Shown piece after piece: positions 1 to 64,000 of a stretch of 64,000 nucleotides of DNA. Made by a program: the position numbers and the translations under genes. Below the pieces are notes generated by a model that had not been told where the DNA came from, did not search any database, and worked only from the letters and a program-made list of their open reading frames with translations. Numbering within the stretch: the stretch's first letter is position 1; each line of letters opens with the position of its first letter. The stretch comes from Verrucomicrobiota bacterium (lineage in GTDB: Bacteria > Verrucomicrobiota > Verrucomicrobiia > Limisphaerales > Palsa-1400): NCBI GenBank assembly GCA_049510745.1, contig JBEKYR010000015.1, positions 42,858-106,857 on the forward strand, written 5' to 3'.

Positions 1-1
1 G

Positions 2-757
2 ACTGTCACCATTAATGATTACACCGGGCCTGGAGGTGCTGTGGCTCTTCCGGCGGCCATCCTCGGGCTGCCCGTTGCCATCATCGGGCCTGATGCGTTC
101 CTAAACAACACAAACCTGACCAGCGTCACGATTCCCGGCAGCGTCACCAACATCGGGGAGGCTGCGTTCGAGGGTTGCACCAAGCTGACCGGCGTGACCA
201 TCCCCGCAAGCGTCACCAACATCGGGAATTATGCGTTCCAGTGGTGCATCAATCTGACCGGCGTGACCATCCCCGCAAGCGTCACCAACATCGGGAATTA
301 TGCGTTCCAGTGGTGCACCAATCTGACCGGCGTGACCATCCCAGCCAGCGTCACCTTCATCGGGTTGGGTGCGTTCGAGTTCTGTCCGAACCTGACCAGC
401 GTCTATTTCAAGGGCAACGCTCCCGGCCTTATTCGCCAAGGAATAGGCCTCGCGGGGACCGCTTATTATTTGCCTGGCACTACCGGCTGGAACTCCACTT
501 ATTCCGGCGTGCCAGCGGTCCTGTGGAACCCGCTGATCCAGGTGGGCGGGGCGAATTTTGGGGTGCAGAACAATCAATTCGGTTTCAACATCACCGGCAC
601 CAACAATTTCACGGTCGTGGTGGCAGCCTGCACCAATCTGGCCGGTGCGGTTTGGGTTCCGCTCACCACCAACACGCTTGTCAACGGCTCGTTCCATTTC
701 AGCGATCCGCAGTGGACGAATTACTCCCATCGTTACTACAGCCTCCAAATGCCATGA
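2..757 (+). CDS. BspA/LRR_5-type leucine-rich-repeat surface protein, 5'-partial
   Basis: Frame is open from position 2 (TVTINDYTGPGGAVALP...). Repeated 23-aa LTxVTIPxSVTxIGxxAFxxC units are followed by a Thr/Asn-rich C-terminal beta domain (FGFNITG...FSDPQWTNY..RYY). Confidence 0.9.
   Translation, partial: TVTINDYTGPGGAVALPAAILGLPVAIIGPDAFLNNTNLTSVTIPGSVTNIGEAAFEGCTKLTGVTIPASVTNIGNYAFQWCINLTGVTIPASVTNIGNYAFQWCTNLTGVTIPASVTFIGLGAFEFCPNLTSVYFKGNAPGLIRQGIGLAGTAYYLPGTTGWNSTYSGVPAVLWNPLIQVGGANFGVQNNQFGFNITGTNNFTVVVAACTNLAGAVWVPLTTNTLVNGSFHFSDPQWTNYSHRYYSLQMP
185..355 (+). repeat. 69-bp tandem repeat (2 near-identical copies plus a partial third) encoding LRR units
   Basis: ctgaccggcgtgaccatccc begins at 185, 254 and 323. 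Copies 1 and 2 differ at one base (tgcatc/tgcacc). Confidence 0.9.
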
Positions 758-805
758 GACGATATTCTCTCGCGCAACGCCGGCGAATCCTGTAATTGTC
801 GCCGG

Positions 806-1375
806 TTGAGCGACGTTACCCGCATTCTTGCGTCCATCGAGCACGGCGACCCGAAGGCCGCGGATCAACTGCTGCCGCTGGTCTATGGCGAACTGCGCAA
901 GCTGGCGGCCTCCAAAATGGGGCGTGAATCGCCCAACCAGACGTTGCAACCCACCGCGCTGGTGCATGAGGCCTGGCAGCGGTTGGTGGGTGAGGGCAAT
1001 CCGCAATTTGCCAATCGCGCACATTTTTTCGCCGCCGCAGCCGAGGCCATGCGCCGCATTCTCATTAACAATGCCCTCCGCAAGCGTGCGGTTCGTCACG
1101 GCGGCGGCCAGCAGCGCGTGGACATGGAGGGTGTTTTGGAAGTTGCCGCGCCGTGTGACGACGACGAACTCATCGCCGTGAACGAGGCGCTCGACAAGCT
1201 CACCGCAACCCATCCCGTCCAGGCCGAGGTGGTGAAGCTGCGCTATTTTGTGGGCATGACCAACGTGGAAACGGCCCAGGCCCTGGGCCTCTCCGAGCGC
1301 ACCGTCAAGAATTATTGGACCCACGCCCGCATCTGGCTCTTCCGTGAAATCAACGCCGCTCGAACAACCAGGTAA
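806..1375 (+). CDS. ECF sigma-70 factor, Planctomycetes/Verrucomicrobia type (TIGR02999-like)
   Basis: Motifs VTRIL..GD..AADQLLPLVYGELRKLA, TLQPTALVHEAW, HFFAAAAEAMRRIL, and region-4 HTH LRYFVGMT..ETAQALGLSERTV. TTG start. Confidence 0.92.
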   Translation: MSDVTRILASIEHGDPKAADQLLPLVYGELRKLAASKMGRESPNQTLQPTALVHEAWQRLVGEGNPQFANRAHFFAAAAEAMRRILINNALRKRAVRHGGGQQRVDMEGVLEVAAPCDDDELIAVNEALDKLTATHPVQAEVVKLRYFVGMTNVETAQALGLSERTVKNYWTHARIWLFREINAARTTR

Positions 1376-1475
1376 TATTTCATGGTGCAAGAAATGCACC
1401 GTCAGCCTGCGGCATCGCCGCCCGAAGAAGTCGGCAACTGGCCGAACTTAACCACCAATCTGCAATTTCTGTTTC

Positions 1476-1787
1476 CTGCGGGAGCGAATTGAGGACATTC
1501 CCCTTCTGGCGAGTCATTTCATCGATATCTCAGTCCGGGAGCTTAAATGCGCGCGGCCCCGCCTGACGCGTGCCGCACTCACCAACTTGCGGTGCTACAA
1601 TTGGCCTGGAAACGTTCGGGAATTGCGCAATGTGATCGAACGGGCAGTGATCCTTGCCCGCGGTGGTGCCTTGAGATTCGAGCTTCCCGCAACCAACTCT
1701 CCGGCTTCCGCCTCACGCTTGGTGGCTCAAGCTAAGTCGCAAGACAGTTCAGGTGCTGCGCCGAAACTGCTGAGATGCGCGCGTTAG
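1476..1787 (+). pseudogene. Fragment of a sigma-54 (NtrC/FhlA-family) activator: end of the AAA+ domain only
   Basis: In-frame LRERIEDIPLLASHF...YNWPGNVRELRNVIERAVIL. An in-frame TAA lies upstream at 1449-1451. No Walker A, GAFTGA or HTH. Confidence 0.85.
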
Positions 1788-2146
1788 GGCACGATGACCA
1801 CCGTGTCTCCGGCTTCCAACGGCATGTCCTCGTGGTGCAGCAAATCGATCCCTTTGAAGTCGCCGACGACCTGGCCGTTGCGCAGCACCCGGACGACCAT
1901 CGGGTTCATAAAGCCGGTATAGACAGCGATGGCAACGGCGCGGCTCAACATCAGGCCCTCCTCCCAGGGCACGACCGGGTTTTGCACCGGACCCTGGACG
2001 AAGACGGCCGGGTTTTGCGGGTCCATCTGGCGGGATTGTTGCTGGGCGGCAAGGTAGGCCTGGTGCGCCTCCCATTGCGCCTTTTTCTTGCTGACACACC
2101 CGGTGGCCGGAAGGATCAGGATCAGGATTAAAATTAGGAACTGCAT
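1784..2146 (-). CDS. Putative lipoprotein with a C-terminal SLBB/beta-grasp-like domain
   Basis: MQFLILILILILPATGC is lipobox-like. VFVQGPVQNP...W.EGLMLSRAV..A and DMPLEAGDTVVIVP resemble SLBB. Start uncertain (2146 or 2173). Confidence 0.6.
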   Translation of the reverse strand: MQFLILILILILPATGCVSKKKAQWEAHQAYLAAQQQSRQMDPQNPAVFVQGPVQNPVVPWEEGLMLSRAVAIAVYTGFMNPMVVRVLRNGQVVGDFKGIDLLHHEDMPLEAGDTVVIVP

Positions 2147-2166
2147 TCGGTCAGCCTCCGCCTGGG

Positions 2167-2649
2167 TCAACAACTGGTCGGAACTTCCTGTAAAACCTCA
2201 ACGCAATGCGGGACCGCCGCCGCCACAAAACTCAAGCACTCGACGGCGCCGCTCGGTTTGCCCGGCAGGCAGATCACCAGGGATTTGTCCACCACGGCGG
2301 CCAGGTTGCGGGAGAGGATCGCGTTGGGGGTGAGCTTCATCGATTCCAGGCGCATGACTTCGCCGAAACCGGGCAATTCGCGGGCGGCGATTTCCCGCAC
2401 GGCTTCCGGCGTGACGTCGCGCAAGGAGACGCCCGTGCCGCCGGTGGTCAGGATCACATGGCACCCTTGGTTGATCTGCCCGCGAATCGCCCGCTGGATG
2501 TCGCGCTTTTCGTCCGCCACCAGCGCTTCGGCCAGAACTTCCCAGCCGTGGCCTGCCGCCGCCTGGCGCAAGGCCGGCCCGCCCAGGTCGTCGTAGAGGC
2601 CGCGCGCGGCGCGGTCGGAAACGGTGATGATGCCGGCGGCGATACGCAT
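2167..2649 (-). CDS. mog: MogA/MoaB-family molybdenum cofactor biosynthesis protein
   Basis: Motifs ITVSDR, LTTGGTG..RDVTPEA, LPGFGE, LSR, LPGKP. ATG overlaps the moaC stop (TGATG). Confidence 0.9.
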   Translation of the reverse strand: MRIAAGIITVSDRAARGLYDDLGGPALRQAAAGHGWEVLAEALVADEKRDIQRAIRGQINQGCHVILTTGGTGVSLRDVTPEAVREIAARELPGFGEVMRLESMKLTPNAILSRNLAAVVDKSLVICLPGKPSGAVECLSFVAAAVPHCVEVLQEVPTSC

Positions 2650-3107
2650 CAGGTCTTTCGTTTTGACACCAAGGCGATGCCGGTGATGCGCATGGTTTTG
2701 TCCAGCGCCTTGCACATGTCATAGACCGTCAGCGCCGCCACGCTGACGGCGGTCAGGGCTTCCATCTCCACCCCGGTCGAGGCGGTGATGCGGGCGGCGG
2801 CCCGGATCACGACGCGGTCGCGCGAGGGCGGAATCTCGAACTCGACCGCGCAATGGCTGATATTCAGCGGGTGGCACAGTGGGATCAGGTCGCCGGTCTT
2901 TTTCGCCGCCATGATGCCGGCCAGGCGCGCGGTGGCGAAAACATTGCCCTTGGCCACGGCGTTCCGCTCGATGGCCTCGAGGGTGGCGCGCTTCAGGCGA
3001 ATCTCGCCCCGCGCCACCGCCTCGCGGCTGGCAGGCGGTTTGGCGGAAACGTCCACCATGTTGATTTCGCCTCGCGCGTCCAAATGGGACAGCTTTTTCA
3101 TTGTCAT
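2649..3107 (-). CDS. moaC: Cyclic pyranopterin monophosphate synthase MoaC
   Basis: LSHLD..G...MVDVSAK, AGIMAAKKTGDLIPLCHP, TGVEMEALT, YDMCKA. Confidence 0.96.
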   Translation of the reverse strand: MTMKKLSHLDARGEINMVDVSAKPPASREAVARGEIRLKRATLEAIERNAVAKGNVFATARLAGIMAAKKTGDLIPLCHPLNISHCAVEFEIPPSRDRVVIRAAARITASTGVEMEALTAVSVAALTVYDMCKALDKTMRITGIALVSKRKT

Positions 3108-3177
3108 GCGTCACCGAAGGCCGGGAAACGGACGCGCTGCGGCGCGACCCTGCCACCCAAAACCGGGGCCTTCCTTT

Positions 3178-3948
3178 TCATCGGCCCTCCGGGTGAACCA
3201 CGCTCTCCTTCCATTCCACCACGGCGGTGCGCATTTGTTCCGCGAAATGCCAGTTTTTTTTGACATGCCTGGGAATGGAACTCGGCGACGTGCCCAGCAA
3301 ATCCGTCGTCACCAGGATTTCCCCGTCGCACCCCGGCCCGGAACCGATGCCGATGGTCGGGACGGAAACGGCGGCGGTCATTTCCCGCGCGACAGGGGCG
3401 GTGACCAATTCCAGCACGATGCCAAACGCCCCGGCGTCCGCCACCGCAATCGCATCCGCGAGCAACGCCTGCCGTTCCGGCTCGGTTTTGCCTTTGACAT
3501 GGTAGCCGCCCTCGGCCACCACGTTTTGGGGGAGCATTCCCAGATGACCCAGCAGCGGGATGCCGTCGGCCAGAATCGCCTGGATTTGCGGCAGCATGCC
3601 GCGGCCGCCTTCGATCTTGACCGCTTCGGCCCCTGCCGCGGCCAGCCGGCGGGCGTTCTCCACCGCGCTGGCGGGAGTGGCGCAACTGCCAAAGGGCAGG
3701 TCGGCGGCCAGCAGCGCTTCGGGCCGGGCGCGCGCCACCGCCCGCACGTGATGTTCCATGTCGGCCATGGTCACGTGCGTCGTGTCCGGGTAGCCGAGCA
3801 CGACCATGCCCACCGAATCGCCCACCAGCAGCAACGGGATGCCGGTCCCTTCGAACATCCGGGCCATGGCAAAATCATAAACCGTCAGGGCCGCCAGGCG
3901 CTGGCGGCCTTTGAGCGCGCGAATCTGTCTGATCTTGTCGGAATTCAT
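3178..3948 (-). CDS. panB: 3-methyl-2-oxobutanoate hydroxymethyltransferase
   Basis: LTVYD, LLVGDSVGMVVLG, ADLPF, VKIEGG, GHLG.LPQ, PTIGIGSG..CDG. Confidence 0.95.
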   Translation of the reverse strand: MNSDKIRQIRALKGRQRLAALTVYDFAMARMFEGTGIPLLLVGDSVGMVVLGYPDTTHVTMADMEHHVRAVARARPEALLAADLPFGSCATPASAVENARRLAAAGAEAVKIEGGRGMLPQIQAILADGIPLLGHLGMLPQNVVAEGGYHVKGKTEPERQALLADAIAVADAGAFGIVLELVTAPVAREMTAAVSVPTIGIGSGPGCDGEILVTTDLLGTSPSSIPRHVKKNWHFAEQMRTAVVEWKESVVHPEGR

Positions 3949-3955
3949 CACAGCG

Positions 3956-4993
3956 TCAGTCGCGGCGAAAGCTCCCCACCAATTCATCGGGCGTCACCGT
4001 CGCGGTGCCCAGCTTGCCGACGACGATCCCGGCCGCGTGATTGGAGAGAATGGCCGCCTCCAGGGGCGACGCTCCGGCCGCAATGGCCAGCGTGAAGGTG
4101 GCGATCACCGTATCACCCGCGCCGGAAACATCGAACACCTCGCGGGCCTCCGTCGGGATCAAGAGCGGACGCTGTCCGCGCTGGCAGAGCAGCATCCCGT
4201 GTTCGCCCAGGGTGATGAGGAGCAGGGCGGGCTGCAAATCGTCCAGCAATTTTTCCGCCACCCGCAACAGCGCGTCATCCTGCTCCGGCGCCGTGCCCAG
4301 CGCGGTGTCCAGGACGCCGGCCATTTCAAAGGCCTCCTTGCGGTTGGGGGTCAGCAGGGAAACGCGGGACAAATCCAGGCGATGGGCCGGTTTTGGGTCC
4401 ACACTCAACCAGACGCCACGCTGCCGGCAGAGCGTTCGGGCTCCGTTGAGCAGGGTCTGGGTCATCACTCCCTTGGCGTAATCCCCCAGAATGACGGCGT
4501 CGCCCGCTTTGAGGCCGCGCTCCAATGCGGCCAGCAACCGCCGGGTCGTGGACTCATCGACGTAAAGGCGCGTTTCACGATCGACCCGCACGACTTGCTG
4601 GCGATGGGCGATGATGCGCGTTTTGATGCTGGTGACCCGTTCCGGGCACGGCAACAACCCCGCGCAGCCTATGCCGTCGCGCTGGAGAATCCGCCGCAAT
4701 TGCGCCGCTGTCTCGTCCTCGCCCACCGCGCCGAGCAAATCGGTGGCGACGCCCAAGTGGGCCAGGGTCCGCGCCACGTTGCCCGCGCCCCCGGCCATGA
4801 AGCTCTCCCGCTCGAACTCGACCACCGGCACCGGCGCTTCCGGCGAAATGCGCCCGACTCTCCCCCAGACAAACTGGTCCAGCATCACGTCGCCCAGCAC
4901 CAGGATGCGCGCCCGGCGCGCCACGGCCAGCAATCGGCGCACCCGCGCCAGGCCCGGTCCGGGCGACTTTAAAATTTGTGCTTTCATGTTCAA
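3956..4993 (-). CDS. rfaE1: D-glycero-beta-D-manno-heptose-7-phosphate kinase (RfaE domain I, PfkB family)
   Basis: LGDVMLDQF.WG.V.RISPEAPVPV, GGAGNVA, DY.KG, TPN..EA, DVSGAGDTV. Confidence 0.92.
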   Translation of the reverse strand: MNMKAQILKSPGPGLARVRRLLAVARRARILVLGDVMLDQFVWGRVGRISPEAPVPVVEFERESFMAGGAGNVARTLAHLGVATDLLGAVGEDETAAQLRRILQRDGIGCAGLLPCPERVTSIKTRIIAHRQQVVRVDRETRLYVDESTTRRLLAALERGLKAGDAVILGDYAKGVMTQTLLNGARTLCRQRGVWLSVDPKPAHRLDLSRVSLLTPNRKEAFEMAGVLDTALGTAPEQDDALLRVAEKLLDDLQPALLLITLGEHGMLLCQRGQRPLLIPTEAREVFDVSGAGDTVIATFTLAIAAGASPLEAAILSNHAAGIVVGKLGTATVTPDELVGSFRRD

Positions 4994-5011
4994 ATCAGTC
5001 AGCGATGCTCA

Positions 5012-5797
5012 TCAATCCAGGAACGCCGTCAGCGGGCTGGTCGCGCTCGCCGTCGATCCCGCCGCAGCCAGTCCGACCTCGTAAGCGTCGCGTCCGCATT
5101 GCACCGCCGCCGCAAACGCCCGCGCCATCCGGCAAGGGTCCTCGGAGACGGCGATGGCCGTGTTGACCAGGACGGCGTCGGCCCCCATTTCCATCGCTTC
5201 CGCGGCGTGGCTGGGCCGGCCAAGGCCGGCATCGACCACCACTGGAACGGTGGCTTGATCGATGATGATGCGAATCTGGTCGCGGGTTTCCAAGCCGCGA
5301 TTGGAGCCAATCGGCGAGCCGAGCGGCATGACCGTCGCCGTGCCGGCGTCCTGCAACCGCTTGGCCAGGACCGGGTCGGCGTTGATGTACGGCAGGACGA
5401 CAAAGCCTTCGCGCACCAGAATTTCCGCGGCGGCCAGAGTCTCAATCGGATCGGGCAGCAGATAGCGCGGGTCGGGGTGAATTTCCAATTTGATCCATTT
5501 GGGCAATCCGGCGGCGGCGGCCAGGCGGGCCAGGCGGACGGCTTCGGCGGCGTTGCTGGCGCCGCTGGTATTGGGCAAAACCAGGTAGCGTTTCGGGTCG
5601 ATGAATTCGAGGATATTGGCGAACGGATCGCGGCGTCCGCTCAAGTCGGCCCGGCGCAGGGCGACGGTCACGATCTCCGTGCCGCTGGCGGCCAGCGCGT
5701 CGCGCATCAATTCCGGCGACGAGAATTTCCCCGTGCCGACCAGCAGCCGGGAGCCAAACTCTTTGCCGGCGATTTGAAATGTCGTCGTCTCGTTCAA
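5012..5797 (-). CDS. thiG: Thiazole synthase
   Basis: [55 protein letters not shown] start. Confidence 0.96.
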
Positions 5798-6021
5798 CGT
5801 TCAAAACGCCAAGGATGGGGTGACGGCCTGCAAGTTTAAAGTTTAAAAGTTTGGCAAACGTCTTGCACAGCCAGTAAATGCGGCTGGATGGTTCTGCTTC
5901 CAAAGGGGAAAAACTTAGAATTGCTTGCACGAGAAATAACTGTCATTAATTACGTTTATTAGCGTTTGTAATTACATGGCACGATCTTGCGTTATCGATA
6001 TACTTCCGTTTTAATTGCGCC

Positions 6022-6408
6022 ATGATCGATGCCGTAGGCAAGCGTCCCCGAACCAAAAGGCCAGCGCTAAATCGCGCTGAAATCTTGCAGCAAGTGAAAA
6101 CGCCGCTCGGTTTTTATGTGCTGACGCTGTTGATTGTTGAAGGAACGCTTTCAATCGTTCTCACCTGTTCAAAACTTACCGAAGAACACATTTGGGGCGG
6201 GTTCTTGTGGATGATCGGCGTGTTTATTGGCCTCGTCGTTTTGGTGTCTCTGTTTGTCTGGCTGAAGCCCGAAGGCTTGCTGTTCGAGAAAGATCAGTAT
6301 TTGCCATCGGAAATCGATCCGTCGGCCTTGCGAGATCAGATTGAAGATTTGATCTACAAAAACGTAAAACCTGAAAGCTTGCAAAATTCCGGAAACCGAG
6401 GAAAATAA
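6022..6408 (+). CDS. Hypothetical membrane protein (2 predicted TM helices)
   Basis: Hydrophobic segments LGFYVLTLLIVEGTLSIVL and GFLWMIGVFIGLVVLVSLFVWL. Visibly AT-richer than the flanks. Confidence 0.7.
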   Translation: MIDAVGKRPRTKRPALNRAEILQQVKTPLGFYVLTLLIVEGTLSIVLTCSKLTEEHIWGGFLWMIGVFIGLVVLVSLFVWLKPEGLLFEKDQYLPSEIDPSALRDQIEDLIYKNVKPESLQNSGNRGK

Positions 6409-6412
6409 GGAC

Positions 6413-6646
6413 ATGCGTTGGCAAGAAACAGTCACCGACCCTGACGAAATCAAGGTGTTCACGGCTTTGGACGGTCCTGAAGACACGTGGCGCACGATGA
6501 GCGGGATCGCTCGCCAGACGGGATTGAGCGAAGCGCGGGTGGTTAAAATCCTTGATAAATACAATCTCATGCTCACTCGATTATCTGAAAAACCTTCTGT
6601 TTCGGGGTCGGCCCTTGTCGGTTTGATTGAAAAAGTGGGGACGTAA
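6413..6646 (+). CDS. Small hypothetical winged-HTH-like protein
   Basis: KVFTALDGPEDTWRTMSGIARQTGLSEARVVKIL shows an HTH pattern. AAGGA precedes the ATG, which is 4 bp after the upstream gene. Confidence 0.6.
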   Translation: MRWQETVTDPDEIKVFTALDGPEDTWRTMSGIARQTGLSEARVVKILDKYNLMLTRLSEKPSVSGSALVGLIEKVGT

Positions 6647-6936
6647 TCGCGCGCGTCGTTGAGACGCCCCTTTTTTCTTTTCCCCTGTGGGAAAACGAAC
6701 CGCTGTCGATCACTGGTTTCCTTCGTTTATTTTGGGCATCGCGAGTACGGCAAGCCGGGGTGAAGGGCTTGAATGTCCTCGATGAGTTCCAGACCATTGT
6801 GAGCCAACCCTGACGGCACGCCTCCCCCCGTCGCACCGGGACATTCTTGCCTGCTGGCCGCGGGCGGGCTGGCAATTATTTCCAGTTTTTTGACCTTCCC
6901 GGCCCAAAACCCGTCGGTTTGGCCCTTTTTGCCGAC

Positions 6937-6952
6937 TGGCACATCGACTGCT
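6937..6952 (+). promoter_or_regulatory. Sigma-54 (-24/-12) promoter of the flagellar operon
   Basis: TGGCACATCGACTGCT has exact GG-N10-GC spacing and lies about 22 bp upstream of the flgB ATG. Confidence 0.8.
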
Positions 6953-6974
6953 AATGGGTGGAGATCTTGTAACG

Positions 6975-7355
6975 ATGATCGACGCGTTATTTACAAATTC
7001 GGAATACGTGGCCGCCAAGAAAATGCTGGATGTCTCGCTGCTGCGCCACCAAGCCATTGCCAGCAACTTGGCCAACATCGAAACGCCCAATTACAAGCGT
7101 CTGGATGTCTCCCCCTCCTTCGAAGCGCAATTGTCCCAGGCCGTCGCCAGCCAGAATCCCGAAGCCATCGCCAGCCTCCAGCCGCGATTGGCGGTCGATA
7201 CGACGGCCATCTCCGGACGGGCTGACGGGAACACGGTCCTGTTGGAAACAGAGATGGTCAAACTCAACCAAAACACCCTGGAAAACAGCGTGGAAACCCA
7301 ATTGATCAGCACTTCCCTGGCCCGGCTGCGCATGGCCGTGACCGGCAAAAGCTGA
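6975..7355 (+). CDS. flgB: Flagellar basal-body rod protein FlgB
   Basis: RHQAIASNLANIETPNYKRLDV, RADGNTV.LETEM. Confidence 0.95.
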   Translation: MIDALFTNSEYVAAKKMLDVSLLRHQAIASNLANIETPNYKRLDVSPSFEAQLSQAVASQNPEAIASLQPRLAVDTTAISGRADGNTVLLETEMVKLNQNTLENSVETQLISTSLARLRMAVTGKS

Positions 7356-7364
7356 TTTACTTTT

Positions 7365-7799
7365 ATGATCAGTCTCCTCACCGGCATTGAAAGCACCGCC
7401 TCCGCGTTGGACGCCGAGCGCATCCGCATGGATGTCATCTCGCAAAACATCGCCAACGCCAACACCACCAAGGGCGCGGACGGCAAACCTTATCAGCGGC
7501 AGGAAGTTGTTTTTGAAACGGTCCTGCGCGCCCAACAGGATTCCAACGGCGCGACTTCCGGCCCGCAATCCGTCCAAATCGCCCGCATCCAAAAGGATTC
7601 CCGCCCGCCGCGCCTGGTCTATAACCCCGGCCACCCCGACGCCGATTCCAACGGGATGGTCGCCATGCCGGACATCAATATCCACCGGGAGATGGTCGAT
7701 ATGATTGCTTCCTCGCGCTCCTACGAAGCCAACCTGGCCGTGGTCAAGAACGCCCGGGCCATGGCCCTGCAGGCGCTTTCCATCGCCAAACATTCCTAA
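7365..7799 (+). CDS. flgC: Flagellar basal-body rod protein FlgC
   Basis: RMDVISQNIANANTT, PY.RQ, Y.PGHPDAD..G.V.MP, EMVDMIASSRSYEAN. Confidence 0.97.
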   Translation: MISLLTGIESTASALDAERIRMDVISQNIANANTTKGADGKPYQRQEVVFETVLRAQQDSNGATSGPQSVQIARIQKDSRPPRLVYNPGHPDADSNGMVAMPDINIHREMVDMIASSRSYEANLAVVKNARAMALQALSIAKHS

Positions 7800-7814
7800 G
7801 CCGCCGACCGCTGA

Positions 7815-8204
7815 ATGGACGCCCTTTCCGCATTAAAAATGATGGTCGGCCCCCAGACGGGAGCCGGCCTGCCCAATTCCGTCCAGGAGCTGGCCGCCTC
7901 CGCCACCAAGTCCATTCCCGCGGCCGAGTTGCAGAAGCTTTCCTCGGACATCCCCCTCCCAACGGTCGCGCCGGGCCAATCCACCGGCGGTTTTGAAAGC
8001 CTGCTGGGCAATTTTGTCAGCGACGTGGCGCAAAAGCAGGCGGCCGCGACCGATGCCGTCACCGGATTGCTCAGCGGAAAAAATGTTTCGTTGCACCAGG
8101 CCATGATCTCGATGGAGGAAGCCAACGTGTCCTTCCAGATGATGGTCGAGGTGCGCAACAAACTGCTCGATTCGTACCAGGAATTGATGCGGATGCAAGT
8201 TTGA
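7815..8204 (+). CDS. fliE: Hook-basal body protein FliE
   Basis: LHQAMISMEEA.VSFQMMVEVRNKLLDSYQELMRMQV. Confidence 0.95.
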   Translation: MDALSALKMMVGPQTGAGLPNSVQELAASATKSIPAAELQKLSSDIPLPTVAPGQSTGGFESLLGNFVSDVAQKQAAATDAVTGLLSGKNVSLHQAMISMEEANVSFQMMVEVRNKLLDSYQELMRMQV

Positions 8205-8213
8205 TAAAATTTC

Positions 8214-9800
8214 ATGAACAAAAACCTCACGCAGTTGGGCCAGCAACTACTCGGCATCTGGAAACAGCTTGGGCTGAACCAGCGCGTCAGCATCATCATG
8301 GCCACCGCGGTGGTGTGCGCCGGCTTGGGCACGATGGCCTTCTGGTCCAGCCGCCCGGATTTCTCCCTGCTCTACGGCAAACTGGAGGAAGGCGAAGCCT
8401 CCAAGGTCATCGCCGCCCTGGGCGAAACCAAAGTCCCCTATCAAATCCGCGGCGCCGGCTCCATCTACGTTCCCGCCGATAAAGTGTACCAGGTGCGCAT
8501 GCAAATGGCGGGCAAGGGCATTCCGCGCGGGGACGGCGTCGGCTTCGAGATTTTTGACAAGGCCAATTTCGGCATCTCCGATTTCGTGCAGCGGGCCAAT
8601 TACACCCGCGCCGTACAGGGCGAACTGGCCCGCACCATCAGCCAGCTCGACCAGGTCGAAAACGCCCGCGTCATGATTGTCATGCCCGAGAACCGCCTTT
8701 TGGTGGACAGTTCCCGCAAACCCACCGCCTCGGTTTTCGTCCGCGTCAAGGGCATGGGCCAACTGCCGCCGGCGGCGGTCAACTCGATCCGTTTCCTGGT
8801 CGCCAACAGCGTCGAGGGCCTCCAAGTCAACAATGTTTCCGTCGTCGATAACCAGGGCAACGTCCTGTCGGAAAACGAGGAAAGCGACTCCATCGCCGGG
8901 CTGTCCAACAACCAGCTCGCCGCCCGGCGCAATGTCGAGCAATACCTGGCCAAAAAGGCCCAGGGCATGCTGGAGCAGGTTCTCGGTTCCGGCCAGGCGG
9001 TGGTGCGCGTTTCCGCCGAGCTGAATTGGGACACCATTACCCGCACCGAGGAGAAATTCGACCCGGACGGCCAGGTCGTGCGCACCAGCGTCATCAATGA
9101 CGACAACACCGATACCACCACCTCCTCCGGCGGCGGCCCGCCCGGCGTGGCGGCCAACGGGTCGGACACCAATTCCTCCTCCGGCACGCCAGTCAACAAA
9201 AGCCATACCCAGAAGAAAGTCACCAACAACAATTACGAAATCAACAAGATCACCAGCAACGTGGTGCAGGCGGCGGGCGGAATCAAACGCCTCTCCACCG
9301 CCGTTTTCGTGGCCCAGCGCTTCGAGGGCAAGGGCGCCGACCGCAAAGCCGTGCCCCGTTCGGCGGACGAACTGGACAAACTGCGCCACATCGTCCAAGC
9401 CGCCCTCGGCATCCAGGCCAACGGCGACGCGAACCGGACCGATGAAATGACGCTGGAGGAAATGCCGTTCAACGACCAGCCGGTGGCCGAAATGGCCCAG
9501 GAACTGGTCCAACAGGAAAAACGGCAATTCTGGACGGACCTGGCCCAGAAACTGATTTACCCGGCGCTGGCCGCCGGGGTGCTCTTCCTGTTCTGGCGTT
9601 TGTGGCAGAAGACCGCCGAGGATGAAATCCCCATCACTTTGCCGATGGTCCACGGCAACGGTCATGGCCGCTCCAAAAACGGCTCCAATGGCTCCGGCGT
9701 CGTCACGGTGGATGTCCTCAATCAATTGATCCGCGAAAACCCCGCCAACGTCACCCAGGCCGTGCGCAGTTGGCTGGCCCGCGGCAAACCCGAAACCTGA
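8214..9800 (+). CDS. fliF: MS-ring protein FliF
   Basis: N-terminal TM, GFEIFD, RA.QGELARTI, PTASV, LVANSVEGL, second TM, C-terminal ENPANVTQAVRSWL. Confidence 0.96.
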   Translation: MNKNLTQLGQQLLGIWKQLGLNQRVSIIMATAVVCAGLGTMAFWSSRPDFSLLYGKLEEGEASKVIAALGETKVPYQIRGAGSIYVPADKVYQVRMQMAGKGIPRGDGVGFEIFDKANFGISDFVQRANYTRAVQGELARTISQLDQVENARVMIVMPENRLLVDSSRKPTASVFVRVKGMGQLPPAAVNSIRFLVANSVEGLQVNNVSVVDNQGNVLSENEESDSIAGLSNNQLAARRNVEQYLAKKAQGMLEQVLGSGQAVVRVSAELNWDTITRTEEKFDPDGQVVRTSVINDDNTDTTTSSGGGPPGVAANGSDTNSSSGTPVNKSHTQKKVTNNNYEINKITSNVVQAAGGIKRLSTAVFVAQRFEGKGADRKAVPRSADELDKLRHIVQAALGIQANGDANRTDEMTLEEMPFNDQPVAEMAQELVQQEKRQFWTDLAQKLIYPALAAGVLFLFWRLWQKTAEDEIPITLPMVHGNGHGRSKNGSNGSGVVTVDVLNQLIRENPANVTQAVRSWLARGKPET

Positions 9801-9806
9801 TCCTTT

Positions 9807-9893
9807 ATGTTCTCCATTGTTGACAGCGCGCGCCGCCTGGAAGGCAATGGCGAACGGGAATTTCACGGCGCCGCCGGCGCCGCCCTCGCATGA
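9807..9893 (+). pseudogene. fliG: 28-aa remnant resembling the extreme C-terminus of FliG, in the fliG position
   Basis: ATG 6 bp after the fliF stop encodes MFSIVDSARRLEGNGEREFHGAAGAALA*, similar to the FliG terminal I...ARRLE..GE(I) helix. Its stop overlaps the fliH start (ATGA). Confidence 0.65.
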
Positions 9894-10483
9894 ACCCTTG
9901 GTCGGACACGCTCCCCATGCCCAAGCCGCTGCGCGGGGTCCTCCTCCTGAACCCCGCGGACAAAGAAGCCGCGGCCGCGCGGGCGGCCATGGAAGAAGAA
10001 CTGCGCGCCAGTTACCAGCGCGGGCGCGACGACGCGGAACGAGCGATGGGCCAGCAACTCCTCCAGCAGCGGGCCGAGGTCCACGAACTGATGCGCGGCG
10101 TGCTGGAGTCGCTGCGCAATTGCGTCCCGCAGATTCTACACGACAGCGAGAACATGCTCATTGCCCTGGCCCTGTCTGCCGCGCAAAAGCTGGTGGCCGA
10201 CACGCCCATCTCGGCCGCCATGGTGGAAGCGGTCGTGCGCGACGCCCTGGCGCAGGTCGAGGGCACCGCGCAGTTCACCGTGCGTCTGCACCCGGCGGAC
10301 CTGGAATTGCTGCAAAAATCCGCCTCCCCTCTGCTGGCTTCGGGCGACGGGGCCAAGGAATTCCGCTTTCTCTCCTCGCCGGAAGTGACCCGCGGCGGAT
10401 GCCTGGTGCAGACCCACTTCGGCACCGTGGACGCGCGCCGCGAAACAAAATTTGATCTCCTGCAAAGAACCCTGCTCGTCTGA
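9890..10483 (+). CDS. fliH: Flagellar assembly protein FliH
   Basis: SYQRG, LALSAAQKLV, VRLHPADL, GGCLVQTHFGTVDAR. Lies directly before fliI. Confidence 0.9.
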   Translation: MNPWSDTLPMPKPLRGVLLLNPADKEAAAARAAMEEELRASYQRGRDDAERAMGQQLLQQRAEVHELMRGVLESLRNCVPQILHDSENMLIALALSAAQKLVADTPISAAMVEAVVRDALAQVEGTAQFTVRLHPADLELLQKSASPLLASGDGAKEFRFLSSPEVTRGGCLVQTHFGTVDARRETKFDLLQRTLLV

Positions 10484-11853
10484 TGAACCGACACGCCATC
10501 TGCACATCCAACCGCCTGGAAGGCCTGCTGCGCCGCGTGCAGGAAACCGAGGTCATCCGCAATCATGGCCGCGTCGTCCAGTTGATCGGGCTGGTGATCG
10601 AATCGGAAGGACCGCTGGCCGCCGTTGGCGAAATCTGCCGCATCGAATCGGCCGGCCAGGATGGTTCGACGCTGGCCGAGGTGGTTGGTTTTCGCAATAA
10701 TCACGTCCTGCTCATGCCGTTGGGCGAACTTCACGGCATCCATCCCGGCGCCGAGGTCATCGCTCTGGGCACCACCCTGCGCGTTCCGGTGGGTGATTCG
10801 CTCAAAGGGCGCGTTATCGATGGCTTGGGCCGTCCGCTGGACGACTTGGGACCCATCCAGGCCAGCGACGACGTCAGTTTGACCCTGCAACCGCCCCATC
10901 CCCTCAAGCGCCAACGTATTCAACATTGCTTTCGCACCGGGATCAAAGCCATCGACACCTTTGTGCCTTGCGGACGGGGCCAGCGCCTGGGGATTTTCGC
11001 GGGCAGCGGCGTCGGCAAATCGACCCTGCTGGGAATGATCGCCAGCCAGGCCGAGGCCGATGTCAACGTCATCGCCTTGATCGGCGAACGGGGACGTGAA
11101 GTGCGGGAGTTTTTGGAAAAGGATTTGGATGAGAACGGCCGCCGCAAATCCGTCGTCGTGGTGGCCACTTCCAACCAGCCCGCCATTGCCCGCCTCAAGG
11201 GCGCCTTCGTCGCCATGGCGGTGGCCGAATACTTCCGTGACAAGGGACAGAATGTCCTGTTGATGATGGATTCGGTCACCCGCTTTGCCACCGCCCAACG
11301 CGAGATTGGCCTGGCCGTCGGCGAACCTCCCGCCACCCGCGGCTATACGCCGTCCGTTTTCTCCCTGCTGCCCCAATTGCTGGAGCGCGCCGGCACCGGC
11401 CCTTCCGGTTCCATCACCGGCCTTTTCACCGTGCTGGTGGAAGCCGACGACATGAACGACCCGATTGCCGACGCGGTGCGCTCGATCTTGGACGGCCACG
11501 TTGTTCTCACCCGCGAGTTGGCGACCCAGAACCATTATCCGGCCATCGATGTGCTCGAAAGCGTCAGCCGGTTGACCCGCGACCTGACCACAGTCGGGCA
11601 ACAGAAGCTCACGGCGGACGCCCGCGAAACTCTGGCAACCTATCGCAAGAACCAGGATTTGATCAACATCGGCGCCTATCCGGCGGGGACCAATCCGGCC
11701 ATTGATCTGAGCATCCATCTGCACGAGCCGATGAAGAGCTTTCTGCGCCAGCCGATCGACCAGGGTTCGTTGACAGAGCAAAGCTGGTCCCTGCTGGCCC
11801 AAACCATGGCCACGCCCATGCCGGCCAAACCCACCCCCGCTAAACGCGCATGA
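10483..11853 (+). CDS. fliI: Flagellar export ATPase FliI
   Basis: GQRLGIFAGSGVGKST (Walker A), LIGERGREV, LMMDSVTRF (Walker B), GEPP..RGY.PS, LDGH. Confidence 0.97.
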   Translation: MNRHAICTSNRLEGLLRRVQETEVIRNHGRVVQLIGLVIESEGPLAAVGEICRIESAGQDGSTLAEVVGFRNNHVLLMPLGELHGIHPGAEVIALGTTLRVPVGDSLKGRVIDGLGRPLDDLGPIQASDDVSLTLQPPHPLKRQRIQHCFRTGIKAIDTFVPCGRGQRLGIFAGSGVGKSTLLGMIASQAEADVNVIALIGERGREVREFLEKDLDENGRRKSVVVVATSNQPAIARLKGAFVAMAVAEYFRDKGQNVLLMMDSVTRFATAQREIGLAVGEPPATRGYTPSVFSLLPQLLERAGTGPSGSITGLFTVLVEADDMNDPIADAVRSILDGHVVLTRELATQNHYPAIDVLESVSRLTRDLTTVGQQKLTADARETLATYRKNQDLINIGAYPAGTNPAIDLSIHLHEPMKSFLRQPIDQGSLTEQSWSLLAQTMATPMPAKPTPAKRA

Positions 11854-12320
11854 AAGCCTTTCGATTCACCTTGGAGGCGGTTCGAACCGTGCGTCAGCGG
11901 CAGGAAAACGACGCCCTGGAACTCTATGCCCGCGCCTTGCTCGCCCGCCAGCAGGTCCTCGATGCGCTGGAAGCGGTGGACGGGCGCATCAACGACGACT
12001 GGTCGCACATCCGCCAATTGCTGGCCAACGGTTGCAGCGCCGCCCAGGCGGCCCAGGCTCACCGGTTCCACCGGTCCTTGGAAAAAGAGCGCGACGACTG
12101 CGTGGCCGCCCTCGGTCAGGCCGAGCGACGGGTCCAGTCCGCCTCGCAGGCGATGCTCGCCGCCCGCCAGCAGCGCGAGATTGTCGAAACCTATCGGGAA
12201 AAACAACACCTCCGCCATCAGCGACTGGAAGCGCGCGAGGAACAGAAGCTTCTCGACGAGTTCGCCGTCCGCCGCGTGACCGCCATCCACGCCGGCCAAC
12301 CCCAATCTTCACATGACTAA
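11850..12320 (+). CDS. fliJ: Flagellar export protein FliJ
   Basis: MKAFRFTLEAV..VR, a coiled coil, and C-terminal EQKLLDE. Synteny supports the call. Confidence 0.9.
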   Translation: MKAFRFTLEAVRTVRQRQENDALELYARALLARQQVLDALEAVDGRINDDWSHIRQLLANGCSAAQAAQAHRFHRSLEKERDDCVAALGQAERRVQSASQAMLAARQQREIVETYREKQHLRHQRLEAREEQKLLDEFAVRRVTAIHAGQPQSSHD

Positions 12321-12897
12321 ATTACTTGAAAACACCTGGATCAGCGCCCCCGTGGGCGTCGTGGTTTATCTCCTCTGCACGGTTCTCTTCTGGGAAACGC
12401 CCACCGTGCCGCTGTCGGACAGGCTGGGAAACGCCCTCCGTTTCACCGGGCCGGCCTGGAATTTCAAAAATCCCGAAGCCGATCAACTCATCGCCGAGCT
12501 GAAGATCGAGAGGAAATCCGTGGCGCTGCGCGAGCAACAACTCGATGAACTGGCCGCCCGCTTGCAGAGTGAACGCGCCGAACTGGGCCAGGTCACCCAG
12601 TCGGTCCGCCAACTTCAGAGCGATTTCGACAAATCCGTCCTCCGCGTCAAAGAGGAGGAAGTGGCCAACTTGAAAAAACTGGCCAAGGTCTATGGCGACA
12701 TGTCCCCCGAAACCGCCGCCACGGTCTTGTCCGAAATGGATAATGGGTCCATCGTGCGGATTCTCCTCTTTCTCAAAGACAATGAAACGGCCGCCATCCT
12801 CGAGGCGCTGGCCAAGAAAGGACAGGCCGAAGCGCGCCGCACCGCCGAGCTTTCCGAGCAGGTTCGCCTTTCCACCCACAGCACCACAACCAAATGA
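12313..12897 (+). CDS. MotE/YlxF-like (MgtE N-terminal-like) flagellar protein
   Basis: TM plus coiled coil, then LKKLAKVYGDMSPETAA.VL..M...IL..LK...AAIL. Lies between fliJ and fliK. Confidence 0.75.
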   Translation: MTKLLENTWISAPVGVVVYLLCTVLFWETPTVPLSDRLGNALRFTGPAWNFKNPEADQLIAELKIERKSVALREQQLDELAARLQSERAELGQVTQSVRQLQSDFDKSVLRVKEEEVANLKKLAKVYGDMSPETAATVLSEMDNGSIVRILLFLKDNETAAILEALAKKGQAEARRTAELSEQVRLSTHSTTTK

Positions 12898-14363
12898 CCG
12901 CCCAAGCACCCGCCACCAAAGCCAGCGGCGCCTCGGCGCTGCTGGCTTCCGTTTCGCCCCATCCGCCCCCGGCGCAGCCATCCGCTCCGCAAGATTTTTC
13001 CGCTGTCATCTTACGGGCTGTCACCTCCCAGACCGCGGATTTGGGCTTGCCCCATCCGCCTCCGATCCAGCCATCCGCCCCGCAAGACTCTTCTACTGTC
13101 ATTTTACGGGCGGCCAACTCCCAAGCTGCGGATTCGGACTCGCCGGCGCAGAAATCGACCGACCCCACCGCGCCCGCCCAGGGCAAGGCCGCCAGCCCGG
13201 ACGCCGCCGATCCAGACCCGTCAAGCCTGCTGCTGGCATTGCTGGCCCAAGCGCTGCCTGTTCCCCCGCCACTTCCGGAGGGCCACGAATCGGTCGTGCC
13301 AAAACCCGCCAGTCTCACCACGGAGGCGACCACAGCCGAACCCGCCGACTTGGTTCCGAAACAGGACGCCGCCGAGGGAAACCCGGCCAAAACCGACCCT
13401 AAGAATTCGCCTGCCCAAAAGACTTTGGCATCAGCCACTGAAGAACCTTCCGCCCCAACCCCAAAACCCAGCCACAGCAAGGAAAGCATACTGTCATATG
13501 ACAGCATGACTCATTTGACCTCTCCGACCTCTCCGACGTCTTCAGCCTCTTCCGGCCCAACCCTGAGACTCCCCCCCGGCAAGGCGGATTCCGGCGTTGC
13601 CGAAGAAAAACCGCCGGTCGCATCCCCCCAGCCCCAGGCGCCGGAGAAGGCCGACGGCACCGAGGCACCGCCAACTGGCACGTCCGCTGCTACGAGTAAT
13701 CCGACAATGAATTTTAGAGCTGAAAGGAACGAAATTGCCGGGCCGACAGAGCAAAAGTTGCCGCCCGCCGCTGTGGGTGCCGTGACGGCTGTCAATGCCG
13801 GTGGCTCGATTGGCCAGCGGAAGGCAAAACCGTCCCTTGATTTCACGTGGCACGACACGCCGGCCCAGGATTTGGCCATGATTGATCCTTCCGCGAAAGC
13901 CGTCCTGGCGGCGCGCGAGACCGGGGCCGCCAGTTCTCCCGCGACCGGGCAATTGGCCCAAATCGAGCAGTTGATTTCGCGCGAAGTGGTGATCATCCGG
14001 GAAAAAGGGGCCGACAGCCTGGGAGTTTCGCTGAAGGTCGATGCCAACACGCAGCTTTTCTTGCAGTTGACAAATCACAACGGCCAGTTGCAGGCCTCCC
14101 TGCGGTGCGAACGGGGCGATTTTTCCGCCCTCGACACCCAGTGGACGCAGTTGCAGCAGGCGCTGGCGCGACAGAACGTGCAGTTGATGCCGCCGGGCGC
14201 CGGCGCCAGTTCAAGCTCTCAGCAGCCATCAGACCCTCAGCAGCGCCGGCTTCCGCAATCCCGCGAAGAGGCGCCGGCGGCCAACGTGGCCGTTGAGCCG
14301 GCACAATCCCGCACACCGAAACATCGAAACCGTTCCCGGCAACGCTGGGAATCCTGGGCTTAA
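12894..14363 (+). CDS. fliK: Hook-length control protein FliK-like
   Basis: Long Pro/Ala/Ser-rich disordered region and a C-terminal alpha/beta domain (LGVSLKVD..TQLFLQL...LQQALARQNVQL). Lies before flgD. Confidence 0.75.
   Translation: MTAQAPATKASGASALLASVSPHPPPAQPSAPQDFSAVILRAVTSQTADLGLPHPPPIQPSAPQDSSTVILRAANSQAADSDSPAQKSTDPTAPAQGKAASPDAADPDPSSLLLALLAQALPVPPPLPEGHESVVPKPASLTTEATTAEPADLVPKQDAAEGNPAKTDPKNSPAQKTLASATEEPSAPTPKPSHSKESILSYDSMTHLTSPTSPTSSASSGPTLRLPPGKADSGVAEEKPPVASPQPQAPEKADGTEAPPTGTSAATSNPTMNFRAERNEIAGPTEQKLPPAAVGAVTAVNAGGSIGQRKAKPSLDFTWHDTPAQDLAMIDPSAKAVLAARETGAASSPATGQLAQIEQLISREVVIIREKGADSLGVSLKVDANTQLFLQLTNHNGQLQASLRCERGDFSALDTQWTQLQQALARQNVQLMPPGAGASSSSQQPSDPQQRRLPQSREEAPAANVAVEPAQSRTPKHRNRSRQRWESWA
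12956..13141 (+). repeat. Imperfect 93-bp in-frame tandem duplication within fliK
   Basis: Encodes HPPPAQPSAPQDFSAVILRAVTSQTAD / HPPPIQPSAPQDSSTVILRAANSQAAD. Confidence 0.85.
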
Positions 14364-14375
14364 CCCTTCCATCTT

Positions 14376-14789
14376 ATGTCGTCATCCATCTCCTCTGTTT
14401 TGCCGTCCCAAAGCCTCAACCAGGCGGACTTTCTCAAACTGCTGGTCACGCAAATGAGTTCGCAGGACCCGCTCAATCCGCAAAGCGATACCGCCTTTGC
14501 CGCGCAACTGGCCCAGTTCAGCGCCCTGCAGTCGTCGCAAAACATGGAGGGTGATTTGCAGACTTTGCAGGCCGACTCTCTCATCGGGCAAACCGTCACT
14601 CTCACGCCTTCCACCGGCGCCGCCCAAGTCAGCGGCGTTGTCAGCTCGGTGCAAATCGCCTCGGGCACGCCGGAGATCGTGGTCAACGGCCAGACCTACA
14701 CTTTGAGCCAGGTGGCCGCCGTCGCTCCGACCGTGTCCACCAGCACAACCCCAACGAACAGCGCCACTCAATCCTCAACTCAGAAATAA
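14376..14789 (+). CDS. flgD: Hook-capping protein FlgD (short)
   Basis: LNQADFLKLLVTQMSSQDPLNP, FAAQLAQFS.L, SLIGQTV. Confidence 0.93.
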   Translation: MSSSISSVLPSQSLNQADFLKLLVTQMSSQDPLNPQSDTAFAAQLAQFSALQSSQNMEGDLQTLQADSLIGQTVTLTPSTGAAQVSGVVSSVQIASGTPEIVVNGQTYTLSQVAAVAPTVSTSTTPTNSATQSSTQK

Positions 14790-14798
14790 TAACACACT

Positions 14799-15641
14799 AT
14801 GCTTACTTCACTCAGCTCAGGCGTCAGCGGACTGGATGCCTTCCAGCAGCAGATGGACATCATTGGCAACAACATTGCCAACCTCAACACAACCGGCTTT
14901 AAAACCGCCACCGGCAATCTGGTGGACGCCTTCAGCGATACGCTGCAAGCCGCCACCGCTGCCACCGGCAGTGTCAGCGGCACCGACGCGATGCAAGTTG
15001 GAACCGGTGTGACCACCGCTTCCATCACCAACAATTGGTCGGAAGGGGCGATCAACTCCACCGGCGTGACCAGCAACCTGGCCATCAACGGCAATGGATT
15101 CTTCATGGTGCAGGATCCAAGCAACAGCAGCGCCCAATACGCCACCCAGGACGGCACTTTCAGCGTGAACTCCAATGGGTTCTTGGTGACCTCCACCGGC
15201 ATGGACGTGCTGGGCTATAACACGACGGCCCTTTCCGCGACAGGCCCCATCAAGATTGACACCACCGGCTCCAGTTCGACGGCCGCCATGACCTCCTACA
15301 CGATCAATTCCCAGGGCGTTATCACGGTCAATCAAGCCGACGGCACCTCGTTCACCCGCGGTCAGATTCTCCTGCAGAACTTCGTCAATCCGCAGGCCCT
15401 GAGCAGCGTGGGCAACAATCTTTATTCCAACATGGCCAACGCCGGCCCGCTGGCCGCAATGGCCACGCCCGGCTCCAGCGGCTTGGGCACCATTCAATCC
15501 GGCGCGCTCGAATTGTCCAACGTCGATCTTTCCGCCCAGATGGCTAATTTGATCACCGCGCAGCGCGGGTTCGAAGCGAACTCCAAGATGATCACGACCA
15601 GCGATGAGTTGCTGCAAGACGTCGTGAACATGAAACGTTAA
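14799..15641 (+). CDS. flgE: Flagellar hook protein FlgE (short, 280 aa; FlgE/FlgG family)
   Basis: GVSGL...Q.MDIIGNNIANLNTTGFK, LAINGNGFF, GALELSNVDL...LITAQRGFEANSK.ITT.D. Follows flgD. Confidence 0.88.
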   Translation: MLTSLSSGVSGLDAFQQQMDIIGNNIANLNTTGFKTATGNLVDAFSDTLQAATAATGSVSGTDAMQVGTGVTTASITNNWSEGAINSTGVTSNLAINGNGFFMVQDPSNSSAQYATQDGTFSVNSNGFLVTSTGMDVLGYNTTALSATGPIKIDTTGSSSTAAMTSYTINSQGVITVNQADGTSFTRGQILLQNFVNPQALSSVGNNLYSNMANAGPLAAMATPGSSGLGTIQSGALELSNVDLSAQMANLITAQRGFEANSKMITTSDELLQDVVNMKR

Positions 15642-15652
15642 TTCCTCGTCTT

Positions 15653-16252
15653 ATGCCGGACAAAACCGAACCCCGCACCGGCGGACGCCTGGAGGCGCCG
15701 GCCGAAGAGCCCACCCCCGAGGCTCCGGCGGCCAAACCGCCGGCTTCGGGCAAAACGTGGCTGCCCCTGCTCATCACCGTGGTCGCCATGCCCATGCTGG
15801 CTTATGCCACCACCAAGTTTGTCCTGGTGCCGCAGATGAAGCGGGCCTTGGCTCAATCGACCGCCGCCCCCGTCGAATCCGCCGCCGCCACAGGCGGAGG
15901 CGAAAGCCACGCCACGGCCAGCGACGGCAAGACGACCATCGACGGCAAGACCAAGGTCACCGTCCCGTTGAGCAAAATCCTCGTCAACGTCGCCGGCACG
16001 ATGGGCACGCGCTACTTGATGACCAGCGTCACCCTGGTGGGAACGGACCCGAATCTGAAGAACGCGATCGATCAAAACAAGGACCAACTCCTGGACCTGG
16101 CCACCGGCACCCTCTGCACCAAAACAATTGCCGACCTGGAAAAGCCCGGCGCGCGCAACGTCATCCGCGCCGAACTGATGACCATTTTCAACAACGCCCT
16201 GGGCGGACCCGTCATCAAGGAAATTTACATCACCGAACTGGCCATTCAATGA
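15653..16252 (+). CDS. fliL: Basal-body-associated protein FliL
   Basis: Single TM, ILVNVAG..GTRYL, C-terminal IKEIYITELAIQ. Confidence 0.88.
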   Translation: MPDKTEPRTGGRLEAPAEEPTPEAPAAKPPASGKTWLPLLITVVAMPMLAYATTKFVLVPQMKRALAQSTAAPVESAAATGGGESHATASDGKTTIDGKTKVTVPLSKILVNVAGTMGTRYLMTSVTLVGTDPNLKNAIDQNKDQLLDLATGTLCTKTIADLEKPGARNVIRAELMTIFNNALGGPVIKEIYITELAIQ

Positions 16253-17193
16253 CTCAGGCGCCCAATCCACCACCCGCCGCCACCCCGCCGGCCTGCGAAA
16301 GCCAGCCCCCGCCCGTGGCGGTTCAGCCTTTGGACCTGCGCGCTTCCTCACTGCTCTCTCCGCGCCAGTTGCGGGCTTTGCGGGCGCATGAGGAGCAGTT
16401 TCTTGACGCGGCCAGCGCGCGGGTGTCGCTGTTTCTGCGCTCGGAATTCCCGCTCAAGCTGGCCTCCATCCAGGTCGTCTCCTACCAAAAGCTGACCGAA
16501 ACCTGGGCGGCGCCGGCCCATTTGACTCTTTTCAAGACCGAGCCGTTGCGCGGCGTTTCAATTCTTGACATCGAGGTGCCCCTGGCCCTGGCCATCGTGG
16601 ACCGCCTCATGGGCGGCCCCGGCAAGGCGGCGGAAACGGCCCGCCAGTTGAGCGAAATCGAAAGGGCGTTGCTCGACCAGATCGTCCAGATTCTCCTGGA
16701 GGAATGGTGCAATAATTGGGCCTCGCTGCGCCCGCTTAAGCCCTCCATTTTGGGCTGCGAATCCAATGGCCGCTTTCTTCAGACCGCGCCGCCCCAGGCC
16801 AGCATGCTGGCTTTTTCCATCGAGGCCTGCTCCGGCGATGGCGCGGGCCGGATGCAACTGGCCTTTCCCTATGCCGCCCTGGAGCCGTTGCTGCGCCAGC
16901 TTTGCCCGGAGGCCGAGCCGGCGGCCCATGCCCCCGCCCCGCTTCCCCAAGCCTCCACTCAATGGAACCGCGGCCTGGACGATGTCTCCCTGCCTGTCAC
17001 CGCGGAATGGCGGGAGATGGAACTTTCCGCGCGGGATATTCTCCACTTGAAGGTCGGCGACGTTCTTCAAGTCGGCCCGCAACTGGCCCGGCAGGTTTCG
17101 CTGCGGCTGGGCGAACTGCCCAAATTCAACGGCCGCCTCGGCACCCTCGGCGGCGCTTGGGCCGTGGAAATCACGCAACCGATCCACCTCTGA
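16249..17193 (+). CDS. fliM: C-ring switch protein FliM (N-terminal CheY-binding motif absent)
   Basis: ATG overlaps the fliL stop. CheC-like middle domain with DRLMGGPG and LSEIE..L, then FPY..LEP and a C-terminal SpoA domain (DILHLKVGDVL). Confidence 0.88.
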   Translation: MTQAPNPPPAATPPACESQPPPVAVQPLDLRASSLLSPRQLRALRAHEEQFLDAASARVSLFLRSEFPLKLASIQVVSYQKLTETWAAPAHLTLFKTEPLRGVSILDIEVPLALAIVDRLMGGPGKAAETARQLSEIERALLDQIVQILLEEWCNNWASLRPLKPSILGCESNGRFLQTAPPQASMLAFSIEACSGDGAGRMQLAFPYAALEPLLRQLCPEAEPAAHAPAPLPQASTQWNRGLDDVSLPVTAEWREMELSARDILHLKVGDVLQVGPQLARQVSLRLGELPKFNGRLGTLGGAWAVEITQPIHL

Positions 17194-17197
17194 TTTT

Positions 17198-17461
17198 ATG
17201 GATGCAAAACCCAGTCCCGCCCTCAATCTCGATCTGCTCCTCGATGTCCGCGTCAAGCTGACCATCGAGCTGGGCTCCTGCCAGATGCCCTTGCGCGAGG
17301 TGCTCCAACTCACGCCCGGCTCGGTCGTCAAGCTCGACCAGGCCGCGCAGTGTCCCGTCAACCTTTACGCCAACCAGAAGCACATCGCTCGCGGTGAAGT
17401 TGTTGTCGTGAACGACTGCTACGGCATCAAAATCACCGAACTTTTTGGAGCCGCCCCGTGA
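17198..17461 (+). CDS. fliN: C-ring protein FliN
   Basis: NLDLLLDVRVKLTIELG, L.PGSVV.L, ARGEVVVVND.YGIKIT. Confidence 0.93.
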   Translation: MDAKPSPALNLDLLLDVRVKLTIELGSCQMPLREVLQLTPGSVVKLDQAAQCPVNLYANQKHIARGEVVVVNDCYGIKITELFGAAP

Positions 17462-17826
17462 CCAACCTTCCCGCGCTCTCCAGCGGTTTGCCCGACATGG
17501 GCGCCTCGCTGCTGCGCCTGGCGGGGGCGATGGCGCTGGTCATCGCCCTGTTCCTGGCCGGCGTCTGGCTTGTCAAAAATTGGCAGCGCCTGGCCAGCCG
17601 CGGGGGCGCCGCCCCCAAACTCAGCGTGCTGGAGGTCAAATCCCTCGGCCAGCGCCAGGCCCTTTACGTCGTCGGCTACGAGCAGCAACGCCTGCTCATC
17701 GCCTCCTCGGCCACGGGGCTGACCTTGCTCAGCCACCTGCCCGCGGCGGATGAACCGCCTCCCGAGGCCGCGCCCAAAATGAGTTTCGCCGAAGCCTTCC
17801 ACCACGTTTTGGCCGGCAAATCATGA
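17458..17826 (+). CDS. fliO: FliO/FliZ
   Basis: TM followed by LSVLEVKSLGQRQALYVV...RLLI. Lies between fliN and fliP. Confidence 0.85.
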   Translation: MTNLPALSSGLPDMGASLLRLAGAMALVIALFLAGVWLVKNWQRLASRGGAAPKLSVLEVKSLGQRQALYVVGYEQQRLLIASSATGLTLLSHLPAADEPPPEAAPKMSFAEAFHHVLAGKS

Positions 17827-18617
17827 ACCCTGCCGTTTCCCATCCCAGAGGCCCCCTTTTCCGGCCGGTCCCGCCTCCGTGGGGGGTCGCGCTTTTCTTT
17901 CTCCTGGCCGCCGTCGCGCCGGCCCACGCCCAGGCCAATTCCGGCGCGCTGAGCTTGAATATCGGCATCAACGGCTTGAACCAGCCGGTCGATGTCGATG
18001 GCGCCATGAAGGTGCTGGCCATCATGACCCTGCTCACGCTGGCCCCTTCCATCATTCTGCTCATGACCTGCTTCACCCGCATTGTCATTGTCCTCTCTTT
18101 TGTGCGCTCGGCCCTGTCCCTGCAAGCGGCGCCCTCCAACCAGATTTTGATCGGCCTCTCCCTCTTCTTGACCTTCTTCATCATGGAGCCGGTCTGGGAA
18201 CGGATCGACCACGAGGCGCTGGAGCCGTACCGCGCCAAACAGATCAGCAGCCAGGAGGCGCTGGAGCGCGCCGCCGGCCCGGTGCGCACGTTCATGCTCA
18301 AACAGGCGCGGCCCAAGGACGTGGAGCTGTTCGCCGTGCTGGCCCGCCTGGGGCCGACGCCGGTGGACAAGCTGCCGCTGAAGGTGGTGGTGCCGGGGTT
18401 CATCATCAGCGAACTGCGCACGGCCTTCCAGATGGGGTTCCTGCTCTTTCTGCCCTTTATTCTTATTGACTTGATCGTCGCCACCGTCCTCATGAGCATG
18501 GGCATGATGATGATGCCGCCCATGACCATTTCCCTGCCGTTGAAGATCCTGCTCTTTGTCCTGGTCGATGGCTGGCATCTGGTCGTCAGTTCCATCATCC
18601 AAAGTTTCGCCACCTGA
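17823..18617 (+). CDS. fliP: Export gate FliP
   Basis: LLMTCFTRIVIVLS, P.NQILIGLSLFLT, ISELRTAFQMGF, LMSMGMMMMPP, LFVLVDGW. Confidence 0.97.
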   Translation: MNPAVSHPRGPLFRPVPPPWGVALFFLLAAVAPAHAQANSGALSLNIGINGLNQPVDVDGAMKVLAIMTLLTLAPSIILLMTCFTRIVIVLSFVRSALSLQAAPSNQILIGLSLFLTFFIMEPVWERIDHEALEPYRAKQISSQEALERAAGPVRTFMLKQARPKDVELFAVLARLGPTPVDKLPLKVVVPGFIISELRTAFQMGFLLFLPFILIDLIVATVLMSMGMMMMPPMTISLPLKILLFVLVDGWHLVVSSIIQSFAT

Positions 18618-18621
18618 TTTT

Positions 18622-18891
18622 ATGAACGCCGCTTTTGCCACCGACTTGCTCAAGACGATGATGATGGAGGCCGTCACCCTGGCCGCTCCCATTCTGCTCA
18701 CGGCCATGGTCATCGGCCTGGCCGTGAGCCTGTTTCAATCGGTCACCTCCATCCAGGAACAAACCTTGACCTTTGTCCCCAAGGCCCTGGCCATCGTCGC
18801 CCTGCTCATCGTCCTGATGCCCTGGATGCTGCGCTCGCTGGTGGAGTATTCGGCGGCCATGATCGGAAAAATCCCGCAGATGGTGCAATGA
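18622..18891 (+). CDS. fliQ: Export gate FliQ
   Basis: GL.VSLFQSVTSIQEQTLTFVPK. Confidence 0.96.
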   Translation: MNAAFATDLLKTMMMEAVTLAAPILLTAMVIGLAVSLFQSVTSIQEQTLTFVPKALAIVALLIVLMPWMLRSLVEYSAAMIGKIPQMVQ

Positions 18892-18900
18892 ACCGCCGCC

Positions 18901-19656
18901 ATGATCGACCTGACCAACTGGTTGATGGTTTTTTTGCGGGCCAGTTCCATGCTGGCGGTCTTCCCCGTTTTTTCCGCCCGCAATTTTCCCGTCCAACTGC
19001 GCCTGGCTCTCGGCGCCCTCCTGGCCGTGATGGTCGGCGCCACCCTGCCCCCTAACGCCGTCCAACCCGCCGATTTCTGGGGGTTGATCGGCCTGATGGC
19101 CGTCGAAGTCGGCATCGGTCTGATTATCGGTTTTGCCAGCCGCATGATTTTTTTCGCGCTCGAAATCGCCGGCAGCCTGATCAGCGCCGAAATGGGCCTC
19201 TCCATTCCGCCCGGCATCAATCCGCTGGCGGATACTCCAATGCCCGCGCCCTCCACCATCCTTTACTACCTGGCGGCGATGCTCTGGTTGAGCCTGGATA
19301 TGCACCACTGGATGCTTCTCGGATTCGAGAAGACCTACGCTTACCTGCCCATTGGCTCGGCCCATCTTTCCCAGGCCTTCGTGCTGGACATCGTCGGGCG
19401 GACCAGCGGCCTTTTCGTCATCGCGCTGCAATTGGCCGCGCCGCTGCTGGCCGTTTCCTTCATCATCTCGCTGATCTTCGCCGTGCTGGGCCGGGCCGTG
19501 CCGCAGATGAACGTCTTTGCCGAAAGCTTTGCCGTGCGTCCGTTGGTGGGCCTGAGTGTTTTTGGCCTCACCATGGAGTTGATGTCCCAGCATATCGCCA
19601 ACTATGTCCGCCGTTTGCCCGAAGACATGCTGCGGGTGTCCCAATTGCTCCATTAA
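18901..19656 (+). CDS. fliR: Export gate FliR
   Basis: Multi-TM, EVGIGL..GF, AG.LI..EMGLS, GRAVPQMNVF. Confidence 0.94.
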   Translation: MIDLTNWLMVFLRASSMLAVFPVFSARNFPVQLRLALGALLAVMVGATLPPNAVQPADFWGLIGLMAVEVGIGLIIGFASRMIFFALEIAGSLISAEMGLSIPPGINPLADTPMPAPSTILYYLAAMLWLSLDMHHWMLLGFEKTYAYLPIGSAHLSQAFVLDIVGRTSGLFVIALQLAAPLLAVSFIISLIFAVLGRAVPQMNVFAESFAVRPLVGLSVFGLTMELMSQHIANYVRRLPEDMLRVSQLLH

Positions 19657-19668
19657 CCCGTCACTCCT

Positions 19669-20751
19669 ATGAGCGAACAAACGGGCGAGAAGACAGAGAA
19701 ACCGACACAAAAGCGGCTCGATGAAGCGATCAAGAAAGGGCAGATCGCCCGCAGCCCCGAAGTCCAGACCGTCTTCGTCCTGGGCGGCGCCCTGCTGGCC
19801 CTGGCCTTCACCGGCGGCGAAATGTGGCGCGTCATGGCCGACTGCCTCACCACGACGTTGAGCCACCTGCACGATACCGCCCTCTCCATGAACGCCATGC
19901 AAGGTTACGCCGTCACGGGCGCGTTGACGCTCGGAAAGTGCGTCTGGCCGGTGCTGGCGGCGACCCTCACCGGCGGCCTCCTGGCGGGCGGCATCCAGAC
20001 ACGCTTCCGCACCTCATCCGAAGCCTTGGACGTCAACTGGGAGCGGCTCAGCCCCGTCGAAGGGTTCAAGCGCATCTTTTCGATGCGCTCGACCGTTGCC
20101 ACCGGCCTGGGCATCGTCAAGCTCTCCGTCGTCATTACTCTCTGCTACGGTGTCATTCGGAGCATTTTAGCCGACCCGATCTTTCACTCGTCGGTCAATG
20201 TGGCAAGGATTGCCGCGTTTATGGCAGAATCTTCCTTTCGGCTCATCCTGCAAGTCGGTGCGGCGCTGATCGTTCTGGCGACGGCTGATTACGGCTACAA
20301 ACTCTGGCAAACAAGCCAGGACCTCATGATGACCAAAGAGGAGCTCAAGGAGGAAACCAAAAACACCGAAGGCAACCCCACCATCAAAGCCCAGCAACGC
20401 CGCCGCCGCCTGTCCATCAGCAAACGCAAGATGCTTGCGGAAGTCCCTAAGGCTGATGTGGTTGTGACAAATCCGACCCACATTGCCGTCGCGCTTCGAT
20501 ACGACCGGAAGACCATGAGAGCGCCCCGGATTGTGGCCAAAGGCATCCGTCTCAACGCCTGCCAAATCCGCGAAATCGCCCAGCAACACCAGGTTCCCAT
20601 CATTGAAAACAAGCCCCTGGCCCAGCTTATGTTCAAATATGGCCGGGTGGGTGGCGAGATTCCTGCTCAGTTATATGCAGCCGTGGCTGAAATACTGGCC
20701 TGGGTCTATCGCGTCAATGCCTATCGGTACTATCGCGAACAGTGTTCGTAA
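19669..20751 (+). CDS. flhB: Export substrate-switch protein FlhB
   Basis: EKTEKPT.KRL..A..KGQ, MTKEE.KEE.K..EG.P, and an intact NPTH autocleavage motif. Confidence 0.96.
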   Translation: MSEQTGEKTEKPTQKRLDEAIKKGQIARSPEVQTVFVLGGALLALAFTGGEMWRVMADCLTTTLSHLHDTALSMNAMQGYAVTGALTLGKCVWPVLAATLTGGLLAGGIQTRFRTSSEALDVNWERLSPVEGFKRIFSMRSTVATGLGIVKLSVVITLCYGVIRSILADPIFHSSVNVARIAAFMAESSFRLILQVGAALIVLATADYGYKLWQTSQDLMMTKEELKEETKNTEGNPTIKAQQRRRRLSISKRKMLAEVPKADVVVTNPTHIAVALRYDRKTMRAPRIVAKGIRLNACQIREIAQQHQVPIIENKPLAQLMFKYGRVGGEIPAQLYAAVAEILAWVYRVNAYRYYREQCS

Positions 20752-20766
20752 CTTTCATCACGCAAC

Positions 20767-22866
20767 ATGGCACAGAGTCCGTCAAAAACGTCCAATGTTG
20801 GCCGCCTGTTTAAGAACGGCGACATCTTCCTGATCATCGGCTTGTTCATCACCGTCCTCGTGATGATCCTGCCCATTCACCCGCTGCTGCTGGACGGCTT
20901 CCTGGCCACCAGCATCGCCTTGTCCCTCCTTATCCTGCTTTCCATCCTTTACGTCCGGGAACCGGCCGACTTCACCGGATTCCCCACGCTGCTGTTGTTT
21001 GTCACTCTTTTCCGCCTCTCGCTCAACATCGCTTCCACCCGCCTGATTCTGCTGGACGGTTACGCCGGGCATATCATCGAGACCTTCGGCAACTTTGTCG
21101 TCCGCGGCAATTACGTGGTCGGGTTGGTTATCTTTTTGATCCTCGTCCTCATCAATTTCATCGTCATCACCAAGGGCGCCGGACGCATCGCCGAAGTCGC
21201 CGCCCGCTTCACTTTGGACGCCATGCCGGGCAAACAAATGGCCATCGACGCCGAACTGAACGCCGGCATGATTAACGAGGCCGAGGCCCGCCACCGGCGC
21301 CGCAAAGTCGAGCAGGAGGCCGACTTCTACGGCGCAATGGACGGCGCCAGTAAATTCGTCCGCGGCGACGCCATCGCCGCCATTCTCATTACCTTGATCA
21401 ATGTCCTGGGCGGCTTTGCCATCGGCATCGCGCAAAAAGGAATGACGGTCAACGAGGCCTTGCAGCGGTTCACTCTCCTGTCCATTGGCGACGGCTTGGT
21501 CTCGCAGATTCCCGCCCTCATCACATCGACCGCCGCCGGCATTCTGGTCACCCGCGCCGCGGCCAAGGAGGAATTGGGCAACGAGCTGACCAAGCAACTG
21601 CTCTCGGTCCCGAAAGTCATGACGATCCTCACCGCCATGCTCGTGGTCTTCGCCATCGTTCCGGGATTGCCGATGTTCCCCTTCATGTTCCTCGCCTCCT
21701 GCACCGGGTTGCTGGCTTACAATTTGAAGGGACAGCAGCCCCTCCTCCAGGCCGCCACCGCTTCCGGGTCCGAATCTCCGGGCGCTCCCGCCGGCAAAGG
21801 TGCGGCCGCCTCGGCCCATCCGGACAAATTGGAATCGCTCCTGAACCTGGACGCCCTCCAAATCGAACTGGGCTACGGCCTCATCAGCCTGGCCGACACC
21901 CGCAAAGGCGGCGATTTGCTCGAACGCGTCACCGGCGTGCGCAAAACCTTCGCCCAGGAAATGGGCATGATCATCCCGCCCATCCGTTTGCGCGACAATT
22001 TGCAGTTGGAAGCCAACCAGTACCGTTTTCTCTTGAAAGGCAACCCCATCGTCCAGGGGGAATTGGTGCCCGGCCATTGGCTGGCGATGAACGCCTCCAA
22101 CAGCAAGGTCGTCCTCAAGGGCCTGCCCACCGTCGAACCGGTTTTCAAGCTCCCGGCCACCTGGATCGCCGAGGCCGAACGGAAAAACGCCGAGGTCAGC
22201 GGTTACACCGTGGTCGATGCCCCGTCGGTCCTGGTCACCCATTTGTCGGAAACCGTCAAACGCAATTGCCACGAAATCCTCAGCCGCCAGGATGTGCAGA
22301 ATCTCTTGGATAACCTCAAGCAGACCAATCCGACCGTCGTCACCGAATTGATCCCGGCGCAGTTGAACGTGGGCCAGGTGCAGCGCATCCTCCAGAATCT
22401 TTTGGCCGAAGGCATCTCCATCCGCAACCTCGCCGGCATCCTCGAAAAAGTCAGCGATTACACCAGCATCACCAAGAATCCCGACGAACTTTCCGAGCAC
22501 GCCCGCCGCGCCTTGGGGGCGCAGATCATCAAACCGTACCAAACCGAAAAAGGGGCCGTGCAGGCCATCACCCTCGACCCGCGCCTGGAGCAGCAGATGG
22601 CCCAGGGCCTGCGCCAGACCCCCACCGAAATCACCCTGATGATGGAGCCAAAGCTGGCCCGCCACGTTGTGGAAACCTTGTCCCCGCGCGTCCAGCAACT
22701 CCTCAGCGCCGGCCAGCCGCCGGTGGTCTTATGTTCCCCGCCCATCCGCCTGGCTTTCCGCCGCTTCTTCGAAACCACCTTCTCGGAATTGACCGTGCTC
22801 TCCTACGCGGAAGTCCCTTCCCGCGTCGAAATCCAGAGCGCCGCCATCATCCCTTGCCCGGAGTGA
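20767..22866 (+). CDS. flhA: Export apparatus protein FlhA
   Basis: FPTLLL, LNIASTRLIL, EVAARFTLDAMPGKQMAIDA, FYGAMDGASKFVRGDAIA, GDGLVSQIP. Confidence 0.97.
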   Translation: MAQSPSKTSNVGRLFKNGDIFLIIGLFITVLVMILPIHPLLLDGFLATSIALSLLILLSILYVREPADFTGFPTLLLFVTLFRLSLNIASTRLILLDGYAGHIIETFGNFVVRGNYVVGLVIFLILVLINFIVITKGAGRIAEVAARFTLDAMPGKQMAIDAELNAGMINEAEARHRRRKVEQEADFYGAMDGASKFVRGDAIAAILITLINVLGGFAIGIAQKGMTVNEALQRFTLLSIGDGLVSQIPALITSTAAGILVTRAAAKEELGNELTKQLLSVPKVMTILTAMLVVFAIVPGLPMFPFMFLASCTGLLAYNLKGQQPLLQAATASGSESPGAPAGKGAAASAHPDKLESLLNLDALQIELGYGLISLADTRKGGDLLERVTGVRKTFAQEMGMIIPPIRLRDNLQLEANQYRFLLKGNPIVQGELVPGHWLAMNASNSKVVLKGLPTVEPVFKLPATWIAEAERKNAEVSGYTVVDAPSVLVTHLSETVKRNCHEILSRQDVQNLLDNLKQTNPTVVTELIPAQLNVGQVQRILQNLLAEGISIRNLAGILEKVSDYTSITKNPDELSEHARRALGAQIIKPYQTEKGAVQAITLDPRLEQQMAQGLRQTPTEITLMMEPKLARHVVETLSPRVQQLLSAGQPPVVLCSPPIRLAFRRFFETTFSELTVLSYAEVPSRVEIQSAAIIPCPE

Positions 22867-22867
22867 C

Positions 22868-23905
22868 ATGAACGGCCCCGCCACCGATCCCATTCCCTTC
22901 GTCGCCGCCTCGGCCGAGGAAGCCGTCGCCCAAATCCGCGCCCGGCTCGGATCGGATGCCGTGGTCTTGCGGGTCCGTCCGCTCAAAGCCCCCGGCCTGG
23001 CCCGCCTGTGGCAGAAGCCGATGATTGAAGTGGTGGCCTGCCGCCCGGAACCGCCGCCGCCACCCGAGACCGCGCCCTCCGTCTCCGAAGCCCTGGCCGG
23101 ATTCCGCCAGGAACTGGACGAAATCAAACAGCAAGTCGAACTCAACGACAGCGGCTGGCGCGTGGCGCCGTTGCTGCAAAAGACCGGGCTGCTCCCGCTT
23201 TACGCAAAACAGATTGTTGACGCTTTGAAGTCGGCCCACGGCGAGAACCCGCCGCAGGCCCTGGCCGGCGAAATCGCCCTGGCGCGCGCGCAATTGGCCA
23301 GGTCCTGGCGCGCGCCGCGCCCGCGCGAGCCGCATTCGTTGCACGCGCTCATCGGCCCCGCCGGTTCGGGCAAGACGACCGCCTTGTGCAAATGGCTCAC
23401 CCAAGCCGCGCTGGTCGAAGGCCACCTGGCCCGCGTTTGGAGGTTGGACGGCGCCACCGCCAACACCGCCGAGTCCCTGGGCGTCTATTGCGAGGTTTTG
23501 GGCGTCCCCAACGAACGCGCCTGGACCGGCGAAGGCCGCGCCATTTCGGAGGACATCGGCTTCATCGACCTGCCCGGGGTCGATTGGCGCGATCCGCTGG
23601 CCGTTCAGGAACTGGCCGCGCAACTGCCGCAATACGGTTCGCCGCGCCTGCATCTCGTGCTCAACGGGGCCTACGATATCTCCGTGCTGCTCGCCCAGGT
23701 CCGCGCCTTCTCCGCCCTGCCCATTGACGATTTGATCCTCACGCATCTGGACGAAGAGCCGAACTGGGGAAAAATCTGGAACCTGGCGCTGGGCGCCGGT
23801 TATGCCATCCTCTATTTCAGCAGCGGCCAAAACATCCCAGGCGATTTTGCCGAAGCCACCGCCGAAAAAATCCTCGCCCGCCAATTCCCGCGCTCGCTGC
23901 CATAG
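22868..23905 (+). CDS. flhF: FlhF-like SRP-family GTPase (divergent)
   Basis: EEAVAQIRARLGSDAV N-terminus, GPAGSGKTT, DLPG, THLDE, GQNIP.D. Follows flhA. Confidence 0.82.
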   Translation: MNGPATDPIPFVAASAEEAVAQIRARLGSDAVVLRVRPLKAPGLARLWQKPMIEVVACRPEPPPPPETAPSVSEALAGFRQELDEIKQQVELNDSGWRVAPLLQKTGLLPLYAKQIVDALKSAHGENPPQALAGEIALARAQLARSWRAPRPREPHSLHALIGPAGSGKTTALCKWLTQAALVEGHLARVWRLDGATANTAESLGVYCEVLGVPNERAWTGEGRAISEDIGFIDLPGVDWRDPLAVQELAAQLPQYGSPRLHLVLNGAYDISVLLAQVRAFSALPIDDLILTHLDEEPNWGKIWNLALGAGYAILYFSSGQNIPGDFAEATAEKILARQFPRSLP

Positions 23906-23911
23906 CCCGGG

Positions 23912-25354
23912 CTAGAACTTCAGCACCTTGACCGCTTCGGTGGCGGCGTCCCAGACCGCGTCCGGGAAAATCCCCAGGTAGAGCATGCCGGCGATGCATG
24001 CGCCCAGGGAGAATTTCATCGGAACCGAGACCGCGATGGGCGAAAGGTCGTCCGGGTCCTTGGACCAATAGATGGCGCGAATGACGCCGAAATAATAGTA
24101 AAGGGAAATGACCACGCCCACAATGCCGACCGCCGCCAGCCACAAATAGGCGGAGTTCAGGCCGGCCTGCTGAATGACGGCCTTGAAAAGAAGGAATTTG
24201 CCCAAAAATCCCGCCAACGGCGGCACGCCGGCCAGCGAAATCATCCCCAGCGTCAGCGCCACGGCCAGCAGCGGCGAACGCCGGTTCAATCCCGCCAGCA
24301 CGCCAATGTCGTCGCTCTCCCGCGCCACGATGCAGATGACGGAGAAGGTCGCCGCCAGGGTGAATAAATAGCCCGCGAGGTAATAGAGGACTGCGGCCGC
24401 GCCGGCGGCGTTGAGCGCGGCCACGCCGAGCAAAAGGTAGCCGGCGTTGGCGATGCTGGAATAGCCGAGCAGGCGCTTGAGGCTGCGCTGCGGGATGGCG
24501 CAGAGGTTGCCGTAAAGAATGGTGGCCGCCGCCGCGAGCATGAGCATTTTGTCCAGGTGAACCGCCAGCGCCGGGGCCGCCGCAAACAGCACGCGCAGCA
24601 CCAGGACAAATCCCGCCGCTTTCGAGCCGATGGCCAGGAACGCTGTCACCGGCGTCGGCGCCCCCTGATAGACATCCGGCGCCCACATCTGCAAGGGGAA
24701 GGAGGCGATCTTGAAGGCCAGCCCCAGCAGCACCAGCAGGACGCCCAGCCAATAGACTTTGTCCTGCGTGAGCCTGGCCCCCTCGGCGCTGAGGGCGGCA
24801 AAATTGGTGCTGTTGCCGGCGCCAAAAATCAGGGCAATGCCAAAAACCAGGAAGGCCGCCGCCAGCGCGCTCAAGATCAAATACTTGACTCCCGCTTCGA
24901 GCGAGTTCAGGCGCGACCGTTGAAAGCTGATCAGGACGTAAAAGCTGACCGACATCATTTCCATGGCCACGAACAACAGCACGTAGTCGCTGGCCGAGGC
25001 CGCGAACATCATCCCCGCCAGCGCGATCAAGAGGATGGCGTAGAACTCGCCGATGCCCGCCGCGATGCGGTCGCGGAATTCCATCGCCATCAACACGACC
25101 AACACTCCCGCGCCCAGAAACAGGCGCTTGAAGAACAACGCCAGGCCGTCCTGCACGAACATGCCGTTGAAACCGATGTCGGACGGCTCGCCGCCTGAAA
25201 TGTTGAAGCTCAGGGCCAGAATGATCATCAGGCCGATGGCCGCGACGGGGCCGAGCCGGTCCTTGAATTTGGGCGGCGTCCACAGGTCGATGAGCAGCAG
25301 CGCCAGCGCCAGTCCGATGACCGCCAATTCCAATATCACGAGGGAGAGGTTCAT
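23912..25354 (-). CDS. nuoN: NADH-quinone oxidoreductase subunit N
   Basis: Starts MNLSLVILE. EAGVKY, FKIA.FP.QMWAPDVYQGAPTPV, KRLLGYSSI, SLAGVPPLAGF.GK. Confidence 0.95.
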   Translation of the reverse strand: MNLSLVILELAVIGLALALLLIDLWTPPKFKDRLGPVAAIGLMIILALSFNISGGEPSDIGFNGMFVQDGLALFFKRLFLGAGVLVVLMAMEFRDRIAAGIGEFYAILLIALAGMMFAASASDYVLLFVAMEMMSVSFYVLISFQRSRLNSLEAGVKYLILSALAAAFLVFGIALIFGAGNSTNFAALSAEGARLTQDKVYWLGVLLVLLGLAFKIASFPLQMWAPDVYQGAPTPVTAFLAIGSKAAGFVLVLRVLFAAAPALAVHLDKMLMLAAAATILYGNLCAIPQRSLKRLLGYSSIANAGYLLLGVAALNAAGAAAVLYYLAGYLFTLAATFSVICIVARESDDIGVLAGLNRRSPLLAVALTLGMISLAGVPPLAGFLGKFLLFKAVIQQAGLNSAYLWLAAVGIVGVVISLYYYFGVIRAIYWSKDPDDLSPIAVSVPMKFSLGACIAGMLYLGIFPDAVWDAATEAVKVLKF

Positions 25355-26943
25355 CGGCGGCGAATGATTAGGGTGGGAGCGGTGTCCGTCGGTTCGGCTC
25401 CGACCGCGCGAACGACCGTGGCCACGCTGGTTTTGATGTTGTCGGTCAACAGCCGGGGGAAGCAGCCAAAAACAATCAACCCGGCCAGGAGCAGGCCGTA
25501 GGGGAACTTGCGCCAGAGACTGGGGGCGTCGGGCGCGTCGGGCCAGGACTTGTCGCCGTGCCAGATATCGCGGATGGCGCGCAGCATGTAAACGCCGGCG
25601 ATGACCAGCGCGCCCCACACCGCCAGGCCCGTGACCAGGGCGGAGCGGTCCCAATTGCCGAAGAGCACCAGAGCCTCGCCGGGAAAGTTGGCGAAACCCG
25701 GCAGGCCGCAACCCGCCAGCATCGCCATGATCATCACCGTGCCGATAAACGGCAGCCGGCGGAGCAATCCGCCCATCTGGTCCATGTCGAGGGTTTTGAC
25801 TTCGTCGCGCAAATAGCCGCTCAAGGCGAAAGTCAGCGCCGCCAGAAAACCATGCGCGACCATCACCACCACCGTGCCCGTGATGCCGATCAAGCTCAGG
25901 CTGGCAATGCCCAGAAAGGCGAAGCCCATGTGCGCGACGCTGGAATTGCCGATGAGCAGGTTCAGATCCCGCTGCCGCATCGCCACCAGGCCGCAAGAGA
26001 GGATGTTGCCCAGGCACAGGGCCGACAACACATAGACCCATTTTTGCGCTTCGTCGGGCATGAGCGGCAAGGCGATGCGGATGAGGCCGTAAAGCCCGAA
26101 TTTTTTGAGCACCCCGGCGTGGATCATGGCCGTGCCGGTCGGCGCCGAGCCGTAGCCCAGCGGGGCCCAGGTGTGGAAGGGCCAGAGCGCAACCAGGATG
26201 CCGAAGCCAAACAAAAGCGTCGGGAAAATCCAATGCCCCGGCCCCGGCGGCATCGGATGCGCCTTGAAATACTTCGTCAATTCGACGAGGTCAAAAGTCC
26301 GGTGCGCAGCGGGCACTTGCAGATAGATTCCCAGCAAACCCACCAGGACGAGCAACGCGCCGAGGCTGAGGTAAAGGGTGATTTGAAAGGTGGCGTAATT
26401 CTTGTCCTCGCCCCTGCCCCATAAGCCGATCATGAGGAAGGTCGGCACCAGCGCCAATTCGTGCAGGAAGTAAAACATAAACAGGTCCAGCGAGGCGAAC
26501 GCGCCCAGGATTCCCCCGCCCATCAGCAGCAGGAGGATGTAATACTCCTTTTCGCGGGTGTTGATCCGCCAGGAAACGCAGGTGGCGGCGAAGAGCACCA
26601 CCGCGCCCATCAAGATCAGGCCCAGGTTGATGCCGTCCACGCCCACGTGGTAACTGATGCCCAGACTCGGCGCCCAGGCGTGTTGTTCGACAAATTGATA
26701 ACCCCGCGCGGCGAGGCGGATGGTGACGGCCGAGCCGCCGGTGCCGTGTTGTTCGACAAATTGATAGCTCCGCGCGGCTTGGCCCGGATCGAAGGTGCGG
26801 AACATGTTGATCGCGGTCAGCATCGAGATAAACGTCGCCAGCAGCGCCAGGCCGCGAATGACCACGCGGAAGTTGCGCGGGATCAGCGCGATCAACAGCG
26901 CGCCCAGCAACGGCAGACCAAATATGACAGTCAGTGGCGACAT
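25351..26943 (-). CDS. nuoM: NADH-quinone oxidoreductase subunit M
   Basis: YHVGVDG, DLFMFY..HE..LVP, WPFHTWAP, AGVLKKFG.YG, SSVAHMG, GLPGFANF.GE. Confidence 0.94.
   Translation of the reverse strand: MSPLTVIFGLPLLGALLIALIPRNFRVVIRGLALLATFISMLTAINMFRTFDPGQAARSYQFVEQHGTGGSAVTIRLAARGYQFVEQHAWAPSLGISYHVGVDGINLGLILMGAVVLFAATCVSWRINTREKEYYILLLLMGGGILGAFASLDLFMFYFLHELALVPTFLMIGLWGRGEDKNYATFQITLYLSLGALLVLVGLLGIYLQVPAAHRTFDLVELTKYFKAHPMPPGPGHWIFPTLLFGFGILVALWPFHTWAPLGYGSAPTGTAMIHAGVLKKFGLYGLIRIALPLMPDEAQKWVYVLSALCLGNILSCGLVAMRQRDLNLLIGNSSVAHMGFAFLGIASLSLIGITGTVVVMVAHGFLAALTFALSGYLRDEVKTLDMDQMGGLLRRLPFIGTVMIMAMLAGCGLPGFANFPGEALVLFGNWDRSALVTGLAVWGALVIAGVYMLRAIRDIWHGDKSWPDAPDAPSLWRKFPYGLLLAGLIVFGCFPRLLTDNIKTSVATVVRAVGAEPTDTAPTLIIRRR
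26679..26778. repeat. Direct repeat (about 33 bp, 66-bp offset) inside nuoM
   Basis: tgttgttcgacaaattgata occurs at 26681 and 26747. The protein reads AARSYQFVEQH-GTGGSAVTIRL-AARGYQFVEQH. Confidence 0.85.
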
Positions 26944-26946
26944 TTC

Positions 26947-28794
26947 TCAGCGCAACAGCATGAAATAGAGCACGACGGCGATGCCCGCCGCGAAGAGCAG
27001 GGCATACGTTTGCAGGTTGCCCGTCTGCGCCAGGCGCAACGCGCGCCCGCTCAATTCCGTCGAGCCGTGCAACCCGCGGATGACAAGCTTGATGAAAGAA
27101 TCGAACCCGTTGGCGAAGGTGGCCAGCGCCTCCTGCGAGATCGCGATCAGTTCGGCGTACAGTTCGTCAAAGTAAAACTTGCGCCGCAGCAGTCGCGAGG
27201 TCCCTTTCAGGTGGACGGGCAGCGGATCGGACGGGGCATTGGCGTAAACGAAGTAGGCCGCCGCGAATCCCGCGCAAAAGGCCGCCAATCCCAGCGTCGC
27301 GGCGATCGGGGCCTGCTGGAATGGGGCCAAGGGGGCGAACCACGGAGCCGCCTCATCCACCGGCGCAAACTGGCCCGCGACAAATTGCTCGATGCCGAGA
27401 AAACCGCCCATGACGGAGGCTATCGCCAAAACAACCAGCGGATAGGCTATCACGCGCGACTTGGGCGGGTGAGCGCCCAGGTCCGTTTTTGCCTTGCCGA
27501 GGAACACCACGAAAAAGAGGCGGAACATGTAAAACGTGGTCAGAAAGGCCACAACTATCCCCAGGACAAACAACGTTCTATTGTGCTCGTACGCCGCCGC
27601 CAGGATGGCGTCCTTGCTGTAAAAGCCGCTCAAAGGCGGCAGGCCGCACAAGGCGAGCGCGCCGACCAGGAAGGTCCGATAGGTCAAGGGAATCTTGTCC
27701 TTCAAACGGCCCATCTTCCAGATGTTCTGTTCGTGGCTCAACGCATGGATGACCGCCCCGGCGGCCAAAAAGAGCAAGGCCTTGAAGAAGGCGTGCGTCG
27801 CCAGATGGAACATCGCCGCCGGCGGGTCCGCCAAACCGACCGCCATCACCATGTAGCCCAGTTGCGAAATGGTGGAATAAGCCAGGATGCGTTTGATGTC
27901 GTCCTGCTGCACCGCGATCAAGGCGGACAGGAGCGCGGTAAAGCCGCCAACCCATGCAATGAGGTGCAAGGCGGGCACGTTGAAAAGAAAGAAGACGCGG
28001 CAGAGCATGTAAACGCCGGCCGCCACCATGGTCGCGGCATGGATCAGCGCGCTGACGGGCGTGGGGCCTTCCATCGCGTCGGGCAGCCAGACGTGCAAGG
28101 GGAACTGGGCCGATTTGCCCACCGCCCCGCAGAAAATCAGCAACCCCACGCTGGTCGCCGCCGTTTCAAACAACTCCGGGTTGCGCAGCAATTGTTCCTT
28201 GATCCCGATGAAATCGATCGTGCCTGCCGCCGACCAGACCAAAAGGATGCCGGTGAAAAACCCGAAGTCGCCCAGGCGATTGGTCAGAAAGGCCTTCTTG
28301 GCCGCGTCGGCCGCGGCAGGACGCTCATACCAGAATCCGATCAGCAAATAGCTGCAAAGACCGACCAATTCCCAAAAAATAAACATCTCGATAAAATTCC
28401 CGCTGACCACAACCCCCAGCATCGAAAAAGTGAACAGACTCATGCAGGCAAAGAACCGGGAGTAACCCGGATCGCCCTTCATGTAGCCGATCGAATAAAC
28501 ATGGATGGCCAGGCCGACCCCCGTCACGATCAGCAGCATCAGCACGCTCAACTGATCGAACCGCAGGGCGAAGTCGATGTTCAGGCGGCCCACCTTCAAC
28601 CAGTTGACCTGGACGGCCGGAACGCCGCCGCCCACAAACTCGGCCAGCAAATCCACGCTGAGCAGAAACGAAGCGAGCACCGCGCCCACCGAGAGAACGG
28701 CGCTGAACCGCGGGTTCTTTTGCAGGAACAACGCAATCAGCACGGCCGACAGCAGCGGCAGAAACAGGATGAGCCAGGGCAGCGGATTATTCAT
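26947..28794 (-). CDS. nuoL: NADH-quinone oxidoreductase subunit L
   Basis: IHVYSIGYM, WELVGLCSYLLIGFW, GKSAQFPLHVWLPDAMEGPTPVSALIHAATMV, HAFFKALLFL. Confidence 0.97.
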   Translation of the reverse strand: MNNPLPWLILFLPLLSAVLIALFLQKNPRFSAVLSVGAVLASFLLSVDLLAEFVGGGVPAVQVNWLKVGRLNIDFALRFDQLSVLMLLIVTGVGLAIHVYSIGYMKGDPGYSRFFACMSLFTFSMLGVVVSGNFIEMFIFWELVGLCSYLLIGFWYERPAAADAAKKAFLTNRLGDFGFFTGILLVWSAAGTIDFIGIKEQLLRNPELFETAATSVGLLIFCGAVGKSAQFPLHVWLPDAMEGPTPVSALIHAATMVAAGVYMLCRVFFLFNVPALHLIAWVGGFTALLSALIAVQQDDIKRILAYSTISQLGYMVMAVGLADPPAAMFHLATHAFFKALLFLAAGAVIHALSHEQNIWKMGRLKDKIPLTYRTFLVGALALCGLPPLSGFYSKDAILAAAYEHNRTLFVLGIVVAFLTTFYMFRLFFVVFLGKAKTDLGAHPPKSRVIAYPLVVLAIASVMGGFLGIEQFVAGQFAPVDEAAPWFAPLAPFQQAPIAATLGLAAFCAGFAAAYFVYANAPSDPLPVHLKGTSRLLRRKFYFDELYAELIAISQEALATFANGFDSFIKLVIRGLHGSTELSGRALRLAQTGNLQTYALLFAAGIAVVLYFMLLR

Positions 28795-28797
28795 GCG

Positions 28798-29106
28798 TCA
28801 TAATCGCATCGTCGCCAAATCTTCCACGTGCGTCGTTTGGCGGCGGCGGTAAAGGGCCACAATCAGCGCCAGACCGACCGCCACTTCCGAAGCGGCGACG
28901 GTGATGATGAAAAAGACCATGACCTGGCCGTCGAGATTGTTCTTATAACGCGAAAAGGCGACCAGGGCCAGATTGGCCGCATTGAGCATCAACTCCAGCG
29001 ACATATAGATGACCAGCAGATTGCGCCGCACGATCACTCCCAGCAACCCGAGGCAGAACAGCAGCACGCTGACCACCAGGTAATCTTGCAGTCCGACGGG
29101 GCTCAT
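28798..29106 (-). CDS. nuoK: NADH-quinone oxidoreductase subunit K
   Basis: RRN, SLELMLNAANL, GQV..FF...VAASE.AVGLA. Confidence 0.96.
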   Translation of the reverse strand: MSPVGLQDYLVVSVLLFCLGLLGVIVRRNLLVIYMSLELMLNAANLALVAFSRYKNNLDGQVMVFFIITVAASEVAVGLALIVALYRRRQTTHVEDLATMRL

Positions 29107-29606
29107 CGCAGGTCCTTTTTGCTGAGCAACACCGTTCCGATCATCGCCACCAGCAGCAGCAGCGAAACCAGCTCAAACGGCAGGGCGAAATTCTCGAAAA
29201 GGCGCCGCCCCAGCGCCAGGGTCGATCCGTCCGCCAGGGTGTGCTCCAAACTGAAACCCACGCGCGACTGCCGGAGGGTGCGGATCATGACCAGGGCGAT
29301 GACTCCCGCCGCCACGACCCCCAAACCGGCCATGGCCAGCTTGATCCGGCGGCGCTCCTCCTCTTTTAAATCCAGCAGCATGATGACAAACACAAAGAGC
29401 ACCATGACGGCGCCCGCGTACACCAGGATTTGCACCGCCGCCAGAAAGTAGGCGTGGAGGAGCACAAAGAGGCCGGCCATCGAGAAAATAGCCAATAATA
29501 AAAACATCGCGCTCGTCACCGGATTGCGCGTCACCGGGTTGGCGACCACCAGCCCGCCGCACAGCAGCGTCAGCCCGGCAAAGAGGTAAAAGAAAACCTG
29601 TTCCAT
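29103..29606 (-). CDS. nuoJ: NADH-quinone oxidoreductase subunit J
   Basis: NPVTSA, QILVYAGAVMVLFVFVIMLL, PFELVSLLLLVAMIG. Confidence 0.95.
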   Translation of the reverse strand: MEQVFFYLFAGLTLLCGGLVVANPVTRNPVTSAMFLLLAIFSMAGLFVLLHAYFLAAVQILVYAGAVMVLFVFVIMLLDLKEEERRRIKLAMAGLGVVAAGVIALVMIRTLRQSRVGFSLEHTLADGSTLALGRRLFENFALPFELVSLLLLVAMIGTVLLSKKDLR

Positions 29607-30107
29607 CTATTTGTGTTTCCACTTCCAGACCCGGTCCTGGTGGACCCCGCCCATCGCCAGCAGCCGGCTCTTGTCATACACCATTTCCTGCCGGCTCAGT
29701 CCGGTCAGGGAGTAATCTTTCATCAGAAAAATGGCTTCCTCGGGGCAAACTTCCTCGCAAAAGCCGCAGAAGATGCAGCGGAGCATGTCAATTTCAAATT
29801 CGCGCGGCGCCTTCTCCACGTTGCCGGCCGACGGGTCCACGGCCGGGCCGGGCGGGGTGATGCGAATGGCCTTGGGCGGGCAGATGAATTCACAAAGCTG
29901 ACAGGAGACGCATTTGGTGCGCCCGGCGGGGTCCTTCACCAGGTACGGCGCTCCCCGATAGCCCTCCGGCACGGTCCATTTTTCCTCCGGATACTGCAGG
30001 GTCACTTTCTTTTTGAAAAAGTGGCGCAGAGTAACGCGGAAACCTTCCACCACCGCCGGGAGGTAGAGGCGTTCCCAAACGTTTAACTTTGTTCGTTTGA
30101 CAATCAT
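29607..30107 (-). CDS. nuoI: NADH-quinone oxidoreductase subunit I
   Basis: TLQYPEE and two 4Fe-4S motifs, CVSCQLCEFICP and CIFCGFCEEVCP. Confidence 0.96.
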   Translation of the reverse strand: MIVKRTKLNVWERLYLPAVVEGFRVTLRHFFKKKVTLQYPEEKWTVPEGYRGAPYLVKDPAGRTKCVSCQLCEFICPPKAIRITPPGPAVDPSAGNVEKAPREFEIDMLRCIFCGFCEEVCPEEAIFLMKDYSLTGLSRQEMVYDKSRLLAMGGVHQDRVWKWKHK

Positions 30108-30112
30108 GCAAA

Positions 30113-31174
30113 TCAAGCGCCCGGAGCCCTGAGCCAAAGCCAGATGGCGGTCGCCATGATGTTGGCCAGCGCCAGCGGCAGAAACCGCCGCCAGCCCAGG
30201 TCCATCAATTGATCATACCGAAACCGCGGCCACATCCAGCGCACCCAAATAAACAGCCCCATCAAGGCCGCCACCTTCGCCAGGAAAATGGCGATGTGGA
30301 CCAATCCCAGGCCGATCGACCCGGCCGGTTTGTCCAATCCGGCCAGGGGCAGCGTCCAGCCGCCCAAAAACAAGGTCACCATCATGCCCGAGGCCGCAAT
30401 CATGTTGGCGTATTCTCCCATGAAGAAAAGCGCGAATTTCATCGAGCTGTACTCCGTGTTGTAGCCGGCCACCAATTCCTGCTCCGCCTCCGGCAGGTCG
30501 AACGGCAGCCGGTTGGTCTCGGCAAACGCCGCTATCACGAAAATTACGAATGACAACGGGGCGTAGAGGATCAGCCAGCCGTGCTCCGCCTGGTAGCCGA
30601 TCACCTGCCCCAGGTTCAAGTCGCCCACAATCAGGAACACGGGAATGACCGACATCCCCATCGCAATTTCATACGAAATCATTTGCGCGCTGGAGCGGAT
30701 GCCGCCCAGGAAGGGGTACTTGGAGTTGGAAGCGTAGCCGGCCAGCACAATCCCGTACACGCCCAGCGACACAATCCCGAAGGTGTAGAGGATGCCCACG
30801 TTCAGGTCGGCGATGACCATTTTCTCGCCGCCCAATTGCGAGCCGAAAGGAATCACCGCCAGGACCAGCAGCGCCGGGATCATCGTGATCATCGGCGCCA
30901 GCCAAAAGTAGGCCTTGCGGACGTGGGCCGGGGTAAAATCCTCCTTCAGGAACGCTTTGACCCCGTCGGCCACCGGCTGCAGGATGCCGAACGGGCCGAC
31001 GCGGTTGGGTCCGTGGCGGTCCTGGATGCAGGCGGAAACTTTCCGCTCCGCCAGCACCGCATACGCCACCGCCCCCATCACCACCGCGAAAACGCAGACG
31101 ATTTTGATGACGCTGATCGAGGTAAAACAGGCCGCCGCCTGCGTCGCCGGACTTAAACTGTGAAACCAGTTCAT
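30113..31174 (-). CDS. nuoH: NADH-quinone oxidoreductase subunit H
   Basis: ERKV...QDR.GPNRVGP.G.LQPVADG.K, AETNRLPFDLPEAE.ELVAGY.TEYS, PRFRYDQLM. Confidence 0.97.
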   Translation of the reverse strand: MNWFHSLSPATQAAACFTSISVIKIVCVFAVVMGAVAYAVLAERKVSACIQDRHGPNRVGPFGILQPVADGVKAFLKEDFTPAHVRKAYFWLAPMITMIPALLVLAVIPFGSQLGGEKMVIADLNVGILYTFGIVSLGVYGIVLAGYASNSKYPFLGGIRSSAQMISYEIAMGMSVIPVFLIVGDLNLGQVIGYQAEHGWLILYAPLSFVIFVIAAFAETNRLPFDLPEAEQELVAGYNTEYSSMKFALFFMGEYANMIAASGMMVTLFLGGWTLPLAGLDKPAGSIGLGLVHIAIFLAKVAALMGLFIWVRWMWPRFRYDQLMDLGWRRFLPLALANIMATAIWLWLRAPGA

Positions 31175-31192
31175 GAATTTATTCGCAATAAT

Positions 31193-32944
31193 CTAAATGG
31201 GCACCGTCACGCCCAATTCTCCCAGCCCGGCCCAGGTCAAACCGTTGAAGGCCGGCACTTCCGCCGCCATTTGGTTGAAGAGGCCCTCGATGCTGGCCGC
31301 CCCCGGCCGGCCCGTCACGCCCTCCGCCAGTTCGAGCAGAAATTCCCACTCCGCGCGCGCGTTGCCTTTGGGCTGAACGTTCTGCGTGAAGCGCTGCACG
31401 CGCCCTTTGACGTTGACGAAGCTGCCGCGCTTCTCGGCGTGGGCGCATCCGGGCAACAGATAGTGCGCCATTTCGGTCGTTTTGTTGGGCAGGATGTCGC
31501 TCACAATCAACAGATCCAGTTTCCCCAGCAAATTCTCTCCCAGTCCCACTTTGGTCACGTCCTCGCCAAACACAATCAACGTCTTGATGATTTCGTTGGC
31601 GATGTCCGACGCGATTCGCGCCAGGTTGGAGCCTGTCCGCGCGGGGGCGATGCCGATGAGCCTGGCCCCGGTGCTGTTGGGGTTGCGGTCGCCATTGAGG
31701 AGCAACCGGTCGCCCTGGCCCGTCCGCGGAACCGAATCGGTCACGGCTTCGAGCTTGGCGGCAAGCCGTTTGAGCAAATAAAGCTCCTCGTTGGTCTGGC
31801 GCGAGGAGGCGATGATGGCGGTCGAACCGGGGCGCGTTTTGTTGAGAATCTCGATCAGTTCGCCCAGCACGCGGGACCAGGGCCGGCCGGGGTCCGGGTG
31901 GCCGGCCTTTGAGCCTCCGACCTCTGTCAAGCGGTCTTCCCGGTTGATCCACTTGTAATTGAGCCGCCCGTAGTCGCACATCCAGCAGGAGTTGACGGCG
32001 TCGTTTTCGCGCGGCTCATAGCGGTACACCTGATCCTCGCGCGAGCCGATGACGATGTTGCAGCCGGTGCCGCAACTGGTGCAGAGGCTCTTGCTTTCCT
32101 TGAGGAACCAGACCCGCATCTGGAAGCGAAAATCCTTCGAGGTCAGCGCCCCCACCGGGCAAATATCCACCGTGTTGAGGGTGTAATTGTTGTCAAAACT
32201 TTTTCCCGGATACCGCGTCAGCGTGCTGTGGCTGCCCCGATCGGCAAACCCCAGCGCGTCGTCGCCCGCGATGTCCCGCGAAAACCGGATGCAGCGCGAG
32301 CAGAGGATGCACCGCTCGTCGTCCAGCATGACGCGCGGTCCGAGGTCCACCTGCTTGGGCTTGTGAACTTTCTCCTCCACAAAACGGCTGGCGGACAGCC
32401 CGTAGTCCACGGAGTACTCCTGCAACTTGCATTCCCCCGCCTGGTCGCAAATCGGGCAATCCAGCGGATGGTTGATGAGAAGCGATTCCAGCACCGCCTC
32501 CCGCATCTGTTTGGTCGCCGGCGAACCGGGGTAAATCTCCATGCCGGGGGAAATCGGCGTCGCGCAGGCGATGGCCCCGCGCGGCGTGCCCGGTTCATAG
32601 GGGAGGACGGAGCGGGCGATTTTGGGCGTGCCGTCCGGATTGAGCACCGGCTTGCGATCCGGCCCGGCGACGGGCGTGCCGAACTCGACCAGGCACATGC
32701 GGCAATTGCCGGCGACGGGCAGCTTGGGATGATAACAATAATGCGGCACTTCGACGCCGGCCGCGGCGCAGGCCTGGAGCATGGTGGTGGGCTGCAATTT
32801 GCCCTGCCAATCCGGCATCGCCTTTGGCACTTCGATCTCGCGCCCGTCCACCTTGACCTTGATCTTCTCCACCGGCGGCGGCGCGGGTTTGGGTTCGGCT
32901 GTCTTCTCGTTCGACATATTCAGGTGAAGGACGGCTGTGCTCAT
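31193..32944 (-). CDS. nuoG: NADH-quinone oxidoreductase subunit G
   Basis: PHYCYHPKL..AGNCRMCLVE, NHPLDCPICDQAGEC.LQ, RCILCSRCIRF, DICPVGAL, CTSCGTGC. Start is 32944 or 32917. Confidence 0.95.
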   Translation of the reverse strand: MSTAVLHLNMSNEKTAEPKPAPPPVEKIKVKVDGREIEVPKAMPDWQGKLQPTTMLQACAAAGVEVPHYCYHPKLPVAGNCRMCLVEFGTPVAGPDRKPVLNPDGTPKIARSVLPYEPGTPRGAIACATPISPGMEIYPGSPATKQMREAVLESLLINHPLDCPICDQAGECKLQEYSVDYGLSASRFVEEKVHKPKQVDLGPRVMLDDERCILCSRCIRFSRDIAGDDALGFADRGSHSTLTRYPGKSFDNNYTLNTVDICPVGALTSKDFRFQMRVWFLKESKSLCTSCGTGCNIVIGSREDQVYRYEPRENDAVNSCWMCDYGRLNYKWINREDRLTEVGGSKAGHPDPGRPWSRVLGELIEILNKTRPGSTAIIASSRQTNEELYLLKRLAAKLEAVTDSVPRTGQGDRLLLNGDRNPNSTGARLIGIAPARTGSNLARIASDIANEIIKTLIVFGEDVTKVGLGENLLGKLDLLIVSDILPNKTTEMAHYLLPGCAHAEKRGSFVNVKGRVQRFTQNVQPKGNARAEWEFLLELAEGVTGRPGAASIEGLFNQMAAEVPAFNGLTWAGLGELGVTVPI

Positions 32945-34362
32945 GGGCTGGCGGCGAGTTTCATTCCTTGCGACGGCCCCGCTCCGGCGTTTTTCGCCTC
33001 GTCGGCCGCGCCGCGCGCTTCAAATTCGTCCCGGAATTTGTTGACAAAGCTCAAGACCGGCCAGGCGCAGGCCTCGCCGAAGGCGCAAATCGTCCGGCCT
33101 TGAATGTTTTGCGCGATGTTCAGCACATAATCGGCGTCCTGTTTGCGGCCCTGCCCGCCGCAAAGGCGGCGCAGCGCCTTGGCCAGCCACAACGAGCCTT
33201 CGCGGCACGGCGTGCATTGGCCGCAGCTTTCATGCGCGTAGAAATCCGCGATGTTGGCCAGCGCCGCCACCATGTCCGTCGTGTCGTCCATGACGATGAT
33301 CGCCCCCGAGCCGGACATGCTGCCGGCTTGCTGCAGCGAGTCGAAATCGTAGGGCAGGTCCAGCAGATCGACCTCGACCGTGCTCATCTGGCCGTCCGCC
33401 CCTTTGCGTTTCATTTTGAACTTCTCGCCCGCTTTGAACACTTTGGCCGAGGAACCGCCGGGGATGACCGCCTTCAACTTCCGCCCCTCCCGCAGGCCGC
33501 CGCCGAAGTTCGGGTCGAAGATCATTTCCCCCAGCGTCACCTTGCCCACCTCCACCTCGTAATACCCCGGTTTCCTGACGTGGCCGCTGACGCTGACGAT
33601 GCGGGTGCCGGTGTTGTTGGGGGCGCCGAGTTTGGCGTACTCGGACCCGCCCATCTGGATAATATGTTTGACCGCCGCCAGCGTCTCCACGTTGTTGACA
33701 ATGGTCGGGCACATGTAAAGGCCCAGCACCGCCGGGAAATAGGGCGGCTTGATCCGCGGGTAGGCCCGCTTGCCCTCCAGCGACTCGATCAACCCCGTTT
33801 CCTCGCCGCAGATATACGCGCCGGCGCCGCGATGCACGTGGATTTCCAGATCGTAGCCGCTGCCCGATATATTCTTCCCCAGTAAATTCTTCGCGCGCGC
33901 CTCGGCCAGCGCCCGGTTCAGCAGCCGCGCTCCGTCCGGCATTTCGCCCCGGATGTAAATGTAAGCCAGGTGAACGTCGTTGGCGTAGCAGGAGAGGATC
34001 ATCCCTTCGATCAACTGATGCGGGTCCTTGTAGAGAATCTGGCGGTCCTTGAACGTGCCCGGCTCGGATTCGTCCGCGTTGCAAATCAGATAGATCGGCT
34101 TGCCGCTCTGGCGATCGACAAACGACCACTTCAGCCCGCACGAAAAACCCGCGCCGCCCCGGCCGCGCAGGCCGGAGATTTTCACCTCCTCGCGCAGTTG
34201 TTCCTGCGGGGAAAGTTTTTTGCCGCCCGGCAGGTCTTTGGGCGGCAGGGCCAGGGCCTTTTTCAGGACCTCGTAGCCGCCGTGGCGCCGATAGCACTCC
34301 AGGTCCGGCGTGTAACCGGGCCGGTCAACGTTCTTTAAAATGAGCCGATATTCTTGCGGCAT
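32941..34362 (-). CDS. nuoF: NADH-quinone oxidoreductase subunit F
   Basis: SGLRGRGGAGF, CNADESEPGTFKDR, GAGAYICGEETGL, ESCGQCTPCREG. Confidence 0.97.
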   Translation of the reverse strand: MPQEYRLILKNVDRPGYTPDLECYRRHGGYEVLKKALALPPKDLPGGKKLSPQEQLREEVKISGLRGRGGAGFSCGLKWSFVDRQSGKPIYLICNADESEPGTFKDRQILYKDPHQLIEGMILSCYANDVHLAYIYIRGEMPDGARLLNRALAEARAKNLLGKNISGSGYDLEIHVHRGAGAYICGEETGLIESLEGKRAYPRIKPPYFPAVLGLYMCPTIVNNVETLAAVKHIIQMGGSEYAKLGAPNNTGTRIVSVSGHVRKPGYYEVEVGKVTLGEMIFDPNFGGGLREGRKLKAVIPGGSSAKVFKAGEKFKMKRKGADGQMSTVEVDLLDLPYDFDSLQQAGSMSGSGAIIVMDDTTDMVAALANIADFYAHESCGQCTPCREGSLWLAKALRRLCGGQGRKQDADYVLNIAQNIQGRTICAFGEACAWPVLSFVNKFRDEFEARGAADEAKNAGAGPSQGMKLAASP

Positions 34363-34365
34363 ATC

Positions 34366-34393
34366 TTGACGCCACCGTCAATTTCGCTACATT
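34366..34393 (+). promoter_or_regulatory. Putative sigma-70 promoter of tRNA-Gln
   Basis: TTGACG (34366-71), a 16-bp spacer, then TACATT (34388-93), 15 bp before the tRNA. The -35 element is one arm of the palindrome TTGACG-CCAC-CGTCAA. Confidence 0.6.
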
Positions 34394-34408
34394 CTCAGTC
34401 TGTGCGCC

Positions 34409-34482
34409 TGCCCGATGGTGTAACGGTAGCACAGCAGACTCTGGATCTGTTTGTCATGGTTCAAATCCATGTCGGGCAGCCA
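34409..34482 (+). tRNA. tRNA-Gln (anticodon CTG)
   Basis: Acceptor stem TGCCCGA/TCGGGCA, anticodon arm GCAGA-CTCTGGA-TCTGT, T arm CATGG-TTCAAAT-CCATG, encoded CCA. Confidence 0.96.
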
Positions 34483-34484
34483 AT

Positions 34485-35228
34485 TCATTTGGATCCTTTC
34501 TTCGTCACACTTTTAGGGATTTGGCGAACGTAAGCGGCGCGTATCGCCGCCAGCAAACAAGATCCCTTCACCTGGAATCTCTCAAATTCTGAAATATTGT
34601 CTTGCTTCAAATGAAGCTGGCCTTCGCCGACATTTCCACGATGTTGTCCGCGCGAATAGTACTTATTCGATTCAACTTCGTTGGAACTCAAAACCCAATG
34701 ACGAATGACATCTCGCCAAACCCCAATCCACACAAAAACGTCGCAGCAGCCGCATTTGACCTGCTGAAAATTCATATCGAACGATTTTCCTGAATCGGAT
34801 GAAAGCGCTTTCACATACAAGGGTTCGTCCGTGTCGAAATCCACGGCGCGCGACGCTTTGACTTCAATCCGAATCTGCCCATCCAGAAGAAAATCGTATT
34901 CCCCGGAATATCCAGGGTCGAGTTTCTTGGAAGGTTTGACAAGATCGGGAACCAATTCCTTCAAATGTCCCTGCGCCCAAGCCTCGCCAAAAGTTCGCGG
35001 ACCACTGATTTCAAAAATATAAAGATATAGGTTTCGGGCGATGTACTCGTCTCGGATTTCGTAGTAGCCATCAAGCGACAGAACTCCCTGGCCGAGCAAA
35101 ATCGAAATCACATATTCAAAACGGTTGAATGGATAAACGGACAAAAGCGTGGGGAGCCGGTCTCTCAGATCCTTTTCGTCTTTCAAATGCGAGAGCAGTT
35201 CGTCGAGTTTCTGTTGCAGTTTTTGCAT
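34485..35228 (-). CDS. Putative type II restriction endonuclease, PD-(D/E)xK fold
   Basis: G..WA..HL...GEYDFLLDGQIRIEVKASR, MNFQQVK..CCDVF. Translationally coupled (TAATG) to the MTase gene. AT-richer than nuo. Confidence 0.75.
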   Translation of the reverse strand: MQKLQQKLDELLSHLKDEKDLRDRLPTLLSVYPFNRFEYVISILLGQGVLSLDGYYEIRDEYIARNLYLYIFEISGPRTFGEAWAQGHLKELVPDLVKPSKKLDPGYSGEYDFLLDGQIRIEVKASRAVDFDTDEPLYVKALSSDSGKSFDMNFQQVKCGCCDVFVWIGVWRDVIRHWVLSSNEVESNKYYSRGQHRGNVGEGQLHLKQDNISEFERFQVKGSCLLAAIRAAYVRQIPKSVTKKGSK

Positions 35229-36229
35229 TACAAAAAGCTTGGCTGTAATTCTGTTTCGATTTGTCCGGCGGCTTTTTCCGGTGTTTCCAAAAGTTCCGGC
35301 AATGATATCTCTTCCTCAAAAGGATGGCCGTTTTGCCAGCCGAGTCGTCGCGTTTTTCGGAAACGTTCCAGCCGGCGGATGGTAATCTCGCAGAAGATCG
35401 GGTCCAAATCCGCGGTGAAACAGCGCCGCCCGTTTATTTCAGCCGCCAGCAGCGTGGTGCCCGAGTGAGCGAAAAAGTCAATCACCAGGCTGTTCCTGGG
35501 CGAACTGGCTTTGATAATGCGCTCAACGCACTTGATCGGTTTTTGAGCATAACAGCCCGACACGTTTTCCTCCATTCGGTAAAAAACTTGCTGAATGTCC
35601 ACCCACACGTTGCCCGCGCGAATGTTGTCTGATTTGCTTCGCTCAAAATTCTCCGTTGTTTTGCCGCCGACCTCCTTGTAATAACCGCGCAAAATCTTCG
35701 GAATGTCGGTATATTCGGCCTCAATGTTAAAATCCGGCTCCCCCTTGATGTAGTAAAGAAGCTCCTGGCGCACCGCCATCCAGTTCTTTTGTGTTCCGAA
35801 GCCGCGTTGATTTCGCATCGTGATGAAGCTGCGCGGGCGCAGTTCAGTCTGCCGCATCATCAACATGAAATCCGGCAATGGCTGAAATCCATTGCGCTGA
35901 TCCGCCCCCAGCCAAACGTAAAATGAGCTGTCCGGTTGGAGAACCACAATTGTATTGTTGACCCATTGTCTGCACCAGCGAACATACTCTCCGATCTCGC
36001 GTTCTTCAAAAGCGACCAGGTTGTAAGGCGGATCGTGGATGGCCAGATCGGCCCGCTCACCGTCTGTTAATTCCAACATTGCACTGGTATTTGCCGCATC
36101 CAGGCAGCCAACCTTGTGCCGGCCTTGAGCGTCAACCCAAATCTCACCGGGCTTCAAGCGGCAAAAGGGCAAAACCTTCTGCCGAAGCTCTTCGCAATTG
36201 TCCAGTCGCGGCAAGGGGTTATTCTTCAT
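35228..36229 (-). CDS. Site-specific N6-adenine/N4-cytosine DNA methyltransferase (beta class)
   Basis: Catalytic DPPY precedes QKP...ERII..SS and the SAM-binding DFFAHSGTT motif. Confidence 0.92.
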   Translation of the reverse strand: MKNNPLPRLDNCEELRQKVLPFCRLKPGEIWVDAQGRHKVGCLDAANTSAMLELTDGERADLAIHDPPYNLVAFEEREIGEYVRWCRQWVNNTIVVLQPDSSFYVWLGADQRNGFQPLPDFMLMMRQTELRPRSFITMRNQRGFGTQKNWMAVRQELLYYIKGEPDFNIEAEYTDIPKILRGYYKEVGGKTTENFERSKSDNIRAGNVWVDIQQVFYRMEENVSGCYAQKPIKCVERIIKASSPRNSLVIDFFAHSGTTLLAAEINGRRCFTADLDPIFCEITIRRLERFRKTRRLGWQNGHPFEEEISLPELLETPEKAAGQIETELQPSFL

Positions 36230-36232
36230 CGC

Positions 36233-36724
36233 TCATTTGTGCGTTGCCAATAGTTCATCCGCTTTTTGGATCGAAACGCCTTCATAAAACTCCTCGTTGA
36301 CCATCACCACCGGCGCCGTCCCGCAACTGGCCAGGCATTCGACAAACTCGACCGTGTATTTGCCGTCCGGGGTGGTTTGCGGGCCGTGTTTCGACGCGTC
36401 CAGCCCCAGTTTCTTGCAAAAATATTCGCGCAATTGATGGCTCCCGCCCAGCGCGCAACTGAGGGTCCGGCAGATTTTGATCTGGTATTTGCCGGTCTTT
36501 TCCTTCTCCTGCCGGAACATCGGGTAGAAGGTCACCAATTCGTAAATGTTGATGGGCTGCACCTCCAGTTTCCGCGCCGTCCACTCCACCGCTTCCGCCG
36601 GGATGCAGCCGAACCGCTCCTGAATCGCGTGCAAAAACATGAGCGACGCGCTCCGCTTTTGCGGGTAATGCGACGTCAATTCGTCCAGTTCCGCCTCCAG
36701 TTCCTTGGAAACGCTAAAGCTCAT
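36233..36724 (-). CDS. nuoE: NADH-quinone oxidoreductase subunit E
   Basis: YP.KRSA, TFYPMF, CRTLSC...G, VECLASCGTAP. Confidence 0.96.
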   Translation of the reverse strand: MSFSVSKELEAELDELTSHYPQKRSASLMFLHAIQERFGCIPAEAVEWTARKLEVQPINIYELVTFYPMFRQEKEKTGKYQIKICRTLSCALGGSHQLREYFCKKLGLDASKHGPQTTPDGKYTVEFVECLASCGTAPVVMVNEEFYEGVSIQKADELLATHK

Positions 36725-38037
36725 CGGTCACACTCTCCCATCACAAAATCCAGCGAGCCGAAGATCGCCACCGTGTCGCTCACCATGTGGCCTGGCATTA
36801 AATGCGGCAGGATGCTCAGGTTGGCGAACGACGGCGACCGGATTTTCATGCGGTGCGGCGTCCCTCCGCCTTTGCTGTGAATGTAAAAACCCAGCTCCCC
36901 CTTTGGATTCTCCGCGCTGAAATAAATCTCCCCCGGCGGCGCGTTGACTCCTTCGGTGACGAGGATGAATTGGTGGATCAACTCCTCCATGCTCGTCAGC
37001 ACCTTGAATTTGGAAGGCAGCACGATCTTGCCGTCGGCGATGTGGATCGGCTCCTTGGCCTGGTTGTCCGCTCCGCCGGGGATTTTGTCCAGGCATTGCC
37101 GCAACAAGCGCACGCTCTGCCGCATTTCCTCGATCCGCACCAGGTAACGGTCATAACAATCGCCCGCCGATCCGACCGGGACCTCAAATTCCAACTGGTC
37201 ATAGACCAAGTAGGGACGGGCCTTGCGCAGATCAAAATCGAGCCCGCTGCCGCGCAGGTTCGGGCCGCTCAGGCCGTAGTCAATCGCCGCTTCGCGCGAA
37301 ATCACGCCCACGTCCCGCGTGCGATCCATGAAAATTTTATTGCGCGTGAGCAGTTTCTCCGTCTCGTCGATGTTGACGACCACTTCCTCGAGGAACTGGC
37401 GGCATTGCCCGGCCCACCCTGGCGGCAAATCCCGCGACAACCCGCCGATGCGCGTGTAAGTGGTGGTAAAGCGGGCCCCGGTCAGTGCCTCGATCAAGTT
37501 GTAAATTTTTTCGCGTTCGGTGAACGTGAACAGGAAAACCGTCAGCGCCCCCACGTCCATGGCGAACGACCCCAGCCCGAGCAAATGCGCCGAGACCCGC
37601 GCCAATTCGCAGCAGATCACCCGAATGTACTGACAGCGCGGCGGCAGGGCCTTGTCCACGCCGAGCAACCTCTCCACCGCCAGCGCGTAGGCGACGTTGT
37701 TGGCCAGCGGCGCCAGGTAATCCAGCCGATCCGTGTAAGGAATGAACTGGTTGTACGTCATGTTCTCGGCGATCTTCTCGTCGCCCCGATGCAGGTAGCC
37801 GATGTCCGGCGTCGCCTTGGTGATGATTTCGCCGTCCAATTCCAGCACCAGCCGAAGCACGCCGTGCGTGGCCGGATGCGACGGCCCCATGTTCAGGATC
37901 ATCTTCTCGCCGTGAATGTCCGGCAATTCATCCGTGTCCGCCGCGGGCGCGGGTTGCGGTGGGGTGAGGTTGGCCTGCGCCGCCGCCGCGCGCGCCGCCG
38001 CGTCTCCAACCTGCATCTCGTGTGTCGTCGTGGCCAT
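36721..38037 (-). CDS. nuoD: NADH-quinone oxidoreductase subunit D
   Basis: LNMGPSHPATHGVLRL, GYLHRG.EK, DRLDY, ENPKGELG, D.VMGECDR. Confidence 0.97.
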   Translation of the reverse strand: MATTTHEMQVGDAAARAAAAQANLTPPQPAPAADTDELPDIHGEKMILNMGPSHPATHGVLRLVLELDGEIITKATPDIGYLHRGDEKIAENMTYNQFIPYTDRLDYLAPLANNVAYALAVERLLGVDKALPPRCQYIRVICCELARVSAHLLGLGSFAMDVGALTVFLFTFTEREKIYNLIEALTGARFTTTYTRIGGLSRDLPPGWAGQCRQFLEEVVVNIDETEKLLTRNKIFMDRTRDVGVISREAAIDYGLSGPNLRGSGLDFDLRKARPYLVYDQLEFEVPVGSAGDCYDRYLVRIEEMRQSVRLLRQCLDKIPGGADNQAKEPIHIADGKIVLPSKFKVLTSMEELIHQFILVTEGVNAPPGEIYFSAENPKGELGFYIHSKGGGTPHRMKIRSPSFANLSILPHLMPGHMVSDTVAIFGSLDFVMGECDR

Positions 38038-38040
38038 GTT

Positions 38041-38556
38041 CTACGAGCGTGTCCTCTTCTTTTTCGGCCCTCTTTGGGTCACTTCCCCTTCACCGGCGAT
38101 GGGCGGCGGGCCGCCTTGGCCCTGGATAATGGCCCCCGTCCACGGTGGATATTGGTCTTTGTCCGGTGGAACAGGGCCGGGAACGATTACTTTGGCAACC
38201 GGCTGCGGACCGCTATCGACCAGTCTCTTGCCGTGCGCGTCGATCCACAAACGCAGCCCTTCGAGCGCGCGCGCTCCCAACAAGATAAGATCACCCGGCT
38301 CCGCAAAAACGACCTCGTCCACCGTCTCCGAATCGCTGACTCGAATCATCGCGTATCCGACGTCCCGATAAACCTGCTGCCCGTTGGCCATTGTAAAAGT
38401 CTGCCGCTTCTCCGGCTTGACCTCAATTTGATCCAACTGCCGGCGCGCAATCCACGTCGCCTCGCTGCCCGTATCCACCATCAAACGCGGGATTTTCACC
38501 GCTTTCTCGCGGTCAACATGATTCTTGAGCAAACAGCCGACGGTGAATGATCCCAT
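38041..38556 (-). CDS. Clan AA (retropepsin-like) aspartyl protease
   Basis: MGSF.V..., LMVDTGS, F..ANG, ILLGARALEGL, with a Pro/Gly-rich C-terminal tail. ATG overlaps the nuoC stop. Confidence 0.8.
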   Translation of the reverse strand: MGSFTVGCLLKNHVDREKAVKIPRLMVDTGSEATWIARRQLDQIEVKPEKRQTFTMANGQQVYRDVGYAMIRVSDSETVDEVVFAEPGDLILLGARALEGLRLWIDAHGKRLVDSGPQPVAKVIVPGPVPPDKDQYPPWTGAIIQGQGGPPPIAGEGEVTQRGPKKKRTRS

Positions 38557-39194
38557 TATTTCTCCTCCTTCGCGGCTGTTTTGGTTGTTTCGGGCGCGGG
38601 GACCTCTTTGCGGTCGTCCGTTTCCGGCGCGCGCACGCGCGGCTCGCGGGCGGTGGCGCTTTTCCCGCCCGCCAGGGTCACAAACGGCCCCCCTTCCAGC
38701 GGCGCGGCATTGGTGAACGCCACTTCGGGAACATCCGACGGCTTGCCCGACAGCGGGAAATCCTTGCGCAACGGAAAATACGGGTAGCCGTCCCACATCA
38801 GAATCCGCCGCAGATCAGGATGATTGCGAAAACGAATCCCCATCATGTCGTACACTTCGCGCTCGTGCCAGTCCGCCGTTTTCCAAACGCCCGTCACGGT
38901 CGGCAATTCCAACTCCTCCTCGCTGACGTTGGTCTTGACCCGCAGCGCGCAACGATGCCCGTACCCGAAGAGATGATACACCACCGTCCAGCGCGGGTCG
39001 GCCCCGTAATTGTCCACGCTGCTGACATCGACCAGGAAATCAAAGCCGAGTTGTTTTTTGGCGAAATCGCACACCTCGGCGATGCAGTCCGCCTCGGACA
39101 ATTGCACGGTGATTTCGCCCCGGAACTCGGCCGGCTCGGAGATCAGGTCTCCAAAACGTCCTTTTAACTGTTGCGCAAGTTCGCGGGCAGTCAT
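38556..39194 (-). CDS. nuoC: NADH-quinone oxidoreductase subunit C
   Basis: FRGE, VYHL, ADWHEREVYDMMGI.F..HPDLRRILM, PLRKDFPL. Confidence 0.96.
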   Translation of the reverse strand: MTARELAQQLKGRFGDLISEPAEFRGEITVQLSEADCIAEVCDFAKKQLGFDFLVDVSSVDNYGADPRWTVVYHLFGYGHRCALRVKTNVSEEELELPTVTGVWKTADWHEREVYDMMGIRFRNHPDLRRILMWDGYPYFPLRKDFPLSGKPSDVPEVAFTNAAPLEGGPFVTLAGGKSATAREPRVRAPETDDRKEVPAPETTKTAAKEEK

Positions 39195-39217
39195 GGAAAT
39201 TCAATCATCGGGCGCCT

Positions 39218-39727
39218 TCAGGCAACCCGCTTTTGCAAGGAGAGAAACGGCTCCCGGCTCACCTTGCCTTGCAGTTTTATCAGGGCGTCCAGCAACGCTT
39301 CCGGGCGCGGTGGACAGCCGGCGACATAGACATCCACCGGCAGAATTCGATCGACCCCTTGCAGCACCGCGTAACTGCGATACATGCCGCCGGTCGAGGC
39401 GCAGGCCCCCATGGCGATGACCCATTTCGGCTCGGCCATTTGTTCGTAAATGCGCCGCACCGCCGTGGCCATTTTGTAGGTCACCGTCCCGGCCACGATC
39501 ATCACGTCGGATTGGCGCGGGGAAAAGCGCATCACCTCCGAGCCGAACCGGGCGATGTCGAACCGGCTGGCGCCCGCCGCCATCAATTCGATGGCGCAGC
39601 ACGCCAAGCCCATCGGCATGGGCCACAGCGAGTTCTTGCGGAACCAATTGATGGCCGCATCCAGGCGGGTGTGAACCACATCGCCTTCGACCTTCGAGTT
39701 ATACCCGATTTCAGTTTGGGTTGTCAT
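39218..39727 (-). CDS. nuoB: NADH-quinone oxidoreductase subunit B
   Basis: SLWP...[47 protein letters not shown]. Confidence 0.97.
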
Positions 39728-39985
39728 GGAGTACCGACCCTCTGTCAATGACCCTTTCACTAAACATCCGAAAGCAGATCGAGGCAAGTACTTTGTGCCA
39801 TTTTTCACAAGCCCCACAATCACTAGCGACTTCTTCGGGAGCGGTCGTCCCGCCGACGGAACCCCTATTCGGGACGCGGTGCCCCGCGTCCATTGACGTC
39901 TCAGCCGCCGGCGGAACTCGTTCCGCGGCAAACTTCACCCTATGGTGAACAGAATGAGCACATCGCTTAACGATTCCCGCCGCCC

Positions 39986-40453
39986 TTACCGGGCTGGCGC
40001 CAGACGCCTGGCTTCTTGTTCGGCCCATTGCGCCAACTGCTGGCGTTGTTGCGCGTCGAGGCGCGCCTCGCGGTGCAGCCAGGTGTACGGGCGCAGGGGC
40101 ATGTCGCCGGAATCGACGGCGTCGGCCAGGCGTCTCCATTTCTTGCGGGCGCGGCCCCGTTCGTCATGGGGCCACTCGGAGAAATTGAGGGCCGCGCGCC
40201 CGTCGTTCACGTGGCCGGCCAAGGACCATGAAACGGGGGCCACGTAGCTATACCACGGCCAATGGGTTTCATAAGAGTGGCAGTCGTAGCAGGCATGTTT
40301 GAGGAGAACGGCCACGGCCGGCGGCGGCGGGTTGGTGGCCAGCAAATCGTGTCCCGGCAGCACGGGCGGATTGGAATGCGCCGGATTGGCCAATTGCAGC
40401 GCGGCGGCCAAGAGCAACCCCGCGCCGCCAACCCATTTGAGCGGCCTCTTCAT
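39986..40453 (-). CDS. Haem-binding domain protein (c-type, CxxCH)
   Basis: Signal/TM followed by ACYDCHS.ET.WPWYS.VAP.SW....V..GR..LNFSEW and MPL..Y..LH..A.L. Confidence 0.85.
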   Translation of the reverse strand: MKRPLKWVGGAGLLLAAALQLANPAHSNPPVLPGHDLLATNPPPPAVAVLLKHACYDCHSYETHWPWYSYVAPVSWSLAGHVNDGRAALNFSEWPHDERGRARKKWRRLADAVDSGDMPLRPYTWLHREARLDAQQRQQLAQWAEQEARRLAPAR

Positions 40454-40552
40454 TTCACCATCAACCTGGTTCGCCGGGTTTGAGGCGCCACCACAAATTA
40501 AGTTCAGAGCCGGCGCGGTTGGGGCAGGATCGGGGGACCATATTGGTGAAGG

Positions 40553-41237
<685 letters not shown>

Positions 41238-41245
<8 letters not shown>

Positions 41246-42518
41246 AGCGCAAAGCCTCCACCGGTTGCAGTCGGCTGGCCTTCCAGGCCGGGAACAACCC
41301 GGCCAGGATGCAGGTGACAAAGGCCGTCCCGCAGATGAGCGCCACGTCCGGCAACTGGATCGAGGCGGGCAGATCATAGACGTGATAAATCGAGGCCGGC
41401 AACAACTCCATGTGCGTGAGCTTGCGCATGAATTCCAGAAAATCATTCCGATACGCCAGCGCCAACAGCGCCATGCCCAGGCCCAGCCCGACACCCAGGA
41501 CGCCCACCACGATGCTTTGGCTCAGAAAAATCCACAAAATCTGCCGCCCGCTCGCGCCCAGCGCCTTGAGGATGCCGATTTCGCGCGTCTTCTGCACCAC
41601 AAACGTGATCTGGCAATTCACAATCCCGAACGCCGCCACTATCATGATGAAGAACAGCAGGTAAAACATCATGTTCTTTTCCACCGCCAGCGCGTTGAAG
41701 ATTTCCGGGCTTTCCTGTCTCCAGGTGTAAACGTCCACCCCTGGCCCGATCGCCGCCTGCAACTGTTGGGCCGCCGCCTCCGCCAGAAACGGATCGCGCA
41801 ACTTCACCTGCAACGCCTGGGCCGTCTCGTCCGGCATCCCTTGCAATTCGCGCGCGTCCTCCAGCGACGTCACAATGACCGAACTGTTGTAATCGGGAAA
41901 ACCCACGTCAAAAACCCCGCGCACGGTGAAATCCTCCGCCAACACCACTTCCGCGTTGGTTTTGCCCATGCTGGCCTGCATTTTTTCCAGGCTGCTGGCC
42001 GAATAGATCGCCACCCGGTCGCCGACTGCCAGGCCCATCCGGGCGGCGAAGTCGCGTCCGATGACCAGTCCCTTGTCGTTCACATCGAAGCTCCCGGCCA
42101 CCATGCTTTCGGGCAGCACGTTGACCGAGCCGAGAGTTTCGGGATCGACGCCGAACAAGAGCGGGGCCGCCTGTTTGGCGGCGCCGGTGTCCGGCTCGGT
42201 TTTCAGCAAAGCCTGGCCGCGAATAAAGGGCGAGACGCCGGTCACCGCCGGGTTGGCGGCGGCGGTGCGCATGAGGGCCTGGTAATTGGTCAGGGGTTGG
42301 TCGCGGTCCGCCGGATAGACCTTGATGTGCGCGTTGAAGCCCAGGATGGTATGGCGCCATTCCTGGTCGAATCCGCTCATGACCGCGATGACGATGATGA
42401 GCACCGCCACGCCGAGCAGGACGCCGATGATGGAAATGACGGTGATGACCGAGACAAACGTCCGGCGGGGTCGCAAATAGCGGAGCGCCAAAAAAGCCTC
42501 AAACGGCAACCTCGACAT
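41238..42518 (-). CDS. lolE: Lipoprotein-releasing ABC transporter permease (LolC/E)
   Basis: ALRYLR...F.SVI..IS..GV.LGVA.LI.V.AVMSGF, EK.MM, KTREIGILKALG, PA.KASRL.PVEALRYE. Confidence 0.9.
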
Positions 42519-42825
42519 GCCCGGATGTTCAACGACCAATTAAGAATTGCAAGAGTCTTTCTGGGGCGTTTCCTGCGGCGGAGGGTGTCTTTTTTGTAGC
42601 CGACGAAGCAGCGACTTTGGCCGGTTTTGAGTGTGCGACCTCCCATAGCGGCTCCCACAGCCGTGCAGGTGCCGGTTTCCTTTTTCACTTCTTTGGAATT
42701 ATTCGTGGGGGCGCTTCCACCTTGAAGATGCCAATTTAGCCCAAAACAGGCAATTTTTGCCGCATTTTCAAATTAAGCTTACCCAACAATCATTGCGAGA
42801 TTGGAATAATTTACAATATCGGCGA

Positions 42826-42841
42826 TGGCATAGAGCGTGCT
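42826..42841 (+). promoter_or_regulatory. Putative sigma-54 promoter of the pilin cluster
   Basis: TGGCATAGAGCGTGCT has GG-N10-GC spacing, follows an AT-rich tract and lies about 25 bp before the first ATG. Confidence 0.65.
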
Positions 42842-42866
42842 GCTGTCAAACGACTGACGCTATAAT

Positions 42867-43700
42867 ATGAGGCGCCTTTTAGCAACTGCAAGCGTGGAAA
42901 AGAGGTTCTTTTCCCAAGAAAATAGGTTGACGCTTGGCGGCTCCAAAAAACTCAAGCCGCAATTGCAAGCGGCACGCAAATGGCACCGCTTTGAGACGTG
43001 TGGAGACTCGCTCAACCGCCGGTGGATTTCCGGGGAAGGTTTGTGCAACCCGATTGCAGCGGTTCGGCTTTCCATCTTTGGCGGTTCTGGATGCTCTTGT
43101 TCCAAAACGGCTGCGAAATTCTCCCCGCCCGCACGGACCTGGGCCCCCTCCGGTTTATTTAAGCAAGGATGGGGACAAGCCCGCGCTGGATTCCGCAAAA
43201 CAAAAGGGGCTGCCGCGTTCTCATTGATGGAAGTCATGATCGCCTTGGGACTATTGGGGATCTTTGTTGCCGCTTGCCTGGCGGCAATCGTCACTAACCA
43301 GGTCTGCGACAGAAAAGCAAAGGAAGAGGCGATAGCGATGGACTTCCTGACCAAATATGTCGAGAACATCAAGGCGCTGCCCTTCGCATCGGTCGCCCCG
43401 GGATTGCCCATCAACTCAATCTATAATGGCGCTGCTGGTGCGCCCCTCATCACCATTCCGGTGAACAGTTCCTGGGTTTCGCTCAACACGATCGCCTTCC
43501 AAACTTTTTATCCCGATCTGTTGTGGTTGAGCAATCGCAATCCAATGATGCAGGTGGCTTTGACGCGAAATAGCGTTGCTGGAACACTGCATGACATAGA
43601 GATCAACGTCAAAATTGATTGGGACGCTCCACTGGCCAAGGGTGGACGGCTGGAAGTTCAGGTTGATTTGTTGCGGACGGCAGATGTGCCGACGTTATGA
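42867..43700 (+). CDS. Type IV minor pilin / pseudopilin (PilV-like); true start probably downstream
   Basis: Prepilin-like site AAA|FSLMEVMIALGLLGIFVAACL near 43218. The upstream ~110 aa look non-conserved. Confidence 0.75.
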   Translation: MRRLLATASVEKRFFSQENRLTLGGSKKLKPQLQAARKWHRFETCGDSLNRRWISGEGLCNPIAAVRLSIFGGSGCSCSKTAAKFSPPARTWAPSGLFKQGWGQARAGFRKTKGAAAFSLMEVMIALGLLGIFVAACLAAIVTNQVCDRKAKEEAIAMDFLTKYVENIKALPFASVAPGLPINSIYNGAAGAPLITIPVNSSWVSLNTIAFQTFYPDLLWLSNRNPMMQVALTRNSVAGTLHDIEINVKIDWDAPLAKGGRLEVQVDLLRTADVPTL

Positions 43701-44311
43701 GAACAGCCTCAACCAACCCCGCTCCTCGAATTTTCCAGCGAGCCTTCACTCTGGCGGAACTGATGGTTGCCGCCGGTGTCGGCATGGGTCTGGCCGGAAC
43801 TGCGGTTCTGCTCCTGCTCCAATCGGCAACGGAGCAACGGCGTGGATTTGCCGACACGACCGTTGAAGAAGAAGCTCACACTTTGCAGGCTAACATTACC
43901 GCCTGCCTGCGCAGCATGAGCGCCACCCAAGGGCTTACGCCCAACTATTCGAGCGGCCTCTACGATGGCAATGGACATCTGTTGGGATACCAATCGGTCT
44001 TTATATTTAACCCCACCAATGGCGCCTACATTACCGGGAACATTAGTTATAACTCATCTTCCGGACAAGTTATCTACACCCCCAACGTTTTGGCTCCCTC
44101 GACACAGATGCTGTGGATGACCAACAGCGCGTCCGCCGTGTTGACCGAGCTTTACTTCTCCACTTCCTTTAATCTGGATGGCTCGCAGAATAATTCACTC
44201 GTGAATGTGGTCTTTCAAATGAATGACAATGGATTTTCGCAGGAGAACCCGACAAATAATCCGGCCAGCATATTTCGCAACTTTTCGGTTCAGATGCGAA
44301 ACGATAATTAA
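43697..44311 (+). CDS. Type IV minor pilin (PilW-like)
   Basis: QRA|FTLAELMVAAGVGMGLAG. ATGA overlap with the previous gene. Confidence 0.8.
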   Translation: MRTASTNPAPRIFQRAFTLAELMVAAGVGMGLAGTAVLLLLQSATEQRRGFADTTVEEEAHTLQANITACLRSMSATQGLTPNYSSGLYDGNGHLLGYQSVFIFNPTNGAYITGNISYNSSSGQVIYTPNVLAPSTQMLWMTNSASAVLTELYFSTSFNLDGSQNNSLVNVVFQMNDNGFSQENPTNNPASIFRNFSVQMRNDN

Positions 44312-44324
44312 ATTCTAAGCCGTC

Positions 44325-46028
44325 GTGCATACTCCATCCATAAACCACCGTCCAGAGCAAGGCTCCACCCTCCTGCAAGTCGTCGTTGCCGGTGCCATCA
44401 TTTGCATGACCGCTGCCTCCACCCTCATAATGAGCGCCAATTCCATTAATAGCGCGTGCGGGCGCGTGGATTGGGACAAGGCATTCTTCAACGCTGAAAA
44501 TGCCGTGGTCTGGGCGGCCCAAACAGCCTTCGATACATCGCTGGCCCCCGGTTCAAGCAATTACTACTCGACCGCTCTCGGAACCCTGCCGCTTGGCTCC
44601 ATCATTTCGCCTACCAATGGAGATGTCACATTCAAGGGCGCGTGGGTGCAAATTGTGCAACCCGGCGTTTCAGGGAGCAATGTTATTGTCATCACTGCGT
44701 CTGCCCGCGTCAACAACGCAATTCGCACCATTCAGGCCCAAATTACGATCCGGCCCGCCAGCCAGGTATTCGACTATGAGTATTTTCTGAACAATTGGGG
44801 TTGGTGGTGGGGAAACACCATCACGGGCAATGGCGCCCAACGCGCCAACTGGGATTTTGATTTCAGGGACGGTCCAACCGTCAACGGCTCCATTTATGCC
44901 GCTGACCAGGTTGATGAGAATGAAATACCCATCCAAGCCTACGCGACGCCGCCTTTTGCCGGGCTGGCCGGAGCTGATGAAACCAATCTCGTCCACCAGG
45001 GCGCTCCACGAGTGGCCATGCCGAACCTGCTGAATTTTAGCAACTACATTGCCACTGCCACGGCCAATACAAGCAGCAACGGCCTTTGGATCGGCACAAG
45101 GCAACTTGTTGCCGGCGCGTTGACAAACCATAGCATCCCCAATCCCGGCGGCAACGACGGCAACCTTACCCCCCAAACCGGGCTGTATCTAGCGGGCACT
45201 CCCAGCTCGCCGATCATCGTCAAAGGCACGGTGGTAATACCTGGTGACCTTGTCATTCAAGGAACAGTCACCGGACAGGGCACTCTGTATGTGGGAGGAA
45301 ACCTTTACATAGCCAATAACATCACCTATGCCCATGGCCCGGACTTCAGCACGCCCCCGGAAACCAAAGAACCCTCCGTCCGCGACGCTTGGGTTGCGCA
45401 AAACATGACCAATGACTTGGTCGCTTACGCCGTCAGAGGTTCTATTTTGGCGGGTGACGTAACTGACCCCGATTGGATCAACTATTGTTACAATTATCCT
45501 GGCAGCGGCCTGGCTAATGTGGGTGACGAATCGCATCTGGGTGCGGACGGGATCGCCAACACCCCCGACGATAACATCCCGTTCCTTCATGCCGACGGCT
45601 CGATGAGCACCTGGTATGATGCCGACGGAGATGGCGTCATGGAGGCCAACTACAATTACAACACGGACATAAACATGACCCCCGCCCGGGCAACGAATAT
45701 TGTAGGATATCCCACGGATGTCAATGGCAATCCCCTCGCCTATAATCAGGTGGCGACCGACAACATGGGCACGCTGGAGGGAATTTTTTACACGGATCAC
45801 GCTGCCGCGATGCGCCTGGCCCAAAGCACCGCCGTCTTCCACGGTGTAATTGTTTCGCGCAATGAACAGATTGTATTTCAGAACTATCTCACTCTGAATT
45901 ATGATTCGCGTGTCAACAGCCGCTATAATAACAACCCGAATCAGTTCATCAACCTGGGCTTGCCTTGGGGCAAGCCGCTCCAGGTGAATAGTTTTGCCGA
46001 GCTGGCTCCAAATGGAACGGGGCTATGA
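44325..46028 (+). CDS. PilX-like pilin with a large C-terminal (adhesin-like) domain
   Basis: EQG|STLLQVVVAGAII (no E5, as in PilX), KAFFNAE.A, VIVITASA....RTIQ. Beta-rich C-terminus with acidic loops GADGIANTPDD and DADGDG. Confidence 0.75.
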   Translation: MHTPSINHRPEQGSTLLQVVVAGAIICMTAASTLIMSANSINSACGRVDWDKAFFNAENAVVWAAQTAFDTSLAPGSSNYYSTALGTLPLGSIISPTNGDVTFKGAWVQIVQPGVSGSNVIVITASARVNNAIRTIQAQITIRPASQVFDYEYFLNNWGWWWGNTITGNGAQRANWDFDFRDGPTVNGSIYAADQVDENEIPIQAYATPPFAGLAGADETNLVHQGAPRVAMPNLLNFSNYIATATANTSSNGLWIGTRQLVAGALTNHSIPNPGGNDGNLTPQTGLYLAGTPSSPIIVKGTVVIPGDLVIQGTVTGQGTLYVGGNLYIANNITYAHGPDFSTPPETKEPSVRDAWVAQNMTNDLVAYAVRGSILAGDVTDPDWINYCYNYPGSGLANVGDESHLGADGIANTPDDNIPFLHADGSMSTWYDADGDGVMEANYNYNTDINMTPARATNIVGYPTDVNGNPLAYNQVATDNMGTLEGIFYTDHAAAMRLAQSTAVFHGVIVSRNEQIVFQNYLTLNYDSRVNSRYNNNPNQFINLGLPWGKPLQVNSFAELAPNGTGL

Positions 46029-46852
46029 CCCGCGCTATGCGCCATCGCGTCTTCAGACACAGCCTGATGGGGATTGCGGCCATCCTGGTCACGTTGGCCA
46101 TGGCAATTCGCGCCGGCGCGGCCATATCGAACGGGCCAAATAATACTAACGCCGTCGTCGCGGAACAGCAGCGCCTTTTGCAGTTCTTTCGGGCGGAGCA
46201 GTCCTATCAAGAACAATTGAGGGTGGGGCGGGAGCGTTATAATCAGAAGCAAATTGACCGTGCCAAAGTCATTGCGGCCATGTCATCGGAACTTCAGGCC
46301 AGACAACAGACAGTCGTGCTTCAGCCCGAGGCAGCGCCGGACGGCAATACAGACGAACCGGCCGGGCGGTTTCGGCCTTCGCTGGCTGTGGCCGTGCTGG
46401 CAGTTGGTTTTATCGGCTTTGGATATTACTGGAACCGTCTGCGCGCGCAGGAAACGTTCGGCCAGGAGCGCAAGCCCATCGTCGTCCCGGTGGCGCCAGT
46501 TGTCGCGAGGTCAATGGCGGACGAAATCTTCTTTTGCAAAGGCGAAGGCGCGAACGGTCGTGGCCGTTATACGAAAGAGGGGGTTGTGGTTCTGAAAGGT
46601 TCCATCGGTCGCAAGAAGAATGCGCCATCCATTGTGGCGAAATCGACCGAACCATTGCGGGCAAAGCTGCTCGACTCAGGCGTGATGCGCGAGGAAGGCG
46701 ATACGGTCATTTTCGAGAAAGATCACTTGTTTCCGACGCCGAGCATGGCAGCGGTTGCGCTCTTGGGCAGGACGGTCAACGGGTGGCTTGAATGGAAAAC
46801 CGAGGATGGCATAACGCTGGATACGGTGCAACGCCTGGAGGCGAGAGAGTAA
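46025..46852 (+). CDS. Membrane protein with a C-terminal DUF4357 domain
   Basis: Signal-like N-terminus, coiled coil, TM (LAVAVLAVGFIGFGYYW), then GVVVLKGS...FEKDHLFPTPSMAAVALLGRTVNGWLEWK. Confidence 0.75.
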   Translation: MTRAMRHRVFRHSLMGIAAILVTLAMAIRAGAAISNGPNNTNAVVAEQQRLLQFFRAEQSYQEQLRVGRERYNQKQIDRAKVIAAMSSELQARQQTVVLQPEAAPDGNTDEPAGRFRPSLAVAVLAVGFIGFGYYWNRLRAQETFGQERKPIVVPVAPVVARSMADEIFFCKGEGANGRGRYTKEGVVVLKGSIGRKKNAPSIVAKSTEPLRAKLLDSGVMREEGDTVIFEKDHLFPTPSMAAVALLGRTVNGWLEWKTEDGITLDTVQRLEARE

Positions 46853-46963
46853 TTGCGGCCCGCCATCCACAGTCCGAAACCCAGATAGGCTGGATTGATT
46901 TGCGGCGAAGTGAAGCTGTTCCAGATTGTCGTCGCAGTATATGACGCGCGAGTCCGCCCGCCC

Positions 46964-49900
46964 TTACCGCGCCGCTTTGGGCGTCGTCGCGGGCGGCGTC
47001 TCCGGCGTTTCCGCCGGGCCTTCCGGCAAAATTGATTTCAGGGTGTGGAACGGACGCAGAAACAGCATCAGGACCTTCGGAATATAAACCGGTTCGATGG
47101 CGGGGTTGAGCACCGATCCGCTGATATGATATTCAAAGACCTTGCTCAAGGGCGTCAGCACCATCCTCAACAGCGGCCCCAGCACCGGCGTCTCGCGTAA
47201 CAGGTCCGCTTCCACTCGCGCGTCGATCTGTTTGTCCAGGCCCGCTTTCCCCCAATAGAGCAGCCGGTACCCGGTCGCGCCCACTTCCAGGTCGTCGCTC
47301 GAAACCTCCCCGTTGCCCACCGTAAAAGTCGCGCTCGCTTCCCGCGCCCGGCTGTTGCCCGCCCCCGGCATTATCACGTTCAGCACGGGCGAGAGAATGC
47401 CAAAAAGTCTTATGTCCCAGAGCAGCGCGTCATGCACATAAACGTAACCGTGTCCCGCCAGCGCGTGTGGGTCGGCGGCCACGGGCGAATGCAGCGTCAA
47501 TCGCCCGTCGAGCAGCCCCTCCAGCCGGTTGCTTCGGCCAGTCCACCCTCTGGCCAGCGCGGAAAGGTCGATGTCCCGCACCGCGCAGTCGGTGCGGAAG
47601 CTCGAACCATGCTTGGGCACGTAGTCGAAAGTGATCCAGCCGGTCAGCGTACCGGTGCGATAAAGGCGGGCCTGGACGTTGGTCACGGCGACGTGGCGGC
47701 CCAGCCAGTGGACCTCCCCGGAAATCTTCTCCGCCGTCAGGTTGGTCCAATGAAACTGTTCGCCCTCGATCATAAACCGCACGTCCGTGGCCAGCGGGTT
47801 GTTCCACGCGAAGGATCCGGAAGCCCGCACGCGGGGTGGCGTGTCGAAGTGAACCCGGTCCAGAAACCCGGGCGTGTTGGTCCCCAGGACGCGGCGCAAC
47901 AGCCCCGGGTCCAGCGTCGATTCCACATTGGTCAATACTATCTGTTTGGAGTTCAAATCCGCCGTCACCAGCGGCGCCGTCAGCGCTCCCCCCTCCCGCG
48001 CCAGGCGCAGTCCCGCCACCCGCACCCGGTGATTGGTGTACTCCACGCTCGCGTTGAGCGCCTCGACCGTTTCGCCGCGCACGGCAAAACGGCCCGCCGC
48101 CACCGTCCCGGAAAAGCCGAGCGTGTCCCGGTCGCGCCAGCGGCCCCAGGCCTGGGCGTGGATTTCCGGCGGCGTGGAGAATTTCGCCTCCCCCAGCAGC
48201 CGCTGCTGCGCCGGCGTCAGCCAGTCCGCGATGTCCGCCGGGTCCAGGTTGCTGTCAAATGCAAAATGATACTCGTGCGTCGCCTCGTTCCCCGTGTAAT
48301 CCATCTCCACCGCCCCGTCCGGCCGCGTGGCCCGCAGCCGCGGCAGGTTCCAGACCCGGTTGGTGTAAGTGAAATGCGAGCCGGCCGATCGGAACGCCAC
48401 TCCGCGAAAGGAGGCCGGGCCGACGGAAAAATCCCCGGCCAGCGCCACGCTGGAACGCAAATCGGCCTGCCAGCCGTCCGGCCGGTTGGTCCAGGGCGGC
48501 AGCACCAGGCGCAAGTCGCCTTGGACGCGCGGCGGGTCGCTCCACTCGAATTGGGAAATCCAGTGTTGCGCCGCCGGAGTCAGGAGCGGCCAAACTTTGT
48601 GCGGATCGAAGTCCAGCGCGGCGTGGAGGCGCGCTTCGCGGGTGGCCACGTCCAGGTCCGCCTGGCTGTCCAGATGGCCGCGATACAACTTTGCCCGCAG
48701 CTTTTTCACCGCCACTTCCGGCGCCTGCCAGCGTCCTTCCACGGCCGCCTCCTCGATTTGCAGTTTGGGCGCTTTGACATCGGTCGCGGCGGCCTGCCAC
48801 TCGATGGCGTACGGATGGATTCTCTTCCACTCTCCCCAGGCGGCGTCCGCCAGGACGGCTGGCGCGGCGCGTCGGGCCTGGCAGGAAAGGTTCAGCGACG
48901 ACGCCGAACCCCAGGACGAATCGGCCCCGGCCACGCGCAGCGTTCCGGCCAACGCCGCCGGCGCAAGGTTGGTCGAGGGCACTGTCGCCTCCCCGTCCCA
49001 CCGCAAGTTCCCGGCGTGAACCCAGTATTTGCTGCCGGCGCCGGACTCCCACTTGGCCTCGAGGCCGCTGCCGGCAAAGTCGATGGCCGCGTTAAAATTC
49101 GTGCCGGCGTCCCTGGTCAAAGTGGCCGAGCAGGAGAGATTGCTGCCCGCGCCCCAGCGCGTGCTCACGCGCTCCGCTTCAAGGCGGACCTGCGCAAACG
49201 GACCGTTGCCGGAAGTCAGCAGGTGGGCGCACGCCGCCCGCAATTTGAACCGACTCGTTTCACCCCACGGCGTGCTGGCTTCCGGCGCCGTGAAGGCCAG
49301 GTCCGCCCGCAAACTGTTCATGTCCCCGCCATCGGCGCCCACGACCAGGTCCAGGCGGGGCGTCCCCTCAAAGTGGATTTGCCGGATGATTTCCGCCGCG
49401 CGCCGCAGGTGCGCCTGGTAATCCTCCGGCGGCGTCCGGCCCAGGCGGAAGGGAAATTTCCAGTGGCGCAAGGCGAGGAAATCGCTCACCTCTCCCCGGA
49501 CGCGAATTTGGATGCCGCGAAAGGACGCGCGCCCCTCGCGCAATTGGGCCACGTTGTTCGACAGCAACGCCACTTCCAGGCGCACGTCGTCGAGCGAGAG
49601 CGTGTCCCCGTTGGTCGCCGACAGGGGAAGTTGCAGGCGTCCCTCCAGCACGGCCAGGGAATCCACCTCCAGGCGCCAGTGGAGCAACGCGTTCAGATTC
49701 AACGCCAACTGCGCCATCCCCGCCGAAAGCCGCGGGCCGGAGGGTTGGTTGGCGGGGCTGAAGGCGACGTTGTCGATCACAACCACCGGTCCCCAGCCCA
49801 GGTGCATATTGGAAAACTGGGCCTCGAATCCCTTCTCCCGCAGATGCCGCAACAATGGCCGCTTGAGATAATCCGGCAACCCGATCAGATGCAGGTAGGT

Positions 49901-50005
49901 CACGGCCGCGACGGCCAGAAACAGAGCTAACAAAACCGCCACGCGGCTCCAGTGAAACAGGCTCAAAACAATCCGAACCGGCTTGCGTTTAAGGAACGAT
50001 CCCAT
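46964..50005 (-). CDS. AsmA-like / YhdP-like envelope protein
   Basis: 1013 aa with an N-terminal TM, repeated beta-taco-like segments and an AsmA-type C-terminus (LSKVFEYHISGS..NP). Confidence 0.7.
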   Translation of the reverse strand: MGSFLKRKPVRIVLSLFHWSRVAVLLALFLAVAAVTYLHLIGLPDYLKRPLLRHLREKGFEAQFSNMHLGWGPVVVIDNVAFSPANQPSGPRLSAGMAQLALNLNALLHWRLEVDSLAVLEGRLQLPLSATNGDTLSLDDVRLEVALLSNNVAQLREGRASFRGIQIRVRGEVSDFLALRHWKFPFRLGRTPPEDYQAHLRRAAEIIRQIHFEGTPRLDLVVGADGGDMNSLRADLAFTAPEASTPWGETSRFKLRAACAHLLTSGNGPFAQVRLEAERVSTRWGAGSNLSCSATLTRDAGTNFNAAIDFAGSGLEAKWESGAGSKYWVHAGNLRWDGEATVPSTNLAPAALAGTLRVAGADSSWGSASSLNLSCQARRAAPAVLADAAWGEWKRIHPYAIEWQAAATDVKAPKLQIEEAAVEGRWQAPEVAVKKLRAKLYRGHLDSQADLDVATREARLHAALDFDPHKVWPLLTPAAQHWISQFEWSDPPRVQGDLRLVLPPWTNRPDGWQADLRSSVALAGDFSVGPASFRGVAFRSAGSHFTYTNRVWNLPRLRATRPDGAVEMDYTGNEATHEYHFAFDSNLDPADIADWLTPAQQRLLGEAKFSTPPEIHAQAWGRWRDRDTLGFSGTVAAGRFAVRGETVEALNASVEYTNHRVRVAGLRLAREGGALTAPLVTADLNSKQIVLTNVESTLDPGLLRRVLGTNTPGFLDRVHFDTPPRVRASGSFAWNNPLATDVRFMIEGEQFHWTNLTAEKISGEVHWLGRHVAVTNVQARLYRTGTLTGWITFDYVPKHGSSFRTDCAVRDIDLSALARGWTGRSNRLEGLLDGRLTLHSPVAADPHALAGHGYVYVHDALLWDIRLFGILSPVLNVIMPGAGNSRAREASATFTVGNGEVSSDDLEVGATGYRLLYWGKAGLDKQIDARVEADLLRETPVLGPLLRMVLTPLSKVFEYHISGSVLNPAIEPVYIPKVLMLFLRPFHTLKSILPEGPAETPETPPATTPKAAR

Positions 50006-50011
50006 GACTGG

Positions 50012-51844
50012 TCAATGATGGCGGACCGCCCCCGGAACGGACAGGTCCGGCACGACGAAATTCTCGTACAAATCCACCGGAAACTCGAAGATCAACCGTT
50101 CCCCGTCCCGCACCACCGAGGCGTAAGGATGCGAATAGGGCGAACGGGCGCCGAACTCCAGGCGCAAGGTCTCGGTGCGGTCCGGGCGTTGGACGGCAAA
50201 TTCCAGGCGGTAGTCCGTTTGGGCAAACCCGAAGCGTTCCAGGTGGTCCTCGCCCACCCCGTCCCAATAGATGGCCCGCAACTCCCCGATCCGATGCACT
50301 CCTTCTTCCAGCGACGGCGAGTTGATGTACGGCGGGCCGTGATAGCCCGGCGCGAAAGTCCACTCCCCTTGCGGATCGCGCAGAAACTTGCGCGTCCCGC
50401 CCATTTGCTGAACCGTGACACTGATGACGTTGCTCGATTGGAACGTCCAGATGGAACGATCGCGCAACTGCCAGGAGACGCGGGGCAGGCGGTCGAACTC
50501 TTCGCGGCTGATGGTGTTGACGGACGATTCATCCGCCCGGCGCTCGAAGACCCGGCCATTGTGAACGGCCCCAAAGTCGATCTGCGCGGGCGCCAGCCCG
50601 CCGGCCGCCGGGCCGAACTTGACCGTCTCCCGCAGCGCCGGCCGGCTCAATCCGTAATCGGAAAAATCCGCCACCACGGTCTTTTCGATTTCCGTTGCGA
50701 TGTTGGTGAAGCCTGCCAGCCAATCTTCCATCAGCAGCGCATCGGCGGTGAATCTCGTTCCCGCCAGAACCTGCCATTGGCCGTTGCTTTGCTTTTGCGC
50801 CGTGAAGTTATCGTCGCCCCGCACCTCGATGGATTCAATCCAGCTTGGGGGCACGCTGAGGAGGTGCTGGTCCAGAAAATTGGTGTAAGCGCCCTGCCAG
50901 CCCCGCAACGGCTCCCGCGCCACCGCCACAATGTTGCCCGAATCCCCCCGCCGCGCGTAAGCCAGCTCCAGATGATTGCTCGGACTGGCCCCCACTTGCA
51001 GGGCGGCCACCACATTGGTCCCCTGGAGAAACGACAAGTCCAATTCGGGCGTCTGCGGCGACGTCTGCAACCCGTATGGCTCCAGGTCCGCCTGCAAATC
51101 ATCGTTGACAAACGCGCTGACCCGGCACTGCTGGAGCTGGCCCAGCAACTCGTTAATCCGGGCGCTGTCCGCCCGCGCTGGCAAGGGCAGTTTCATAAGC
51201 CAAAAATGATTGGTCGGATCGCGCTCGAATTCGAATTCCTTCCCGGCCGAACGCACGCGCAACGCTCCGAACGGGAGGTTCGTCAGGTCCAGCAGCGTCA
51301 AGTCGCGCCACTGGTTCTTGTCCCGCGGTATGACCCGCAGCACGTCCGTCCCCGCCAGGCAGATGCGGATGTCACCCACGACGGAAAGGAAAACCTGGTC
51401 GCCCAGGGGCGAGAGGGCGCCGATATCCAGGCGGCGCGTCGGACCGGTCCCTTTCAGGACGAGGGAAAACTGCGGCCGGGTGAACCCGAATTGTTCCTGG
51501 GCGTCAGGCCGGTCCTGCAATTCAGCCTCGGTAATGCGGTCCTGCCATTCCAGCTTCGCCAAAACCGCCAGCAACGCTTCGACCCGGTCATCCTGGGCCG
51601 GGTAGGAAATCGGCTGGATCAGCCGCCACTGAGAGCTGCCGGAGCCGGAGCGGCGGGCGGCAATGACGGGCTGGCCCCAAGACTGGATTTCAATGTTGGT
51701 GATCGTGCCGGGGTCGAATCCCGGCAGAACGGCGCGGCTGGCCTGGCGCAGCCGCTCCTGCCGCAACGGACGCTCGACCAGCACGATGAAGGCAAATACA
51801 ACGGCGGTGGCCGCCAGCAAAACCCATGTGGGTCTCCAATTCAT
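50012..51844 (-). CDS. DUF4340-domain protein (three repeats)
   Basis: MNWRPTWVLL N-terminal TM and repeated W.(L/M)..P...AD...YGL..P units. Follows the Gld-like ABC genes. Confidence 0.75.
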   Translation of the reverse strand: MNWRPTWVLLAATAVVFAFIVLVERPLRQERLRQASRAVLPGFDPGTITNIEIQSWGQPVIAARRSGSGSSQWRLIQPISYPAQDDRVEALLAVLAKLEWQDRITEAELQDRPDAQEQFGFTRPQFSLVLKGTGPTRRLDIGALSPLGDQVFLSVVGDIRICLAGTDVLRVIPRDKNQWRDLTLLDLTNLPFGALRVRSAGKEFEFERDPTNHFWLMKLPLPARADSARINELLGQLQQCRVSAFVNDDLQADLEPYGLQTSPQTPELDLSFLQGTNVVAALQVGASPSNHLELAYARRGDSGNIVAVAREPLRGWQGAYTNFLDQHLLSVPPSWIESIEVRGDDNFTAQKQSNGQWQVLAGTRFTADALLMEDWLAGFTNIATEIEKTVVADFSDYGLSRPALRETVKFGPAAGGLAPAQIDFGAVHNGRVFERRADESSVNTISREEFDRLPRVSWQLRDRSIWTFQSSNVISVTVQQMGGTRKFLRDPQGEWTFAPGYHGPPYINSPSLEEGVHRIGELRAIYWDGVGEDHLERFGFAQTDYRLEFAVQRPDRTETLRLEFGARSPYSHPYASVVRDGERLIFEFPVDLYENFVVPDLSVPGAVRHH

Positions 51845-51852
51845 GCCCCTTT

Positions 51853-53352
51853 TCAGTTCCGGCGCCGCAGCCAGACCAACCCGCCCAGGGCCAGCACCGC
51901 TCCCGGCAGGCCGGCCAGAAAGAGCCACTGCACCGTCCGCACCTGCGCGTGCGTCATATATAATTTGTATTCCTGGATGGGCTGGGGCCCCAGGCCGCTG
52001 AACAGCAGTTGCGGACGTTCCAAAAGCCAGTTCAGCGCCAGCCCCGCGAAGTAATGATTTCCCGCCCACGAATCGATCACCAGGTCGTCCAAAAAATCCG
52101 AGTCGCCCGCCACCACGATCCGCGTCCCGCCGCCCCGCGGCGAGCTGACGCCCTGGATGACCCCCTGCTCGACCGCCGCCAGAAGCGGGAACTCCCCCGT
52201 CTGCTTGTTTTCATCCATCCCGGCGGGGCTGGTGCCCGCCAGCACGGTGACTTCCGGCGCCCCAGGCATCTTGCCATGGTCCTCCATCTTGAAGACCGGG
52301 CGCGGCCACACCATGCGGATGGACATCTTTTCGCTCGCCAGCGGATTGACGATGGGATGGGGAAACAAGGTGCCGCTGAAAAAACTCAGCCCGTCGATGT
52401 TGTACTTCTTGTCCAGGTCCACCACGCGCGAGCGGCCCAGCCGCACCCCCCACTGGGCCAGCACCGGCTCCAGGCCGCAGTCGGTGGTCAGCAGCGCCAG
52501 CAATCGTCCCCCTTGTTTCAGATACGCCGCGATCTTGTCCAGTTCCTGCGGCAGGAATTTTCCCTCGTGCGGCCCGGCGATGATGAGCAACTGGCAATCG
52601 GAGGGCACCTCGTTGGTGCCTTGCAGGGAGAGCAGGTCCCAATCGCTGTTGATTTCGTCTTTCAAGATCGCCGCGAATTTCGAGTAGGCGTGCGGACCCA
52701 GTTTCGTGTCCTCCCCCTTCGGATCGCCGGGGTTGTTCTCGCCGTGGCCGAAGAGAAAACAGGCCTTGAGCGCCTGCGGATTGCTCACCGCGTAAATATC
52801 CCCGGTGAAATACATCTCGCCCCGAAACGCGCTCCGCCGCACGTACTTGCTCCGCCCCGCCAGCAGGTCGCTGAAATCATAATCCGCCAGTTGCCGCGCG
52901 TACACGATCTTCGAGTGGCCGTTGCTCTCGAACAGGACAAAATCCTTCTCCGCCAGCCCGCTCAGGCTGTGCTTGGAGAGCAACTCCTTGGCCTCCCCCA
53001 CATACCGGGTGTAGTCGAGCGTTTTGACGCGGATGTGGCGCGGATTGGCGTGTTGGTATTCCCCCAGCAACGCCGCCGTCAGCGAATAGATTTCCGGGTT
53101 GTCGCCGTTGGGCTGGAAAAAGATCGTCACCGAGATGTCGTTCGTCAGGCTGTCCAGCACCCGCCGCGTCTGGGCGGAAAGTTGGAAGGCCGCGTCGCGC
53201 GACCAATGATAGCGTTTGAAATAACCGCCCGCCAGATAGTTGGCCATCACCACCAGGGCCAGCGCCGCCCCCACCGTCAGGGCCGTGTTGAGCGCGATCA
53301 CCCAGCGCTGCGCGCGGGAAAAACTCGGCTGGGGAGGGTCGGCGGCGCTCAT
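51853..53352 (-). CDS. GldG-like ABC transport auxiliary component
   Basis: N-terminal TM, LSAQT..VL..L, F..GHGE, LIIAGP, R.VV.GDSDF, C-terminal TM ending WLRRR. Confidence 0.82.
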   Translation of the reverse strand: MSAADPPQPSFSRAQRWVIALNTALTVGAALALVVMANYLAGGYFKRYHWSRDAAFQLSAQTRRVLDSLTNDISVTIFFQPNGDNPEIYSLTAALLGEYQHANPRHIRVKTLDYTRYVGEAKELLSKHSLSGLAEKDFVLFESNGHSKIVYARQLADYDFSDLLAGRSKYVRRSAFRGEMYFTGDIYAVSNPQALKACFLFGHGENNPGDPKGEDTKLGPHAYSKFAAILKDEINSDWDLLSLQGTNEVPSDCQLLIIAGPHEGKFLPQELDKIAAYLKQGGRLLALLTTDCGLEPVLAQWGVRLGRSRVVDLDKKYNIDGLSFFSGTLFPHPIVNPLASEKMSIRMVWPRPVFKMEDHGKMPGAPEVTVLAGTSPAGMDENKQTGEFPLLAAVEQGVIQGVSSPRGGGTRIVVAGDSDFLDDLVIDSWAGNHYFAGLALNWLLERPQLLFSGLGPQPIQEYKLYMTHAQVRTVQWLFLAGLPGAVLALGGLVWLRRRN

Positions 53353-53353
53353 C

Positions 53354-54103
53354 TTATTTCCACCGCCGGCTTTGCACCACCCGGCAGGCCAGCAGCAAAA
53401 AGAAAAGGGTTGATGTCAAATAGAACACGACGTAACGCGTGTCCACCACCCCGCGGGCGAATTCCTTCATCTGTTCCAAGATGGACACGCAGTTCAGCGC
53501 CTCCACCTGCCAGCTTTTGTCCGGCGCGAACTGGTCCCCCAAAAAACTGGCCAGAAACAGCGCCAGCCCGATGGCAAAACTGATCATCGCCGCCACGATC
53601 TGGCTGCGCGTCAGCGCCGACGCAAAACACCCCACCGCCATGTAAAGTGCCCCCACCAGGAAGATGCCCAAGAACGTGCTGGCCAGCGTCCCGGGGTCCA
53701 GCAGGTTTGAGCCGCGCGCGAAATAACGCAGCACCGCAATGCAGGCCAGCAGCGGCAGCCACATCACCATGAAGAAGATCAGCGCCGCCGTGAACTTGGC
53801 CAGCACCACCTGCCCGTCCCCCACCGGCGCCGTCATCAGCGTTTCGAACGTGCCGGAGAACTTTTCCAGCGCGAAAAGTCTCATCGTGATGATCGGCGCC
53901 GAAAACAGCAGGATCAGCCAGAAACAGAGATTGAGAAATATCTCCGTGATCGGCATCGGCGTCGATTCCCCCTGCAGTTTGGCCAGCAGGCTGACAAAGC
54001 TCAGCCCCATCAAAAAAACCGCCCCGGCAATGACTATGTAGCCAATCCACGAAAAAAAGAAGCTTCCCAGCTCGCGCCGGGTCAGCGTCAAATAAGCCTG
54101 CAT
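53354..54103 (-). CDS. ABC-2 type permease (GldF-like)
   Basis: RRELGSFF.S, PIITMRLFA.EK.SGT.ETL.TAPV, F.S.LT.SQIVAA, F.RG.VD. Confidence 0.88.
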   Translation of the reverse strand: MQAYLTLTRRELGSFFFSWIGYIVIAGAVFLMGLSFVSLLAKLQGESTPMPITEIFLNLCFWLILLFSAPIITMRLFALEKFSGTFETLMTAPVGDGQVVLAKFTAALIFFMVMWLPLLACIAVLRYFARGSNLLDPGTLASTFLGIFLVGALYMAVGCFASALTRSQIVAAMISFAIGLALFLASFLGDQFAPDKSWQVEALNCVSILEQMKEFARGVVDTRYVVFYLTSTLFFLLLACRVVQSRRWK

Positions 54104-55056
54104 CAGCTCGCCTCTTCCTCGCTTTCCGGCCGGGTCAGCCGGATGTACACGTCTTCCAGCGAATGCCGCACCCGCGTCAGTTCGCGCAGCTTCCACCCCC
54201 GCTCCACCACCAGCCCAAAAATACGCGGGCGCAGGTCCTGCCCCGGCGCCGCCGTCAACGAGCACCGGTGATAATCGCCCTCCGTTGGCGCGATGTTGTA
54301 ATCGGCCACTTCCGCCATCTCTTCCCAACAGGCCTTCAACTCCGCCAGCGGCGCGGCGATCTCGGCCACCACGTGCCCGCTTTTGCCCAGCGCCTTGTAC
54401 AGGTTCTCCGGCGTGTCCGCCGCCAGAATCCTGCCCTCCCTCATGATCAGCACCCGGTTGCACATCATCTCGACCTCCGGCAGGATGTGACTGGAGAGCA
54501 GAACGGTATGGCGCCGCCCCAATTCCTTGATCAATTGCCGCACGGTGCGAATCTGGTTCGGGTCCAGCCCGATGGTCGGTTCATCCAGAATGATCAATTC
54601 CGGCTCATGCACCAGCGCGTCCGCCAGCCCCACCCGCTGCCGGTACCCTTTGGAAAGCTGCCCGATTATCCTTTTGCTTACCTCGCCCAGGCCGCATTGG
54701 GCGATGACGGCATCGACTCTCTCCCGCGAGCGGCTGTGGCCCAGGCCCTTGAGCCGCGCCCGGAATTTCAGGTATTCCCGCACGCGCATGTCGTGGTGCA
54801 ACGGATTGTTTTCCGGCATGTAGCCTATACGGCGGCGCACCTCGTCGGCTTGCGTAAAAACATCCAGGCCCGCCACCCGCGCCGTGCCGGAAGTCGCCGG
54901 CAGAAAGCAGGAAAGGATCCGCATGGTGGTGCTTTTGCCCGCGCCGTTATGGCCGATCAATCCCACCACCTCGCCCTGCTCCACCTCGAATGACAAGTCG
55001 GCCACCGCGCTCTTGCCGGCGTATCGCTTGTTCAAATTGGAAACCTCGATCATCAT
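54103..55056 (-). CDS. ABC transporter ATP-binding protein (GldA-like)
   Basis: GHNGAGKST, LSKGYRQRVGLA, ILDEPTIGLDP. Confidence 0.92.
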   Translation of the reverse strand: MMIEVSNLNKRYAGKSAVADLSFEVEQGEVVGLIGHNGAGKSTTMRILSCFLPATSGTARVAGLDVFTQADEVRRRIGYMPENNPLHHDMRVREYLKFRARLKGLGHSRSRERVDAVIAQCGLGEVSKRIIGQLSKGYRQRVGLADALVHEPELIILDEPTIGLDPNQIRTVRQLIKELGRRHTVLLSSHILPEVEMMCNRVLIMREGRILAADTPENLYKALGKSGHVVAEIAAPLAELKACWEEMAEVADYNIAPTEGDYHRCSLTAAPGQDLRPRIFGLVVERGWKLRELTRVRHSLEDVYIRLTRPESEEEAS

Positions 55057-55093
55057 GGCTGTTCCTCGTTCGTCCGCAACCCTGCCGCCTGTC

Positions 55094-56473
55094 CTACCGG
55101 AGCTTAACCTCCGTCGCTCCCTCTTGATAGCCTAAAATCAGATTGCCCCGCGTCCGCGGCACCAGCACCGAAACCTCCGCCGTCTCCCCGGCCTTGATTT
55201 GCGACACGGCCAAGAACGCGTCCAAATAGTTTCCCACCCGCTGGTGGCCGATGGCGTTGACGACGTAGTACTCTTGCAACGACGCCTTTTCCGCCGGGCC
55301 GCCTTTCTCCACCCGCGAAATGAGCAGCCCGCTTTCCAGCCCGCCCAGCCGGCCCAGCCCAAGCTGCTCGACCAAATCCCCCGTCAATTCCTGCAAATCC
55401 ACTCCCAGCCGCTGCCGGAACATCTCCGCAAACGGCATCAGGCGCACCTTGACCTGGCGCAATTCCCCGTCCCGTTGCACGGACAAATCAAAGGTCAGAT
55501 TCGTATTCTCCCGCAGCGCCCGATTGACCTCCATGTAATCCCGCGCCGGTTTGTCGTCCAGCGCGACGATCGTGTCGCCGACCTTCAACCCGGCCTGGCT
55601 GGCCGGGCTGCGCGGCTCGATGTTCTGCACCCGTAGCGGCGGCGCCACGCTCAACCGCGCGCCGAACCAGCGCGAGGCCGTCTCCGGATTGAACACGTCC
55701 CCCAGGGCCTGGCGCACTTCCTTGACCGGAATGGCAAACCCAATGCCCTGCGCCCCCTGTAAAATGGCCACGTTGAGTCCAATCAACTCGGCGTGCAGAT
55801 TGACCAGCGGCCCGCCGCTGTTACCGGGATTGATCAACGCATCGGTTTGCAGCCAGTTCTCCATGCTCAAATCCTCGTTTTCCTTCGGCGCCGCCCGGCG
55901 TTTGGAACTGAGGATGCCCTTGCTGACCGACTCCCCCAAACCAAACGGGTTGCCCAACGCCACCACCGTTTCCCCCAGCAACAGATCGTCGTCCTGCGCG
56001 AACTTGATCGCGTGGAATTTCTCCCCTTTCTTCTTCGCCACGATCTTCAGCAAAGCCACGTCGATCTTCGCCGTCCCCACATACACCGGCTGCACGTCAT
56101 AAACCCCTCCCCCCGCCGCGTCGGACAGTTTCACCTGGATGCGGTTGGCGCGCTTGACCACGTGCAGATTGGTCAGGATATAACCGTCGTCGGAGATAAT
56201 GACCCCCGAGCCGAGCGCGCTGCGCACCCTGGGCTGGGTGGGATAGCCATAAAACCGCCGCCAAAACTCATCAAACGGGTCGCGCGACTCGACAATGCTC
56301 TCCGTCGCCACGTTCACCACGCAAGGCATCACCTCTTCGACCACGTTGACAATGGCGTCGCGCCGAATATCGCTTTGGGCGGGGGCCGGGGCGGCGGCCA
56401 AAGCCGGCAGCGCCAGCGCGCCGGCGGCGGCCCAGCGCGCCAGCCACAGGAAAATGGAATGGGACCTCTGCAT
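55094..56473 (-). CDS. HtrA/DegP-family serine protease with two PDZ domains
   Basis: Signal peptide, GSGVII, TNLHVV, DVALLK, QTDALINPGNSGGPL. Confidence 0.93.
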   Translation of the reverse strand: MQRSHSIFLWLARWAAAGALALPALAAAPAPAQSDIRRDAIVNVVEEVMPCVVNVATESIVESRDPFDEFWRRFYGYPTQPRVRSALGSGVIISDDGYILTNLHVVKRANRIQVKLSDAAGGGVYDVQPVYVGTAKIDVALLKIVAKKKGEKFHAIKFAQDDDLLLGETVVALGNPFGLGESVSKGILSSKRRAAPKENEDLSMENWLQTDALINPGNSGGPLVNLHAELIGLNVAILQGAQGIGFAIPVKEVRQALGDVFNPETASRWFGARLSVAPPLRVQNIEPRSPASQAGLKVGDTIVALDDKPARDYMEVNRALRENTNLTFDLSVQRDGELRQVKVRLMPFAEMFRQRLGVDLQELTGDLVEQLGLGRLGGLESGLLISRVEKGGPAEKASLQEYYVVNAIGHQRVGNYLDAFLAVSQIKAGETAEVSVLVPRTRGNLILGYQEGATEVKLR

Positions 56474-56769
56474 GTTTCTCAGACCGGCGCGCGGGCCGGA
56501 TCAGGACCTGATCCCTTGGCGCCTCGTCGGCGCTTCACTGTGCAAAACCCCGCCGCAAAAAGCAATGCCCGCCTCGGTCCGTCTTGCCTGTCCGTGTCCG
56601 TCCTTATAGTCCTATCCGTCCCTTATTGTCCCCTATGTCCCTGCCCCTCTTCCGCGAAAACAGACCCTGTCGTCGTTTTCAACCAGACTCTTGCAGCAAA
56701 TGCCGGCGGGAAAACACTCCGCCAAACAAGCGGCAGCCATCGTGAAGCGTGCGATTCGTCACGTGCGTA

Positions 56770-56898
56770 ATGAAGACGGCCGTGATCGCGCGCGACCATG
56801 ATTTGACGGTGCTGGAAAAGCCGTTCGGGATCGAGATACAGACTCCACGCGTCTGGCCGGGCGCCTTGACTCGCCCCCAAAGACGGTTGCTGGATTAA
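56770..56898 (+). pseudogene. Internally deleted PIN-domain (TIGR00305-like) toxin remnant
   Basis: The 42-aa ORF MKTAVI-ARDHDLTVLEKPFGIEIQTPR... joins a PIN-like N-terminus directly to a PIN-like C-terminal D.DL..L....I.I.TP motif. Confidence 0.55.
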
Positions 56899-56917
56899 CC
56901 CAAAGGATTCGCGTTGT

Positions 56918-57295
56918 TCAATAACTCAAACGGCGCAGGGAACGCACGCGGTCGAAGGCTTTGTCATTGCTGATTAATGGCTGGCTGAGGTAGCGGGCGA
57001 ATCCGGCGATCCAGGTGTCATTTTCGCCAAGACGCGCTCCCTCGTCCATCAACTCCCGGTCAATCTGCGCGGCAGTGAAGGCGATTTCCGGCTGCAAATT
57101 CAGAATTCGCCAGCGCGACAGGAAAACACGCGCCTGCGGCAAGGTGTCAAATCCCGCCGCAAATTCGCCCGCGGAAATCACGGTGGTGATCAACTGTTGG
57201 CGACGATGCGTCAACAGGAACTTCGAGGCCGGACCCGGCTTCCGGCCGAATTGCTCATTGTAATAGTCCACCAAAAAAGTCGTGTCCGCGATCAT
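56918..57295 (-). CDS. vapC: VapC PIN-domain toxin
   Basis: MIADTTFLVD, S.GE, END.WIA..A, LISND..F.RV. Confidence 0.9.
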   Translation of the reverse strand: MIADTTFLVDYYNEQFGRKPGPASKFLLTHRRQQLITTVISAGEFAAGFDTLPQARVFLSRWRILNLQPEIAFTAAQIDRELMDEGARLGENDTWIAGFARYLSQPLISNDKAFDRVRSLRRLSY

Positions 57296-57534
57296 TGGCT
57301 TCGCTGATGGGGCCGACGGGACCGCCGGCCTCTGCCGGCGCCCAGCAGGGCTGCGCGGCGGGGATTCATGGGCGGCAACTTCACGTTGGCAAACGCTGCC
57401 AGCATTTCCCCGGCTGTCTCACACGGTTCCGGCGCGTGGCGGAGGATGACGTCGGAAAAACTGTCGCCTGCCTGCTTGAGTTTGCGCAAGCGCGCGTGCG
57501 CCTCGGTCGAAATGGTAATGGTCGTAAACGGCAT
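57292..57534 (-). CDS. vapB: VapB-like antitoxin (DUF217-type)
   Basis: TTITISTEAHARLRKLKQAGDSFSDVILR. ATGA overlap with vapC. Confidence 0.85.
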   Translation of the reverse strand: MPFTTITISTEAHARLRKLKQAGDSFSDVILRHAPEPCETAGEMLAAFANVKLPPMNPRRAALLGAGRGRRSRRPHQRSQ

Positions 57535-57658
57535 ACATGATAATTGCATGAAACGTTGCGCCGCGCAAGAGGATTCCCGGCCCCGATCAAGGAGCGGTGC
57601 GGCTGACTTCTTTGGGTCGCCGTTCCTGATCCTACGATTTGATTCAGATTAGAAACTG

Positions 57659-58465
57659 CTAGACCGCGCCCAGGGCGCAGAGCACCGGCGGCACCGGTTG
57701 GGCCGGTTCCCTGAGAAAGTTCCTGACCAGCGGCAGGGCTTCCTTCCAAGCCGCTCCCAAGGGCGGCAGCAAGGCGTCCTCCAGGCTCTGCGGCTCGGGC
57801 AAACGGCCTTCCACCGCCAAGGCGCAGCCCAGCGGCTCGATGGCGTCGATGAGCGCCTGGCGCGCTTCCTCCTCCAAGTCTCCCCCGGCCAGCACCCCGG
57901 CCATTTTTAACTTCCGCGCGGCTTGGGCGCGGTAAGAGGCGGCTTTCTCCCGTTCCGCCTCCGACAAGGGCGGCGGAGCGACGCCCTCATTGGCCGGCCA
58001 GAGGGCGCGGGTGGCGCGCGTTGTTCTTGACACCAAACCCGCCGCCATCAACCGTTGCAGCGCCTCGTCCGTCGCGCGGTCGATGACCTCCAGGCGCACG
58101 GGCGCGAGCGGGTCCGATTGGCCCGGTCCAAAATAATCCTGGTGCAGCGCGCCGAGTTGTTCGCGCCATTGCGCCGAGTCGCGCTCGACGACCACATATA
58201 AGACCGAGTGCGGCCCCTCCTGCGGATAATGTTCTTCGCATCGGAGCAGCGCCCCGTTGATGCGTTCGCGGGCGGCCTGCGCGAAGCCCAGGGGCCGGTC
58301 CGCCGGCAACGGTTTCTTCAATTCGGCCGGGGACGCCTTCTGATCTGCCGGAGGGGCGGCGGTCATCAACTGCTCCAGGCGGCGGCGGTTGATTTCATCT
58401 TCGTCGGTCGTCCGCCAATTGTGGGCGGACGGCGCCGTGATTTCTGCCTGGGCATTCTTTCGCAT
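57659..58465 (-). CDS. Hypothetical protein; possibly an N-/C-terminal fusion remnant of a large SNF2-type helicase
   Basis: The N-terminal HNWRTTDEDEINRRR segment joins abruptly to LEQLM... and a helical C-terminal domain. No helicase motifs remain. The family link is from memory and unverified. Confidence 0.5.
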   Translation of the reverse strand: MRKNAQAEITAPSAHNWRTTDEDEINRRRLEQLMTAAPPADQKASPAELKKPLPADRPLGFAQAARERINGALLRCEEHYPQEGPHSVLYVVVERDSAQWREQLGALHQDYFGPGQSDPLAPVRLEVIDRATDEALQRLMAAGLVSRTTRATRALWPANEGVAPPPLSEAEREKAASYRAQAARKLKMAGVLAGGDLEEEARQALIDAIEPLGCALAVEGRLPEPQSLEDALLPPLGAAWKEALPLVRNFLREPAQPVPPVLCALGAV

Positions 58466-58586
58466 GACCCAGCATTTCCTCCCCGCCGGCGGAGTCAACG
58501 GGCACTTATTGGAAGTTATCGCCCCGTTATTCCCCGGTTGTTCACAAAGCTCCTCTTGACTTTGCCTGCCGCCGGCGCGAAAACTC

Positions 58587-60023
58587 TTGCCCGTGCCCGC
58601 TGCCCGCCCACAGCTTTACGCCCAATGGCGCGCCCAACAGGAGGCCCGCTTCCTTTTGCGCGAGCGCGACTCGCCGCAGCCGCCCGAACGCCTGCTGCAA
58701 AATATCTGGCACCACCAACGCCTCCGCCGCGACCTCCTCCGCACTCTCGACGGCCAGCCCGTCCGCGTGCTGCATCCCGGCTTCTGGAATCACGAGGCCG
58801 GGCCGGATTTTCGCGGGGCCATCCTGCAATTCGGCCAGGATGAGCCGCGCGAGGGCGACATCGAGGTCGATGTGCTGACCCAAAACTGGCAGGCGCATCA
58901 GCACGACCGCAACCCGGCCTTTGCCAATGTGATTTTGCACGTCGTTTGGACCGCCGGCCCCGCGGCCTCCGCCCCGGCGCCCGCCTTGGCGCTGCATGAA
59001 TTCCTCGACATGCCTCTCCACGAAATGCAGTTCTGGGCCGCCAGCGGCGCCGCCGAGCGCTGGCCGGAAAGTTTGCGCGGCGCCTGCTCCGCCCCGCTGG
59101 CCCAACTGCTCCCGGAGCAGAGGGACGATCTGTTGCGCCAGGCCGCGCTGGTCCGTTTTGAGCGCAAAGCCGGGGAATTGGAGAACCGCGCCCGGCAAGC
59201 CGGCTGGGAACAGGCGCTGTGGGAAGGCCTCTTCCGCGCCCTCGGCTACAAACAAAACGTCTGGGCCATGCAACGGGTCGCCGAGGTGCTGCCGTCCTTG
59301 CGCGAAGGAACCGATTCCTTGCTGGCGTGGCAGGCGCGATTGCTCGGCGTCAGCGGCTTTTTGCCGGGCGAACCGCCAGCCGCCGCCAGCGGACCGAGCG
59401 GCTATGTGCGCGCGTTGTGGGACCACTGGTGGCGCGAGCGCGACCAATTTCGCGGCGTGTTGCTGCCGAAAAAACTCTGGCGCATGCACGGCCTCCGCCC
59501 GGCCAACCAGCCGCAACGGCGCCTGGCCATGGCGGCCCACTGGCTGGCGGCGCGGGATTTCCCGGCCCGGTTGGAAGCGTGGTTCACGGCCGGGACGGCA
59601 TCCGGTCCGCTGCCCGCCTCGTTGCTCGCCTGCTTGCAACCGCCGGTGGACGACTTTTGGTCGTGGCACTGGAGCTTTTCCTCGCCGCGCCTGCCCAAGC
59701 CGCAACCCCTGTTGGGCGAATCCCGCGCGACAGACCTGGCCATTAACGTCATCCTCCCGTGGTTCTGGGCGCGGGCGCGCGCCGGAAAAAACGACCGCCT
59801 GGCCCGGACCGCCGAGGAGCGGTATCTGCTCTGGCCCGAAGCCCAGGACAACGCGCTCCTGCGCCTGGGCCGGCGCCGGTTATTGGGCGGGCCATCGTCC
59901 GCGCGCCTGAAGAGCGCCGTCAGCCAGCAGGGCCTGCTGCAAATCCTCCACGATTTTTGCGATCACTCCAACGCGCTCTGCGCCGACTGTAGCTTCCCGG
60001 ACCTGGTGCGCACATGTGTGTGA
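58587..60023 (+). CDS. DUF2851-family protein
   Basis: E.LLQ.IW, PG.WN..AGPDF..A, GDIEVD, W..H.HD.NP.F.NVILHVV, ALGY..N, RPAN.P..RL, QQGLLQI...FC....C..C. Confidence 0.85.
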   Translation: MPVPAARPQLYAQWRAQQEARFLLRERDSPQPPERLLQNIWHHQRLRRDLLRTLDGQPVRVLHPGFWNHEAGPDFRGAILQFGQDEPREGDIEVDVLTQNWQAHQHDRNPAFANVILHVVWTAGPAASAPAPALALHEFLDMPLHEMQFWAASGAAERWPESLRGACSAPLAQLLPEQRDDLLRQAALVRFERKAGELENRARQAGWEQALWEGLFRALGYKQNVWAMQRVAEVLPSLREGTDSLLAWQARLLGVSGFLPGEPPAAASGPSGYVRALWDHWWRERDQFRGVLLPKKLWRMHGLRPANQPQRRLAMAAHWLAARDFPARLEAWFTAGTASGPLPASLLACLQPPVDDFWSWHWSFSSPRLPKPQPLLGESRATDLAINVILPWFWARARAGKNDRLARTAEERYLLWPEAQDNALLRLGRRRLLGGPSSARLKSAVSQQGLLQILHDFCDHSNALCADCSFPDLVRTCV

Positions 60024-60172
60024 TGGGAATGTGGTCTTGAACTGCGCTGGTTACTTTTGAACTGGTAATTTCGGTTTTGAACCGAGAAAGTTCAATTCCA
60101 TTAAGAATAGACCGGGCAATGAGGAATGCTTGTGATAGCAAAGAAACAACTCGAGGACAGAACGATAGGCTG

Positions 60173-60268
60173 CGCTAACTCTTCGGCGGAGCGAATGGCT
60201 GGCCCGGAGTGGTCTTGGCTATTCGGAAGTCGCGAAAGGTCCAGCCATCGCTCGCCTCCACGTTAGCT
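60173..60268 (+). repeat. Integron attC site 1
   Basis: R'' cGCTAAC pairs with R' GTTAGCt. Internal imperfect inverted repeat gagcgaatggctgg / ccagccatcgctc with extrahelical bases. A cassette ATG follows 4 bp later. Confidence 0.8.
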
Positions 60269-60272
60269 CTGC

Positions 60273-60776
60273 ATGAGTGTCGAAATTCAAAATCGGGTGT
60301 GCATCACGACGCAACCCACGTTTTGGGAGCTTTTCCTCGGCTCGCTCGTCGCCATCCCATACCAGGGGTGGCTCATTCTCGTCCATGCGATCTTCCCACT
60401 GGCCGGACTGTTTCTGCTGCTGACACCGCTGCTTGGTTATCGCCTTGGTGCCGAGGAAATCATCGCTTCAATCCTGGCTTTCTCATTCACCCCGCTCATC
60501 ACAGTCTTGGCCATATGGTCCCTCCGCAGGCGCAACAAGCTGGCTCAGGGGCCCTTCACATACACCTTTGATAACGAGGGAATGCACACAAGCGGTTCGG
60601 CCTTCGACCAAATGATACGGTGGCCGGCGATACCCCGCATTCGTGTCTCGAAGCGGTTCCTGTTTGTTTTCATCGCGCCCGCCAGGGCGCATTGCATTCC
60701 GCTCAGGTCACTGACAGCCGCCGAAGATCTCGATCGTCTCCGCGCCATCGCTCGCGAGCACACAGATTTCCGATGA
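60273..60776 (+). CDS. YcxB-like membrane protein (gene cassette)
   Basis: Two TM helices followed by YTFDNEG.....W..I........F.......IP.R. Bounded by attC sites. Confidence 0.75.
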   Translation: MSVEIQNRVCITTQPTFWELFLGSLVAIPYQGWLILVHAIFPLAGLFLLLTPLLGYRLGAEEIIASILAFSFTPLITVLAIWSLRRRNKLAQGPFTYTFDNEGMHTSGSAFDQMIRWPAIPRIRVSKRFLFVFIAPARAHCIPLRSLTAAEDLDRLRAIAREHTDFR

Positions 60777-60786
60777 TCTATTTCAG

Positions 60787-60885
60787 AGCAAACCTCTGGG
60801 TGCAGGCGACGCGGGATGGCGCCTTCAGTTCCGCTTCGCGGTTCACGCGTTTTGGTCCCGCGTGCCTGAGCTCTGGGCGTTCGGC
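60787..60885 (+). repeat. Integron attC site 2
   Basis: agcAAAC...GTTCGGC with an internal inverted repeat caggcgacgcggga / tcccgcgtgcctg. Confidence 0.8.
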
Positions 60886-60900
60886 ACGAAAGAGCGCGCT

Positions 60901-61446
60901 ATGACGATTTTCCACGTTCTCTTATGGGCTGGGCTTATTTTCGGGGCAATGTGGGGGGGCAAGCTTGGTGGCCATTTCGGCATTCTCGCGGGAGTTGTTG
61001 GGGGTATCCTTGGTGCATGTATTGGGTTCGTTGCGGGGCGCATTCCGTTCATTTTGGTTCTGCGGTGTCTCCGGCGAGATCTCACAAAGAAGTCGGTTGA
61101 GGAGTTGCGAATGATGTTACGCGATCCGGGCTGTCTTATTCCAAACGCCGTGCTGCTTGAGCTTGGCTCACGCGGCCAGGACCTACAGCCGGAATTGCCA
61201 GTTGTATTGGACATGCTCGCCGCTTCGTCTCGCGACCGCCGCATCCGGGGGTGGCACGCCCTTGCCTCGGCTTTTCCGGACCGGGCGAAACTGCTCAGCG
61301 ATTATCGCCTGGATGACACTTCTGAGGAGTGCCAGAGAAAAGTTCAGAAACTCAGAAGTGCCGAACCAGGCGCGCAACAGAACCGCGGCCCCACCATGCC
61401 TGCGGATAATTCGGGAGCCACGGAGCGGCCGCCATCGGTGAGCTGA
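60901..61446 (+). CDS. Hypothetical membrane protein (gene cassette), reading through its attC
   Basis: Gly-rich N-terminal TMs. ATG is 15 bp after attC2. The C-terminal AEPGAQQNRGP...PPSVS* is encoded by attC3. Confidence 0.7.
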   Translation: MTIFHVLLWAGLIFGAMWGGKLGGHFGILAGVVGGILGACIGFVAGRIPFILVLRCLRRDLTKKSVEELRMMLRDPGCLIPNAVLLELGSRGQDLQPELPVVLDMLAASSRDRRIRGWHALASAFPDRAKLLSDYRLDDTSEECQRKVQKLRSAEPGAQQNRGPTMPADNSGATERPPSVS

Positions 61447-61455
61447 TTGTCAAAC
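61360..61455 (+). repeat. Integron attC site 3 (degenerate R')
   Basis: GCCGAAC...gcggcc...ggccgccatcggtgagctgatt followed by GTCAAAC instead of GTTRRRY. Confidence 0.6.
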
Positions 61456-61666
61456 CTCTCAATTCCCGGCATGATTCTCACCCTCACCGTTGATGAATTG
61501 ACGCACCAGGGATTCCGAACTCCTGTGGCCACGCGTCAGACGGCCACCATAGTCACGACTTTATTGTATGAAACGGGTGACGGATTTCTTAGGCATGGAG
61601 TTTTTGTGAGCTTCCTGCGGCTCCAGGTAGAGCGTTCAGTCATTCGGTTTCTTCGTGATACTGCCA

Positions 61667-62491
61667 TCAATCATAATCCGGTCGTCGCCTTCCATCCGAG
61701 CATCTCGAATCACAAGGACAGCCTGCCTTCGTGCCCCGATTACTCATGATGTTCTTGAATCTCGTTGCGCTGACCGGACGCTCCACAATCAGCCTTCCAT
61801 CGTAGATAATGCTGAACACGCCATAGGGTGTCGGAAGCTCCCTTGATGCCTTGGCGCTCCGGATTCGAACCACTTTCGGCTTCAGCCCCAGGGCTCGGGC
61901 CGCGTGCGAAATCCTCTCCACCGACTTGACGACATAAGGGCACTGATCGGCAGCCAGGATCGTGAGGCCCTTCGTGTGTCTCTTCAATACTCGCTCCCTG
62001 TCCACGATGAAACGAGGATCAGGCGCTGTTGCCTTGAATTTCTTGACGAGTAGCTCGTACGGCGGGTTACTCTCCACCGAGACAAAACCCGCCTTGATGA
62101 ACAAACCGCTTCCTGCCATGAAACTATCTGAACTTGTGACAACTGCGACCCCTCGGCACTTGCTTTTCCTCGCGTCCCTCAGACAATCATCCAGCAGGAC
62201 AGCGCCGAATCCTTTTCCTTTGTGCTTGCCTTTGACCATCAAGCAATGGATGACAAGGTAACCCTCCGCCTCGACGGGTCTCCACGCATGACTGCCAGGG
62301 GCATACTCGATCATCCCGATATCGCCGAATTCGCGTGAGCGGAGCAGCTTGTACCTCAGGCCTTCCGCGTAGCGATTCTTGAGCCAATCAGACTTGCGAC
62401 GATGTCCCTCGTTCTTGCCAGCCTTGTTGCCGCAGATACTGCATGCACCGATGTTGTCCGCATTAGTATCGACAATTTCGTACTCTTTCAT
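61667..62491 (-). CDS. GNAT acetyltransferase with a C-terminal YoaP-like domain
   Basis: K..WL..R..EGL, G.IEY.PG..AWRPV.A.GY..IHCL, KGKG.G..LL, QCPY, PTPYG.F...YDG. Confidence 0.85.
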   Translation of the reverse strand: MKEYEIVDTNADNIGACSICGNKAGKNEGHRRKSDWLKNRYAEGLRYKLLRSREFGDIGMIEYAPGSHAWRPVEAEGYLVIHCLMVKGKHKGKGFGAVLLDDCLRDARKSKCRGVAVVTSSDSFMAGSGLFIKAGFVSVESNPPYELLVKKFKATAPDPRFIVDRERVLKRHTKGLTILAADQCPYVVKSVERISHAARALGLKPKVVRIRSAKASRELPTPYGVFSIIYDGRLIVERPVSATRFKNIMSNRGTKAGCPCDSRCSDGRRRPDYD

Positions 62492-62780
62492 CCTGATCCT
62501 CCGCCCCGTCTGGCTTGGCTGCGTTGCGGCAGCCAATAAGTGCCACAAGTTTTATATTATACAACCGCCGGTTCGCTTATCGAACCCCCAAAAATATGGT
62601 CGCTTCGTGGCAAAAATCCAGCGTTTTCCATAAGCCTTAAGCAGCAACCCTTTAGACGACTTTCTGGTATTGGTCAGGTTCTCATCGGCTGGATTTTAGC
62701 AGGTTTTGACGACTTTTTTTCACCATCGGTCGAATAACTTGGCCCCTGTAAATGAAGGACTTACATTATCGGTTTAAGAC

Positions 62781-64000
62781 TAATGCCTTTCGGAAAATCA
62801 TGGCGGAAGGATTGTGATGGTGATAGGGCCCTGCGATGATGTGTTTTTGAGCAGGCGTGGCCAACTGCTAACGGGTTGACGGACCGCCCGCGGGCAGGAG
62901 CGGGCGCGGCGTTTAGAAGTCAGGCAGCGGCGCGCCTGCGCGTAAAACCGTTCCGTCAACTGTCGCTTTTGCCAATCCTCCAACAGGTCATCTCCCAAGG
63001 CGAACACCAGCCAGAGCGGACGCATCAATTCGAGCAATTTGATGAAGCTCACCCGTAAGACGGGCACCTTCCCGGCTGCGGCGCGATCCCGCTCCTGTGC
63101 CAGCAGCGCCGCCGCCAGCATCAGAGCGGCGATTTCCTGTGCGGCGGTATCCATGGTGTGGCTCGGGAGGACCTCGCTTTTGCGCAGGCAGTGCTTCAAT
63201 TGACGGTAGAATAATTCGTGCTCCCACCGTTTGGTGTAGAGTTCCACCAACTCTGGCGCGGGAGCCTCTTTGGGGTCCAGCAGGGTCGTCCAGAGCCGCA
63301 GTTCGAGGCTGCGAAAGCCTTTGCGCCCGACGCGGACCCGGATCTCCCGCAGGGTGAGCCAGTGCCGTATCACCTGCGGTCTGCCCTTTTGGCGTACGGG
63401 CACACGCACCAGGCGACTGCCGTCCTTGAGGCGCCGCACCAACTGCACCTGGATGTTCTGGCGGGCGCGAATCCAAAAATGACTGCCCACTCGTTGACAG
63501 GCCTGGAGAGCTTGCCAGGCGAAGGCCGCACACCCATACAGGCGGTCGGCCAGCAGCAGAGCCTTCTTGGGCAAGCGCGCCAACAAGCTCATCGCCAGTT
63601 CCCATTCCGACTGCCCTTTGTGCCCGATGGCCGCCGCCACGGGGTTGTGCAACCCCACTTCCAGCAGCACCCCGGTGACGATCTTGGCAAAGGCCGCGCG
63701 ACCGCGGCGCGTTTTGGCCTTGGTTTGCGTGGCTTTGACCGCCGGCGTGTTGGTCACACTGAATTGCGTGCCGTCGGTGGCCATCAGACGCCATCCGCGC
63801 CAGAAGGCTTCCGGGTGGCGCCGCCGCTGCACCAGCGGACGCAAGGCCCACTGCATCAACTGGGTAAAGACCTGCCACGGCAAACGCGCCCGCCGATCCG
63901 ACCACGAACTGTCGGCCAAGGGGGCCTGATACAACTGGAAGAAGTGTTCGGCCAATGTGCCGGCGCCGCTCATGAAGTGAAAGATCAGGGCGGGCAGCAA
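62781..64000 (-). mobile_element. IS4-family insertion sequence, partial (continues beyond the window)
   Basis: DDE transposase. The terminus TAATGCC at 62781, 17 bp beyond the stop, matches IS4-type ends. Confidence 0.85.
62798..64000 (-). CDS. IS4-family DDE transposase, 5'-partial
   Basis: ATDGT, LADRLY and YTKRWEHELFYRQLK (Y-2-R-3-E-6-K signature). Confidence 0.9.
   Translation of the reverse strand: MLPALIFHFMSGAGTLAEHFFQLYQAPLADSSWSDRRARLPWQVFTQLMQWALRPLVQRRRHPEAFWRGWRLMATDGTQFSVTNTPAVKATQTKAKTRRGRAAFAKIVTGVLLEVGLHNPVAAAIGHKGQSEWELAMSLLARLPKKALLLADRLYGCAAFAWQALQACQRVGSHFWIRARQNIQVQLVRRLKDGSRLVRVPVRQKGRPQVIRHWLTLREIRVRVGRKGFRSLELRLWTTLLDPKEAPAPELVELYTKRWEHELFYRQLKHCLRKSEVLPSHTMDTAAQEIAALMLAAALLAQERDRAAAGKVPVLRVSFIKLLELMRPLWLVFALGDDLLEDWQKRQLTERFYAQARRCLTSKRRARSCPRAVRQPVSSWPRLLKNTSSQGPITITILPP

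Follow-up and report, generated by a model that had tools for sequence, protein, structure and literature searches.

The window, by which we mean the whole 64,000-nucleotide stretch of DNA that was analysed, comes from a metagenome-assembled genome (MAG; G000 below) of 5.6 Mb in 85 contigs, 94% complete with 1% contamination. Pfam scans and start positions delineate one long flagellar operon of about 17 kb on the + strand, which opens with flgB, flgC, fliE, fliF, fliH, fliI and fliJ, continues through an MgtE_N-like gene, fliK, flgD, a short flgE-like gene and fliL, and ends with fliM, fliN, fliO, fliP, fliQ, fliR, flhB, flhA and flhF. The features around the fliF-fliH junction, together with the downstream genes referred to in the text, are:

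8214..9800, + strand: fliF, encoding the MS-ring protein of 528 residues (Pfam YscJ_FliF 4.6e-60, YscJ_FliF_C 6.7e-33), with a TGA stop at 9798-9800
9801..9806, + strand: spacer of 6 nt (TCCTTT) from the fliF stop to the ATG of the relic (fliF-fliG spacers in the same genus: 6 and 5 nt)
9807..9893, + strand: fliG relic ORF of 28 codons, from ATG at 9807 to TGA, identified by nhmmer, hmmsearch and sequence comparison
9890..9893, + strand: ATGA, in which the TGA of the relic overlaps the ATG of fliH
9890..10483, + strand: fliH, 197 residues (Pfam FliH 2e-16), its N-terminus kept in relatives
10483..11853, + strand: fliI, encoding the export ATPase (Pfam), whose start overlaps the fliH stop by 1 nt
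12313-12897: MgtE_N-like gene of 194 residues, a weak match, between fliJ and fliK
16249..17193, + strand: operon fliM, 314 residues, with an ATGA overlap with the fliL stop and a GGPG motif
17198..17461, + strand: fliN, 87 residues (Pfam FliMN_C 9.6e-24; genome search)

Only 89 bp (9801-9889) separate fliF from fliH. An earlier sequence-only reading of this DNA had reported this distance and a mini-ORF whose stop overlaps the fliH ATG; the coordinates hold, and 9807-9893 is the only ORF that fits. The fliH start at 9890 is corroborated by tblastn, in which the alignments of most relatives set in at residue 1. As that reading had also stated, the neighbouring binding elements are retained: the C-terminal FliG-binding tail of FliF (...VVTVDVLNQLIRENPANVTQAVRSWL...) is intact and is near-invariant across 18 relatives, whichever FliG the genome has, and the operon FliM keeps its GGxG motif, which reads GGPG. 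The MgtE_N fold, to which the gene between fliJ and fliK is weakly matched, is shared with FliG domains.

Outside the flagellar operon, three other parts of the window stand out. Two genes on the − strand (34485-36229) interrupt the nuo (complex I) operon between its nuoF-like (51-kDa) and nuoE-like (24-kDa) subunit genes; with third-position G+C of 0.51 and 0.62 against about 0.8 in their neighbours, they comprise a 247-residue ORF that has no Pfam match and an N6_N4 DNA methylase, and look like a restriction-modification-type cassette that was inserted there. Four co-oriented ORFs on the + strand (42867-46852; third-position G+C 0.60-0.67), three of them with no Pfam match and the last with DUF4357, may form an acquired island. 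On the − strand, a DDE transposase ORF (DDE_Tnp_1; 62798-64000) runs past the end of the window.

An ORF of 28 codons would by itself be trivial in DNA of 61% G+C; its resemblance to fliG is a different matter. The 3' ends of fliG (the last 110 nt upstream of the fliH ATG in 12 genomes of the same family) were built into a DNA profile, which, searched with nhmmer over all 5.6 Mb, places window positions 9816-9885 as the top match genome-wide (E 1.5e-7); the next match is the real fliG2 gene described below (E 0.0063), and all others have E values of at least 0.11. When the ends of 22 intact operon FliGs (their last 45 residues) were made into a protein profile and run with hmmsearch against all 129,577 six-frame ORFs of at least 20 residues, the relic came second (E 0.0018), after FliG2 (1.2e-8) and ahead of a third match with an E value of 1. 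The full-length fliG DNA profile also matches the gap (E 1.4e-4). Aligned by eye to the C-termini of intact operon FliGs (G017 and G020), the peptide shares 15 of 25 residues, and by profile it aligns only in the last helix region, positions 319-340 of 348. The proposal that the peptide corresponds to the last FliG helix is thus borne out, both by the alignment to the FliG C-termini of relatives that it called for and by the genome-wide profile matches. Judged on these matches, the 28-codon ORF is a true relic of the operon fliG.

The extent of the deletion can be read from both of its ends. Homology to fliG is detectable from 9811 or 9816 to 9885, so that the last 26-27 codons are homologous to the fliG 3' end, and side-by-side comparison matches the DNA from 9816 to the fliH ATG with the last ~75 nt of the fliG genes of relatives. 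At the other end, the ATG lies 6 nt after the fliF stop, where fliG starts in the same-genus genomes G001 and G002 (6 and 5 nt). This start-codon position and the 3'-end likeness together indicate an in-frame fusion of the old start codon with the last ~27 codons; compared with the fliG genes of relatives (332-346 codons), about 0.9 kb of DNA has been lost. In keeping with the suggestion that nearly all of fliG was removed without breaking the frame, the frame is open from the old start place of fliG to the ATGA at fliH. The relic also has the type of end found in its genus, in which fliG ends at the fliH start (ATGA or TGATG), compared with 17 nt inside fliH in other genera. Among the 29 loci of relatives, fliG lies between fliF and fliH in 24 and is absent from four; the remaining locus is truncated by the end of its contig.

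The 28-residue product matches no Pfam family and, on its domain content (none of FliG_N PF14842, FliG_M PF14841 or FliG_C PF01706), is a descendant of fliG rather than a FliG protein. At the DNA level the relic is 56-71% identical to the intact fliG ends of other genera, within the range of intact genes compared between genera (60-74%), which is compatible with recent loss. Near-invariant FliG residues have nevertheless changed non-conservatively (LESEGEIE reads LEGNGERE, by eye), indicating that the peptide is not under FliG-type constraint. We also observed that the relic ORF is in the fliF frame, with a TGA and 6 nt between them, so that read-through of the stop would append it to FliF; this frame relation is not kept in G002, which has a 5-nt spacer, and is therefore probably due to chance.

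A search of the genome for FliG, which the sequence-only reading had recommended, returned exactly one FliG_C match, a complete FliG of 349 residues (FliG2) on contig C13 (49513-50562). Of the three alternatives offered there, namely a recent loss, supply of FliG in trans or use of another adaptor, this finding favours supply in trans; a further fliG may lie in the missing part of the 94%-complete MAG. FliG2 exceeds the Pfam cut-offs for all three domains (FliG_C 125.9, FliG_N 94.6 and FliG_M 91.4 bits), aligns end to end with solved FliGs, with SKRAAANLLEEISFMGPLR aligned to SKRAAALLKDELEYMGPVR of Thermotoga maritima FliG (4fhr_B), and keeps the charges of the torque helix (SKRAA...EE...GPLR). 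No intact FliG2 or operon FliG has lost these charged residues; we take the stator-facing residues to be those equivalent to R281, D288, D289 and R297 of E. coli, their role being assumed from work on E. coli and T. maritima. In the middle domain, the motif that presumably binds FliM (EHPQR-type) reads EQVQ or EQLQ in FliG2 proteins (EQPQ in G035), mostly EQPQ in the operon FliGs of the order and EHPQ in T. maritima; this difference may weigh against FliG2 as the rotor protein.

Complex prediction for the FliF tail with the N domain of FliG2 gave weak support, scoring 0.42 against 0.00 for the best of three controls, with runs agreeing in at least 64% of contacts and a partner pLDDT of at least 62. 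Of 157 solved complexes, 116 attain the mark used, as do 2 of 215 mismatched pairs; at scores of 0.60 or less, only 18 of the 157 do so, along with both of the mismatches that passed. Like complexes have been solved (5tdy, 5wuj), and the prediction may reflect this likeness only.

FliG2 shares 60-82% identity with non-operon FliGs of relatives and only 38-57% with operon FliGs (FliF identity within the family is 70-81%). In quick trees the non-operon FliGs form one clade, with SH-aLRT support of 100 (11 of 35 rows), of 99 when four FliGs of other phyla serve as root (12 of 46 rows) and of 100 when a long-branch row is left out. By these identities and its tree placement, FliG2 is a paralogue and not a moved operon gene, and the position of its clade inside the FliG radiation of the order marks it as an old duplicate of this group. 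Within the clade, G000 and G001 (genus g1) group with G016, G041 and G042 (genus g10 type), and G002 (g1) and G021 (g10) fall elsewhere; a tree that does not follow genera suggests transfer or hidden paralogy of the cassette.

The surroundings of fliG2 are those of a chemotaxis cluster, in the order cheR, cheD, an HDOD gene, cheB, cheX, a response regulator gene, fliG2, a second response regulator gene and fliM2, with both regulators being double-receiver proteins. fliM2 adjoins fliG2 in 11 of 12 other loci, and the contig of the twelfth ends there. All 12 FliM2 proteins carry an N-terminal motif of the SQSE(I/V)E.LL type (PQSEVEHLL in G035), which we take to be the CheY-binding peptide of FliM; the FliM2 of G000 (on C13; L002 10401-11543) begins with VSQSEIEQLL, and its operon FliM has no such motif. 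Among operon FliMs the CheY-binding-type motif is found by pattern in 4 of 29, with two more coming close, and it is absent from those of genera g1, g3, g5, g7, g9 and g10; in the family, the majority of operon FliMs are without it, also where the genome has no FliM2. The fliG2 of G011 (L037 6283-7440) and the fliM2 of G016 (C1:519296-520208) are each split over two frames, through either frameshifts or assembly errors. In the literature searched in full text, we came across neither a che-linked fliG2-fliM2 pair nor the loss of fliG in Verrucomicrobiota.

Since G000 is a MAG in 85 contigs, 6% short of complete and with 1% contamination, it has to be considered that a collapsed assembly hides a full fliG at the junction, or that contig C13 derives from another organism. 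Mapping across the junction, again recommended beforehand, was carried out with metagenome contigs. Logan contigs from five of the seven DNA runs examined, these five being peat metagenomes, each run from a different study and independently assembled, bridge fliF, the relic and fliH with no differences (X5, 9386-10075; X6, 9760-9915; X8, 9720-9952; X10, 9560-10063; X11, 9736-10071). In the contigs of the seven DNA runs no alternative joint between fliF and fliH was seen, a result that rare variants may escape. At the junction, the JGI metagenome contig L065 has exactly the sequence of the window, and the window stretch is present in many peat and wetland metagenome runs. As for C13, the FliG2 of G000 is sister to that of the same-genus G001 at 78% identity, in step with the 80% of FliF, and the contig therefore fits the same lineage. 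We regard an assembly or binning artefact as extremely improbable.

The relic can be placed within a wider pattern among relatives. FliG_C matches occur in at least 193 of 401 genomes of the order. Of the 41 genomes of Limisphaerales (Verrucomicrobiota) that were searched in detail for this comparison, 32 have FliF together with FliG_C and nine have no FliF match. All 21 genomes lacking FliG2 have FliG_C adjoining fliF, and none of them has a degraded operon fliG; of the 11 genomes that carry FliG2, seven have a degraded operon fliG or none, and four, all of genus g7, have an intact one.

The degraded operon copies differ in how much is left. In G001 a full-length frame persists with good N and M domains (Pfam 89 and 76 bits), and its C domain is degenerate, with a partial FliG_C match of 26.9 bits, 33-38% identity compared with 74-87% among intact genes, and the torque-helix segment missing; metagenome contig L066 carries a G001-like copy. 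G002 retains only the N and M domains (219 residues), and metagenome contig L072 carries a truncation with its breakpoint at profile nt 753, compared with 640 in G002. The operon copies of G001 and G002 have well-kept N and M domains (Pfam 76-91 bits, 62-75% identity), and a residual role for the truncated operon FliG in these species is possible on that account. G000 holds the 28-codon relic, and no operon fliG is found in G011, G016 and G021 (genus g10), in G035, or in the g10-like MAGs G041 and G042. The events are few and the genomes are kin; they amount to at least three lineages (g1, g10 and g21), and the g1 group by itself accounts for no fewer than three separate deletions, with breakpoints at codon 2 in G000, profile nt 640 in G002 and nt 753 in L072. 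In G035 (98% complete), the single FliM-family match is the FliM2 beside FliG2, and fliF, fliH and fliI are still present; the replacement in this genome seems to extend to both switch genes of the operon. From these observations we infer a place for FliG2, together with FliM2, in the flagellar motor, by which the operon copy became dispensable.

A different interpretation of the same pattern would be that the flagellum itself is decaying, with fliG loss as the first step towards lost motility and with FliG2 and FliM2 serving another machine or a signalling role. The location of FliG2 in a chemotaxis cluster, rather than among flagellar structural genes, would suit this interpretation, as would its EHPQ-type motif, which is unlike that of operon FliGs, and the nine of 41 related genomes with no FliF match suggest that loss of flagella may occur in the group. 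However, the other flagellar genes that were checked in G000 are intact, namely the flgB-flhF operon, the flagellins (two genes, plus one weaker Flagellin_N match), MotB (one MotB_plug match) and FlgI (one match). Moreover, in genomes whose operon has no fliG, all three of genus g10 as well as G041 and G042, FliF is 69-73% and FliI 85-87% identical to that of the window, which implies long purifying selection after the loss, and the switch proteins of G035 are FliG2 and FliM2 only. To our knowledge, none of the flagellar systems studied so far assembles without FliG. We consider a decaying flagellum very unlikely.

Why the remnant should still be an open frame is a separate question, and the layout of the operon bears on it. 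Overlaps between stop and start codons (ATGA, TGATG) couple translation in bacterial operons, as in the trp genes of E. coli. In the window, ATGA overlaps also join fliI to fliJ, fliL to fliM, fliN to fliO and fliO to fliP, and from flgB to flhF all stop-to-start distances are 15 nt or less, as the starts were called, with that of fliQ being uncertain. No GGAG is present within 25 nt of 19 of the 21 operon starts (by eye). With almost no Shine-Dalgarno (SD) sites and such short distances, the operon looks like one ribosome relay. Were the relic not there, the start of fliH, alone in the operon, would lie far (89 nt) from any stop upstream of it; with it, relic and fliH are joined by the stop-start overlap expected of a coupled pair (ATGA at 9890-9893).

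The same geometry recurs in the relatives, in that the degraded operons all hold a stop within 10 nt of the fliH ATG, in one of four forms:

ATGA at fliH: G000, G002, L072 and G021
TGATG at fliH: G001 and L066
TGA-T-ATG at fliH: G035
fliF stop 9-10 nt before the fliH ATG: G016, G011, G041 and G042

Operons of the G016 type show that a junction of 10 nt does equally well and that no relic is required. What ends at fliH in G021 and G035 is in each case a 24-codon ORF in which neither the protein nor the DNA profile detects any likeness to fliG; these ORFs were considered as further fliG relics and are not counted as such, only as frames ending at fliH. The geometry fits every case examined, from which we infer that the relic may preserve translational coupling to fliH.

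The main reading, to which we assign a probability of about 0.55, is that the ORF is an in-frame fliG remnant, that the rotor job is likely done by FliG2, and that the remnant is likely kept open by handing ribosomes from the fliF stop to the fliH start. On this reading, FliG2, with FliM2 and/or the operon FliM plus FliN, would build the C-ring on the unchanged FliF tail, and the operon fliG would have decayed once its redundancy with FliG2 existed. Only deletions that left a stop codon at the fliH start would have survived; the operon has almost no SD sites, and its genes are chained by stop-start distances of 15 nt or less. Translation of the relic would then pass ribosomes from the fliF stop to the fliH start, and the relic peptide itself would have no role.

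The same relic and the same paralogue replacement can also be read with the mini-ORF as a neutral leftover, in frame by chance, and with fliH translated independently. Any one deletion has a prior of about 1 in 3 of ending in frame, and there are only a few cases, some of them related; intact fliG ends resemble one another about as closely as the relic resembles them, as expected if little time has passed, and the non-conservative changes of the relic at near-invariant FliG residues show a peptide free of FliG-type constraint. The region 9780-9940 has an unremarkable RNA fold (z 0.51; 128 of 200 shuffles fold as well) with no sign of a masking hairpin, the junction has no SD site, and the contigs of the one RNA run (X20) lie outside it, at 9334-9523 and 11530-11570 only. 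What tells against a neutral leftover is that a stop lies within 10 nt of the fliH ATG in every degraded operon, including at least three separate deletions of the g1 group, and that no other stop-start gap in this almost SD-less operon exceeds 15 nt. Among 15 metagenome loci and the Logan contigs of five runs, none carries a diverged version of this deletion. A neutral leftover is in our judgement a serious contender, at somewhat below even odds.

It might also be asked whether the peptide itself is functional, as a free last FliG helix acting on the stator, on FliH or on the C-ring. The RRLE..GE core of that helix is kept and, if coupling works, the peptide would be made together with FliF and FliH. 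Conserved helix positions have drifted, though (I to R, SE to GN), other lineages with no operon fliG have unrelated mini-ORFs or none, and the product has no Pfam domain; a functional peptide is highly improbable.

Returning to the main reading, it can be extended to a more general and more tentative proposal, which we find possible but doubtful. In SD-less relay operons, selection would tolerate only deletions that end in a junction of at most 15 nt or in an open ‘ghost’ frame, and a che-linked fliG2-fliM2 pair would repeatedly have displaced the operon switch genes across Limisphaerales; the relic would be one such ghost, open from its old start to the start of the next gene. If this were true, the displacement of a motif-less operon FliM by FliM2 with its CheY motif would rewire motor control. 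Neither repeated displacement of the operon fliG nor decay that invariably ends at the fliH start is described in the literature we searched. Seen more soberly, the case is one of a gene decaying in the ordinary way once a paralogue has replaced it, though as an example it is clean and recurrent.

Its interest lies in a core flagellar gene, fliG, being replaceable by a distant paralogue that brings its own fliM, with this group showing the replacement in stages. The genomes provide a natural series for testing whether translational coupling, and not the protein, limits how genes are lost, whether FliG need not be made beside FliF, and what a second switch pair with a CheY motif does to motor control in Verrucomicrobiota, a group whose motility has been little studied. 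There is also a consequence for annotation, since a pipeline that takes ‘fliG in the flagellar operon’ as its measure of motility would get such genomes wrong.

Several known systems share part of this arrangement. Coupled operons of the kind mentioned above are matched by the TGA of the relic sharing an ATGA with fliH; they differ in that the upstream partner here is a 28-codon remnant rather than a gene with its own product, and the dependence of fliH on it is putative. As in pseudogene decay, a redundant gene is being removed piecemeal, through the stages of a degenerate C domain, C-domain deletion and complete loss, but each stage here is an open frame that ends at the start of the next gene, which is unexpected in free decay.

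Among flagellar systems, the FliF-FliG fusions of Salmonella, of which a full-frame one is reported to assemble rings (PMC6079021), are comparable in that the fliF/fliG junction tolerates in-frame deletions, and the relic is even in the fliF frame; the Salmonella fusions keep working FliG domains, whereas here none is left and a stop lies between the frames. Shewanella putrefaciens likewise has second copies of switch proteins, FliM2 and FliG2, which are reported to belong to a secondary flagellar system (PMC8203827); there the second flagellar gene set is complete, and here only fliG2-fliM2 is duplicated. Also close in arrangement is Borrelia burgdorferi, which has one flagellar system and two FliG paralogues, only one of them in the fliF operon, and in which, according to a review (PMC7225975), FliG2 is essential for flagellar synthesis and knockout of FliG1 has no effect on synthesis. 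Borrelia keeps both copies in separate roles; here the operon copy decays and the distant che-linked copy stays, in several lineages, and FliG2, unlike that of Borrelia, is paired with its own FliM2.
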